Part shown: positions 1 to 64,000 of the stretch, piece after piece
Layout of the letters: every line of letters begins with the position of its first letter
Position numbering within the stretch: the stretch's first letter is position 1
From: Octopus bimaculoides
Lineage: Eukaryota
Direction of reading: 5' to 3'
Assembly (NCBI RefSeq): GCF_001194135.2
Contig: NC_068982.1
Coordinates: 114,954,252 to 115,018,251, forward strand
Length of the DNA: 64,000 bases
The notes under the pieces: model-generated
Database searches by the model: none
The model's input: only the letters and a program-made list of their open reading frames with translations
What the model was told of the DNA's origin: nothing
Position numbers and translations under genes: made by a program

Positions 1-165
1 ATATATATATGCATATATATGTGTATGAATATCTATCTGCATGTATATATATATATATACATATATATGTATGTATATATACATGTATGCGTATATATGC
101 ATATATATACACATACATATCGTTTATGTATATAATGCATGTATGCATGAGTCTATCTATCATTC

Positions 166-196
<31 letters not shown>

Positions 197-1749
197 CTGT
201 CAGTGAGTATGAGTGTGTGTGTGTGTGTGTGTGCGCGCGCGCGCATGTGTGTTTTAGGCTTATCACAAAATCAATTACTGGAATTTCAAATGCATTTAAT
301 ACGTATGTTTCAAGTGGTTACATGACAGATTGTTTTGTAGATATCTGTCTATCAGTGGCTATGTGCGAAATACATTGGTTGAATGAAATTTGGCTCCTGG
401 ATGAAAAAGATACAGAAAACTAGAAAGACATAAGAAAGAAAAAGGAGTATAAAGAAAATGGTGAAATAAATAAACAGGCAATAAACTTTAACCATATAGA
501 GAAGAAAAGAATAAATTATCTCTCCAAAGATGAGATATTTCATACTGAAGCAAGATAAGAAATATGATTGCTTTATTGATAAAATCTTTAAAAGAAAGTT
601 ATAGAATCACTGCTTTTCTCATTGGTGGATGACATCTTTGAATTTAAAGATGTATTTATTAGGCTAATGCCCTGCTCTCAAGTTGTAATGTCATAAATTG
701 AACTTGAAATAAACATTTATGTCATTTAGATGTGCTAGATTTAGCGTTAAACCTTGACTCCAATATATATTGCCCATACCATAAGTTGAACGAAAATTCA
801 CATTATAGATTGTCAACTGTCCAGATTCAGTTAGAAATAACTTAATTAAGCATATTTCCATAGGTCTCTAATTTTTCGGCTAATGATAGGGAATATCTGA
901 ATACCATAAATATTTATCTCTAGTTCAGTTTATGACATTACAGCTTCATAGCAGAGCATTTCTCTGATAAGTATTTTCTTAAATTGAAAGGCGTTATGGT
1001 CCAGTGAAAAAGAATGCGATTCTTTAATTTCCTTAAGATATCAGAAAGAGGGCCATATTTATTAATTTGCTTAAGTAGGACTTGTCTCGTCTTTCGTAGC
1101 ATAATTTAATTTGTTTTTCTTTTTTTTTCTATTTATGGTTGAATTTTATTGCCTGTTTATTTATTTATTTTTATCATTATCTTGGGAGGGTCGTTATGCC
1201 AATGTTGTATCCCAAGATACAAAGTATGTTTCAACACGAATTCACATCAAGAATCTTGCAAACCAAATAGAAAACGAAATATTTTATCATTATGCAATCT
1301 TTAATAGCATCCTCTCTTCCTTGAAAAATGATACAACTATAGTTTCTCTTACATTATTTCTCATTTTCGTTTTCTTTCTATGTTCTCTTTTCAGTGTTTT
1401 TTTCTGTAACTTTTCTATTCCAGTCTCGTATAAATAGGGGTAAATTTGAATTCACCAATGCATTTACTTGTAACGACCGAAATGAATGGTATCAATGTAA
1501 CAATTTCCAACGTAACCATTGAAACATAAGTATTAAATGTATTTAAAATATCAGTTATTGGTTTCGTGATTATTCTAATATTATGCGACTCTTTTTAATA
1601 AAAATCTAACTTATCTCTGCCGAGATAAAATGGATACAGTGTATGATGTTGAAATGAATAAATACTGACTCAAAATGAGTCAAAAATATTTCGTAAAACA
1701 TACAGATTCAAGACCTACTATCGTGTATATATATATATATATATATATA

Positions 1750-2079
1750 GGGAGAATTCACAAAAAAAACAAAAATACAAAAGACGAAGACAGGTGGTGT
1801 AGACAACAAACAGATGTATTAGTTTAACGCTCGGGAAGTGAAAAAGTCTTTAATGCTTCGAGCCTACGCTCTTCCACAGAAAGGAACACAGAAAGAAACA
1901 AGGAGAGAAAATAAAGAATGTGTAGTGGCTAGCAATCTATCATAGCGAATGTCGGACAGAGGGGTCACACAGGAGAGCTAGGAATAAGGNNNNNNNNNNA
2001 GCTCTCCTGTGTGACCCCTCCGTCCGACATTCGCCATGATAGATCGCTAACCACTACACATTCTTTATTTTCTCTCCTT
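1750..2079. repeat. Short repeat (possibly Penelope-terminus-derived) next to (TA)n, with an 80-bp inverted repeat across a 10-N gap
   Basis: Related to 32630-32740 (tgtattagttta.cgctcgggaag). Arms 1900-1979 and 2000-2079 differ at 4 positions. Confidence 0.5.
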
Positions 2080-2375
2080 TGGTTGTTAGTTGTTTGATCT
2101 TAACCAGGTAAGTATGTCCCTTATTGGTTGACGACAAGTGCATCTCTGATCACGAGCAGAAGTTCAAATTCCGCCGAGGTCAACTTTACCTTTCATCCTT
2201 TCGGGGTCGGTAAATAAAGTACCAGTTACGCACTGGGGTCGATGTAATCGACTTAATCCCTTTGTCTATCCTTGTTTGTCTCCTCTATGTTCAGCCCCTT
2301 GTGGGCAATAAAGACATAAGAAGGATGGCCGGGTTAGCTTACTTTTGGACATATGTATCTAATTTAAAGTAACTA

Positions 2376-3635
2376 ATGAATAAGGTGTTTGCTAACCAGA
2401 GGAATCAGCTTACAGACCACAACTGGCTGAAAACCCGTGCCATTTTAGCTCTAAAGAATGTAGCAGGTAAGCGTCACATGTACAATTCCATTGATGCTGT
2501 ACTCAACATCGATGAAGCTGTGAATTATCCAGCTGAATTCTTGAATAGTCTAACACCACCTGGCCTCCCACCTCACAACTTGCACCCCAAGATTGGGGCA
2601 CCAGTTATGCTGCTTCGAAACCTCGATGCATCAAAGCTTTGCAATGGCACACGACTTATAGTAAAGAAGATGATATCAACACTCTTGGAGACAACAATTT
2701 TGACTGGTAAAGCAAGCGGTGAGCCTGTATTCATTCCTAGAGTTCCACTTATTCCCTCGGATATGTCTTTCCAATACAAGCGCCTGCAATTCCCGTTGAA
2801 ACTGAGCTTTGAAATGAGCATCAAGAAGGCCCAGAGCCAGTCCTTGAACGTTGTAGGTCTGAACATTGAAGAACAAGTTTTCTCCCATGGCCAACTTTAT
2901 GTGGGATGCTCAAGAGTCGGCAATCCTAATCATTTGTTTATTTATGCCGCCCCCTCAAGGAAAGACCAAAAATGTTGGTTATCAAGAAGCTCTGCAAACT
3001 TAATAAGATTTACCAAATCATCAGGTATTTATTTTTTAACTGTAATATTTGTAAGTGTTGTAAATATATTGATAATCTACATGTTACTTTATTTTAAAAT
3101 CTACATTCAAATTTATTTGTATGACTACTGTAAAACTAAACGTCAGTCTGTTTTTACATTCATTTTAAATCTATTTCAATACTAGCGCCTCTGAGGGTAA
3201 TATCCTCTGGGAACGCCCTTTTCAGAGTTATTCACTTTGAATTGTTATTATCTCATATTTGATTAGCCTGTTATTACATAAAATGCTTCCCGATTTTGGT
3301 ATACATACCTTATTGGTATTTCCTCCTGAGTTCTATATACTCTGGGAACGCATTAAAGCCCTTTTCGGGGGCTACTTTATTTGAATTCTAACTATCGGGT
3401 AACTAATTTCATGTTATTACGTAACTGACTTCACAATTTGGGTATCCATAACTTATTGGGAATTCCTAAAAACAAGATCCTGTGTAAGACAGTTCGGTAT
3501 TCTCTGTAAATGCCCCAAAACCGTTTTAAGAGCTACATACTTTGTATTGTTGTTATTGGATTAGCGAAACAGTTATGAGAACGGAACCAAGGGATAAGCT
3601 CCGCTCTTACGGAAATTACCGCGTACGTCAGCTAC
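2376..3635 (+). mobile_element. Helitron 3' fragment: decayed Pif1-type helicase C-terminus plus 3' terminus
   Basis: ORF 2376-3185 has Helitron helicase motifs (FLNSLTPPGLPPH, MLLRNLD..LCNGTRL, QFPLKLSF.MSI.KAQ.QSL, VFSHGQLYVGCSRV), with a frameshift near 2958. It ends ...tacgtcagCTAC|tatata at 3635. Bases 3181-3635 match the element at 27446-27938 in reverse orientation. Confidence 0.9.
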
Positions 3636-4144
3636 TATATATATCCTGAGACCCCCTTCGATCATGACTGACCATGGGATTGCACCTAGAAAGTTACCCT
3701 CCTAGGCACAAGTCCGGGCAAAGTTGTTTATGGAAGACCAGCAGTCGCCCATGCATACCGGCCTCCTCTCTCCACGCCATCAGTGTTATCCAAGGGAAAG
3801 GCAAAGGCCAATACAGCTTGGCACCTGTGACGTCAGAACTCATTTCTACAGCTGAGTGAACTGGAGCAAGAACAAAATGCTCAAGAACACAACACGCAGC
3901 CCGGGCCGGGATTCGAACTCATAATCTCACGATCGTACGGTCGACGCTCTNNNNNNNNNNNNNNNNNNNNNNNNNNNNNNNNNNNNNNNNNNNNNNNNNN
4001 NNNNNNNNNNNNNNNNNNNNNNNNNNNNNNNNNNNNNNNNNNNNNNNNNNNNNNNNNNNNNNNNNNNNNNNNNNNNNNNNNNNNNNNNNNNNNNNNNNNN
4101 NNNNNNNNNNNNNNNNNNNNNNNNNNNNNNNNNNNNNNNNNNNN

Positions 4145-4202
<58 letters not shown>

Positions 4203-5964
4203 AGAGAGAGGAGAGAGAGGAGAGAGAGGAGAGAGAGAAGGACAGATATACAGACAAAGAGATAGATGGACTGACAGAGAGCGAAGATAAAGGATGATAA
4301 GGCGGCGAAGAATAGAAAGAAAACAGATAGCAAAGTGCATAAAACAGAATTTGGAAATGTGAGGATTACACGATAATAAGACCCAGAAAAAGTGAGAAAG
4401 AAGAGAAAGAAAGGGAAATGGAGAAGATCATTCGACGATTTTAATAATAATGAACGATCAATGCGCACGAAATATGATTCAATATGAAAATGTCTTGGAT
4501 AAGATGACTTGTTATTAAAATTAAAACTTTAGTGAATAAATTTATTTACTGTATTTTATTTACTCTACGTATCAAATGGCTTGCTTTCCGTTTTTTTCTT
4601 TTTTTTTCTTTCCCTTATTTCAGTCATTTGACTGCAGCCATGCTGGGGCGCAGCCTTGAAGGGTTTTAGACGAACAAATTGACCCCCAGGACTTTTTTTT
4701 AAAGCTTAGTACTTATTCTATCGACCTGTTTTGCCGAAACGCTAAGTTACAAGGGCAGAAACATACCAACACCAGTTGTCAAGCGGTGATGGGGGACAAA
4801 CACACACACACAAGCACACACACACACATATACGACAAGCTTCTTTCAGTTTCCGTCAATCAAATCCACTCACAAAGCTTTGGTTGACCCGAGGCTATTG
4901 TAGAAAGACGCTTGCTCAAGATGCCACGCAAGGGAACTGAACCCGGAACCACGCCTGCTGTCGGATGCTTTATGCTAAAATGTGAAAACTTTGGAGTATA
5001 TTTTTACTGTAACATATTTACATTACATTTCCGTTGGTTTGCTTTTTCGATCGTCATTAGATGTCATGTGTACATGGACCCAAGCTGGATTCGAATCAGG
5101 AGCCTCTATTGTTGAACCAAAGTTAGTAATGTCCTTATCCACTATGGCACTGTCTTAACCAGATGCCTATGTCTTTTTTAGTATTTTAATTATCTCTATT
5201 AAATGATTTTTGAATTGTTTCACTACTTACCTGTAATGTCTGAAATATCTCCAATCATTGAAATTTGGCAGAATTGGTAGAGTACTAATCAAAATTTATT
5301 ATATTAAATCACTCCCTTTACGTTGTGAGTTCAAATCTCATCGGGGTATCTTTTCCTTTCATCCTTCCGGGGAAGTTAAGGTAAGTCAAATACTGCGGTC
5401 GATATAATGTAGGAAACCCCGCACTTTTTTTTTTTTTTTTATCAAATATTGAAATAAAATATCAATGCTTAAATTAGTATTAATGTATCTAATACATTAA
5501 AAAAAAAACTTACGAGAAAGAAAAATGTGATGAGAGTAAAAACAATATTAGTCAATTACTAAGAGCAGTTTGTTTCTAACGAGTATGAAAAACAATTCCA
5601 GATATGTTTCGATTTTAATATGATCTCGCCAGTGAAGCATGCCTTCAATATACTTGCTGAAGTAGTGATGAACGAACCACTAAATAAATATTCAAAATGG
5701 TAAGTTTTATTGGCGTTATAAAATAGCTTCAAATTAATCCCTCCTTTTAAGTTAACCAGGCCATCATGAAGACAACATGAGATACGTGACATTACCAGTT
5801 CCCTCTGATCTGTTACTATTGTCTTAGATTTTCTACCCTCTATAGGGAAGTAACTAGTCGAATTATCACTAATTTGGTGAAGATCCCTTACACTTGGAAC
5901 CCATCTTATTTCATAAACCTTTTGTGATTGCATTTCAACTGAAGTACACTTCTTAAATGTTTGA

Positions 5965-6105
5965 ATTAATTTTGAAAATTATGAGGAATTTAGAGGTGAC
6001 TGATGTTATCAATGTCCCCCTTGAACCTTTATAAGTCATCTACTTCGGGTAAGATATGATCAGGAAGGGAATTCCAGAGCGTCGATGTTCTGGGAAAGAG
6101 AGACT
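5965..6105 (-). mobile_element. Short CR1/L2-like LINE 3' end
   Basis: The - strand translates to ..PRTSTLWNSLP...LPEVDDL*RFKGDIDNISHL, resembling a LINE terminal motif. Confidence 0.5.
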
Positions 6106-9100
6106 GAGTCATTTGCGCAAGGGTTTATTTCTTTTCTCACAAAGTATCAATCTTGAGATATCAGTAACATACTCTTCCTAAGGTGTAAGAACTAATCCAA
6201 ACTCATGAACTTCAGTATATAATTTTTGCTGACACAGACCACAACTGGTTCTGTTTTTAATGTATAATTTATATGCAACTTCCTAAAGGCCTAGTTTAGT
6301 TTAATCTAACGGTTAGAGAATGAAAAGAAATAAACGTGCCCTTCTCTCTTTGGCAGCATGAATGCAAGATCATTTCTAACTAACAGAGGGCGTGACTTGG
6401 CTGAACAAATAACATATTTTCAAACATATTACCCAGCTGTATGATTTTAAATAGCTCCACACCAGTCAATATATATTCTATTATCATACTTGTAGGAAGG
6501 GGAGGGACCAATACTTTCAACAAAAGTTGGAAGGTTCTAAGCCTATAAGGTAAAAGTTCGGTTGATAGACAGTGGGAAGTAAATACATTGATTGGTTGGC
6601 TGGTTGGTTGGCTGGCTGGTTGTTTTGTTGATTAGTAAATATATGGGTAAGAAGGCAGAGAGGAGTTAAGTAAAGTAAGTCCCCGATGAGAGGTAGACTA
6701 ACTTTAACCCAAAGTTGACCTTTATGACGCGATATTAAGCGTTAACACAATCTGCTTATATAATTGTTACATTTATTACTGTTTACTTTTGTATCTCGTA
6801 TCCTTTTTATGCGTGTACGTATGTGTACATGTGTGTGAGTGCGTGTATATGTATATATGTATATATATATATGCATGTATGAGTTTCTTGAATATACTTT
6901 TCTTCGTCTTATTTACAAGTCTTTTCCTTTCTCTATTCAAATAACCACGTGGGAAAGCCCGTCTGTCTTCTTGGTTTGTGTCTGTGTATGTGTGCATATA
7001 AAAATATAAACATACATACATACATACATACATACATACATACATACATACATACATACATACATACGCACGCATACATGTTACTGTATATGTTTCCTAC
7101 TATCATTGTTAGCGTTATTATTGTATTAATTCTTGTGTTTGTTTTGTCTGTTCCTATTCATCTCGTTTGACGTGGTCGGCAAGACTGTTGAACGTTTATC
7201 TCCGCTTCCATTTACTCTGATACCTACTAACAGCTCGAACGTCATTGGCGCCGGTAAACAAATCGAGAAGTCCACAAAAACAACACAGTTTATCAGGTTA
7301 TTAACTTTTAATTGCTGAGCAGTGGCATTAGAATACAGAAGAATACTAAACAACAGGGAGACAACTATTGAAATTGCATAAATGGATACAGACAACAGAA
7401 TTTGATTTATTAGCGAATATTCTTCGTTTAAGACTCTGCCATCCAGTCAATGAATTCTAGACTTTGCTGTGTAATTATTTCTGCTTTTTGCATATTAGAA
7501 AAGACAACTAAGGAAACAGAATGATCTAGAAAATACTATAAGAAATATATGTGAATTACAGCAATTGACGAAGTTTTATCGGTTTACTAGTTTTCATTTT
7601 CATCAAATTACTTATTAATATCTTATTAGAAAACAAACCAACATTGGAGGTAAGTAAAATGTTTTACTTCCATCTGTAATAATATACTTATAAAGAGCCA
7701 TATTTTTGCTTCTAGTCGACACGAGCACCAATAGCAGCTTATTCTTGTCAAACCATATCTTAGTAGCTTAAAAGAGGAAGGACACATTGGATAGTGTAGT
7801 CTTGGAAACATTGTATGAAAATACAGTGACGAAGTTATCGCTGGAATGGCTTGATTATTTTGACGTGCTTGATCAGAGCTGACCTGAGATTAAGCAACAA
7901 CAACAACAACAGTATCAACAACATCATCTTCTGCAACAAAAAGAAATATGTCATAGTGAGACTTCACTACAGTACTCATTCCTAACCCAAGAAAACAGTT
8001 CATTTCTTTTATTTGTCTAAGACAAACTGCTGAGGAATTTGTGCCAAGTCAAAAGAGACCTATATTTCATGCTGCTGGAAATTATTGTTTCGATACATGT
8101 ACTTAATTCTTTTTCGTAATGCAAGTTTATCAGTTGTTTGTAGGTCTGCATAATCTTCATGTTATCAAAAAATTATTTATGGTTAAAAAGTAAGATATGT
8201 TTAATACGCATGAGAAGAAATGCTTAACGTTTCCGATTGAACTTTTCATCATTCTCCTGTGAAGCCAAATAAATGTTGTATTCAGCTTAGCTTGTACGAT
8301 TTATTTTACTGTGTCAACCTCCAATGGAAAAGTATGAACACTGACTCCTGTACATCATCCCTTCTATATTCTCAAATTTTCGCACTTGATTAAAAAAATT
8401 CCATAATTTTTCTCAGTGCAGGAATTTTTAGAGGTTGATTGATCCCAACACGTCAATGTGCATAACTTTTTAATCCTCCCGGATTGATATAGCTGATGTT
8501 TAACTTGAACTTCTACAGGCTGATATTTTGACTGGAAGGCATTGACAGAGCGTTGTAGAGAGGAAAGAATTGGTGGGTTAGAAATATATTGAATAATGAA
8601 CAGAGAATAAAAATGCACTAATTATGAGATTAACGTGACATTCAGGGAGTTAGAATGATTCGACTGTTTCCTTTTCTTCCTACCTCAAAAAACTGTGGCC
8701 TTGTGCTTATGTAATAAACCGATATATTGTAAGTAGATACTCTATGTTGTTATTATTGCTGTTTAGTCTCGGGTCTTCCTTGATCGAGCAGGCATAAGAT
8801 CAAGGATAATATTGTCCAGTGTATCCTTTATTTCAGATGGTAGGATCTGGTTTTGGGGACGTTTTGGTTGCTATTTTAAGCGTGGTATTTGAATTCGATA
8901 GTCTTAGGTATCCATATTAAATACATATAGACAGTCACCCAACTATGAACGGACAACTTGTCTTTCATAGCATATTCGATTCTAGTTAGTTATTACGATA
9001 AAGGGAAAAACTCCGGCATTGTAGGAAGCTAGTTATGGTGTGCACCGACATTAATTAATCAGTTGGAGATTTCGATAATTTCAATTGTAATGAAGAAGGT

Positions 9101-9879
9101 AAATTATCTATAACTATAACGAAAGAACTATCTAACATATACCAGTGCACATGAATTGATAACTAAAGTTTCCGATTTTTGACTCTTCATTCAACATTGT
9201 GAGAGTACTATTTTGACTCTCCAGTCAACATTGCGAGAGAACTATTTTAGAGAAATAGTGTGATGTAGACTCTTACGTTTCAAGTTTTTCCCTTCGTCTG
9301 ACAGCAACAGAGAATGAAAAAGAAGTATCATTATCACTTGGGTAGTAGCTTAAGTTTTATTATTGTATATATGAGATAAGACATAGATATTGCTCCAACT
9401 TCTGCCATATATACAAATGTCTGAATCAAAGAACAAAATGCTAACTAGTAAAATCAGTTAAGAATCTATCATAAAGTGACATATATTTTGCTATATCAGT
9501 TGCATTGGACTGACAATCGTTAATGCATCAGACATAACATAAACAAAATTCGAAGTACATAGCCAGAAATAATACATCTGATAAAGAAGAAAAAGATGTG
9601 TGTGTGTGTGTGTGTGTGCATACGTTCGCATAGATATATACTAAATATATATATATATATATACAGTAATACTCCATTTTACGTGGACCAGCTTTACAAG
9701 ACTCCGGGTTTACGAGCTTTTACGAGTTTTATTTTTTGTTTACAAGTTTTCGCTTAACAAGTGTTCTCCGAGAACGAATTAACTCGTATATCGAGGCCTT
9801 AATGCGCGCGTGTGTGTATATATAACTTAGATAACTTAGTGTGGTTTGGCCATTATCGGCCCAGGCCATGACTAACTCA

Positions 9880-10620
9880 TTAGCACCACCTAGAAAAGTC
9901 TTTTAGTTAATTACTTCGGGACACCACGGACCACTCAAGCAGAGAGTTGTTGAGACGTGTCCTGGTGTAAGTGGTTTATACGGTATTTCCTGGAGGAATT
10001 TGTCCAAGTACCGTTTGAAAGTTGTGGGGTCTTTTTCTACTTTAGTTTCTTTCGGAATAACATTGAAAAGAGCCGGACCATTTGCAGTGAAGAAATTGTG
10101 CCGCAATGTTCTTATGTTATGTGATCTCGACCTTTGTAGGGGGCCTAGTCTTGGGTGAATTGTAAACATAATACCGATATCATCTGGATAATATTGGTGG
10201 AATATTTCCCACATGATGCAAATAATGTATCGCTCACGGCGGCGTTGCAGAGAATAGAGTTTCAGTTGTTTACGCCGAGCCCAATAATCAAGTTCCGTCA
10301 TGCCATTTATTGTTTTAGTGATTGATCTTTGTAGCACTTCGATCCTCATTATGTCTTGTTTTTTGTAGGGGGACCACAATAGGCAGCAGTATTGGAGGTG
10401 GGGGCCTAAGGAATGTGGAAAAGAGAAGGATGATGGTTTCATGGTTCCTAGTTTGAAAAGTTCTGAGGATTCATGAGCACATTCTACGAGCAACATCGAC
10501 TTTTTTGCTGATACGCACACTCCAGCTAATGTTGCTGTCGACAGTTACATCTTAGCCTCTGATAAAATCCGATGGTTCAAGTAGGTCTCCCGACGGTAGT
10601 GCATATGGCTGTTTGAGTGT
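9880..10620 (-). mobile_element. CR1/L2-like LINE 3' fragment (post-RT region)
   Basis: ORF 9903-10520 contains PHLQYCC.LWSPYKKQDI..IE.LQR, LKLYSLQRRRERY, GPALFN.IP and FKRYLDKFL..IP. Confidence 0.82.
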
Positions 10621-10661
10621 GCCCTCTTTTCCAAAGTGGATGAGCTTTGTATATGTATATG

Positions 10662-10692
<31 letters not shown>

Positions 10693-12169
10693 NNNNNNNN
10701 NNNNNNNNNNNNNNNNNNNNNNNNNNNNNNNNNNNNNNNNNNNNNNNNNNNNNNNNNNNNNNNNNNNNNNNNNNNNNNNNNNNNNNNNNNNNNNNNNNNN
10801 NNNNNNNNNNNNNNNNNNNNNNNNNNNNNNNNNNNNNNNNNNNNNNNNNNNNNNNNNNNNNNNNNNNNNNNNNNNNNNNNNNNNNNNNNNNNNNNNNNNN
10901 NNNNNNNNNNNNNNNNNNNNNNNNNNNNNNNNNNNNNNNNNNNNNNNNNNNNNNNNNNNNNNNNNNNNNNNNNNNNNNNNNNNNNNNNNNNNNNNNNNNN
11001 NNNNNNNNNNNNNNNNNNNNNNNNNNNNNNNNNNNNNNNNNNNNNNNNNNNNNNNNNNNNNNNNNNNNNNNNNNNNNNNNNNNNNNNNNGTGGCTTGGGA
11101 GAGTCATTCTGTTTTAATGCCTTATTAATTAAGGCATTAAATATAATGCATGAATGCGTGTACATATATAAACAGAGATAGATAAATGATAGTTGGATGG
11201 ATATATATATTAAAAGGAAGTGTTATAATACTTTTCCACATATGCAAAAACAGCCATATCAACAATCCAACATACCTTCATCATCGGCTCCCCCACGGTT
11301 ATCATTATAGTTTCGACACACATATATATAATATGTGTGTGTGTATCTGTGTGTCTTTGTATCTGTGTTTGTCCCCCACTACCGCTTGACAACCAGTGCT
11401 GGTTTGTTACGTCCTCGTAATCTAGCGTTTCGGCAAAAGCGATCGATAGAATAAGTACTAGGCTTTACAAAAAAAGTACTGGGGTCAATTTGTTCGGCTA
11501 AAATTCCTCAAGGCGGTGCCCCAGTATGGCCACAATCAAATGACTGAAACAAAGTAAAGGATAAAAGATATATATACATGATAGCTTCAAACTTGTGTTT
11601 GACTATTGCTATCGCCTGATCGAAAGTCCCACACATGCGAAGGCTACGACCAGCCATTTTTGTAATAGGTCTTACCATTTTTTCAAGCGATGCCTGTGCA
11701 TGTTACCAGTATCGCCCAAGAGCGACCTGACATATATGTGTATATGTGGGTGGGGTAGCAGGTGGGTGGATGTGTGGGTGTGTGTGCGTGTGTGTGGTGG
11801 AAGTTAACTCGTGACCGAGTGAGCCCACTTGCTAAACTCAGTAAGTTCATGCAAAATGTTCTAACTAAAACTAGGTGTACTTCACTCCCAGTGGTTCACA
11901 TTATAGTTAATGCATAGCTCTAATGCAGATTAGACTTGGGAACAATAGTGGCTTAGAGGTGATCCCATACTCCTCAAAACCCTGTAATTCTTCTACCAGG
12001 GTCCCACTATCGGATGCCGTTTAAAGTCATGTCCAGGACAAATACATATATATCGTACATACATACATGCATACATACATTCATACATACATTCATACAT
12101 ACATACATACATGCATAGAGATACACACAAGTATGTATGATTATGCATTTATGCACGTATAAATATTGG

Positions 12170-12832
12170 TTTCAAGTCTTGGCACAAGGCCAGCAATATC
12201 GACGGATGGGCTAAGCAGATTACTTCGACCTCCAGTGATAAACTGGTACTTATTTTATTGACCCCGAAAGTATGACAGAAAGGTAAAGTCGACCTTAGCG
12301 GAATTTGAACTCAGAGCGTAAAGACATATTACATGCCGCTTAACATTTTGCCTGGCGTGCTAACGATTGTGCCAGCTCGCCACTTCTGAGTGTGTAAATA
12401 TTCTTTTCTACTCTAGGCACAAGGTCCGAAATGTTTGGTGTAGGGGCCGGTTGATTAGATCGACCCCAATACACAACTGATATTTAATTTATCGGCCTCG
12501 AAAGGATGAAAGCAAAGTTGACCTCGGCGGAATTTGAACTCAGAACGTAAAGACAGACGAAATACCGCTAAGCATTTCGCCCAGCGTGCTAACGTCCTAC
12601 CAGCTCGCCGCCTTTGAGTGTAAATATTATTTTCTACTCTAGGCACAAGGCCCAAAATTTGGAGGAGGGGGCCAGTCGATTACATCTACCCCAGTACGCA
12701 ACTGGTACTTAATTTATCGACCTCCAAAGGATGAAAGGCAAAGTCAACATCGGCGGAATTTGAACTCAGAACGTAAAAACAGACGAAATACCGCTGGGCA
12801 TTTCGCCCGACACCTTTGAGTGTGTAAATATT
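12170..12832 (-). mobile_element. Three tandem tRNA-derived SINEs, family B (other copies about 2155-2320 +, 5320-5410 +, 49580-50130 -, 57440-57545 -)
   Basis: The - strand has B-box gagttcaaattcc followed by a core gtcgactttgc.tttcatcctt.cgaggtcgataaattaa.taccag in three consecutive units. The core resembles Deu/Nin-type SINE domains (unverified recollection). Confidence 0.82.
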
Positions 12833-13460
12833 GACATATTAATTAGCTTATATGCATTTTAAAATGTAAACATGTATTCTATACTCAGTTTTCTGGAATG
12901 CTACACTGCAATGAAAGAAACGGTCAAGATATGTTTGTGTACGGGAATTGGTAACTACAGGTTCTAAGTTATGATTTTTATTCCTTCATTCAACACTTTG
13001 AGAGTATGGTGCTGTAGAAACAGTTACGTCAAAAAGTGATTTTAATTAAATTAATTTCTTAATTCAATAATGACTAAATGATTGTGGGAAATTAATATAT
13101 ACTTGAGTGAAACAGTAGAATTGGTAGGGTTTGGGATTATAAGTTCGTAGATTTTGAGATGAAACCCATCAACTTTTATTTATTTATTTATTTTTTTACA
13201 TTAGAGCTATAATGTAGATTTTAAGTGCTATTTAGAATAGGCTCCAATTATACTTGGATAAGTTACCTGTGATGGTCAGCGCTATGGCAGTATCAGTTGG
13301 GGTACTGACTCAATGGTCCTTTGAGTTAGTTAAGTAATAACACTAATAAAAATGAACAAACATGTCTTAAGTATTTTAAAATTTAAACGCATCGGATTAG
13401 CAGAATTGTTAGCTCGTTGGACAAAATGCCTTGCAGTATTTCTTCCGGTTTTCTACGTTC

Positions 13461-15325
13461 TGATAATGTAAAGAACTTGTGATAATTTATCAACAGACTT
13501 ATATTATTGGTTATAAACTAACATGTTTACCAACAAACTTGTGATAATGTTTACGAATGAACCAGTGGTAATGTTTTCAAACAATCTGTTCATGATGTTT
13601 ATATAAACAATATAATGATAATGTTTATACAGTACCGGATAGTTTTCTTGAACAAACCTTGTGATTAATTTCATAAACTCAGTGAAGATGATTTTAAATA
13701 TAATCGTGACAATGTAGATTCCGTTAACTGGTGCTACAATAATTTAAAATAAATTTGTATCCAAGTTAGAAATCAATGAATATGTAAGTGTACATGTACA
13801 TATGATTGTGTGTGCGTGTGTGTGTGGGCGCGCGCGTGTGTATGAAAGAGACAGACAGACAAACAAACAGAGAGAGCTATTGAAAATATACATATGTTTA
13901 ATTTTGCTGTTAACTTGTGTCATTGAGCGAACTCTCGGTCGACTGCAATATTATTTGACACTTAAAAGTGTATAGCAGTCGTGCATACTTTGAGGTGAAA
14001 AGGATACTGATATTTCGGGCCAAACTTTTCGGCTTAGAGAAAAAAATCTCTTTCTCTCTACGGCAAGCAAATTTCTGCAAATGCCCAGACTTTTCTAAAT
14101 AACTTTTACCGACATAGACACTCAGAAATTTCCTTGAACAATATAATAGTTTTACAACATCAAAGAAACATCAATAAAACGGTATATGACTATAATGATT
14201 CTAGCACGATGTAATTCTGTGTACATATTTTAATATGAGATTAGAAAGTAAAATGAAAATGGAGTTTCTTCTCTGTTATTCAGAAAAGTTTTAGATTTTG
14301 ACACTCTTTATTTATCTTTTTTTAAAACATTTCACAAAATTCATATGAGTTGTGAAATATTTTCTCACTTTCATACATAAGTGAGAAAACATTATGGATA
14401 TAAAATATTATGGATGAATATATTGACGATAATGTTTATGTTTATAAACAAATTTGAGTTAACAAACATGCGATAATATTTATAAACATACTAGAGATAA
14501 TGTTTATAAACAACTTTGTGTTTATGTTTATAAATAGACTTATGTCACGTTTATAAACAGATTGGGGGTAATATTTATAAAGTAACATATTGTAATGTTT
14601 ATTGAAATAACAGTGATAATGTTTATAAATAATTAGATCAGGGTCGGCGAACCAGGGTAACTTACCCGAAGTGGGGGTAAAAATGAAATTCTTGGGGATA
14701 ATGAGGACTCATTAGACGTAAGTAAAATTATATTTAAAAAATGTGTTCCTTGTTACGACAGAAATTTTTCTTCTAGCATGAAGAAGCAGTCAAAAAGTTA
14801 CTGCCTTTTGCAACAAGCTACCTTTGCGAGCAAGGATTTTCCATTCTAATGAACATAAAAGCAAAGCAGAGAAGTCGACTGGACCTGAAGACTATCCAGA
14901 TTGCTCTGGCATCAGAATACCCCAATTTTGATGTAATTGTAACAAAGATGAAACATCATTTCACCAAAACCTGAAGTGAAAAAGTTTCTAGAAAAATCCT
15001 TTTGTTTCATAATGAGGATATTGATTTATTTTATCGCATTTATTTTTTACTTTTTATAATTATAATTGTATTTTCCATATAAATAGATTCAATAAACCTT
15101 TTGAATTCAAAGAATCTATGGTTTTCTTTTTTTCAAATCAAAGGGGTAACGTAGGCGTAAATGAATATATTTTGGAGTAAATGTTTAAAAAAGCTCCCCG
15201 ACCCCTGAATTAGATGATAATGTTTGTAAACACACAGATGTTAATATTTATAAATAAACTGGTAATAATGTTTACAGGCGATTTGGTGATAATATTTGTA
15301 GACAAATTTGAATTAATATTTATAA
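13461..15325. repeat. Degenerate minisatellite, consensus about tgataatgtttataaacaaac (blocks 13461-13760, 14420-14638, 15208-15325)
   Basis: Repeated gataatgttta(t/c)aaac units with a period of roughly 24-28 bp, interrupted by the hAT element. Confidence 0.7.
14639..15207 (+). mobile_element. Internally deleted hAT (Charlie-like) element
   Basis: TIRs CAGGG(G)TCGGCGAAC / GCTCCCCGACCCCTG, a perfect 8-bp TSD AATTAGAT (14631-14638, 15208-15215), and an internal remnant SYLCEQGFSILMNIKAKQRSRLD of the hAT C-terminal dimerisation domain. Confidence 0.88.
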
Positions 15326-15705
15326 TTGGTGTTGCAGCGGCAGAAGAACAGTAGTATATCCTTAATGAACCTTGTTCTTATAGTAATCTATATTGTAGAT
15401 ATTACAGTTGAAAACCCGTTTCGACAGTCTTTTGGAATCACTTCATTTATGTGTTTTAGATTTTATTTCCCAGTTTCGAGAAATTTTGAGACAAACATAC
15501 ACAGAGAAAGAGAGAGAGAGAGAGACAGAGACAGAGAAAAGAGAAAAGAGAAAGGTTGCTAATATGGAATGAGGGAAAAAGTACTCAAAATCATAGTAGA
15601 ATGTGATAGTTTATTTAGGCTGACATAGTGACCTTTTACTCTGGAGCTTTACTAACATGGCACTTCATATGAGTGTACGTACATGATAACATGCATATAT
15701 ACATA

Positions 15706-15706
<1 letters not shown>

Positions 15707-15758
<52 letters not shown>

Positions 15759-16121
15759 NNNNNNNNNNNNNNNNNNNNNNNNNNNNNNNNNNNNNNNNNN
15801 NNNNNNNNNNNNNNNNNNNNNNNNNNNNNNNNNNNNNNNNNNNNNNNNNNNNNNNNNNNNNNNNNNNNNNNNNNNNNNNNNNNNNNNNNNNNNNNNNNNN
15901 NNNNNNNNNNNNNNNNNNNNNNNNNNNNNNNNNNNNNNNNNNNNNNNNNNNNNNNNNNNNNNNNNNNNNNNNNNNNNNNNNNNNNNNNNNNNNNNNNNNN
16001 NNNNNNNNNNNNNNNNNNNNNNNNNNNNNNNNNNNNNNNNNNNNNNNNNNNNNNNNNNNNNNNNNNNNNNNNNNNNNNNNNNNNNNNNNNNNNNNNNNNN
16101 NNNNNNNNNNNNNNNNNNNNN

Positions 16122-16170
<49 letters not shown>

Positions 16171-16251
16171 CATATACACACACACACACACTCACACGCA
16201 CACACTCACACACACACACTCACACACACACACATATATAGATAGATAGAT

Positions 16252-16287
<36 letters not shown>

Positions 16288-16358
16288 GGATGGGTGGATG
16301 GATGGATGGATGGGTGGATGGGTGGATGGGTGGATGGATAGCTAGCTAGCTAGCTAGC

Positions 16359-16420
<62 letters not shown>
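15707..16420. repeat. Compound microsatellite (GT)n / gap / (CA)n-(GATA)n-(GGAT)n-(GCTA)n
   Basis: Direct inspection. One of many SSRs; others include 1-245, 4145-4240 (GA)n, 7011-7068 (TACA)n, 35626-35703 (AAC)n(AAT)n, 46318-46384 (AC)n and 59790-59860 (TATG)n. Confidence 0.95.
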
Positions 16421-16421
<1 letters not shown>

Positions 16422-19210
16422 ACTGCGTGTACACATTACAAGTTTACAAACGGTGAAATATCTTATTCAGTACAGTAATTTACAGTAATTCATTGCAGGA
16501 CCATATATCACTGTTATTCTTGTTTAGAGCGTATAGACGGTGGTGGATACTAATAAACACACTGCCTTGCGATTTTCAATTACCTCTATGTAGATTTGAG
16601 TTTAAACCCCGGTCATGGCCAACTTGTTTCTTAACCACAACCACCCAGGACAACATCAACTGTAGTTCACTTCAACAAATTCATTTCTAATGTTGTAAGA
16701 AATCATCATTAATTGGTCTGAAAAGGAACGGTGGCTACGGTTGTTACAAACCCTACCCGACTATTGAGATGGATGTAGATCGGCGGAGATCGGTGCCTGT
16801 AAGTAAAAGGAAAATAGAAAGTTACAGAGGATTAAGGTTCAAGGAAAGATGAATTGGATTGAGTGTCTAGTGTGAAATTTGAATTGGGTGTGGGACACTG
16901 TAGTCGTCACCTTGCTGGTTAAAATCCTACTGTACTGAAAATATTGCAGCCGAGAATAACATTTTAAAAATCAAGATACGTTATATTAGATAAATTTGAG
17001 ACAATTTATTTAATTTATTATGATAATCTAAAAAACAAGTAGCTTGCTTACAAACGACATGGTTCCGGGTTCTCGGGCCGACCAAAGCCTTGTGAGTGGA
17101 TTTGGTAGACGGAAACTGAAAGAAGCCCGTTGTATATATGTATGTATATATATATATATATATGTATGTATGTGTGTGTATATGTTTGTGTGTCTGTGTT
17201 TGTCCCCCCCCCAAACATCGCTTGACAACCGATGTTGGTGTGTTTACGTCCCCGTAACTTAGCGGTTCGGCAAAAGAGACCGATAGAATAAGTACTAGGC
17301 TTACAAAGAATAAGTCCTGGGGTCGATTTGCTCGACTAAAGGCGGTGTTCCAGCATGGCCACAGTCAAATGACTGAAACAATTAAAGAGTAAAAGAATAT
17401 AAGCNNNNNNNNNNNNNNNNNNNNNNNNNNNNNNNNNNNNNNNNNNNNNNNNNNNNNNNNNNNNNNNNNNNNNNNNNNNNNNNNNNNNNNNNNNNNNNNN
17501 NNNNNNNNNNNNNNNNNNNNNNNNNNNNNNNNNNNNNNNNNNNNNNNNNNNNNNNNNNNNNNNNNNNNNNNNNNNNNNNNNNNNNNNNNNNNNNNNNNNN
17601 NNNNNNNNNNNNNNNNNNNNNNNNNNNNNNNNNNNNNNNNNNNNNNNNNNNNNNNNNNNNNNNNNNNNNNNNNNNNNNCAATATTGCAAAATGTTTGATT
17701 CAATTCAGCATTTAGGTATCTTGTAAAGATCTACTTCATATTCATAGAATACATTATATTGTAATATATATGATTCACACACGGTAGTGTGTGAATAATA
17801 TTCTTAAAGTCAACATTTACTCACTCGCGACCACTTCCAGGCTTTGTCACTAATTCAGTTTTTTTTTTTTTACCAAATTTGATGATGTTTATACATCTTT
17901 AGATTGGTCACCTCCTAAGCTACATTTTGAGCTACAAAATTTGAAATTTTGTCCAGTAGAAAAAGAGTTGAGATTTCAAATATGTGAGGTCAAAAAGGGG
18001 GAGAATAATACCCGAAATCGACTTCAGGGATATACGTGCGACACTGCATACATACTTTCGTAAATACACACACACACACGCGCACACACATATACACAGA
18101 CACATAAATAACTTTTAAAATGCCCATGTGACAATTCGTAGCTTTAAGGAGAGGGCTAAGCAGACAACAATTAATGATAAGTGGACTATTTTCTGCTGTC
18201 CATCATAAGTAAAGACTCACACAGACACACACATACATACATATATATACATACATACGTACATACATACTTATTGCAGAAAAATGTTACCGAGGTTTAA
18301 ATTTTTATCATTTTCACCTAATCAGAAAACAGGATTAAGAAGTTGTCATTTTCTGCTTGGTAGCTGTCTATCACAAAATGAAAGTGAAATCATTATACGC
18401 GGAAGAATTTTTATTAAACAAACGAAAGCAAAGCATTACGACGACCAAAGTTGTAAGAACTTCTAAAGTTTTAAGCTTTTTTTGTTTACTTTTAAAGTTT
18501 AATTCAATATTAAGAGTAGCAGAATTTAGATTATTATTTCTTAGGGTAAATTGACAAGGTTTTTGCTTCCAGACAGTATGATTCGATTTTCAGAGTAGCA
18601 GGATGCAGATTTTTTTATTTTCAGGCAATTTGACAAGTACAGTACTTGAATTGCAGGCTTTATATTTATTTTGCATGAATTTCGACTAACAAACTAACTT
18701 TGCTCTAGCAAGGCAGGTGGCGCCTCCTACCTTACGGTGGATGCATTGGCTAGTTTTGCATCTTTAAAAATTTTATATTAGCCATGGCTTTACTTTTCAT
18801 ATGATCAGATACTCTTCTTACTATATTAGCTGATATATTCTCATACCTCTTCTTGATAGCTCTTCTTACTACATATAGATATAGCTAATTTAATTCTTGA
18901 TTTTATAATAAAATTAGGATTACATTAATATTCACTTTTATATAGAAAATTATTTTTTATAATGAATTTTCTCACTTTCTTTTTTGGCGCAATCGTAATT
19001 ATGCACTTTGTTTCAATATAAAAATTTTATATACAGTGAAGATATAAGATCTAATATTTTTTACAATTATAATTAGATTTCTCATTATCCTTAAAAAATT
19101 ATTAATTTTAAAGGAACTAAATATACAGGCAGGTTTCTTTTAATTCAAATACTTTTTAACAAAAGAATATTTATTAGTTTTATTACATTGCCCGGAAAAA
19201 AAGTGGATTA

Positions 19211-20342
19211 CAATGAAAAATGCGAGCGCATGCATGTTAATATTCTTAAGTTATTACACCTGGAAAAGTACAGAACAAGATTTCTACTGTAGAATTTGCC
19301 TAATTTATCACCTCTAAAGAAAACTAAAAAAATACTTAGAATTAAAATTCTACTGTACTTAAAATATTGCAGCCGAGAATAACATTTTAAAAATCAAGAT
19401 ACGTTATATTAGANNNNNNNNNNAGTAGAATGGTCATTAAATGGCTTCAAATCAACCATATGCTTAGTCAATTCTTTCACATTAAAAAAAGAAATTTAAT
19501 CTGACAAATAAATCATAAGTAAAATTTATTAGTTAACATTAATACAGTAGAATTACCCTCATTCGTCTTTGGCTAATTCGTTACTTCACCTAATTCGTCA
19601 CTTTCAATTTTCTCCTAGGGATGACTAATTGGGTGAATTCTACTGTATTTTTTAAAATTAATTTTATTTTATTCCATTTTTAAAATACTGCTTTTTCCGA
19701 AAATATGCCCAAGGGCTTAAATACAGACTGAAATAATTTTGCTGAAATAATTTTTTTCATGAAAATAATAAAAATTACTGGGGCTATAAATGAAAAGAGC
19801 TGTTGAATATAAACCCATAGACTTAAAATCGGATGAGCTAATTTTTGGTAAAAACCAGTAATGTTTTCATAATTTTTGTTTTAATAAAATATAAAAGGCA
19901 AATAGAAAATGGAGATACAGTTAATTGATAACAACTGATTTCCATCAATTATCATTGATGGAAATCAATTGTTATCAATTAATTATATCTCCATTTTCTA
20001 TTTGCTTTTGAATATTGATAAACTTCAGTTTACTTTTGTCATTACCTATTATTTATGAGCATTAACACCAATGCTCATGATTAAATATAGGTAATATACC
20101 AGTGGATTCATAGGATTCTAGTTATCCCTTGGACGGTTCTTTGAAACCTCTAACTTAATAAAATATAGTAAATTTTTAAAATGTTATTGTCGGCTGCAAT
20201 ATTTTAAGTACAGTAGAATTTTAATTGTAGGTACTTTTTAATTTCCTTTAGAGGTGACAAATTAGGCAAATTCCACTGTAGAAATCTTGTTCAGTACTTT
20301 TCCAGCTGAATATTAACATGCATGCGCCCGCATTTTTCATTG
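19211..20342. mobile_element. TA-flanked MITE/foldback element with about 180-bp TIRs
   Basis: 19211-19394 is the reverse complement, with small indels, of 20172-20342. Termini are TA|CAATGAAAAATGCG...CGCATTTTTCATTG|TA, with an internal repeated motif tacagtagaatt. A partial copy lies at 16921-16990. Confidence 0.8.
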
Positions 20343-20962
20343 TAATATATATATATATATATATATATANNNNNNNNNNNNNNNNNNNNNNNNNNNNNNN
20401 NNNNNNNNNNNNNNNNNNNNNNNNNNNNNNNNNNNNNNNNNNNNNNNNNNNNNNNNNNNNNNNNNNNNNNNNNNNNNNNNNNNNNNNNNNNNNNNNNNNN
20501 NNNNNNNNNNNNNNNNNNNNNNNNNNNNNNNNNNNNNNNNNNNNNNNNNNNNNNNNNNNNNNNNNNNNNNNNNNNNNNNNNNNNNNNNNNNNNNNNNNNN
20601 NNNNNNNNNNNNNNNNNNNNNNNNNNNNNNNNNNNNNNNNNNNNNNNNNNNNNNNNNNNNNNNNNNNNNNNNNNNNNNNNNNNNNNNNNNNNNNNNNNNN
20701 NNNNNNNNNNNNNNNNNNNNNNNNNNNNNNNNNNNNNNNNNNNNNNNNNNNNNNNNNNNNNNNNNNNNNNNNNNNNNNNNNNNNNNNNNNNNNNNNNNNN
20801 NNNNNNNNNNNNNNNNNNNNNNNNNNNNNNNNNNNNNNNNNNNNNNNNNNNNNNNNNNNNNNNNNNNNNNNNNNNNNNNNNNNNNNNNNNNNNNNNNNNN
20901 NNNNNNNNNNNNNNNNNNNNNNNNNNNNNNNNNNNNNNNNNNNNNNNNATATATATAGATAT

Positions 20963-21020
<58 letters not shown>

Positions 21021-21262
21021 TGATTGATAGATACATACATACATACATACATACTTACATACATATATATACATGTGTGTGCGTGTTTGCATGCTGAAAT
21101 TGATTTTCTGCATCTGCTACACGAATTCGACATGTCTGAGACAACCTGCAATGGTTATTCATGAGCTCTGTTCTTGTACCCTTACCTAATCTATTGCATT
21201 TTAAAAATAAATGTAATATTCTTACATAAATTTTATTTTCTATTTCTCAAGGGAAAACCCTT

Positions 21263-21563
21263 ATGGCAGAAGACAAAGTAATTAACAACAGTGACAGTAA
21301 CCAACATACTCCCCCACCACAACCTCCCCCACCACCACCGCTGCCTCCACCACCGCCGCCTCTGTCATCTGAAGCTGTCCGTCATTCATTCAGAATTCCT
21401 ACCGGAAACCTTTCATCATTCCACAGTGCCAATGCTAACCCGTTTTTATCGTCCATGAGCGGCATAACTTCCACGCATCCCTCTTTACAGAACGCCGCTT
21501 TCCTCAACGCAGGTCTCTCTCGTCAAATATGTCTCTCAGCAGAACTGCTACCTCGTTTTATTG
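21263..21563 (+). CDS. eyg: eyegone-like Pax gene, coding exon 1 (Pro-rich N-terminus, MAEDK...LLPRFI-G)
   Basis: ATG at 21263, open frame with a poly-Pro tract and a strong donor TTG|GTAAGT at 21564 (phase 1) that matches the phase-1 entry of the paired-domain exon. A candidate acceptor (ttctatttctcaag) ends at 21251, so an upstream exon is possible. Confidence 0.7.
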
Positions 21564-22192
21564 GTAAGTATAATTATACACACAAACGTTAACATATGTG
21601 ATGCAATGAGCGTCATAGAGTATGAGAATCAATAAATTATGTGATGAAGAAAATACATCAACACTAACTTAACGATTGTGTTTTGTGATAATGATGTCCC
21701 TGAGCAAATTTTTTCAGATATTATTTTTTTTTTAAATTGGTATTTTAGTTATTCTCTCATCGCTTTTTCGTTAAATGTGATGAAGTCTTCGCTACGCTAA
21801 GGAGGTCTAAGATGATCGAAACATGCTGAACTTTTCTCCCGTACCTGCCGATATGATTAAAATAATATTGGTCATTGAGAGATGTTCCTGCCATGACAAG
21901 CACGTCTTTTTATGTTTTTAGGCTAGTATATCTAAAAGTACTTTATTCAGCCTTCTTTAAGACGGTAGGGTATGATAGGAAAGACATTTTTGTTGTTGTT
22001 TTTAGCTGGTCGGGTGACCACAGAAATGCACCTTTCTTTCTTCGCACTTATTAAAGAAGTTTCGTTTAGCCTTCATCTTTCATATTTCAATAGAATCAAA
22101 ATATCCATTTATATACTTATATATGTGTATATGTGTGTATTATGTATGAATATATATGTATGTTCGTATGTATTTGACTGCATATGCATACA

Positions 22193-22223
<31 letters not shown>

Positions 22224-22499
22224 GTACCAGATTGAGTCAAAACTTTTTCGTATTTCAAGCTTTAATTAATAGTTCAAACAAATTACGTACGAAAAGCGTT
22301 ACTTCATGAAAATATATCTCGTCATATTTTATTGTCTGTTGCCATCGTTGTATCAAAAGCTCTATTCCACGCTTATATTATTTGGCTGATTTAGAGGCAA
22401 AAAACTCCCTACACCTGTTTTCAACTTCATTCATATTGTCGAACTTTTGTCCGTGCAGGAAATAAATAAAGGCTTGAAAAAAAGATAATTTGATGGTTC

Positions 22500-23290
22500 A
22501 CGGTTTGGACTGTAGGTAGGGTGAGGCAGCACTTCCAGCTCCTCAAGTTCCTCAAGTTTACGTTTGATCACATTTGAAGTATGTATCGAGGCATTGCAAT
22601 GTTGTAGGAATGCGCGTCTTCAATGGATTAATGTCGGGTAGCAGGTCTTTAAATCATCATCTCAGATGGTCATGTTGCGCATGACCATCTGAGACAAGCT
22701 CAAAGTGCAACATACCCTCGGAATTCCACTAAACACACATGACCTTCTGTTCAAATTGCCCTTGTTTGACAACAGATTCTGAAGTCTGACCGGAACAAAG
22801 CCACTTCTTTCTCTTATTAGGATTACGGAAATAGATCCGTTTTTTCATCACCATTTACAGTTTGAAGCTAGAAAACAGGCATCTCCAGGATTTGCCAGCA
22901 GGTGTTTGCAAATGTTCACACGTTGTTGAGCCAGGTCATTGGTCAGGTCGGGAGGAGCTTCTCAACAGCGTCTGTTCACAAAGACGAGTTTATGCAGGTA
23001 TCCATTAATGGTGTTTTGTGAAGTTCTGCTGACAATGTACGAGTGCTTGTGCTTGTTCGTTGTTCAACTATTTCAAACAAAGCCTCATCTTCCACAACAG
23101 ACGGTATCCCTAACCTTGGTTTGTCTTCGAGTCTGGTATCAGCTTCCATGAAATTTCTGAGCCAGTTTTATACTACGCATTCGTTAACAGTTCCTGAGCT
23201 GTCCACATCATTAATTTCTTTTGCAGCTGACATTGCACTCAGTCCTTTTTTTCCACAAGTAGCGTAAAATAGCTCTAATTGTAATTTTTC
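22500..23290 (-). mobile_element. Decayed mariner transposase
   Basis: The - strand, across stops and frameshifts, gives RAILRYLWKKGLSA..AAKEINDV...NW.RNF...D..LEDKPR.G.PSVVEDEAL, a later GDEK and a QFEQKVM-like segment. TIRs are not clearly resolved. Confidence 0.75.
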
Positions 23291-24368
23291 ACCACTCAAT
23301 ATCAAAGCTCTAAAATAAAGAATAAATAATTCAAGTTTATGTGTTCAATTAAATAGCTTGACTCAAAATATTAAATTTTGGCGCCAATTTACCAATCGGT
23401 GTGATTATCTTAACGATGGCACGAAAACTGTCATTTCAAAATTTTAGACAACACTTGTTAGTAGTTAGACCATTCTTTCGTTAATTATTTTATGTGACTA
23501 TGTGGTTGCGAGCAGACCTAAACACCTTCTCACATCCAACTCATTCTTGGTCAGCGGAAGATCCGGGATGTGACAGCTGAAGAGAAGGCTGCACCAGTAT
23601 TGATATGGTTTTAATCTTCGGTTGAGTAGGATTGAGCAATGTGAAATGAGGTGGCCTGGTCAAGGAGACACCGCGCTGCCCAGTCTATCCAACTATGACC
23701 TTATCGTAAATCCAACACCCTTACCAAAAGAGCGCGCACCTTTACTATATGGTGCCATATTGTCCAAATATAACTGTGCAAAATGCTATCAAGCTACTAT
23801 CTCCCACTGTGACATTATGTCATTGATAAAAATAATTTACAATGTTATCCGCAGAAAAGACTGCCCTTGAATAAATATGAACAATACTTCTGCTATATAA
23901 TACATACATGCATGCATACATACATGCATACGTACATACATACATATCAGTTGAAGTAATGCTGGCGCAATATTCCCATCAAAACATGTACCAAGTGCAA
24001 ACGTAGCTAACCTGACAGTTTTTGTGGGATACAAATAAGTTATGTACAGTTATAGAAGTTAGTCGCTCCACAGATGTGAACACCACTTCCGAAATCACCG
24101 ACGTGAATGTTTGGACAACTGCTTCGAAAACTGCAACTTCTGCACCCTTGTTAGAAAGAACTAGAATTTTCAAGTAAGGAGACTGGCTGACACGAATTTT
24201 ACTGATACAATCTGTACATAGAACAGTAAAAATATTCGTAACAATTACCATTGTTGTTATACAAACTCCTATGATGGAACTTTTGATCCTTTGCTAGAAA
24301 CTAACTCCCTCATTCTAGAAGGAATATGAATAAATATAAAAAGAAGGCACGCGTGCGTACGTGTGTAT

Positions 24369-24429
<61 letters not shown>

Positions 24430-24660
24430 NNNNNNNNNNNNNNNNNNNNNNNNNNNNNNNNNNNNNNNNNNNNNNNNNNNNNNNNNNNNNNNNNNNNNNN
24501 NNNNNNNNNNNNNNNNNNNNNNNNNNNNNNNNNNNNNNNNNNNNNNNNNNNNNNNNNNNNNNNNNNNNNNNNNNNNNNNNNNNNNNNNNNNNNNNNNNNN
24601 NNNNNNNNNNNNNNNNNNNNNNNNNNNNNNNNNNNNNNNNNNNNNNNNNNNNNNNNNNNN

Positions 24661-24716
<56 letters not shown>

Positions 24717-26464
24717 AAACACATGCACAAATAAACAAACACTAGCGCATGTTCGTTTCAAAAATCAAAAGGAAATAACGTTGTGAGCAAATGATACAAC
24801 ACAATATGCATGTGCGCGCACGTTTGTATATATGTCTGCATATTTAGATATATATGTGTTTGCATATACGCATGTAAGTGCGTGCGTATTTCTGTGTATG
24901 TGTATACGTGTATATGTGCATGTGTAGATATGAGAATGTGCGTATATGTATGCATTCACACTAAATATTGTGATGAAAATAAAATGTTATGTATTTCCAT
25001 TAATGTAGTCTATGAGAATCTGAATTATTAGTTGACTGCCATCTGGAGAGAATGGAATAAATCTCCTTGCTACTGAAATCTGGAATCCAAAGCACTAAAA
25101 ACATTTTAAAGACAACAGACAAACAGGTGCCAGGTTTGATCAGCGATCAATTTTCATTGGGCTTGAAAGGTAATATAATAGAAAGTACAATAGACACAAG
25201 AATACAATAGGCTTTCCTGTGTCAAAGCCATCATCTACTCAGACTGCGCATTGGTTGCTTGTCTAGCTAATGTTACGATTATTGTCTATCATTATTACCT
25301 ACACAATGCTTCATTCCTTTTCATTTTCTTCAGTTCCATCTTCACTTTATTTAATTGAGTGTTGTCCTCTCCCACAACCTGTTACCTATGAATGTAAGTC
25401 AGCTCTATTCTAGAACCACTTATTTCCTTGAAGAGAAAAAGAGAGTAAAAGAAGAAGCTGTGTCTATTAAAGTAGCCATCAGAATATTTCACCGTCTGAG
25501 AACTAACTCATAAAACAGCTGCACTATTGTCAGACGTTCTTCAGTTTTAAGTAAACAAACAAATAAATACCTCACAGAAATAGATTTGGAATATTTTCCC
25601 CCTTCCGTATGATTTTAACAATTCTTTTCGTCTTCTTTAAGTCTTATTTTCTATGTTTCGTATTCTTTTGGTGAGATACATTAAAAAGTATTTGTCCTTC
25701 CACTAAATAAATGATCACAAATGTATCAGTAACAAAGTGTTAGCTAATTTTTGTTATATTTGGTTGGCTCAGCAAAAATTATTTACTGAAGTTCATAAAT
25801 TCGACAAACTAGTTGAAATTCGAAGGCAGAATCAAGTTTCACACTAAATTCCATTGCTCTGCTATTTTTTGCTGCGGTCTTCCATCTATAAATATTATAA
25901 AATTTTCTTTAATTGACTTGTGTTTTACATTTTTGGTGGGAACCCCTAAAACAATCCAGGTTTTTGGATCTGGCCCGAGAATTAAAAAGGTTGAGAACCT
26001 CTAAATTAATGCCTGTCGTCGGAACCAATGGAATATACACAATATGTTCAGAATTTATCGAAGCCTATTTTTGTATCAAGAAAGTCATACGGTTTGTAAA
26101 GAAGCCAGTAAAGTTGAATGACTAAATGAGTAAATGATAATAATTATGAGAGTTAATATTTACCCCCACTTAAACGTAGATGATCTGTTAGAACAAACTA
26201 CACTGTGGTGGTTACCTTGAGAGAAACTCACATATTGGCTTTTGTTGCAAAATGCACTCTTGTTTATATCGCTAGCGGGGAGGTAAATCCCCACCACTTT
26301 CAACACTGAAACCAATAGATCTCCTGATTTCGACCTACCTTAGTCTTCTCAATGACGGACGCTCGACCACTTCAGACTTCAGTGACTCATCTCCCCGCCA
26401 GCGATATAAAGAATAACAATACAAGAACAGGCGCTGGTGTCGCGAGTAGCCAGTGTTAGAAAAT

Positions 26465-26787
26465 ATATATTAGCAACAGAGACAGTATTAATGCCGAGAC
26501 GTAATATCTATCCCCACTTAAACGTGGATGTTCTGCTAGAAAACTATACTACAGTATTTAACATGAGAGAAACCCTCATATTGACTTTTGATGAAAATGC
26601 ACTCTTGTTTATATTGCTAGCGGAGAGATAAACCCTACCATCTCCAGCGCCAAGACCAGTGGTCCAGCGTCCATTATTGAAGGTCGAAATCACATGATCT
26701 GATATAGTTTGTTCTAACAGAACATCCACGTTTAAGTGGGGATAAATATTACCTCTCGGTATTAATACTACCTCTTTCGCTAATATA
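26465..26787. mobile_element. MITE-like element with about 85-bp TIRs and an extra direct copy at 26155-26295
   Basis: atccccacttaaacgtggatgttctg at about 26510 and its reverse complement at about 26717-26743. A direct repeat of the left part lies at 26155-26295. Confidence 0.65.
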
Positions 26788-27445
26788 GATAATAATCATA
26801 TGAGTTGGAATTTGTCGCCTGCCACCCCATCTGGTTACAGAGGTGTGTTTAAACAATAAAATTCGAACTCAAGGAAAACTGGTGAAGACCTATGCCAGCA
26901 ATAAAGTTACTAAAATTTGAAATGTTTTGTAGATGTCAATAAGTGTTGTTATCGAAAACTTGTGTCCTGAATAACTGACTTTTTCACTCTTCACGGAAAC
27001 CAATCTTATTGTACCTAAAAACTTTGGGGGATTTTGATACTTTTAGTGATGAATCTTACGTTTCAACACATACAACTCATAATCATAGTAATTTTTCGAT
27101 GAACTTGAATTTATAATCTCTTACATAATTTGAACTATATCAAATCGTTATACTTTCACGTGGTGCGATGCCTGGAATTACAAAACGATTTCAACAGACT
27201 TTACAGGTTTAATTTGAAGGTCTTCTAGAGAAAAGTCCTGATTTTAAATATAAAATATTAAATATCATATATTCTGAACTGATGAGATTTTCGCAAACCT
27301 GAATCTTTGATTTAAGATCAAAGATTATTGTGGAATTGAATAAAGACGTATAGTACAATTAAAGCATAATATAGCTATCGTTTAATTTAACTTATAGCTA
27401 TTATTTGGTTTTGCTTAATCATATATATATATATATATATATATA

Positions 27446-28394
27446 TTAGCTGACGTACCCGGTAATTCCCGGGAAAGCGGAGCTTATCCCTTGGTTCCGT
27501 TCTCATAATTGTTTCGCTAATCCAATAACAACAATACAAAGTATGTAGCCCTTAAAACGGTTTTTGTACATTTACAGAGAAAACCGAAGTATCTTACACA
27601 GGATCTTGTTTTTAAGAATTCCCAATAAGTTATGAATACCCAAATTGGGAAGTCAGTTACGTAATAACATGAAATTAGTTACCCGATAGTTAGAATGAAT
27701 TCAAATAAAGTAGCCCCGAAAAGTACTTTAATGCGTTCCCAGAGTATATAAAACATAGGAGGAAATACTAATAAGCTATGTATACTAAAATTGTGAAGCA
27801 TGCTACGCAATAACAGGTAGCATATGAGATACTAACATATGAGATACTAACAATATGAGATACTAACAATTCAAAGTAAATAACTCTGAAAAGGGCTTTT
27901 GTGCGTTCCAAGAGAATATTACCCTCAGGGGCGCTAGTGTTGGTATATTCGTGAATAAGTCACTAATCGAAATAAGTGGATCTATTGTTTAGGAAAATAC
28001 TATTTACTTGTTTAAGGGTTGTACTGGATAAATTGCGAAAATAACTCTTAAAGTTCAAATACTAAGAAATAAGCATACTCAATTTCATTTTTACCAAATA
28101 ATTTAAGAAAGTGAATGGGTTATTTCCCTTGGCTATATAAGTATCCCTTCCGAGAATGAATGGGTTATTTTCCTTGGTTTTTAAAATAAAATATCNNNNN
28201 NNNNNATATATAAGAATCCCTTCCAGGGGCCTTATTATCGATTTTTTCAACAATCTGTGTATGCCATGAGGTTTCCAGACAAGAGTTCTACTCACATGTC
28301 AAGTTTCATCAAAATCGATAAAACGATGTAGGAGGAGTTAGCTAACAACTCCACAAACACACCCACAGACAGAATTTCCCACATATGTAGTAGA
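27446..28394 (-). mobile_element. Complete non-autonomous Helitron (about 950 bp)
   Basis: On the - strand: host A | 5' TCTACTAC... and 3' hairpin cccgg-gaatta-ccggg, then tacgtcag CTAA | host T in a (TA)n tract. This fits the canonical A|TC...CTRR|T structure with no TSD. Confidence 0.88.
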
Positions 28395-28879
28395 TATCAA
28401 AAGGATGTGTTATAATACTGTTCCAAAGCCATACCTAAAATCCAATATACCTCCATCATCAACTGCCCCACGGATATCATTATGGTTTCGACACCTGGTT
28501 AATACCATTCAATCCGGTGGTGTCAACAGCACTAAAATCAGTGTTGTTTGGGAACAAACAAACCAAAGAAACCACAACTTTCAAACAATGTACAACCGTA
28601 TCGATAAATAAAGTCCATAAGTAAATTACGACCCCTCTTAAATACGTAACAAAACAACTCTGTTAAGTCATAAAAAAAATTATAATCCCTACCGTCTTCC
28701 GTAGTGTAATATAAAAGTAAATCTTTAATAACCACAGTATTTCAATCAATCAATATATAGGCAGGATTAAACACGAACCTTACTAAAACTACAACAAGAT
28801 ACATTTAAACCAATGTACACTGTATCGGTATTAACAGTAAACTGCAATAACTAAATTATATACTAAATTGCGATCCATC

Positions 28880-29192
28880 TTTAAGGTTTGAATAATTCAC
28901 CTTTGGAAACATGGGTGTTTTGCTCAACATCCTTAAACAAACCTTATTCAGGGACCTTTTGAGCAGGATGGGCTACTCGACCTGAAGAAAATTCTAACTG
29001 GGCCCCACCTGCGAGGTCATGTGCTGTTTATCTTGATATGAGATCACCATGTCGTGCACATATGGTTGTGATGCATGTGCCTGGTGTACCCTTATCAGAC
29101 GGGTAGTCATGATGGGTATACTGGGCTTCGTATATTTTACCCCAGTGTCACTTTGATGGCATGCACTGCTCTCTCACTCACATAATGATAAT
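28880..29192 (+). repeat. Interspersed repeat ending in a short taat/aat tail (probable LINE 3' UTR or SINE), host of the Dong insertion
   Basis: Higher-GC block ending ...gcactgctctctcactca cataatgataat, directly abutting the truncated Dong 5' end. Family identity is not established from this window. Confidence 0.45.
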
Positions 29193-30646
29193 AGTGCTGA
29201 TATCGGAATGGAGTTTGGACTGAGAAAATGTGGTGTGTTAGTCTTGAGGAGAGGCAAAATCAAATGTATGAACGGGCTAACGATACCATCGGGAGAAGTT
29301 ATGAAGCAGATAGAAGAGACGGGCTATAAGTACTTGGGGATTTTGGAAATGGATAAATTGATGGAGAAAGAAATGACAGAAAAATATAAGGTGGAGTACT
29401 TGCGCAGACTGAGACTGATCCTAAAGTCGAAATTAAATGGACGGAATGAGATCGAAGCTATCAACACCTGTACGGTTTCACTCCTTAGATAGGGAGCAGG
29501 GGTAATCGCATGGACAGTAGACGAACTAGACAGATTAGAAAAAAAGACAAGGAGGTTGCTAACTAGATATGGGTCACTCCATCCAAAAAGTGACACAGAC
29601 AGACTGTATGTACCAAGAAAAAGAGGGGAAAGAGGACTTATTGGATGCGAACACAGCGTTAGAGCAGAAGAAAACAACATAGAATGGTATGTAAAAAATG
29701 CCACAGAACCGCTATTACTAGAAGTAAGAAGGTCAGGCTTGTGTAGGATGAAATATTGCAAAGATAAAGCACTATACAAGAAATTGAAAACGAATGAAAC
29801 TGAAAATAGGTGGGTAAAGAAAAGAATGCATGGTCAATTTCAAAGAGATGTTGAAGATAAGACAGAGAAAAACGATGGCTGTGGATGACTAAAAGTGATT
29901 TAAAACCGGAAACGGAGGCTCCAATCTGTGCTGCCCAAAAGTAAGCACTAAGAACAAACTACATAAAATACAGAATAGACAGCACAGCAGAAAGTGATAA
30001 GTGCAGAATCTGTGGAAAACGGTGAAACCGTATGGCATATTACCAGCCAATTTACGCCACTAGCCCAGAAGGAATATATGAGACGCCACGACAATATAGC
30101 CAGGCTTGTCCATTGGGCACTTTGCAACAAGTATGGACTTGACAAAGCAAAAAATTGGTACGAGCACAAACCTGAAGGCATTATCGAAAATAGAAATGCA
30201 AAGATCCTATGGGATTTTATGATTCAGTGTGACCATGAGATAGAGAATAGGAAGCTGGACATAGTCTTAATTGAGAAAGAAAACAAACTATGCTGGTTCA
30301 TAGACATAGCATGCCCAGCTGACAACAAGGTATGCGATAAGGAAGAAAGAAAAGTCGAGAGATGTGACAGGTTAGCTTGGGAAGTTAAGCAGTTGTGGTC
30401 GAGGAAAAAGGTAGCAGTAATGCAAATAATTGTCGGAGCCATGGGAACAGTGAGCAAAAATCTCGAGAAGTACGCGGAACAAATAGGGGTTGCAATAAGG
30501 GTAGAGCACTTGCAGAAAACAACACTGCTTGGAACCGCTCAAATACTCCGGAAGGTACTCGAAAAATAAGAGGTGTTACCTTTGTTCACTGGTAGTGAAC
30601 AGCTGACACTGTAATACATTTCCAGCGTTAGAAGCTGTGCAAAGGC
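29193..30646 (+). mobile_element. 5'-truncated R4/Dong-clade non-LTR retrotransposon (RT C-terminus, zinc knuckle, restriction-like endonuclease)
   Basis: Broken ORFs give MEFGLRKC...YKYLG, LYVPRKRGERGL, CRICGK..ETV.HI, RHDNIA, KILWDF.IQCD...RKLDIV and FIDIACPAD. The short 3' UTR has a gttcact/agtgaac stem and is followed by (AAT)n at 30647-30729. Frameshifts and stops are present. Confidence 0.88.
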
Positions 30647-30731
<85 letters not shown>

Positions 30732-31740
30732 TTAAGTATATAAGAATAAAAAGAAAGGATGAAAATAAAGATTAATAATAAATAATAAAAGTAATGAAAT
30801 ATATTAATAATAAAATATTAATAAAATATAAATGGAATAAAAGTTTTTTTTACAAAACATGGATGTCCGTGGTCCATTTTACTTTATGTGTGAGTGTATG
30901 TTCGTGTGTTTACATGTGTGCTAGTATGTGTATATACGTATGTTTACTACCTAAGTTAATTTATGTATACGTATGTGTGTGCACATATAGATGTTTACTG
31001 TCTAAGTTGATTTATGTGAACGTAAGTGTGTATGTTAGTAACGTGTTATGAAGTCAAATCAGTTTGTTTATAACGGTTTTTTTGTTATATTTCTGCTGCT
31101 TTTAAATAAAGTATATATANNNNNNNNNNNNNNNNNNNNNNNNNNNNNNNNNNNNNNNNNNNNNNNNNNNNNNNNNNNNNNNNNNNNNNNNNNNNNNNNN
31201 NNNNNNNNNNNNNNNNNNNNNNNNNNNNNNNNNNNNNNNNNNNNNNNNNNNNNNNNNNNNNNNNNNNNNNNNNNNNNNNNNNNNNNNNNNNNNNNNNNNN
31301 NNNNNNNNNNNNNNNNNNNNNNNNNNNNNNNNNNNNNNNNNNNNNNNNNNNNNNNNNNNNNNNNNNNNNNNNNNNNNNNNNNNNNNNNNNNNNNNNNNNN
31401 NNNNNNNNNNNNNNNNNNNNNNNNNNNNNNNNNNNNNNNNNNNNNNNNNNNNNNNNNNNNNNNNNNNNNNNNNNNNNNNNNNNNNNNNNNNNNNNNNNNN
31501 NNNNNNNNNNNNNNNNNNNNNNNNNNNNNNNNNNNNNNNNNNNNNNNNNNNNNNNNNNNNNNNNNNNNNNNNNNNNNNNNNNNNNNNNNNNNNNNNNNNN
31601 NNNNNNNNNNNNNNNNNNNNNNNNNNNNNNNNNNNNNNNNNNNNNNNNNNNNNNNNNNNNNNNNNNNNNNNNNNNNNNNNNNNNNNNNNNNNNNNNNNNN
31701 NNNNNNNNNNNNNNNNNNNNNNNNNNNNNNNNNNNNTCTC

Positions 31741-31777
<37 letters not shown>

Positions 31778-32767
31778 TCCTCCCTGTCTCTCGTTGCTCA
31801 CCTATATTCTACTTCCTCCCCTTTTTCTCTCCTTCTACCACTCTTTCTCCTTACCCCTCGCTGGTCACGTGTGTCCGGCTACTTCTTCCTTTCCTATCTT
31901 GGCCATTGCCAAGCTCGCACGAACTTTCTTCTCTCTTCCTTCCAGTTCGTCACATCACAGCGTACAGTATACATATACATTTTTTTCACGTCTGGCCTTA
32001 TAGCCCTTCTTGTTTATTTCCACTGTTTCGTTTTCCTGTCTTGTTTTCTGTTCGCCACTACATTCCCCCGCATTTAAAGTAATTTTGCTACTATTTCATT
32101 TGACAGAAATAGTGGCAGAATCACTGTAAATATTTTACTCCGTGGATCTTAAACTATGTTAAATCATTTTGATTGTTCTTTATTTTCAAGTTCATGAATT
32201 CATCTGACGAAAACAGCTTCTTTATAATGATGTAATGTTTTCAGTAATCAATAAAAGGAGTGGTTGGAAACGGCCGTAATGGATTGACATTTCTATCTCT
32301 ACTGTTACTCAATTATATTTTATTCACCTATCTCGGAATCTGCCCTTCGTAAATATTATGGACTGTATATTTAATATAATGTATATGTCTGAATAGCTCA
32401 ACAGCAGATTTCTTGATTCAGCTGGGTCTAATTGTCTACATACACTGCACGAATATCATTCAGCCGGTTATTTACATAACGTTGTTGCATGTGTATATTA
32501 TTCCGACCTAATGAGGTACCTCAGTTTAAGTACCTAATTCAACTGAATCATACTTGCGCGTGTATGTGTTTGCGTGCGTGCGTGCGTGTGCGTGTATGTG
32601 TGTGTGCGTGCGTGTCTATAGTTCAAATTTACAGAAAACAAAAGTCGAAGACAGGTGAAGGAACAAGAAGCCGGTGTATTAGTTTACCGCTCGGGAAGAA
32701 TGGTGAAGTTTTGGCAGAAAGGATTGAGAGAAAAGAGAAGCGAAGAATATATGAACATATAACATGA

Positions 32768-32817
<50 letters not shown>

Positions 32818-33200
32818 TATGTAAATAAGTACACATCATATATATTCATATACATATAGGTGTGTGCGTGTATGTGTTTATGTACGTATTGGTTAAAAAC
32901 ATTTGAAAGAAGAAATTACAATTTGTAAGATAAATATAGGTGTGGTAGGAAGTTACCTTCCTAACCATGTAGTTCCTAGGTCCAGTCTCACTGCGTGGCA
33001 CCTTTGGCAAATGTCTTCTATAATAGCCCGGAGAGACGAAAGCTTTGAATGGATATGGTAAACCGAAATTGAAAGAAGTAGAGAGAGAGGGAGGGAGGGA
33101 AGGAGGGAGAGATACATACATATACGTATGCATGTATTTGTGCATACAAACACATAAATATCATATGTATTTATATTTATTTTATTTGTTTATTTTACAG

Positions 33201-33362
33201 GCGGATTTTGCGATCCAGCCATATTTTCCGGTCGATATGGAACAATTGGTGGCAGCAAGCCTAAAGTGGCCACACCAAATGTCGTGGCAAAAATTGAGGA
33301 ATATAAATTAGAAAATCCTTCTATTTTCGCTTGGGAAATAAGAGAAAAGCTTATGGCTGATG
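33201..33362 (+). CDS. eyg: eyegone-like Pax gene, exon 2: paired-domain linker and first part of the RED subdomain ([40 protein letters not shown])
   Basis: Acceptor tttattttacag|GC at 33200 and donor GATG|gtaagc at 33363. The translation has the hallmark paired-domain motifs GGSKPKVAT and FAWEIR. Not shown in this frame in the ORF track. Confidence 0.93.
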
Positions 33363-34464
33363 GTAAGCTATCTTTATCTGGTAATAATTGCTTTCTTATG
33401 ATTAATGTATAAGGTGCGTGAGCTTATAAAGCGTGCTTCGGTTTTGGGAAGCACGTTCTTGAAAAATTTTTTAAAACTGTTTTCAAATTAGACATATGTA
33501 GCCTCCTCAAACCGCATTTTAAATTTTGGTGTATTTCTGTCCTTACGAAATCCTACTATATCTTATTAAAAGATAATTAATCTTTTGGCGTCTATATTTC
33601 GGTATAGTCTAAAGAAGTCTGCAGTGTAAGGATATTCCGTGTGTTCCTGCCTTATCACTGTGATTCGACCCGAGAATTACTTAAAAGGTAAACGCGCCTG
33701 CTTAATTGTCAATTGCTTTTACGAATAGGAATTCAGTTGGTCGAATGACTGAATGTCATCATCGAGACCGACGATGTATCCAACTCTTACATTCACACAC
33801 GCACGCAAGCACCCCCCCCACACACACACACACAAATATTCATGCATACTTGCATGCATGCACAGGATTCCCAAAAGCAGACCGGAGAAAGCTAATTAGA
33901 AGACTGCAGACACAAGCCATGAATGTAACTGTCGAAATATGTAAGCTTTTCCAAAAGTTTAGCATATTAGTACATATAGACATGCAACAATATGTATGTG
34001 TATAAAAACATAAAATAAAAAACTCCAATAAGGGAATCTAAAAATCTGTTCTTACTCTATTGGCAAGAAATCTAGAAATAATATTATATAACATACATAA
34101 CACATACATATATACATCCATGCATGCATGCATCCATGCATACATGTGGAATATATATGCACGTTACACACATAAACAGTAATAAAACACACATACACCT
34201 GTGTTTTATAGTGTCAGATACACTTACGACTGCAAGGTTAGCCATACGTGAATACATGCGTACAACACGCGCATATGTATGCTTACAACGCGCATATAGA
34301 TATGCATACCACAACCAAATCGGGTAACAGCTAATCCCAATAAACTGTCTTGACGTAAACAGAAGAGCTTTGCTACTTTGTTAGTGATCAGCTCCAATTC
34401 TGCAAAGGAAAAATAAAACTAAATTATATTCCAAAGAAATATACGAAAAATGTACGCGCACACG

Positions 34465-34501
<37 letters not shown>

Positions 34502-34539
34502 GCACACGGATACATACATACATAGATACATACTACCTT

Positions 34540-34700
34540 CGAAACGTGGAGTAGATGAACAGGGACAACCGATGAAAGGGAATATTCTTTATATTGCACG
34601 TCTCGTTTCTCTGTTTTTTTCGTTGTTTGAAAAACAGTTCGTTTTCTGTTTTCGTTTCTCATTGTGTTTGACTTTTTTTTTGTGATGTCCTGTACCCACA
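34540..34700 (-). repeat. Short repeat related to the segment at 41390-41540
   Basis: Shares ggagtagat...caac.gatgaa.ggg and the gtcctgtaccca terminus with 41390-41540. Both abut TA/CA microsatellites. Confidence 0.55.
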
Positions 34701-34818
34701 TATGCATGTATTTATACATATAGATGTAGGTATGTATATATATGTATGGATATATGCATATATTCATATATTATTTATACTATTATATGATCGAACGCCA
34801 CGCATCCTTCTCCAAGTA

Positions 34819-34868
<50 letters not shown>

Positions 34869-35164
34869 AATATATGTATATGTACATATATGTACGTTTA
34901 TGAATTTGTATTGCAAGTCTCTTGATGTGAAACCGTGTGTTGAAACAGAAGTTGTATTTCGAGATGGTAGGGGTTTTTTTTGCCAAATAAACACACGCAC
35001 TATATATTCATTCTTCATTCGTTTATTACTGTTATTATTTTAACTCATGTCCATTGTCCGGAAATCTTTAGTCACACATCTGTGACCTCTTCAGCGACAC
35101 TTTCCGTCCTCGAGAGTGCTCCTGCTCCACTTAGTCCATTCTGTTCTTCTATGATGTGTATCTG

Positions 35165-35360
35165 TGTTCTAAGGGCCCGCAATTGTTCAACATCCTTCCA
35201 AGCAACCTTAGAGAACTACATGGTGTTGATGTGGAAGTTTTCAAGGAACGTCTGGACAGGTTTCTATTTGAGATACCAGATGAACCGACATCGCGGCAAA
35301 GAAGAGCAGCTCCGTCCAACTCGTTACTTTACCGAAAACAATATCGGAAACAACACCACT
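35165..35360 (+). mobile_element. CR1/L2-like LINE extreme 3' end
   Basis: ORF 35156-35398 contains GPQLFNILPSNLRELHGVDVEVFKERLDRFLFEIPDEP...RAAPSNSLL. Confidence 0.75.
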
Positions 35361-35625
35361 ACCGGTGGTGCACCAGCATGACCTCAACACTGGGCTGAAA
35401 CCAGTAAAAGATAAAAGATATATATATATAGTAAATCCAAAAAACAAGAACAAACACAAGAAAATAGCAACAATGCGAGGACGTGGTACATGCAAAGTAT
35501 TAGGAGACGCTCTGGGAAGGAAAGAAAGATGGTTTTATGTTTCGAGCTGTGGTGTTATGAGCCAGGTTGTGTTGTAGGGAAGGATCGGAAGTGAGGGAGT
35601 TGGCATGTCCTGTCGGAAGTGAGGC

Positions 35626-35679
<54 letters not shown>

Positions 35680-36487
35680 AATAATAATAATAATAATAAT
35701 AATCCCTTAATACCAAATTCTAAGGGGAGTAGTAGTAGGAAGTCTTTTAACCATGAGTACTAAATACAAGTGAATAAATGCTTGTGTAACTTTAAAAACA
35801 AAATTGTCTGTCCTTTAGAAAATCAGTGTTTAACGAAAAATATAGTGTATCAATGTAAGGTAATAATAGAGGATCATAAGTATTATTACATAGGTACATC
35901 TGCTACAGTTTGGAAATTTAGATTTCATAATCATTCTCATTGATTTAAATATGGAAAAAATGTAATTCTACAATTATTAGTAAATGCATTTGGGATTCAA
36001 AAGACAGGAACATTAAGTATGATTTAAAGTGGTCCCTTATTAGTTACGCACCATCGTACAATATTGGCAAATCTACATGTGATTTTGCCTTGAAAAAATG
36101 TGTTATATAATTACTTGTAACTTAATGTTATTAAATTTCAATGGGAACTTTAAAATGCGGTGTTGTCACAAGTTTCGGAAGATATTTAAAAATTTCAATT
36201 CTTAATTATAATTTCTTATCATATATCATATTATAAGCACAATATAAAAGAAAACTTTACTATATTTAATAAATAGATAACTAATTGTTGTGAGGTAGAA
36301 TCTCTGTTTCTAATTGTCGTACCGTAGAATTCTTTTTATTCTTTTGTTGAATACAAAAAAATAGATTTTCTAGTATTTTCTGATATATTAATTTGAATAT
36401 TTTCTATATCTAAATATGTTGATGCAACAAAAATGATTGTCGGCTTTGTATGGTGGAGTCAAGAATTAAAGATGTGATTTTCTTTAA

Positions 36488-36865
36488 GCGCAGGAGTGGC
36501 TGTGTGGTAAGAAGTTTACTGACCAACCACATGGTTCCGGGTCCAGTCTCACTGCGTGGCACCTTGGGCAAGTGTCTTCTACTATAGCCTCGGGCCGACC
36601 AAAGCCTTGTGAGTGGATCTGGTAGACGGAAACTGAAAGACGTCCATCGTATGTGTGTGTGTTTGTGTATCTGTGTTTATTCCCCACCATCGCTTGACAA
36701 CCGATGTTAGTGTGTTTACGTCCCCGTAACTTAGCTGTTCGGCAAAAGAAACCAATAGAATAAGTACTAGGCTTACAAAGAATAAGTCTTGGGGTCGATT
36801 TGTTCAACTAGAGGCGGTACTCCAGCATGGCCGCAGTCAAATGACTGAAACAAGTACAAGAGTAA
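36488..36865 (+). mobile_element. Full-length tRNA-derived SINE, family A (other copies about 4615-4955 -, 11335-11565 +, 17035-17400 +, 32935-33080 + head, 46385-46790 -, 50145-50360 -, 55120-55378 -, 60235-60400 -, 60470-60530 +, 63100-63215 +)
   Basis: A-box-like (gtggctgtgtggt) and B-box-like (ggttccgggt.cagtc.cac) head, a shared body (accgatagaataagtactaggcttacaaagaataagtc.tggggtcgattt) and a tail gtcaaatgactgaaac, repeated many times in the window. Confidence 0.85.
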
Positions 36866-36932
36866 ACGAGTATATGTGTGTGTGTGTGTGTGTGTGTGTA
36901 CGTGTGTGTTTGTGTGTGTGTGTGCGTGTGTT

Positions 36933-36977
<45 letters not shown>

Positions 36978-38754
36978 ACGAACAAATTTACATATACATA
37001 TATTGTATGTATGTATGTATAGACAAGCAGATAGACATCTCTGCATAGATAATTTTTGTTTCCACGCCATAATTTCAAAATCTTGATCAACACCTTCAAC
37101 CTAACAGCTTAGAGAAATCGACTAAAGCGAGATTGGGATAGAGAAAAGGAAAGATTGAAAGTGAGGAGAGAAAAAGTGAGTGAGTGAGTGAGTGAGTGGG
37201 GCAAGAGAGAGAGAATGACATACTCAGACTGACTGAGAATACAAAAACCGAAAACTTTGATTTTGAACAATAAGTTTGTCGTTATTGCCAAAACATTCAC
37301 ACTATCACAGTAACACAGATTACCGAACTAAACTTCTAGCCTGCCTACTGTTTCATGTCGTACTCTACTTCCTTTCATACATTTAACAATAAAACGTTTT
37401 GTTACTTCCATTTTGAATGCCCTCATTATACAAAGGTGTCGCCAAAAGTTAGCTTCTACTTCCGGTTCAAATGAAGCTACAATCACGACCTAATATAAAG
37501 CTGGTCATATTCTTCACCTTACTCTATATACTTTGTGCACAAATTAACGGTATTCTTTTCGTCTAAGTTTGCACAGTGAAATATCTAGTTATTTATTTCA
37601 TTTCTGTTTATCTTTTTATTTATTTATTTTCTATTTTATTGCATTTATCTTTTATTTATTAAGTTTTTAATTGTATTTATTTTTTTGTTTATTTGAGTTT
37701 TTGTCCACCTTACCACATCAAATAATATAACGTTATCTCTTTTTTTTTTCCTTGATAACTAATGTCATATTGTGAATGAGGCCACACTATAGTTAAATAG
37801 TGATAGATTTTGCACACTTTCCTTATTGAAGTCTGGCAGATTGAAGTGTGACTATACCTCGAGAAGTGTGAAGATTTTATTGTGGCTTAGACCCAAATCT
37901 GGCCTACTTGAACAGATCTACTATGGAAGAGTTCTAAGTGCGGCCATCCTTTCTTTGTGTAGATTAGAGACTACAATTTTAAAGTGTCCATTTGTAAAAA
38001 CAGTAGAGAATGATTTGAAGGAATTTGAGCGTTCTTTCTCGTAGGTCGAAGGAACACACCGAGGCTCCCTCTTAATTTCGTATGAAGGAGAGTATCGCCA
38101 TCTCTCTAAATGTAACCACTCGTAAACTGAGTTCCTATTGGTATATTCTCCGATTATCTTCTCGTAGCATATATTTTGGAAATGAACATATGTGTGTGCA
38201 TGTATATTGTGTCTATATGTCAATAGCTACTTAAATGAGTATCTATGTGTGTGTGTGTGTGCGCGCGCGCGCATGAGAAATGAACCAGAGTATTTCAAAT
38301 GTACAGACCTTGCAAATCAGCCGTCGATCTTGTAAATTTTACTTGAAACCGCAAAGAACCATTTCAAAGAACTGTTTCAAAATGAATGTGACGTCAACCA
38401 TAATCATTTTCACATGTATGTTTGTACAACTATAATATTGTTGGACTGTACCTCTTAGCCAGGATGTGCTTTATGTGTTGAACCGTAGCTATCTAACAGC
38501 TGTACCTTGATCTATCAAACATAAGGTACTTTCGATATTACAGCTGTTAAGTAGTTTTTATATTTGTCAAAAAGATTTTAAACTAGGCTAGAATGAAAAC
38601 TAAAATGATACCGTGAAGTATATTTGCCACTTAAATGTGGCAAACCCTATACTTCACGATGTCGTGCAGCTAATGTTTATACCTCGCTCAGAGATTTATT
38701 ATAAAATGATACCATACACAACATTATCAAATATGTCTTAGACGGTGAACGGTA

Positions 38755-38876
38755 ATAATAGCACGGTAAAAATGACACAGGTAAAAATGACACAGGTAAA
38801 AATGTCACAGGTAAAAATGGCATAGGTACAATAAGCTTACTGGCACAACAAGCTTACTGAAATATACACTATTGGC
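38755..38876 (+). repeat. Short tandem array (ggtaaaaatgacaca)n plus a flank with an inverted partner at 41699-41774
   Basis: About four 15-bp units are visible. aagcttactgaaatatacactattggc matches the reverse complement of gccaatattgtatatttcagtaagctt at 26 of 27 positions. Confidence 0.65.
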
Positions 38877-40129
38877 AAAAGAAGAAGAAAGCTTTTACGT
38901 ATGTATATGTTTATATAACGCTATGTATATAGTTACCGTCTATATCTATCTATCTATATATATATATATATNNNNNNNNNNNNNNNNNNNNNNNNNNNNN
39001 NNNNNNNNNNNNNNNNNNNNNNNNNNNNNNNNNNNNNNNNNNNNNNNNNNNNNNNNNNNNNNNNNNNNNNNNNNNNNNNNNNNNNNNNNNNNNNNNNNNN
39101 NNNNNNNNNNNNNNNNNNNNNNNNNNNNNNNNNNNNNNNNNNNNNNNNNNNNNNNNNNNNNNNNNNNNNNNNNNNNNNNNNNNNNNNNNNNNNNNNNNNN
39201 NNNNNNNNNNNNNNNNNNNNNNNNNNNNNNNNNNNNNNNNNNNNNNNNNNNNNNNNNNNNNNNNNNNNNNNNNNNNNNNNNNNNNNNNNNNNNNNNNNNN
39301 NNNNNNNNNNNNNNNNNNNNNNNNNNNNNNNNNNNNNNNNNNNNNNNNNNNNNNNNNNNNNNNNNNNNNNNNNNNNNNNNNNNNNNNNNNNNNNNNNNNN
39401 NNNNNNNNNNNNNNNNNNNNNNNNNNNNNNNNNNNNNNNNNNNNNNNNNNNNNNNNNNNNNNNNNNNNNNNNNNNNNNNNNNNNNNNNNNNNNNNNNNNN
39501 NNNNNNNNNNNNNNNNNNNNNNNNNNNNNNNNNNNNNNNNNNNNNNNNNNNNNNNNNNNNNNNNNNNNNNNNNNNNNNNNNNNNNNNNNNNNNNNNNNNN
39601 NNNNNNNNNNNNNNNNNNNNNNNNNNNNNNNNNNNNNNNNNNNNNNNNNNNNNNNNNNNNNNNNNNNNNNNNNNNNNNNNNNNNNNNNNNNNNNNNNNNN
39701 NNNNNNNNNNNNNNNNNNNNNNNNNNNNNNNNNNNNNNNNNNNNNNNNNNNNNNNNNNNNNNNNNNNNNNNNNNNNNNNNNNNNNNNNNNNNNNNNNNNN
39801 NNNNNNNNNNNNNNNNNNNNNNNNNNNNNNNNNNNNNNNNNNNNNNNNNNNNNNNNNNNNNNNNNNNNNNNNNNNNNNNNNNNNNNNNNNNNNNNNNNNN
39901 NNNNNNNNNNNNNNNNNNNNNNNNNNNNNNNTAATAGAAAAATGTTACAAAAAGAAAATAGAAACCACATGGGGAAATGTAAGGGGGAAGTAAGAAAAAT
40001 AAGCAAAAATGCACATTGGAAATCAAAAAAAGTAAACGCTTTTTATGAAAAGTAGCGATAGATATATACAATTAGATGAACTGAGGTAGTAATAAAAGTA
40101 ACAAAAGTCATTCTTGTGAATTGTTAAAG

Positions 40130-41540
40130 AGATTCAAAGGCATACCGGTTTCGTAAAATTACTGATCACTGCTTTGAATGAGCACCGATTACCGAACGGT
40201 GTCGGGTCTACTAGTCCCTGAGTAATGAGATTATGTGTAAGGGAGGTAAGTAGTTCTGGATTGGGTGCAATTAGGGTAGATATAAATCTGTAATGTGAAT
40301 GGTGTATGGGATGTATAGGGGTTAGTGGTATTAATTGAAAGGTTAGTAGTGTTCTGTATTGTTATATGTTCATATTGAATTGTGGAAGATATTTATTGAT
40401 GAAAGTTGCCCCATTATTCCTTCTTTGCTGTACTGAGATGTTTTGTGATTATTGATAGAAGGGGAAAATTAGGAAATTAGGATTAAGGTTCCTAGCACAA
40501 CTTTCTATGTGTTCACTGACCTGTAAATGTCTGTATTGTGGGTGGCGGATTTGTTCTTTGTGGAGAGTGGTTCTTCGACGGAGTGATATTCCTGTTTGGC
40601 CAATATAATGATTACCACACCCTAAGCAGGTAATGGCATAGATTAGGTTTTCCGAGGCACAGGTGAAATTTGATTTAACCTTAAATATTTCATCTTGTTT
40701 AAAGTGGACTCTGAACCCTCTAAAAAGTGGGGGCATGTACCACAGTTAGGTCGACCACATTTTTTCACTTTTGGTTCTGTTGTTAATGGATATAGTCTTG
40801 CATTGGTTAATATTTTTTTCAATGATTTCGGTTGTATTTTGCTTTTGATAATTTTATGTGAGCCTATAATTTTGTTCATTGTTTTATCTCCTGTGAGGAT
40901 AGGTAGATTTTGGATGATAATGTTGAAGGCTTTGTTGTTTCTAGGGTTATGTGTGGAGATGTATGAGAGTATTTCTAAGTCTGGTGTAGTATTTCGGTTG
41001 ACTTCCCTTAATGTTCGTATATCTATTTCCTTATCTCGTTTAATGCCATCATTTATTAATGATATTGGACAATGTCTTTTGATTAGTATTGATCTGAGTT
41101 CACGGAGTCTTCGTTCACGAGTATAGGTGTCCGAAACTATGGTACAGATTCTTTTCGCTAGATTATAAGGTATATTAATTTTTATGTGTTTAGGTTGGTA
41201 TGAGTTGAATAATAGGTATTGTTTAGAATCTGTGGGTTTATAGAAGATGTCTGTTTCGATGTGGTTATTGACTATTTTAATTGGGATATCAAGAAAAGGG
41301 AGTTGTTTACTGCTGTATTCCATGGTGAATTGTATGTTGCTATTAATATTGTTAAGCATTATTTTGAAATCGAGGAGTTTTTCCATGCTAGGAGTAGATA
41401 GACAGCCGGCAACTGATGAAGGGTCGTTCTTTGTGTTACTTGTCCTGTTTTCCATTTGTTTCTCTCGTTGTTTGCGTATTGAACTCATTTGTTAGCTTGC
41501 GTATTTCATGTTGTTTACCGTTGGTGACGTCCTGTACCCA
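40130..41540 (-). mobile_element. Penelope-like retroelement fragment (RT C-terminus, GIY-YIG endonuclease, 3' repeat region)
   Basis: ORF 40643-41488 (LPFLDI...DIFYKPTD...CGRPNCGTCP) and ORF 40449-40736 (LIYAITCLGCGNHYIGQTG, a GIY-YIG motif) are joined by a frameshift. Confidence 0.9.
40132..40189 (-). ncRNA. Degenerate type I minimal hammerhead ribozyme in the Penelope 3' region
   Basis: The - strand reads attcaaag-ca GTGATCA gtaa-tt-ttac GAAA c-cg-g TA tg-c-ctttgaat. Stems I and II, GAAA and a palindromic stem III with a GUA site are present, but the core CUGAUGA reads GUGAUCA. Confidence 0.55.
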
Positions 41541-42159
41541 TATATGTATGTGTGTGTGTGTATGCATATATATATATATTTATATGACACTATGTATGTG
41601 TGTATGTATGTATGTATGTATGTATGTATGTATGTATGTATGTATGTTTGCATGTATGTATAAAGTGAAGAATGGAACTAGTAAAATACGGACTACGAGC
41701 CAATATTGTATATTTCAGTAAGCTTACTGTGACAGTTTTACCTATTTTTTTCACTTGTACCATGTTTACCTATGATTTTAAATCAGGATATGTATCAGCA
41801 TGTAAACATTTACTTCAAAGTGAAAGTCAATTTCGTAAGCTATTGTGACATTCTGCCAATTAGGCATGGTTGTCATACTAAATTATAAGTCCCCTTCCGC
41901 TGTAATATATGAATCTAGTCTGAGCCATATAACGTATCGAGTGCAAACAATTATAAAGCACCCTTCTCTGATATATTACTACATATCAATATAATAGTTC
42001 ATGATGTGGCTTTAATTAGCACTAAATGATAATCATTTATTTCACTCTATTCTTCTCAATCCTAGCATCGCACACTCCAAATTGTATCAAGATCCCGCAT
42101 AATGCACATTATATACCGAAGGTATAAAGAGGGACAATCTAGAGAAATACTTTTTTTTA

Positions 42160-42800
42160 TCTGTTGTTTACAGATAAGGTACAGAGACACCCGGCTTCGA
42201 TGCAATGTTTACTGAAGGCATAAAGAGATTTTTAACGTTGTTCTGGTGTTGACTGAACAGATAACGAACAGGTATAATTTCAGAGTGATTTTGCCTTGAT
42301 CTAACGTTTAATGGAGACAGAAAATGGGACATTGATTTCTAATGCTTACTGAAAAGATACAGAGAAACTTAGCTTTGATTTAATGTGGTTTAAAGAATTG
42401 AAGAAGATGGAGATGTGGTTTTCACCTACAATTTACTGAAGGGCTAAAGAAGAAAATTTGGTTGTGAAATGTGAACCGAAAAGCTGAAGATGAAGACTTT
42501 TCTCTGATCCACCATTACATGAAGAGCTAAAGATGAAATCTTGGCTTTAGATATGTTGTTTATTGAAAGGTTAAAGATAAAGATTTAATTTTGATCTGCT
42601 TTTTAATGATGGGCTAAAATCATGGCTAGAGACAGAGGTTTGGTTTTCACGTGTTGTTTATTGAGTGGTTAAAAAGTTAGAGGGTTGAGTTTCATAAGAA
42701 GAGAATTAACTTTGATATGTTGTTTACTGAAGGAATAAAGATGAGGACCTAGATTTAATACAAAGAGACTTTTCCTTGTTCTATTCTTTACCATGAAAAG
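42160..42800. repeat. Degenerate minisatellite, consensus about tgttgtttactgaagggctaaagatgaagacttggctttgat
   Basis: Recurring tgtttactgaa / gctaaagatgaa / tttgat motifs at roughly 40-60 bp spacing. Confidence 0.6.
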
Positions 42801-43926
42801 GCATGAAAAGGAAAAAAATAATAAAAAAATTAGAGTGGGAGTGAGTGTAATAGCTTTGATAACAAAGAATGATAGGAAACTGGGGGTGAACATCGATTTT
42901 AAGTAAACTATAAAGTTATATGCTGTCTCAGCAACATTAGCTGACACATGAGACATAAAAGAGGAGAGATAACAACATAATGGAATTCAGATAGAAACGT
43001 GTGTCGCTCCTACAACATAACTTTTACAAGAAATCAATTGATAACTCTCTTAGGAATAAACACATTTAAACAGAGCTACCTTCTTTCTTTCTATACCACA
43101 TTTTCTTTTTTTTTTCTTTTTTCTGTGGGAGGTTTTGTCTTTCTTTCCGTCTGTTTGTCTATTAAGCTCTCTCTCTCTCTCTCCCTCCCTCCCCATCTCC
43201 TCCTCTCTCTCTTAGTCTCTTTGTCCATTTTCTCTGTTTACAAATATCAATGCCCGTGTCCATTTGTGTTGCATGTTTGTGTGTTTGCGTATGTGTGGTG
43301 TGTGTCTGTGTCTGCCTGTGTGTGTGTGTGTAGTGTGTGGTATGTGTGGTGTGTGTGCGTGTTTGTGTGTATTTGTAGGTTTGCTTGTGTGTGTGCGCTT
43401 GTGTGTGCGTATGTGTGTGATGTGTGTGTGGCGTGTGTGGGTGCGNNNNNNNNNNNNNNNNNNNNNNNNNNNNNNNNNNNNNNNNNNNNNNNNNNNNNNN
43501 NNNNNNNNNNNNNNNNNNNNNNNNNNNNNNNNNNNNNNNNNNNNNNNNNNNNNNNNNNNNNNNNNNNNNNNNNNNNNNNNNNNNNNNNNNNNNNNNNNNN
43601 NNNNNNNNNNNNNNNNNNNNNNNNNNNNNNNNNNNNNNNNNNNNNNNNNNNNNNNNNNNNNNNNNNNNNNNNNNNNNNNNNNNNNNNNNNNNNNNNNNNN
43701 NNNNNNNNNNNNNNNNNNNNNNNNNNNNNNNNNNNNNNNNNNNNNNNNNNNNNNNNNNNNNNNNNNNNNNNNNNNNNNNNNNNNNNNNNNNNNNNNNNNN
43801 NNNNNNNNNNNNNNNNNNNNNNNNNNNNNNNNNNNNNNNNNNNNNNNNNNNNNNNNNNNNNNNNNNNNNNNNNNNNNNNNNNNNNNNNNNNNNNNNNNNN
43901 NNNNNNNNNNNNNNNNNNNNNNNNNN

Positions 43927-43961
<35 letters not shown>

Positions 43962-44653
43962 CTGTGTGCATGTGTAAACACCAGTGTGCACTTGTTTGCT
44001 TATAAGTTTATATGTGTTGCCTGCTGTTTAGAGCAGAGATTCGTGACGGAGGACGCATGGACCGGTGGGGGAGGGGCTGCCACATTCTAAGAAAAGCAAA
44101 ACCTGGAAAATTAGAGAAAGGAAGAGTACTTGTAGGAACATATGTGGTAACTGACTAAGCAGTTAACTGAGCAGTCTAATGTCCTGTGTCCCATCATTGT
44201 AATCCTGTTAATCTATTCTTGAAAGAATGTATGTGTACAAAGAAGCTCTTGAAAGAACTTATGTCATAGAGAGTCAGGAAACAATTTTCTCTGTCCTTAA
44301 GCAACTCAAAATGTATTAGCACAACATAAGACGTCTGATCTTTTCATAATTTCCAAACCTGAAACAATCGCTGAGACACTGGAAGATGGTGACTTATCAT
44401 GTGATACACAAAGATATGAAAGAATAATTTGATGATCTTTTAAGCCTACATATCCCGGGTTAGATTAGAAATCATTTGAAATTAAACCTATTCAATTCCA
44501 AGCAGAGATTCAATATTCAATTCCAAGCAGAGATTCAATAACATTTGATTGATCCTCGCACGTCGTCAATTCACTCTGTTTCATAAATTTTTCAAATAAA
44601 TTGCCAACGCTATGGGAGAAAACCCCAAATATATTTATTTTTATTTTTCTCAG

Positions 44654-44762
44654 GTGCAGATTTAAATAAGGTAGTTGCGTCAACAAAATCGAGGAGCAAA
44701 TTTGACATTACAACAAAAAGTGACATTGCAGCAAAAACTGACATTGCAACAGAACATGTTCG
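44654..44762 (+). CDS. eyg: eyegone-like Pax gene, predicted linker exon 3 (G-ADLNKVVASTKSRSKFDITTKSDIAAKTDIATEHV-R)
   Basis: Strong acceptor ttatttttatttttctcag|GT and donor CG|gtaaaa. The 109 nt exon is open, enters in phase 1 and exits in phase 2, exactly bridging exon 2 to the acceptor at 46942. I recognise no homology, so support is splice signals and phase only. Confidence 0.6.
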
Positions 44763-45396
44763 GTAAAATCATCTACTGACATAAACGAAATATTATACCG
44801 GCTCCCCTCCTATTTACTGAATATACTGGATGTTGTGTTTTCCTTCTGTTGTAGTTACTGTTGGAATATTTACTATTGTAACAAAGTGCTACAATAATTA
44901 TTGATATAATTGTGTAGCTATAATCGGTGTATAATAACAGTAGACATACAGAACAGTAGTGTTGTGTTCTCTCATTCTTATATGAATACATGTTTCAAGT
45001 GGCTTTTAGAGAAAATGTTTTACGTTTATGGAACGAGATTATATATGACTGTGGGTATCATATCAGAACCAGACACTAAATATACTACGCATGTCTAATA
45101 TTAGTAATTTTTACAAAAAAGACTTCTTAAAGTTTCTTTCGTGTATATGTAAAATATATTCTTTGTACTATCATAAACACTTGAAAACTTTTTCTTTCTG
45201 ACTGAGGGCTTCGTTTGAAAGGTCATTACTCTCATAATGTGGAGGCGCAATGGCCCAGTGGTTACGGCAGCGAACTCGCGGTCATAGGNNNNNNNNNNNN
45301 NNNNNNNNNNNNNNNNNNNNNNNNNNNNNNNNNNNNNNNNNNNNNNNNNNNNNNNNNNNNNNNNNNNNNNNNNNNNNNNNNNNNNNNNTATTATTA

Positions 45397-45427
<31 letters not shown>

Positions 45428-45862
45428 TATTATTAAGCAAGAATATTGCTAACAATGAGACTTTACTCTTCAAACGGACAAAAAGTTAGAAAATAATAGA
45501 CTAAATATTACAATTATAGATAAGTAAAAGTGAAGTTGCTTACTTATCGACCCATCATGCCCGTTTGATTCCACGATAGTAAAGAAAGAGAAAGAAAAAC
45601 AAAGAAAATACAATCCTTTAAAATTTGAAATAGGAAGAATTTGGAGCATGCGAACAGTAAAGGCCGTACCTATAATAATTCATGTGTTGGGAACAGTAAG
45701 CCAAGATATAGACAAATGGCTAGCGGAGATTGAAATAGAAAGTCATTTTTCTATAATTTGGCTTACTGTTCCCAGCGCACCAATTATTATAGGTACGACT
45801 ATTACTGTTTGCATGCTCCAAATAACAAATTTGGAGAGATCTAATGAATATAAATTAATTTA

Positions 45863-46148
45863 TTAATTAATTAATATTGTCTACAATTGTTTCAATTTAC
45901 ACTCAATACAGATTACAAAACATATATGTTAAAATAAGTTTGCATTTTTGAAGATTTTGAGTGAAACATCTTCAGGGCGAAGGACATTACGAAGTTTACA
46001 TGTTGATCGTTTGAAATATTCCAATTGACAATTGAAGATCTTGAGTGAAGTCAAGGTCTTCAAAATGCAAACTTATTCTATCATATATGTTTTGAAATTT
46101 GTATTGAGTGTAAATTGAAACAATTGTAGGCAATGTTAATTAATTAAT
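45863..46148. mobile_element. MITE-like inverted repeat in eyg intron 3
   Basis: Arms of about 92 bp (45863-45954 and 46057-46148) share ctacaattgtttcaatttacactcaataca...aaacatatatg...aataagtttgcattt, with a handful of mismatches. Confidence 0.75.
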
Positions 46149-46316
46149 TTATTTATTTATATCTATTAAATCTCTACATTTTCTTATTTTATAATATTTG
46201 ATATTTTATAATTTATTTATTGAAGAAATATCTCTTCAAAATATAATATATTAAACTTGTGTAACTTGGATAAAACTATCCCTGTAAAAGATTTTATATA
46301 GCCTCATAGTTACTGA

Positions 46317-46387
<71 letters not shown>

Positions 46388-46942
46388 ACTGGAAATCTTT
46401 TATCTTTTACTTGTTATAGCCATTGAACTGCGGCCCTGCTTTGAAGGGTTTAGTCGAACAAATCAACCTTCAGTACTAATTTTTTTAAACTGGTACTTAT
46501 TCTATCGGTCTGTTTTGCCGAATGTAAAAAATAACATCGGCTGGCAAGCTGTGACGCGAGACAAACATAGCACAAACTCAAAGAAAAACAAACAAAGATA
46601 TATATACATTATTTACGTGTGTGTGTGTGTGTGCGTGTATGTATGCAACGGGCTTCTTTCAGTTTCCGTCCTGCAAATACATTCACAAATACATTTGGTC
46701 AGCCCGGGGTTAGTAGAAGACACTTGCCCAAGGTGCCTCACAGAGGAAGAGAACCAAGACCAAATGTTTAAATCACACAGTCACACATGTGTTTATAATG
46801 ACTTGAAAATTAAAAATTTTAGTTCTCGGAATTTATGTCTTTTTTATTCTACATACCATTTATTTATTTTTTCATTTATTGTTAGAAAAAAATCATTAGT
46901 TATGAAATTAATTATTGTTATAAATTGTCGTATTCAAGACAG

Positions 46943-47123
46943 GGACGAGTTGTCGCCCTCACCATCAGATGATTCTATGTCAAGATTACGAAGAAACAGA
47001 ACCACTTTTTCGGCTGATCAACTTGAAATTCTAGAAAAAGAGTTTCAGAGAACCCATTATCCCAGTGTAAATACACGTGAGGAATTAGCCTTGAAGACGG
47101 ATTTGTCCGAGGCTAGAGTTCAG
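46943..47123 (+). CDS. eyg: eyegone-like Pax gene, exon 4: homeodomain residues 1-46 ([47 protein letters not shown])
   Basis: PRD-class homeodomain with a donor CAG|gtaaat at 47124, the canonical intron position between residues 46 and 47. The acceptor is AG 46941-46942, with an alternative AG at 46937-46938. Confidence 0.92.
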
Positions 47124-50100
47124 GTAAATAGACATTGTCCTTTATTTTCGTAAATTTTGTTAAAATGTTGATTTTATTATTGTTGTTTAGCTTGCGACCA
47201 GCTCTGATCCAACAGAACTATTATCGAAGGCGTTGTAGCCTTGATCTTTCCGTGTTTCTTTTCAGTCATAATGTATCTAGAACTATATTATCCATTGTGG
47301 ACTTTCTTGACTCCAGGTTGTTATTTAAGAGAGATTTGACAGTTATTTTTAAAAAGATGAGCCGCCGGGGTGTTATTACAAAAGCTGGCACTTTGTCGGT
47401 TACAACGACGAGGGTTCCAGTTGATCCGATTCACGGAACAGCCTGCTCGTGAAATTAACTTGCAAATGGCTGAACACTCCACGGGCACGTACACCTTTAA
47501 CGTAGTTCTCAGGGAGATTCATTCTGTGTAACACAGAATGTGACAAGGCTGGCCCTTTGAAATACAGGTATCACTCATTTTTGCCAGCTGAGTGGACTCA
47601 AGGGCACAAGCACTGTCAGGAACCGAACTCATGACCTTATGTTCATGAGCCGAATACTTTACCCACTAAGCCACGCAGCATCACATTGCAGATTTGTTAC
47701 ATTATGAAAAAATAAGTGAAAAAATATATGGAATGTCACAAAGTTAGAAACAAGTCGAGTAACTGTAAGATTTGTTGATGATCCTCTCAGTTGAGATATA
47801 AGAAAGTCATAACTCAGTTGTGTCGTTTAAGTAAGTCAGAGATAGTGAAATGGTAGGCTAGAGTGGAGGTGAAACGATACCTGCGAGCTCCGGGGAGCAG
47901 AAACTACTCTAGTAGCAGAAGTTAACGGAGAAGGTAGCATGTAACCTCTACACATTTGAGTATGTTGGCCAGAACTAAAACATTGCTGGCATTAATAGTT
48001 TTTTTATTCACTGTGTATAGAAAGTCAATTAATCAGATACATATCAATTATAAATATGACACGTGGGATCAGGAACCTCTATGTGATCCCTCGGCTAACT
48101 AGCAATAGCAACCAAACCTTTGTTGAGCTACACTCGAAAATATATGGACATATTAATTCACGTAGTCCTAAATAACATTAAATACCCAAGAGAAGGACAA
48201 GATGGAACGTCTTTGATCACAGTTTTACTCAATCTAGAGCCGACCTGAGGCTAAACAACCACGAAGCTCTGTTCTTTGTCATCCCGAAGAAGTTTCTTGA
48301 AGTGAAAAACTATCAAAAATAATAACCGAGAATGAAGCATAAATTTTAAAATATCTTTTGTTCATTGCCAATAATATCCTTACCATTAATTTCTCTGTTT
48401 CTATGACTCGAGTCCCACACGAGCCATATTTTGTGTCAGCCAATAATTATATGCTCTTTTAAATGGAACAAATTAAGGAGCCATTGTCCCTTAAAAATCT
48501 TTGAATTACTTAATCTATTGTATGTTGTCAAATAAACTATTTTAACAGAAATCTTTGGCAAAACTTAATACTTGTATTTTGAATACGCGTGTTTCTTTGG
48601 TATTCTATCGCAGTTTCAATGCGCCTAGATCTATAATACGATGCTGGATGACTGACAGCAAAATTAGAATCGTTACAATATCAAATTTCTACACAAACCA
48701 GTTTAGCAGCCTTTAGCAGCAAGAATATAATTGAACAAAAACATAAAATATCCAGTAAATTATATTAGGTTATGTATATTGAGTTGAGAACAATAGCAAA
48801 AGTGTAACGTGCCAACGAACAAGTTATAAAGAATTTATAACCTTTCATTTCTATAGTATTTACTTTTGCTCGGTTTCGGTGTGTTCAAACACAGCAAAAC
48901 TAAACTTCAATTATTTTACAAAATATATTGTCAAACATTAGATTCGTCGTAAACTCACCTATTGATTCCCTAAAGTCCTATGTTTAAAAATTAATCATAA
49001 GAACTCGTACAAAACGTAACGTATCTTTAATATCTCTACTGGAGTATATTTTGTGTTTAAAATGAATCTAGTTGTATACTCATCTCTTTGCATGTTATAA
49101 AAGCTATTGTAGAAATGTATATGTAGTTTAAGCTGAAAGAGGTGGCTAAAGATTTCATTGATGCCTTATGTTTTACTCGATGTTTATATTAGATGTATAC
49201 TTGAGAAATAAGTAAACGGATTGACATGTCTTAACCCTCCAAAGAATGTAATATAACAGAAACTAGTTTGGGTAATTGCTTGAAAAGGCTTTGAAAGTAA
49301 GAACTTTCTTTTTCTTAGCACGATGTTCCATTTTGTCAGCAGAAAGAGAATAAGGTCGAATTCGTGGACGCGATCTCTTATTGGTACTTACATTGTCCAC
49401 TCTAGAAGGATGAAAAGCAAACTTGATAACTTTGAAATTTGGAATAAAAACTATGAATTATGGAGCGCTGAGCCAGTTATGTTCTGCCAGGCCATTTCCG
49501 CCATTTTAAATAAAAATAAAAATTGCTTCTATCATAGACGCAAAACTAGAATAATATATTGTTCTCAAAATAGACATAAGGCGTGGTATCAAGGGAAGGG
49601 GTTAGTTGAATGTATCGCCCCAGTACTTGAGTGGTACTTTATTTATCGACTCTGGAGAAGTGACAAGCTAAGTTTACCTCAGCTAGATTTGAAGTCAGAA
49701 GGTAGCGATCCAGAAGAAAAACAACAAGGCATTATGTCCGACGCTCTAACAATTCTACCAGCTCACCACCTTTAATAATAGTCCCTAATATATAGGCAAA
49801 AAGCTTGAAACTTGTGGGAGGAGGTTAGTCGATAGCATCAACTCCAGTATTTGATTGTAACTTTATCTTATTGACACCGAAATGATGAAAAGGCGAAGTT
49901 GACTTCGGCGGAATTTGAACTCAGAGCATAAAGAGCTGGAAGAAATACCGCAAGGCATTTTGTCCGACGCTTTAACGATTCTGCCAACGCATTGCACTAA
50001 ATTGTTTCAAATATTAGGCACAAGACCAGTAATTTTGATGGAATGAGCGAATCGATTAAATTGATTTCAGTCCTTTATTTTATTGGAAGGATGAAAAGCA

Positions 50101-53100
50101 AAGTCCACTCCGTAGGATATGAACTCGGAATGTAACCGAATTCTCTAATCTTTTACTTGTTTCAACCATTGGACACTGGCTATGCTGAGACACTACCTCG
50201 AAGGATTTAGTCGAACAAATTGACCCCAGTACTTATTTTTAAAAGTCTGGTCATATCGATCTCTTTTACTGAATCGCTAAGTTACGGGGACGCAAACAAA
50301 CCACCACCAGTTGTTAAGCGGTTGTGGGGACAACCACAAACACAAAGATACAAACACACATACACATGCATAAAGAGCATGTATCGTCATAGGGATCAGC
50401 TTTCCTGCTGATGTGGATATCACTTTGAAAATCAAAGAGAAAGAGGACAACTATGGACAACTGCTTCGAAACACCAAGCTTCTATACCCAGATTACAAAT
50501 CATATTTATACCAATAATGATTTGTGCACTTGGTTCTGTAAGTAAATGCCTAACTGACAGTCTGGATAAGCTTAGATTTCCAAAAAGAAAAGAAATCAAA
50601 TAACTTGTATATTACAAATGTAATCTGTAAGTGGAACAGTAAAAATATGCAAGACCTTTCTCAAGTTTAAAATATGACATTGTTTTCGTTATCTACAATC
50701 CAAAAATGGAGCTTTGTATCTTTGTCAGAAACCAGCTCCTTTTTTAGAAGAAGAATTCAAATAATTAAAAACAAGAGAACATATATAGAAATGTTAAGTA
50801 GTTAATTAATTTAATTTACTGATTGCTAGTGCTTATTTCTTATGGAAACTGTTAGTATTTTAGTTTATCAATTAACCCTTTCAGATATGAATTACGTATT
50901 TATTATTTTTTTTAAAGAAATCATGATTTAAAACAATTGATTTGGTGAATTGATAACACGGAATAGTATATCGCGTGCAAAATTATTTGGTTGCAGGTAG
51001 AATTGTGATGAACTACTGTTTCGAGATTAACCTTTATAATTTTTCACATGATATACACTACGAATAAAATTCTGTTACTGATACGTAATTATGTCAAAAA
51101 GAATTAAAATTATGATTTTCGGAATTTTTACTATTTATTATTGGATTAGTCAAGAAACATTCTATGAAAGTGTGAAGTCAGTATTAGCTTCGGTTAATTT
51201 TCTTAGTAAAAACTATCTAGTGTTTAACAATGAGTTAAAATGAATATGTTTCGTTGTTGTATTATAACTAAAAATAAAATCACACGTTATCGTTGATATT
51301 CTAGCGTACTGCTGCAGAAAAAATTCTGCAAAACTTCAGGTTTGAGATGAAAGTTGAATGGTTTAGATATGATGTTGCTTTTTGTGCTTAAAAATATTTT
51401 AGTAAATTGATATAAAAAAAAAAATGAAATTTGTTAGGATCCTATATTGTTTTAGAGATTAATTTACTTAAGTGTTCGAATACGATACTGTTGGCCTGAA
51501 AGGATTAAAATCTTTAATTTGTCAGAGATAATAAATAATAAAATAAACTATCGAATAGCTAATGAGGAATTTTTTTTTTGTCCCAAAACTGTGTCTAATT
51601 AACATTAACAAGCTACAAAAGATGCCTATTCATTCTTTTTTTTTTCTTACAAATGAGTTCTATTCTATAATGGCTGACTTTATTGTTGTGAAATGGTTAC
51701 TTGGTGAAGCAAGTAGAGATTCCACAACGAACAACTTCACGTGTCCTTTGGGTCCAATGTGCGCTTGGTGACCAATGAGAATTCTGAGTTTTTATTGCTT
51801 TCCCGGTTATAAAAACTTCAACAATATTCTCAGCCATCGTATAGGCATTCACTAAGATGTAACCAGACATATGTTACTGGGGAGAAGGAGTAACTTTTGA
51901 TGGGACGAGCAACATGCTTGGGAGAAAATCCGGAGTAGCCAAGGCCTTGGAAGAACTTCGCCCGAAAGCTTTAGCAATACAATGCCAAGCATATTCTTTA
52001 CATCTGAGCGTGAAGAAAATTACAACGAATGTACGCTATTATTTGACGTAATTTTATTAAATTGTTAATAATATTATCTAATAATATTATTAAGCAGTAA
52101 AGAGGTTGTTACTCTAATCAAGTATTCAACAAAGAAGGAAAATTTCCTAGTGAATTAGAAAAAAAGAAAAAGAAAACACGGAGGGGAGAAGTCTGAATGA
52201 AATTGACGCCTGGCGGTATCTAAATTTTGAGTAAAACTAGACGAATAATAGGTGGTGTCTGCTTTTAATGAATTCTTGAAAGTTATTCAGTCCTATTCGA
52301 ATGTGACAAGAATGTGTGTCGATACAACTAAACGCTGATGTTCAGGTCCATATATATAGATACCAGGCTTAAATGAAAATACAGCTAAAACGTTGTTAAA
52401 AGATGAGCGAAACAGCTGAAATTATTAAATAAATTTCTAAGAAAGTAGGAATGCAGATTCATTTGACTCCCGCTCTGATGTTATTGCGCAAAAGGCAGGG
52501 TACTACAATTTCCCTTCCAAATCTGCATGACCATAGCTGTAAAAGTCCTCTAGACAATGAGAATTGGGGAAATAGTTCTGTCGACAGCATGATTCCATTA
52601 CAGACATGTTTTTGAAGCTGTAGATATAAAAGTCTCTTTAAGCGATTAACGTTTTAATGAGGCTAGCTGCAACAGATATTTGGGGCGGAAATATTAGTTT
52701 TAAATATGATCAGCAAAGAGAACATCCCCCGAGAAATCAATATTATTAATATAAGTACGCCGTTGACATTAACATTAATTCTTTAGTAGCCCAACTTCCG
52801 ACATGAGAAGTTTCTACAATAGAAACTTCTTTTTGTTTGTTTGACTGATATTGTAAATCATCTGAATTAAAACCAGCTGATAGATAGTATATAATATCAA
52901 AGATTTGTATAATTCGTCAACTTTTACTGATAAATCCGGCAAAATCTGCTACGGGTGAATGAACATTTGCTCAAACAGAGCTATTAAGGATGTCATACTG
53001 TAAGTATAAAACTGATGAATCCGGAGCTCACAGCCTTGTTTCAATTTCTAGATTAATCCATGATTATTTCTAGATCAATCTAAATAAGCATCACTTAAGT

Positions 53101-53256
53101 ATCGATTTTCCTTTTCCTTATCGAACTAATGTTTTTCTTTGTATTGTATTTTTGTTCTAAATCAATAAATTTGCGTTATGCCCCTGTAAATCTATTCTCA
53201 CATGTATAAAAATTGTCAATAAATTTGATAATTTTTCTTTTCTTTGTTTCATTTAG

Positions 53257-53634
53257 GTTTGGTTCTCGAATCGTCGGGCAAAATGGCGACGTCATCAACG
53301 AATTCGACTTTTTCAATATCCGACATCCCTACTGGTCCCTTGGTCACCATCAGCATCAAGTCCAATGCAGATACTTCCGTCAGACAAGACAAGCAACGAA
53401 ATGTCAACACATCACTTACCTCTTCCACCTCCTGCACATCAGCCACATTTGTCGTTAACGCATCAGTGTTCATTAAACAAAAGACCGATATACATCGATG
53501 ATTATCCGATGTCTGAAACCACTCCAAACAGAGAGAGATTGAACAGTTTCAAAGATGAATCACATTCCCGCCAACACATTACGTTCGGTAGTAAACATTC
53601 AGCATTTCGACCAATAGAGAGACATTGTTCGTAG
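53257..53634 (+). CDS. eyg: eyegone-like Pax gene, terminal exon 5: end of homeodomain helix 3 (VWFSNRRAKWRRHQR) and C-terminus ending ...HSAFRPIERHCS*
   Basis: Acceptor ttttctttgtttcatttag|GTT, phase 0. S50 marks a Pax-type homeodomain, and WFSNRRAKWRRHQR matches my recollection of Eyegone/Toe rather than Pax6 (WFSNRRAKWRREEK). Stop TAG at 53632-53634, with an AATAAA near 53702. Confidence 0.92.
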   Translation, partial: VWFSNRRAKWRRHQRIRLFQYPTSLLVPWSPSASSPMQILPSDKTSNEMSTHHLPLPPPAHQPHLSLTHQCSLNKRPIYIDDYPMSETTPNRERLNSFKDESHSRQHITFGSKHSAFRPIERHCS

Positions 53635-56600
53635 ATGATCACTTGGAGGTTGGACGGAGTACGCAGATGCAAAGGATATTCATTACAAATAGTTTTACAC
53701 AAATAAACACGTACATACATATTGTACATTGTATGTATGTGTTTGTGCATGTGTATATANNNNNNNNNNNNNNNNNNNNNNNNNNNNNNNNNNNNNNNNN
53801 NNNNNNNNNNNNNNNNNNNNNNNNNNNNNNNNNNNNNNNNNNNNNNNNNNNNNNNNNNNNNNNNNNNNNNNNNNNNNNNNNNNNNNNNNNNNNNNNNNNN
53901 NNNNNNNNNNNNNNNNNNNNNNNNNNNNNNNNNNNNNNNNNNNNNNNNNNNNNNNNNNNNNNNNNNNNNATATATATATATATATATACACATACATATA
54001 TATACATATATACATACACATGCACACACGTACACGCATGTTTAATTACTTTAAGATATTATATTATTGAAAAGATCATTGGAAAACAAGCATGCAAGGA
54101 GTTTTATACAATTTACGAGTTGCCTGAAAGTATAGACAAAACTGAATTTGTCAAATGTCTTCTGTATTCTCTGTAGGAGACTCCATTCACATAATCCAAT
54201 ATTGTGATGAACAACGCTATCCAATTCATCTCTAAAACAATAGATACTTTTCTATAGAAGATTCCATATCATTTGCTCATCATATTTCCACAATAATTTC
54301 TTTTATTTTTACCATTCCTAATGAAATGACTAAGACTTTACCATCATTAATATCAACATTATCATTTTCTTCTTCAAAACTATGACTTCAAATGATCGAA
54401 AAATTGAAGTATTGGTTTATCTATTTTTATAACGTGGGTTTTCTTTAAATCGTAGTTGCTTCAACTTATCTACCCCAAGTGTTCTGTGAGAAAGTTACCT
54501 GCGATGGAATAAAGACCTTTCTCATTTACGTCACATTGCAAAAAATGAAAATACGTCTCAAACCATTACATTTCACACCTCTTTGTTCCAGGTTTGGAAA
54601 TTTGCAGTAAGAGAACATAACAATGCGATAACAATTTGAAAAGTTAAGAAATCTCTTGTCATAGATTTATTGGTTTCATATATTTTGCTGAAATAAAGTT
54701 CATCAAACAATTCTACTCTATATGTTTCTCATCATTCTTTTTAATGTTTTTACATTGCAAGTGTCTTGTGACTGTTAGAAACCTGGATCGATAAAATATA
54801 TTACCAGCGCATTGTTGCGATTGATTTAAGTGAATATGTATCAAAGCGCGATATAAGTGTGGCCCTGTGCCATTATCCCAAATCAATATTGCTAAAAAGT
54901 GGTAGATTGAAAGAATTGATAGCATCAGACAAAATAACTTTAAATTATTCTTGCAGTAATGATCGATATTTTTAGTTCCAATGAACACGTATACGCGCGC
55001 GCACGCACACACACACACACACACACACATGCACTTAGACGGTAGCCGATAGCGTGAATATGGCAGCATCGACACACACACATATATATAGCTGTGTGTG
55101 TGGGGGGGGGTAGCTTTTATCTTTTGCTTATTTCAGTCATTAGACTGCTGACATGCTGGGGCACCACCCTGAAGGATTTTAGTCGAACGAATTGATCCCA
55201 GTGCTTTTTTTTTATAACCATGGTTCTCTTTGTACTGAACTGCTAGGCTAGCGGGACGTAAACACACCAATACCGGTTGTCAAGTCTAGTGGGGGACAAA
55301 CACAGACACAAAGACACACACACACACACACACTTAAGACGAGCTTTCCGTCAATCAAATCTACTCACAAGGCTGTGGNNNNNNNNNNNNNNNNNNNNNN
55401 NNNNNNNNNNNNNNNNNNNNNNNNNNNNNNNNNNNNNNNNNNNNNNNNNNNNNNNNNNNNNNNNNNNNNNNNNNNNNNNNNNNNNNNNNNNNNNNNNNNN
55501 NNNNNNNNNNNNNNNNNNNNNNNNNNNNNNNNNNNNNNNNNNNNNNNNNNNNNNNNNNNNNNNNNNNNNNNNNNNNNNNNNNNNNNNNNNNNNNNNNNNN
55601 NNNNNNNNNNNNNNNNNNNNNNNNNNNNNNNNNNNNNNNNNNNNNNNNNNNNNNNNNNNNNNNNNNNNNNNNNNNNNNNNNNNNNNNNNNNNNNNNNNNN
55701 NNNNNNNNNNNNNNNNNNNNNNNNNNNNNNNNNNNNNNNNNNNNNNNNNNNNNNNNNNNNNNNNNNNNNNNNNNNNNNNNNNNNNNNNNNNNNNNNNNNN
55801 NNNNNNNNNNNNNNNNNNNNNNNNNNNNNNNNNNNNNNNNNNTATATATACATATATATAATTATATTCGGTTAAAAGCCTTGTAGGAGGCTGTGTTAAG
55901 GACGTCTACAGTTATTGGCCACCTGATTTCAACATCAGTTGTGTTGCATATGTTACTGGATTTATTTCAGGAATTCCTTGGTGTCCATGGAGTTCATATA
56001 AATTGGTCAGAGACAGAAAATGAAATTCACGGGAGGTTTTTGTTTCTTATATCATGTCCGCTTCTTGTTTTATGTTCTTATTTATCTATATTTTTTTCAG
56101 TCTATTTCATTAAACTACTTTTTTTTGAAGAGGAGCCTGTCTTCTCTCAATTTCTTATGAATATTTTTTGAATGTAGCTGACTTCCTAAAAATATATCTT
56201 AATAGAGCTGGGTGAAATGAAGAGAAGCAAGAGCGAGGTACTTGTTTAAAAAGTCGCCTGAAGAGACGCAGTCGGCACCTGTAAGGCTAAACAATTGTAC
56301 GCATGATTTTTTTTTTACAACCTGAAATTGAAAGTTTACCCCACGACTCGAGTTTCATGCCAATGCGATCTGCAGTTGAGAATTGCTACAACTTAGTACT
56401 GATTATGTTAGTATTGTCCAGTGCTTGTGTTTGTTCATCGGTTTCCTATTTAGTTTATCGATTTACTGAGGTTTTTTTCTAGCCTCTTCATTGTTTGTTT
56501 TTGTTATTTTTCGTGCTGTAGTATTTGTATTTCTTGTAATTGTAGGTAGGAGGAAATGTTATTAATTTGTTTAGAATTTGTTTGTAGGGCGTGTGTGTGT

Positions 56601-58639
56601 GTGATTGGGTGTGTGCGTGGGAGAATGTTGTTAACAGGAAAATTTATGAGTGGATTGGCAGTAAAGCTAATTAAGGGTATATCTATATATATGTATTGGG
56701 AGTAGTTGTAGCCTTAATGATTGGTACTTTCATGGCAGAGGGATTTGAAGATACTGTTTTGTGAATAAAAACATCTGCTTGTTTATTTTTGTTGTTGGTA
56801 ATGGAATTTCGTTTTCTTGTTTTAAAAAGATGTGTGTATTTCTTTAGAATTTTGTATATGCACATATGTAAAACATTCGTGCGTGTACGTGTGGGGGATG
56901 TGTGGTCATCCGGCTTTGGTATGCTTTTGTGTATGGGTGAGATGGGTGCTTGTTATTTTGTTAGTGGTCACAGAACATAATATAAAAATGAAGATATGTG
57001 TATGAGATTATGAGTTTCTTTAGAGAAAGGTATATATAACGATTTATAAGTGGTTGGTGTTAGCTATGAATTAATCAAGAACATGTTTACTGTGGATAGA
57101 CATATCTTTCATGAATGGTATTTTCATGAGCTAGATGTTTTCAGCGTTTTTAAAGATTTATTGGAAGCTGTCTTTATAAGAATGTAATGAATTAACGACT
57201 ACGTTTTTTTTCTTTTCTCCCTTGAAGATTACAATCGTGTAAAATTCGAGTCACGAGACAAACTCTCAGTTTCAGTTTGCACACGCAAATACCAAATGTC
57301 ATACAAGATAAATTTGAACTCAAGAATTTTGTCCTACGCTTTAATGATTTGGCTAAGTTATAGGCAGTGGGTAACAAATATTGATAGATGGAGATTATAA
57401 TCAATTAAATCATCCTCCAATGATTGGCTGATGTTTATTTTATTTGACCTGGAAGTAAGAAAAACAAAGTTTACTCCTACCGCAATGGAATTAGACCATA
57501 GAACGTAAATACCGATAAATATTTCGATCAGCGCTCGACCAAATGAACTGTTCGTCAACTTTTTCCTGACTTTTGAAAATATAAACATCCATACTTCGGT
57601 CAGTTATGGATCAGTCATTAAAAAATATTTAATGTGATTGTTTTAAGTTGTTATTTAACCGAGGTCACCCTGATGAAGCAGTCGAAACAATGATGAAATG
57701 TATTCCAGCAATGATGACCTCATCTTTGTTACGAGTGCCCATTGTACCTTTCTGTTTTTAATAAAACAGGATGTGATCTGGGGAAATTCTTCATCTATTT
57801 CTTGCAGATTAAATTACTGTGTAGAGCAATGGTTCCCAATTTTTTAACTTCCTGGTGCATTTTACATGGAAAGTTAATTCTGTTTTATTAATCATATTTA
57901 TGTATAATAAAATTATGAATAATACGTCTTTCCAAAACGTTCTAGTATTGGTATGGATTTTCTAGAACGTTAAATCATATTTTAAAAACTTCGTAGTGCA
58001 TGTAGATACCCCATCAAACGTGCCAGCGCCCTACAGCGTCTTGTTTGAAAACCACTTTCACAGAAACTTCTTTGTTGACTTGTGGGGTCGTTGTTCAGCA
58101 GATCTACAGTTTGAAAGTCTGTGGTGAGAAAGAAGGAAATGTAAACAAGAAGGAAATTTCAGAAGATACTATTCTCTGTGAGAATGATTAAACGATGTGT
58201 TTGAAAAGGTTGTCTGTGAGGTGATACACAGTAGGGTTTACGTGCAAAGGAAGACGGCTGGCGCATCAGCTGGGATGTTATTCAACATCTAGTTTAGAGA
58301 GTACAAATCGTTATAGCTGTAGTAGAAAACGTATAAAGAAGGTACATCACCTATGTGAGATAGCGGTTGCAGTGTGTTGATGAGGAGATTGTTAACAATG
58401 TTAGATGGCGTTCGTTTTAGAGTTAGGGAGTAAGCTCTAAAAATATCCCATCGATCGAAAGATTCTCCAGTAAGTTAAATAAGGACATATCTAAGGACAT
58501 GCAACTAAAAACGGAACGCAAACAACCAGGGATACACGGTGACTCAAGAATTTTAGTATGACCTGAAACAAAATCGTTTCACTTGTCATCAGCAAAGTAT
58601 TTGATTGAAACGACACGTAAAAACCTTCTGACAAAACTA

Positions 58640-59540
58640 CTGTCAATGAGCTACATCTAACTGTAGTCTCTTGGATCTGAATCTTCCTGCCAAATCAAAC
58701 CATCTCAACGTCAGCAGAGAGGCGCTGTCTGGCCTGCTGTTCATTAACACAGGTATTCCCAAAGAACTTACGTGTACTTGCTGCAGCATTCACTCGGGAT
58801 GTGTTGAGCCGGCTCCGATCAACGAGTTCACCACATCCCTCACAAATACTGACCACATCAGAGGGTCGGCCGCAGTCGAAGCTGTCGGTAGCGCGGACGC
58901 CGTAGCTAAAGCTGTCATTCGCTGTTGCGGGATAGAGTTCATGTTTCGAGTTTAAGAGGGAATGCAAGTTCGCATCTAGTCCCCGATCACATGCGTACAC
59001 CCTTTGGGATAGTATGATCCGCAGCAGCTCATCTTGCCGTCAGTTGTCGACTGTCACAGAGTATTCGCTGACCAAATCACCGCATCTTATCGGAACAGAC
59101 GTAGCCTAGGTTTGCAGCGAGTTCTAGAGACATGTTTTAACAAAAGCTCAGGGCTGCCTCACTCCCAGTGGTCTTCCAGCACGCCGAACACCAACCCGGA
59201 ATTTCTGAGGGCCTGTGCTATTGCTAGATAGTCATTGAACCTACATTAGATTCATCCATCCTTTTGATAGGTCTTGTTTTCGGTCTTGATCGATTTCTAG
59301 CAACTCTCCTAACCAAGCAAGCCTATGGGTGGGGGTGGGGGATGAAGGCCAATTTAATCAACAACGACCCGACCATGCAACAGGTTGTATTGGACTCCAT
59401 ATTACCAGTAGTATTCATGAGAGATCTGACAAGTAACCCGATCGTGGTTTTCCCAAAGCTCAGTTATGTCGCTCACGTTCTTCTCCTATGAACATTAGTA
59501 ACCTTCTACTTCCTGTCACCTTCAGAAAAACTCATTCCTA
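58640..59540 (-). mobile_element. Highly degenerate LINE fragment, possibly an RTE-type AP endonuclease region
   Basis: GC-richer block with broken frames loosely resembling endonuclease motifs (EVRQP; SYGVRATDSF...DVVSIC). Weak and by eye only. Confidence 0.35.
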
Positions 59541-62395
59541 TGTAAACAATTCTACTCATCATTCTTTAATAACCTTTCACTCTTACCGCTATCACCTAAA
59601 TGCAGCCTAAACAACACACAAAAAAACTGCGCTTCCCCCCATGAACCGAGACCCCAAAAAACATTCTCCAGTGAGATCACAATAATCTTGTTACCTCCAA
59701 CAACACAAAGACAAAATATATATATTAAAAAAAAAACAGCCGACCATCTTATTTTTGTCTATGCATACGCGCAAACAAAATCAACACCGTGTGTATGTAT
59801 GTATGTATGTATGTATGTATGTATGTATGTATGTATGTATGTATGTACGTATGCATGCATGTATGTATGTGCATGTGTGTATACAAGCAAACACACACAC
59901 ACATACACACACATACGTGTACATATTATCTCAATTTGTGACACAAAATACTTTATTGTTCAGATTCAAACGTGAGAAGCGTTCTTTTGACACTGTTTAC
60001 CCGGGTAAGTTTACAAGGGAGTATGTCCTAACATTGTGACGTGGTCATGTGTTTTGCAGCTGTTATTGACCTTATAATTTATTACCATTTATTTCAACTG
60101 CGAAAATATGACACTTTGTATCACGCACGCGTGTGCGCGCACACACACACTTGGGTGGGTGTGTGTGTGTGTGCGTGTATGTGTGTCTGTTTGTCTGTCT
60201 GTGAGTGAATTATACTATTCTGTTATTCTTTTCCTTGTTCCAGACATTGGACTACGGCCAAGCTGGGGCACCGCTTTCAAGAGTTTAGTCAATTATACCA
60301 ATATGTTTTAGTCTGGAACTTATTGTATCGGTCTCTTTTTATCCAGCTACTAAATCACGAGGTCGTAAACTCACGACCACCGATTGTGAAATGTGAATGA
60401 CAAAGACAATGACAAAGACGGGGGAACGCGCGTACACGCACAAACATACACACACGTATATATACATATATAGTAGCTTGCCTACCAGCCACATGGTCCC
60501 GGGTTCAGTCCCACTGCGTGGCATCTTGGGNNNNNNNNNNAAAAGAGTAAAAGAATATATACGTGTGTGTGTGTGTGTGTGTGTGCATGACACTTTCTAT
60601 CTACCAAAGTTACTCAGACTTGCCCAATGTGCCGCACAGTAGGACAAAATCTGAAACCACGTGATAGCGAAGTAAATTTCTTAACTATACACGCTTAGCT
60701 TTCTCTATCTCCTTTTTTACTGAGCGTCAAACAAATACATATGTGTATGTACAGTCTGTATATTTACTGTGAATAGTAATAATTTGAAAAGTCAACAAAT
60801 AACTGCAGCATAACTGACTTCATCACAATGTTAGACCATTCACTTGAAAAATCAACCGGTTAAACTGTTAAAAGAAAGTTTTTCATGTTCAAATCTAAAC
60901 AATACAATATTTTCTGTCACAAATTGAGATTTTCTTCGGCAGTGAAACAACTGAACAACTGTTAAATATTTTACATAATGTAATTTGACTTCTATCAGTT
61001 ATCTCCCTTTTTTTTTTAATCTTAAAATATATGGTGTCATCTTCGTCGTCATCGGTGACGTTGCTGTCCAACCTCAGATCAGTCCTGGTTCAGGGTGAAT
61101 AGGTTCGATATCGATGGAGTTCGGGTAGCAGAGGTTGAGTTTTCTCCGATTTAAAACTTTAACAAACGGCATGTGCAACTGGATCACATTTGCTGAACAA
61201 ACTCCTTATGGATTCTTGTCGCAGTACTGACACTAAATAGTATTGCAGCAGCGATTCGAAACCTCAACTTCTTGATAATCGGTCAGACATCACAAGTGAA
61301 CGACCATTGTTTCATGTGATTGGTCTATTAATCGACCAGTCAATATAAGGTTGTGATGTGTCATGGTTTTCTCCAACGTTCAAGAATATTACTTCCGGTC
61401 CCCTATAAAGACCGTTTGGTGTGCACCACGCCATTTTGCAGTCTACCGGCAAGTACAAGTTGCATATACCTTAAGTATATGTGGTTGATACCTCTATTTC
61501 ATATTTGAATTTATTCTTACGTATACATTGTCCGGGCATACCCGCACATAGTTATATAGAACCTGGTCAATGCGTTTCATACGGTGTTGATGGAATTACA
61601 GCGATATCAAATCCATCAAAATAGAGATCCCAGTCTTTCTCTGACCACGTGGCTGAACAGGAAGTCGGTAGCTCCTCGCTGTCTAGATAGTATTTGAAGG
61701 AACTTAAATGACATCGGTAGCTGACGAAGGTATGTATGCGTACGTGTGTACGCTTGTAGTATGGATGCGTGGATGTGTGTGCCTGCATGTGTATCTCTTA
61801 TGTGTGTGAGCGGAGGCGTGTACTTGTAAGCTGAAGTTTGGGTGAGGACTTGGTGGTAACAGCTCGATAGTATGAGTGTACGTATTTGTTGCATTGTATG
61901 TGCTTATGGGTGCAGGCGCGTATGTGCTAGGAGTGTGTACTTGTGCGCGCATATACGTGGGTATTTGTATGAGCTGTGAATATCTGCTGCGCGTTTGTCA
62001 GTTGTGCGCTTGCACGTGTGTGTGTGTGTGCCACTAATTTTTGTGTGCGTGAGAGAAAGAGAGAGAAAGATNNNNNNNNNNNNNNNNNNNNNNNNNNNNN
62101 NNNNNNNNNNNNNNNNNNNNNNNNNNNNNNNNNNNNNNNNNNNNNNNNNNNNNNNNNNNNNNNNNNNNNNNNNNNNNNNNNNNNNNNNNNNNNNNNNNNN
62201 NNNNNNNNNNNNNNNNNNNNNNNNNNNNNNNNNNNNNNNNNNNNNNNNNNNNNNNNNNNNNNNNNNNNNNNNNNNNNNNNNNNNNNNNNNNNNNNNNNNN
62301 NNNNNNNNNNNNNNNNNNNNNNNNNNNNNNNNNNNNNNNNNNNNNNNNNNNNNNNNNNNNNNNNNNNNNNNNNNNNNNNNNNNNNNNNNNNNNNN

Positions 62396-62690
62396 NGTGC
62401 AAGTGACTGAGCACTCCACAGACACGTATACCCTTAGCGTAGTTTTCGGGGAGATTCAGCGTGACAAAGAGTGTGACAAGGCTGGCCCTTTGAAATACAG
62501 GAAGAAAGAGTGAGAGAAAGTTGTGGGGAAAGAGTACAGCAGGCTTCACCACCACCCTTTGCCGGAGCCTTGTGGAGCTTTAGGTGTTTTCGCTCAATAA
62601 ACACTCACAATGCCCTGTCTGGGAATCGAAACCGCGATCCTACGACCGTGAGTCCGCAGCCCTAACCACCGGGCCATTGCACCTCCACGT
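62396..62690 (-). mobile_element. tRNA-derived SINE, family C (related copies about 47450-47690 -, 3650-3950 -, and a + strand head at 45240-45288)
   Basis: Shared cacagagtgtgacaaggctggccctttgaaatacagg body and tRNA-like head (ggaggcgcaatggcccagtggtta...). The 3650-3950 copy shares the ctgagtg.actggagcaa segment and a B-box. Confidence 0.72.
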
Positions 62691-64000
62691 TAGGGAGAGT
62701 AAGAAAGAGAGGAAAAGCATATATAAATGTGTGTGTGCGCGCGCGCTTAATACATACATACACAATTACTTAACAGGATGTAAACGGGTTATAAAGTGAT
62801 ACGACTCTTATGTTTGAGAAAGGACAACACCTTATAATTTATGTATATTTACGTGTTTACGTATCAATGTATATAAATCTGTATACATGCAAGACTTGTG
62901 TGAGTATGCCCCATGGAGAACCAACTTGCAACTGTTCAAGAGAAATATTTACTAAGTCGATTTCAGTGGTATTGAAAGTCCCACGAAGACCACATATATA
63001 TATTTTCTTTTAGACTAGACCAATTATAAGAACTGCAAAAATATTTGCACAACATATATATAATTGCGTGAGTTACGGAAGAGAATGTTGTCAGAGACAC
63101 AGGTATGACTGTATAGTTAAGAAGTTCACTTTGCAACCACGTGGTTTCGAGTTCAGTCCCACTGGGCGGCACTTTGGGCAAGTGTCTTCTGCTATAACCC
63201 CGAGCCGACCAATGCTTCGTTCTTTATCTCCAAATAATCAAATAGTCTTTTCCTTAATGGCATGGCAGTTTGGAAGAAATTCTCCATTTCTAAGATTATC
63301 TCGTCTCATTTGCAGTGGGTGGCAAGTGCCACAATGCATTTGTCTACTTTTCGATCAAAGGGAAGATAATTTCAGTAAATCACGAATTTATCGCATATAG
63401 TTTTTAATAAATTTGTATATAGCCATCCATAGCCATCACTCTCCAGCGAGTATGATCTATTAGCATGGACCATGCTTTTACTCATTGCCTTAGATGCCTA
63501 TGTAGTCGTGAGCAAACATAAATACCTTCTAGACCCTCTCACCCCTTGACTCGATGAAACATCAAAGCTGTAAGAACTTCAGTGAAAGAGAACGGCATCA
63601 GCATAGGCTGGTACTCATTTTCAGTCGAGTAAACCTATCTTTGTATGTATGTATGTAGACAATCCTCTGGAAAAAGAGCTGGCTTCAAACAAAGATCCAA
63701 AACTCTATCGCTGGAATCTAAAGAACAAAAAATATCACATCTTAAACTTCAGGAAAGTCTTATATATTTTTACTGTTACGCTTACAGGCTGTATTTCTAA
63801 TGTGCGCGTTAGTTTGAATTTTCAGTAAAAGAAATCAACAAACTTATCCAGGTTGTTACTTAGGCATTTACTCACAAAGCCAAGTGCATCAAGAGAAGCA
63901 GTTGTCCTCTTTCTCTTTGATTTCAAAAAGATATTCATATAAACAGAACAGCTACCATCTATGGCAGTACATACTTTTTCTTGTTTGTCCCAAATAACAA

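Follow-up and report, generated by a model that had tools for sequence, protein, structure and literature searches.

The locus considered here raises the question of whether a Pax gene of Octopus bimaculoides has lost the recognition helix of its RED subdomain, or whether that helix is missing only from the assembled sequence. The gene lies on the + strand of the stretch of DNA that was analysed (64 kb, hereafter the window), and four of its exons can be read. Exon 2 supplies the first part of RED, but no DNA read in the window encodes the last helix, though it is present in three octopod orthologues. The original prediction left two readings standing: either the protein had lost both of its paired-domain modules and become effectively homeodomain-only, with an additional exon at 44654-44762 bypassing the missing one in frame, or the missing exon lay within one of two assembly gaps, 38972-39931 or 43446-43926.

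The sequences used for comparison come from Octopus sinensis (protein P0129, locus L002), Octopus vulgaris (P0130, L003) and Argonauta hians (P0001, L001). The coordinates of all features, including those of exon 3 in the three relatives, are collected in Table 1.

Table 1. Features of the eyegone-type locus in the window, and the position of exon 3 in three octopod relatives. A slash marks a splice boundary; identities are protein identities from tblastn unless a locus is named.
Feature	Sequence	Position	Strand	Description
Exon 1	window	21263..21563	+	ATG to ...LLPRFI-G; exits in phase 1; 3' end codes for what remains of the last PAI helix; donor TTATTG/gtaagt; identity 98% to P0024, 89% to P0129, 69% to P0001
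Exon 2	window	33201..33362	+	162 nt, phase 1 in and out; linker and first part of RED; 3' end ...EIREKLMAD + G; donor GTAAGC
Assembly gap, 960 N	window	38972..39931	.	within intron 2; not the site of exon 3
Assembly gap, 481 N	window	43446..43926	.	within intron 2, in simple/tandem repeats; not the site of exon 3
Proposed bypass exon	window	44654..44762	+	open 109 nt with AG...GT borders; most likely intronic
Conserved intronic block A	window	44895..45238	+	matches L002 38215-38557, 94.8%; last collinear O. sinensis sequence before the gap
Start of SINE-like repeat	window	45239..45288	+	dispersed; left contig ends within it
Assembly gap, 100 N	window	45289..45388	.	expected site of exon 3 (about 357 nt, phase 1-1)
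Right contig start	window	45389..46356	+	(TAT)n, ~930 bp lineage-specific, (CA)n
Conserved intronic block B	window	46357..46606	+	matches L002 40490-40751 (87.8%) and L003 from 26619; first collinear sequence after the gap region
Exon 4	window	46939..47123	+	185 nt, phase 1 entry (G/AC = Asp); homeodomain helices 1-2; splice sites caag/ACAGGG and TTCAG/gtaaat; identity 100% to P0129
Exon 5	window	53257..53634	+	homeodomain helix 3 (VWFSNRRAKWRR) and C-terminal tail to the stop codon; identity 97.6% to P0129
Exon 3, O. sinensis	L002	39636-39992		357 nt, phase 1 in and out
Exon 3, Argonauta	L001	18048-18383		336 nt, phase 1 in and out
Exon 3, O. vulgaris	L003	25084-25443		intact 360-nt ORF

The earlier assignment of the gene to the eyegone type found support, and the phase 1 end given for exon 2 was confirmed. 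Judged from its sequence, the assignment is supported by domain architecture, by the nearest named relatives and by a shared sequence signature. The PAI is truncated, as the O. sinensis protein matches the Pfam PAX profile at positions 39-125 of 125 only, and the match in the window's own gene model also begins at position 39. The corresponding match in Saccoglossus Eyegone, which has a full PAI, covers positions 4-125. A pattern test found the GRPLP motif of the PAI absent from the eyegone-type protein. The homeodomain is complete (Pfam Homeodomain positions 1-57 of 57, E = 3e-24), its third helix carries Ser at position 50, as Pax homeodomains do, and its best matches in PDB are the paired-class proteins Alx4 and Pax6. 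A simple and therefore weak pattern test for an octapeptide, [HY]S[IV]x[GNR][IL]L, found none in P0129, in P0001 or in P0128, a probable squid or cuttlefish transcript. Once the cephalopod matches are passed, the relatives bearing curated names are Eyegone (Mizuhopecten, Saccoglossus and Cimex) and Eyg (Pycnogonum). A tail of the type RILRN[KR]AAERAA is found in 90 of the 120 best matches (81 of 90 without the PAI motif), and it occurs also in cnidarian PaxC. The automatic 'Pax-6' names attached to the locus are misleading; the gene is probably not a Pax6 orthologue.

The claim that no coding sequence for RED helix 3 exists in the DNA read in the window proved correct. A scan of its six frames by regular expression gave no SSINR-type peptide, tblastn with human PAX6, the Argonauta orthologue or the O. 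sinensis orthologue found no match to the helix, and blastn with the nucleotides of O. sinensis exon 3 found none anywhere in the window, so no misplaced copy was seen. When the flanks of that exon were included in the query, only dispersed repeats belonging to the upstream flank were matched. Searches of the protein database with the exon-3 peptide, in its Argonauta and O. sinensis ORF versions, returned only three sequences of probable squid or cuttlefish origin, besides more distant relatives, and no fragment from the window's own species. The search with the Argonauta version missed even the protein from which the query was taken, and its silence is therefore weak evidence.

The exon is readily found in the relatives. 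The helix, GVCTQATLPSVSSINRILRNKAAERAA, is part of both Octopus orthologues, XP_029653925.1 of O. sinensis (P0129, 464 aa) and CAI9717023.1 of O. vulgaris (P0130), which match the four readable exons of the window with 89-100% protein identity. Each of these two proteins is a non-representative member of a cluster whose head is a partial model, and is visible only when the cluster's members are listed. The helix is present as well in Argonauta and in the three probable squid or cuttlefish sequences (the transcript P0128 and the genomic ORFs P0121 and P0122). In each of the three octopod loci it is encoded by a single exon of 336-360 nt, phase 1-1, lying between exons 2 and 4, which codes for the last RED helix and a linker of about 90 residues leading to the homeodomain. 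P0129 matched five exons and no others by tblastn in L002 and L003.

The position that exon 3 should occupy in the window can be read from the gap-free loci of O. sinensis and O. vulgaris, to which the window was aligned as collinear chains. The chains to both loci place it between positions 45238 and 46357, that is, between the end of block A and the start of block B. The O. sinensis exon lies 1.08 kb downstream of block A. Block A has no match in O. vulgaris, where exon 3 falls between the counterpart of window positions 44437-44794 and block B. The 100 Ns at 45289-45388 are the sole unread letters of the interval, and no trace of exon 3 was found in the sequenced remainder (45239-45288 and 45389-46356). 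From A to B the window has 1118 positions, most of them without a match in O. sinensis, where the interval is 1932 long.

Both contig ends at this gap fall in repeats. The left contig ends in a SINE-like repeat of which a second copy lies on the minus strand at 62639-62688 (86%) and a partial copy at L002 18755-18785; ARAGORN found no tRNA gene in its head. The right contig opens with (TAT)n, and the ~930 bp that follow have no counterpart at that place in O. sinensis or O. vulgaris, according to the alignments to L002 and L003. These ~930 bp include two hairpin repeats, seen as inverted repeats at 45639-45823 and 45832-46178, and are followed by (CA)n. The idea that miRNA genes lie near the gap was rejected, since the Rfam hairpin matches scored far below the gathering scores. 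The surroundings of the O. sinensis exon are similarly repetitive: most of the 1.08 kb upstream is made up of repeats that occur many times in the window, and the 0.5 kb on the downstream side is microsatellite, with long (TA)n/(CA)n. An older annotation of the locus was split at this point into two partial models, P0024 and P0002, which is what an exon missing from an unbridged gap would yield.

The interpretation that I consider highly probable is that the exon for RED helix 3 has dropped out into the assembly gap at 45289-45388, and not out of the genome, leaving an ordinary five-exon gene incompletely assembled. In the sister species exon 3 is a small patch of unique sequence, with SINE copies immediately upstream of it and a long (TA)n/(CA)n microsatellite immediately downstream. 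An assembly unable to resolve such flanking repeats would break on either side of the exon, and in the window the break would be the 100-N gap. Against this account stand the two peptide searches, which brought up no sequence of the window's own species containing exon 3, and the size of the gap as written, since an exon of 357 nt would not fit into a true 100 bp. Given the disparity of 1118 and 1932 positions, with most of the former unmatched, the gap would need to be far longer than 100 bp, or else a small contig was left unplaced. The same size, together with the lack of any trace of exon 3 in the window, the rearrangement of the A-to-B region relative to O. sinensis (including the ~930 lineage-specific bp) and an in-frame join of exon 2 to exon 4, can be cited for a real loss, by which a deletion or rearrangement removed the exon and left a homeodomain-only factor of 341 aa with neither PAI nor RED recognition helix. 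I regard such a loss as very unlikely, because exon 3 goes missing precisely where a contig breaks off in repeats, and because the two Octopus relatives (dS about 0.13), Argonauta and the three sequences probably from squid or cuttlefish all have it intact. The readable coding sequence gives dN/dS of 0.07 in the comparison with O. sinensis and 0.09 in that with O. vulgaris (dS 0.13-0.14), ratios that point to strong purifying selection on the readable exons and to strong constraint on the gene as a whole. The peptide of exon 2 would be useless without helix 3, yet it is identical in the window, O. sinensis and O. vulgaris; three synonymous and no non-synonymous differences suggest that the RED-encoding part is still constrained, an estimate based on those three substitutions only. 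The notion that both paired-domain modules are gone is not supported: both Octopus orthologues keep exon 3, and exon 2 is unchanged in protein. Skipping of the exon is a separate matter. Exon 2 joined to exon 4 gives an open frame of 341 aa, and skipping would keep the frame because exon 3 is of phase 1-1 and its length a multiple of three. The earlier statement that a helix-skipped product would remain in frame is therefore true, but by virtue of the symmetry of the real exon 3 and not through 44654-44762. In arthropods, four gene models of eyg type leave out this exon at an identical boundary, a hint that forms without the helix may recur among eyg genes. That the octopus exon is either really lost or routinely skipped, so as to give an in-frame 341-aa Pax protein reduced to its homeodomain, is nonetheless very improbable.

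The original prediction was right that the exon might be hidden in a gap, but synteny puts it in a third gap, downstream of the proposed bypass exon and outside the range considered there, rather than in either of the two that were named. Each of those two, situated between exons 2 and 4, could accommodate an exon of 357 nt, but it is exceedingly improbable that either holds it. Along the whole intron the conserved blocks follow one another as they do in O. sinensis and O. vulgaris, and exon 3 of these species comes after the counterparts of 44206-44871 and 44895-45238, well past both gaps. The flanks of the larger gap, 38702-38969 and 40363-41390, correspond to L002 19035-19279 and 19754-20781, which are separated by 474 bp of intron; the O. 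vulgaris counterparts of 38414-38556 and 40745-41390 abut at L003 17419/17417, with nothing matching the gap. The flanks of the smaller gap align to L003 up to 20678 and from 21814, and the nearest flank matches in O. sinensis are 33791-34774 (to window 42525-43444) and 35968-36268 (to 43927-44220). The sister-species DNA opposite this gap is rich in repeats, with a large tandem-repeat array upstream at L002 27177-33840. Tblastn with P0129 found no Pax-like coding opposite either gap in L002 or L003, where the counterparts of both are intronic repeats. As for the stretch 44654-44762, which had been taken for a strong exon, it most likely belongs to the intron and is open only by chance, with AG and GT at its borders. 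A real alternative exon there, or from 44660, would serve as an in-frame bypass (376 or 374 aa) or else as a terminal or frame-breaking exon, truncating the protein after exon 2 as in P0024, and I judge this very improbable. The stretch is open in the window's species and in both relatives, which share the GT donor and a further AG lying 6 nt downstream of the first, and P0024 used it from 44660 as its terminal exon. However, the O. sinensis and O. vulgaris models leave it out (its counterparts, L002 ~37318-37426 and L003 ~24023-24131, 94-95% identical, lie inside intron 2 of both), the acceptor tctcAG on which the bypass relies is tctcCG in both species, and the peptide has no homology to any protein in the database beyond P0024. 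The end of that model is a read-through of the donor into a stop, and may represent no more than a predictor closing a model for want of the next exon. The stretch is more conserved (~95%) than the surrounding alignment block 44206-44871 (~87%), but this was rejected as a sign of coding: the neighbouring intronic block A is equally conserved, the differences within the stretch mostly change amino acids (three of three against O. sinensis, three of five against O. vulgaris), and the acceptor is absent from the relatives. Were it spliced in after exon 2 and followed by an exon 3 of the O. sinensis type, the frame would shift, since neither of its possible lengths (103 or 109 nt) is divisible by three. 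The arithmetic of the bypass does hold, in that the route 21263-21563/33201-33362/44654-44762/46943-47123/53257-53634 adds up to 1131 nt and an open frame of 376 aa. But the frame depends on an exon-4 acceptor at 46941-46942 that is seen in no orthologue, 4 nt downstream of the acceptor at 46937-46938 that is used in Argonauta, O. sinensis and O. vulgaris, and with the conserved acceptor the same route meets a stop at codon 202.

I infer, then, that exon 3 is present in the species' own genome at 45289-45388, and the apparent loss of the helix is almost certainly an artefact of assembly rather than a real feature. The corrected gene model has five exons, with exon 3 at this gap, and it merges the two older partial models into one gene; both the split models and the automatic names at this locus call for caution. 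The full protein would be expected to have ~460 aa and the usual eyegone layout, in which the PAI is truncated while RED is intact and a homeodomain is present; by analogy with Drosophila Eyg, both the RED subdomain and the homeodomain are expected to serve in DNA binding. If the helix were truly lost, the result would be a Pax protein without a working paired domain, a matter of relevance to the evolution of Pax genes and to the development of the cephalopod eye and head.

The gene may be compared with several known ones. The closest are the orthologues from O. sinensis, named 'paired box protein Pax-6' (464 aa), and from O. vulgaris, named 'box Pax-6' (372 aa), which have the same order of exons, the same phases and collinear introns. 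Identity to the O. sinensis protein is lowest in exon 1, while exons 2, 4 and 5 reach 97.6-100%. The two differ from the DNA read in the window in carrying exon 3 with RED helix 3, though in the O. vulgaris model splicing from a donor within exon 3 retains the helix and omits the linker. Argonauta hians has a 'paired box protein Pax-6-like' (453 aa) with the same five exons and a single exon 3 of phase 1-1, but its gene is compact (13 kb vs 32 kb) and its identity outside the domains is 67-69%. Further afield, Drosophila Eyegone and Twin of eyegone and Tribolium Eyg resemble the octopus protein in the features by which the eyg class is defined: a PAI truncated at its N-terminus, a paired-class homeodomain and no octapeptide (PMC3082225). 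In the proteins of cephalopods and other molluscs the PAI and linker are reduced still further than in those of Drosophila and Tribolium. Vertebrate PAX6 and its 5a isoform are homologous in the RED subdomain and the homeodomain (P0129 aligns to residues 39-131 of 6PAX), and DNA binding by Eyg has been proposed to resemble that of Pax6(5a) (PMC3082225). Unlike PAX6, the octopus protein is without the N-terminal half of the PAI, and it carries the signature RILRNKAAERAA that is common to most of its nearest relatives.

The window carries a Pax gene on its + strand, four exons of which can be read, and the second of these ends exactly at the donor where the original prediction had placed its end. 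The read DNA does lack the recognition helix of RED, one of the two subdomains (PAI and RED) of the paired domain, as had been claimed: a regular-expression scan found nothing like PSVSSINRILRN in any frame of the window, permissive tblastn with human PAX6 and with the Argonauta and O. sinensis orthologues found no RED helix 3 there, and blastn (word size 7) with the exon-3 nucleotides of O. sinensis gave no exon match. With the Argonauta query, tblastn recovered even the poorly conserved C-terminal tail at 67% identity, and therefore exon 3, which encodes RED helix 3 and the linker to the homeodomain, would not have been missed if present. I conclude that the missing helix is very probably an artefact of the assembly and that the gene is otherwise ordinary, of a kind already annotated.

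Features of the window and of orthologous loci. L001, L002 and L003 are the genomic loci of the orthologues from Argonauta hians, O. sinensis and O. vulgaris; other positions are those of the window.
Feature	Position	Strand	Description
Exon 1	21263-21563	+	ATG to ...LLPRFI-G; phase 1 out
Exon 2	33201-33362	+	starts GFCDP...; phase 1 in and out; donor GTAAGC
Exon 4	46939-47123	+	DRDELSPS... and homeodomain helices 1-2; phase 1 in
Exon 5	53257-53634	+	VWFSNRRAKWRR..., C-terminal tail, stop
Exon 3, O. sinensis	L002 39636-39992		357 nt
Exon 3, Argonauta	L001 18048-18383		336 nt
Exon 3, O. vulgaris	L003 25084-25443		360-nt reading frame, intact in genome
Gap between framing coding exons	38972-39931		960 N
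Gap between framing coding exons	43446-43926		481 N
Gap between framing coding exons	45289-45388		100 N
Collinear segment	44206-44871		L002 36872-37537
Collinear segment, block A	44895-45238		L002 38215-38557
Collinear segment, block B	46357-46606		L002 40490-40751
Collinear segment	46598-47256		L002 41041-41686
Hairpin inverted repeat	45639-45823		83-nt arms, 86% complementarity; lineage-specific sequence right of gap
Hairpin inverted repeat	45832-46178		117-nt arms, 89% complementarity; lineage-specific sequence right of gap
ORF, upstream of gene	2376-3185	+	269 aa
Long ORF	40643-41488	-	
Long ORF	29994-30569	+	
Long ORF	9903-10520	-	

The top database match is a protein of Argonauta hians (P0001, 453 aa), in which 112 residues, starting GVCTQATLPSVSSINRILRNKAAERAA, separate ...RERLMAD from DRDELSPS. 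Two partial models, P0024 (exons 1-2 plus the segment 44654-44762, discussed below) and P0002 (exons 4-5), are identical or nearly so to the window's exons and represent an older annotation of this same locus, in which the gene was split in two. The members listed for their clusters included O. sinensis XP_029653925.1 (P0129, 464 aa) and O. vulgaris CAI9717023.1 (P0130, 372 aa), both 89-100% identical to the four exons of the window and both possessing the helix, which is found as well in a transcript (P0128) and two genomic ORFs (P0121 and P0122) presumably from squid or cuttlefish. In these clusters a shorter partial model serves as the representative and the full-length Octopus orthologues are subordinate members, so that an ordinary homology search shows only truncated proteins at this locus, which could mislead other analyses.

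In the three gap-free orthologous loci, exon borders were set so that the spliced coding sequence gave the exact protein. In O. sinensis, Argonauta and O. vulgaris alike, exon 3 is one undivided exon, entered and left in phase 1, and owing to this symmetry exon 2 of the window would stay in frame if joined to exon 4 (341 aa). The annotated O. vulgaris protein makes use of an internal GT donor past ...KAAERAA (G/GTGAAT; exon L003 25084-25164), keeping the helix and losing about 90 residues of linker, either through an alternative 5' splice site or through an error in the model.

The original prediction had the helix bypassed in phase through an exon at 44654-44762, in a 376-aa frame whose arithmetic is correct. 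In the annotated genes of both sister species, O. sinensis and O. vulgaris, this segment falls within intron 2, and there the AG proposed as its acceptor reads CG. Block A, which is plainly intronic, is as well conserved as this segment (95% identity), and the differences in the segment are amino-acid-changing in three of three cases versus O. sinensis and three of five versus O. vulgaris. In a database homology search its peptide had no homologue beyond the old model P0024, which runs on past the donor and stops at TAA. Its length of 109 or 103 nt would break the frame if it were placed after exon 2 and before an exon 3 of the O. sinensis type. The in-frame route also requires an exon-4 acceptor at 46941-46942; all orthologues use 46937-46938, and with that acceptor the route reaches a stop at codon 202. 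In both relatives the frame is open and the GT donor is conserved, as is another AG lying 6 nt past the first. The segment might be a minor alternative exon, or one that truncates the protein, though this is unproven. The alignment, the altered acceptor, the amino-acid changes, the lack of a homologue and the misfit of frame together argue for regarding 44654-44762 as intron sequence.

There are 17 runs of N in the window, and of the three that lie between the framing coding exons, the original prediction named two as places where the exon might lie and omitted the third, 45289-45388, to which the comparison with relatives points. The introns of the window can be aligned with those of the two Octopus loci (82-96% identity). 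Exon 3 of O. sinensis lies between the conserved intronic blocks A and B; that of O. vulgaris, where alignment to L003 gave no match to block A, lies between the match to window 44437-44794 (L003 23810-24163) and block B (from L003 26619). The counterpart interval in the window is 45239-46356, whose sole unread stretch is the 100 N. As for the two gaps that had been named, the counterpart of 38972-39931 is 474 bp of intron in O. sinensis, and in O. vulgaris the flanking blocks abut, while the counterpart of 43446-43926 is repeat-rich intron devoid of Pax-like coding, which in O. sinensis comes directly after a large tandem-repeat array. About 150 bp of the window's intron 2 (42525-42673) matches dozens of overlapping sites of this array (L002 27177-33840, about 6.6 kb), which explains a good part of why intron 2 differs in length (25.4 kb vs about 12-13 kb).

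The surroundings of the 100-N gap are repetitive on both sides. Directly before it, the left contig stops 50 bp into a SINE-like repeat (another copy at 62639-62688, a partial copy in L002), and directly after it the right contig opens in (TAT)n, followed by about 930 bp without counterpart in the relatives. Inside the latter are two hairpin repeats, probably MITE-like insertions; identity as miRNAs was rejected, their Rfam miRNA-family scores being far under the gathering scores. Exon 3 of O. sinensis is preceded by 1.08 kb made up mostly of dispersed repeats, which recur many times in the window, and is followed by 0.5 kb of (TA)n/(CA)n. With such repeats on either side, a unique stretch of about 360 bp would be expected to be lost from a short-read assembly or to stay unplaced. 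The gap as written is shorter than the exon: the figure of 100 N is a placeholder or too low, unless a small contig dropped out of the assembly. Exon 3 is very probably present in the genome of this species.

Other features of the window seem to derive from mobile elements. In the ORF at 2376-3185, Pfam recognizes the Pif1 helicase 2B domain (E = 1.7e-18); this ORF is probably a piece of a transposable element of Helitron or Pif1-like type. No Pfam domain matches the three long ORFs in introns or flanks (191-281 aa), which resemble remnants of transposable elements; the region 40.6-41.4 kb is 88-92% conserved in O. sinensis and O. vulgaris.

The constraint on the gene bears on whether the helix might truly have been lost. 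Over the four readable exons, dN/dS is 0.07 vs O. sinensis and 0.09 vs O. vulgaris (dS 0.13-0.14), values that point to a gene that is not decaying, and the counts for exon 2, though small (three synonymous differences, no non-synonymous), agree. The part of RED encoded by exon 2 would be pointless without the last helix.

Models that skip the helix do occur elsewhere. Four arthropod eyg-type gene models (P0077, P0095, P0115, P0118), namely Musca domestica "Pax-7 isoform X7", Tachypleus tridentatus "Pax-6-like isoform X4", one from Microctonus hyperodae and a partial Limulus model, leave out RED helix 3 at this very exon boundary, passing from ...FAWEIRERLISE directly to the linker ahead of the homeodomain. 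These could be real in-frame isoforms or annotation artefacts.

Proteins of the eyg class have a paired domain in which PAI is truncated and RED conserved, together with a paired-class homeodomain, and they lack an octapeptide (PMC3082225). The domain layout predicted for the window gene is of this class: the Pfam PAX match covers profile positions 39-125 only, the homeodomain is complete, and a motif scan found no octapeptide-like motif. The closest curated names in the homology search are Eyegone or Eyg, and P0129 aligned to residues 39-131 of the Pax6 paired-domain structure. In the passages of Navet et al. 2017 (PMC5333810) that were consulted, eyegone homologues are named in Lottia, Crassostrea and Pinctada, none is named in cephalopods, and all putative eyg sequences were omitted from the phylogenetic analysis. 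By analogy with Eyg of Drosophila, the complete protein would be expected to contact DNA with its RED subdomain and its homeodomain.
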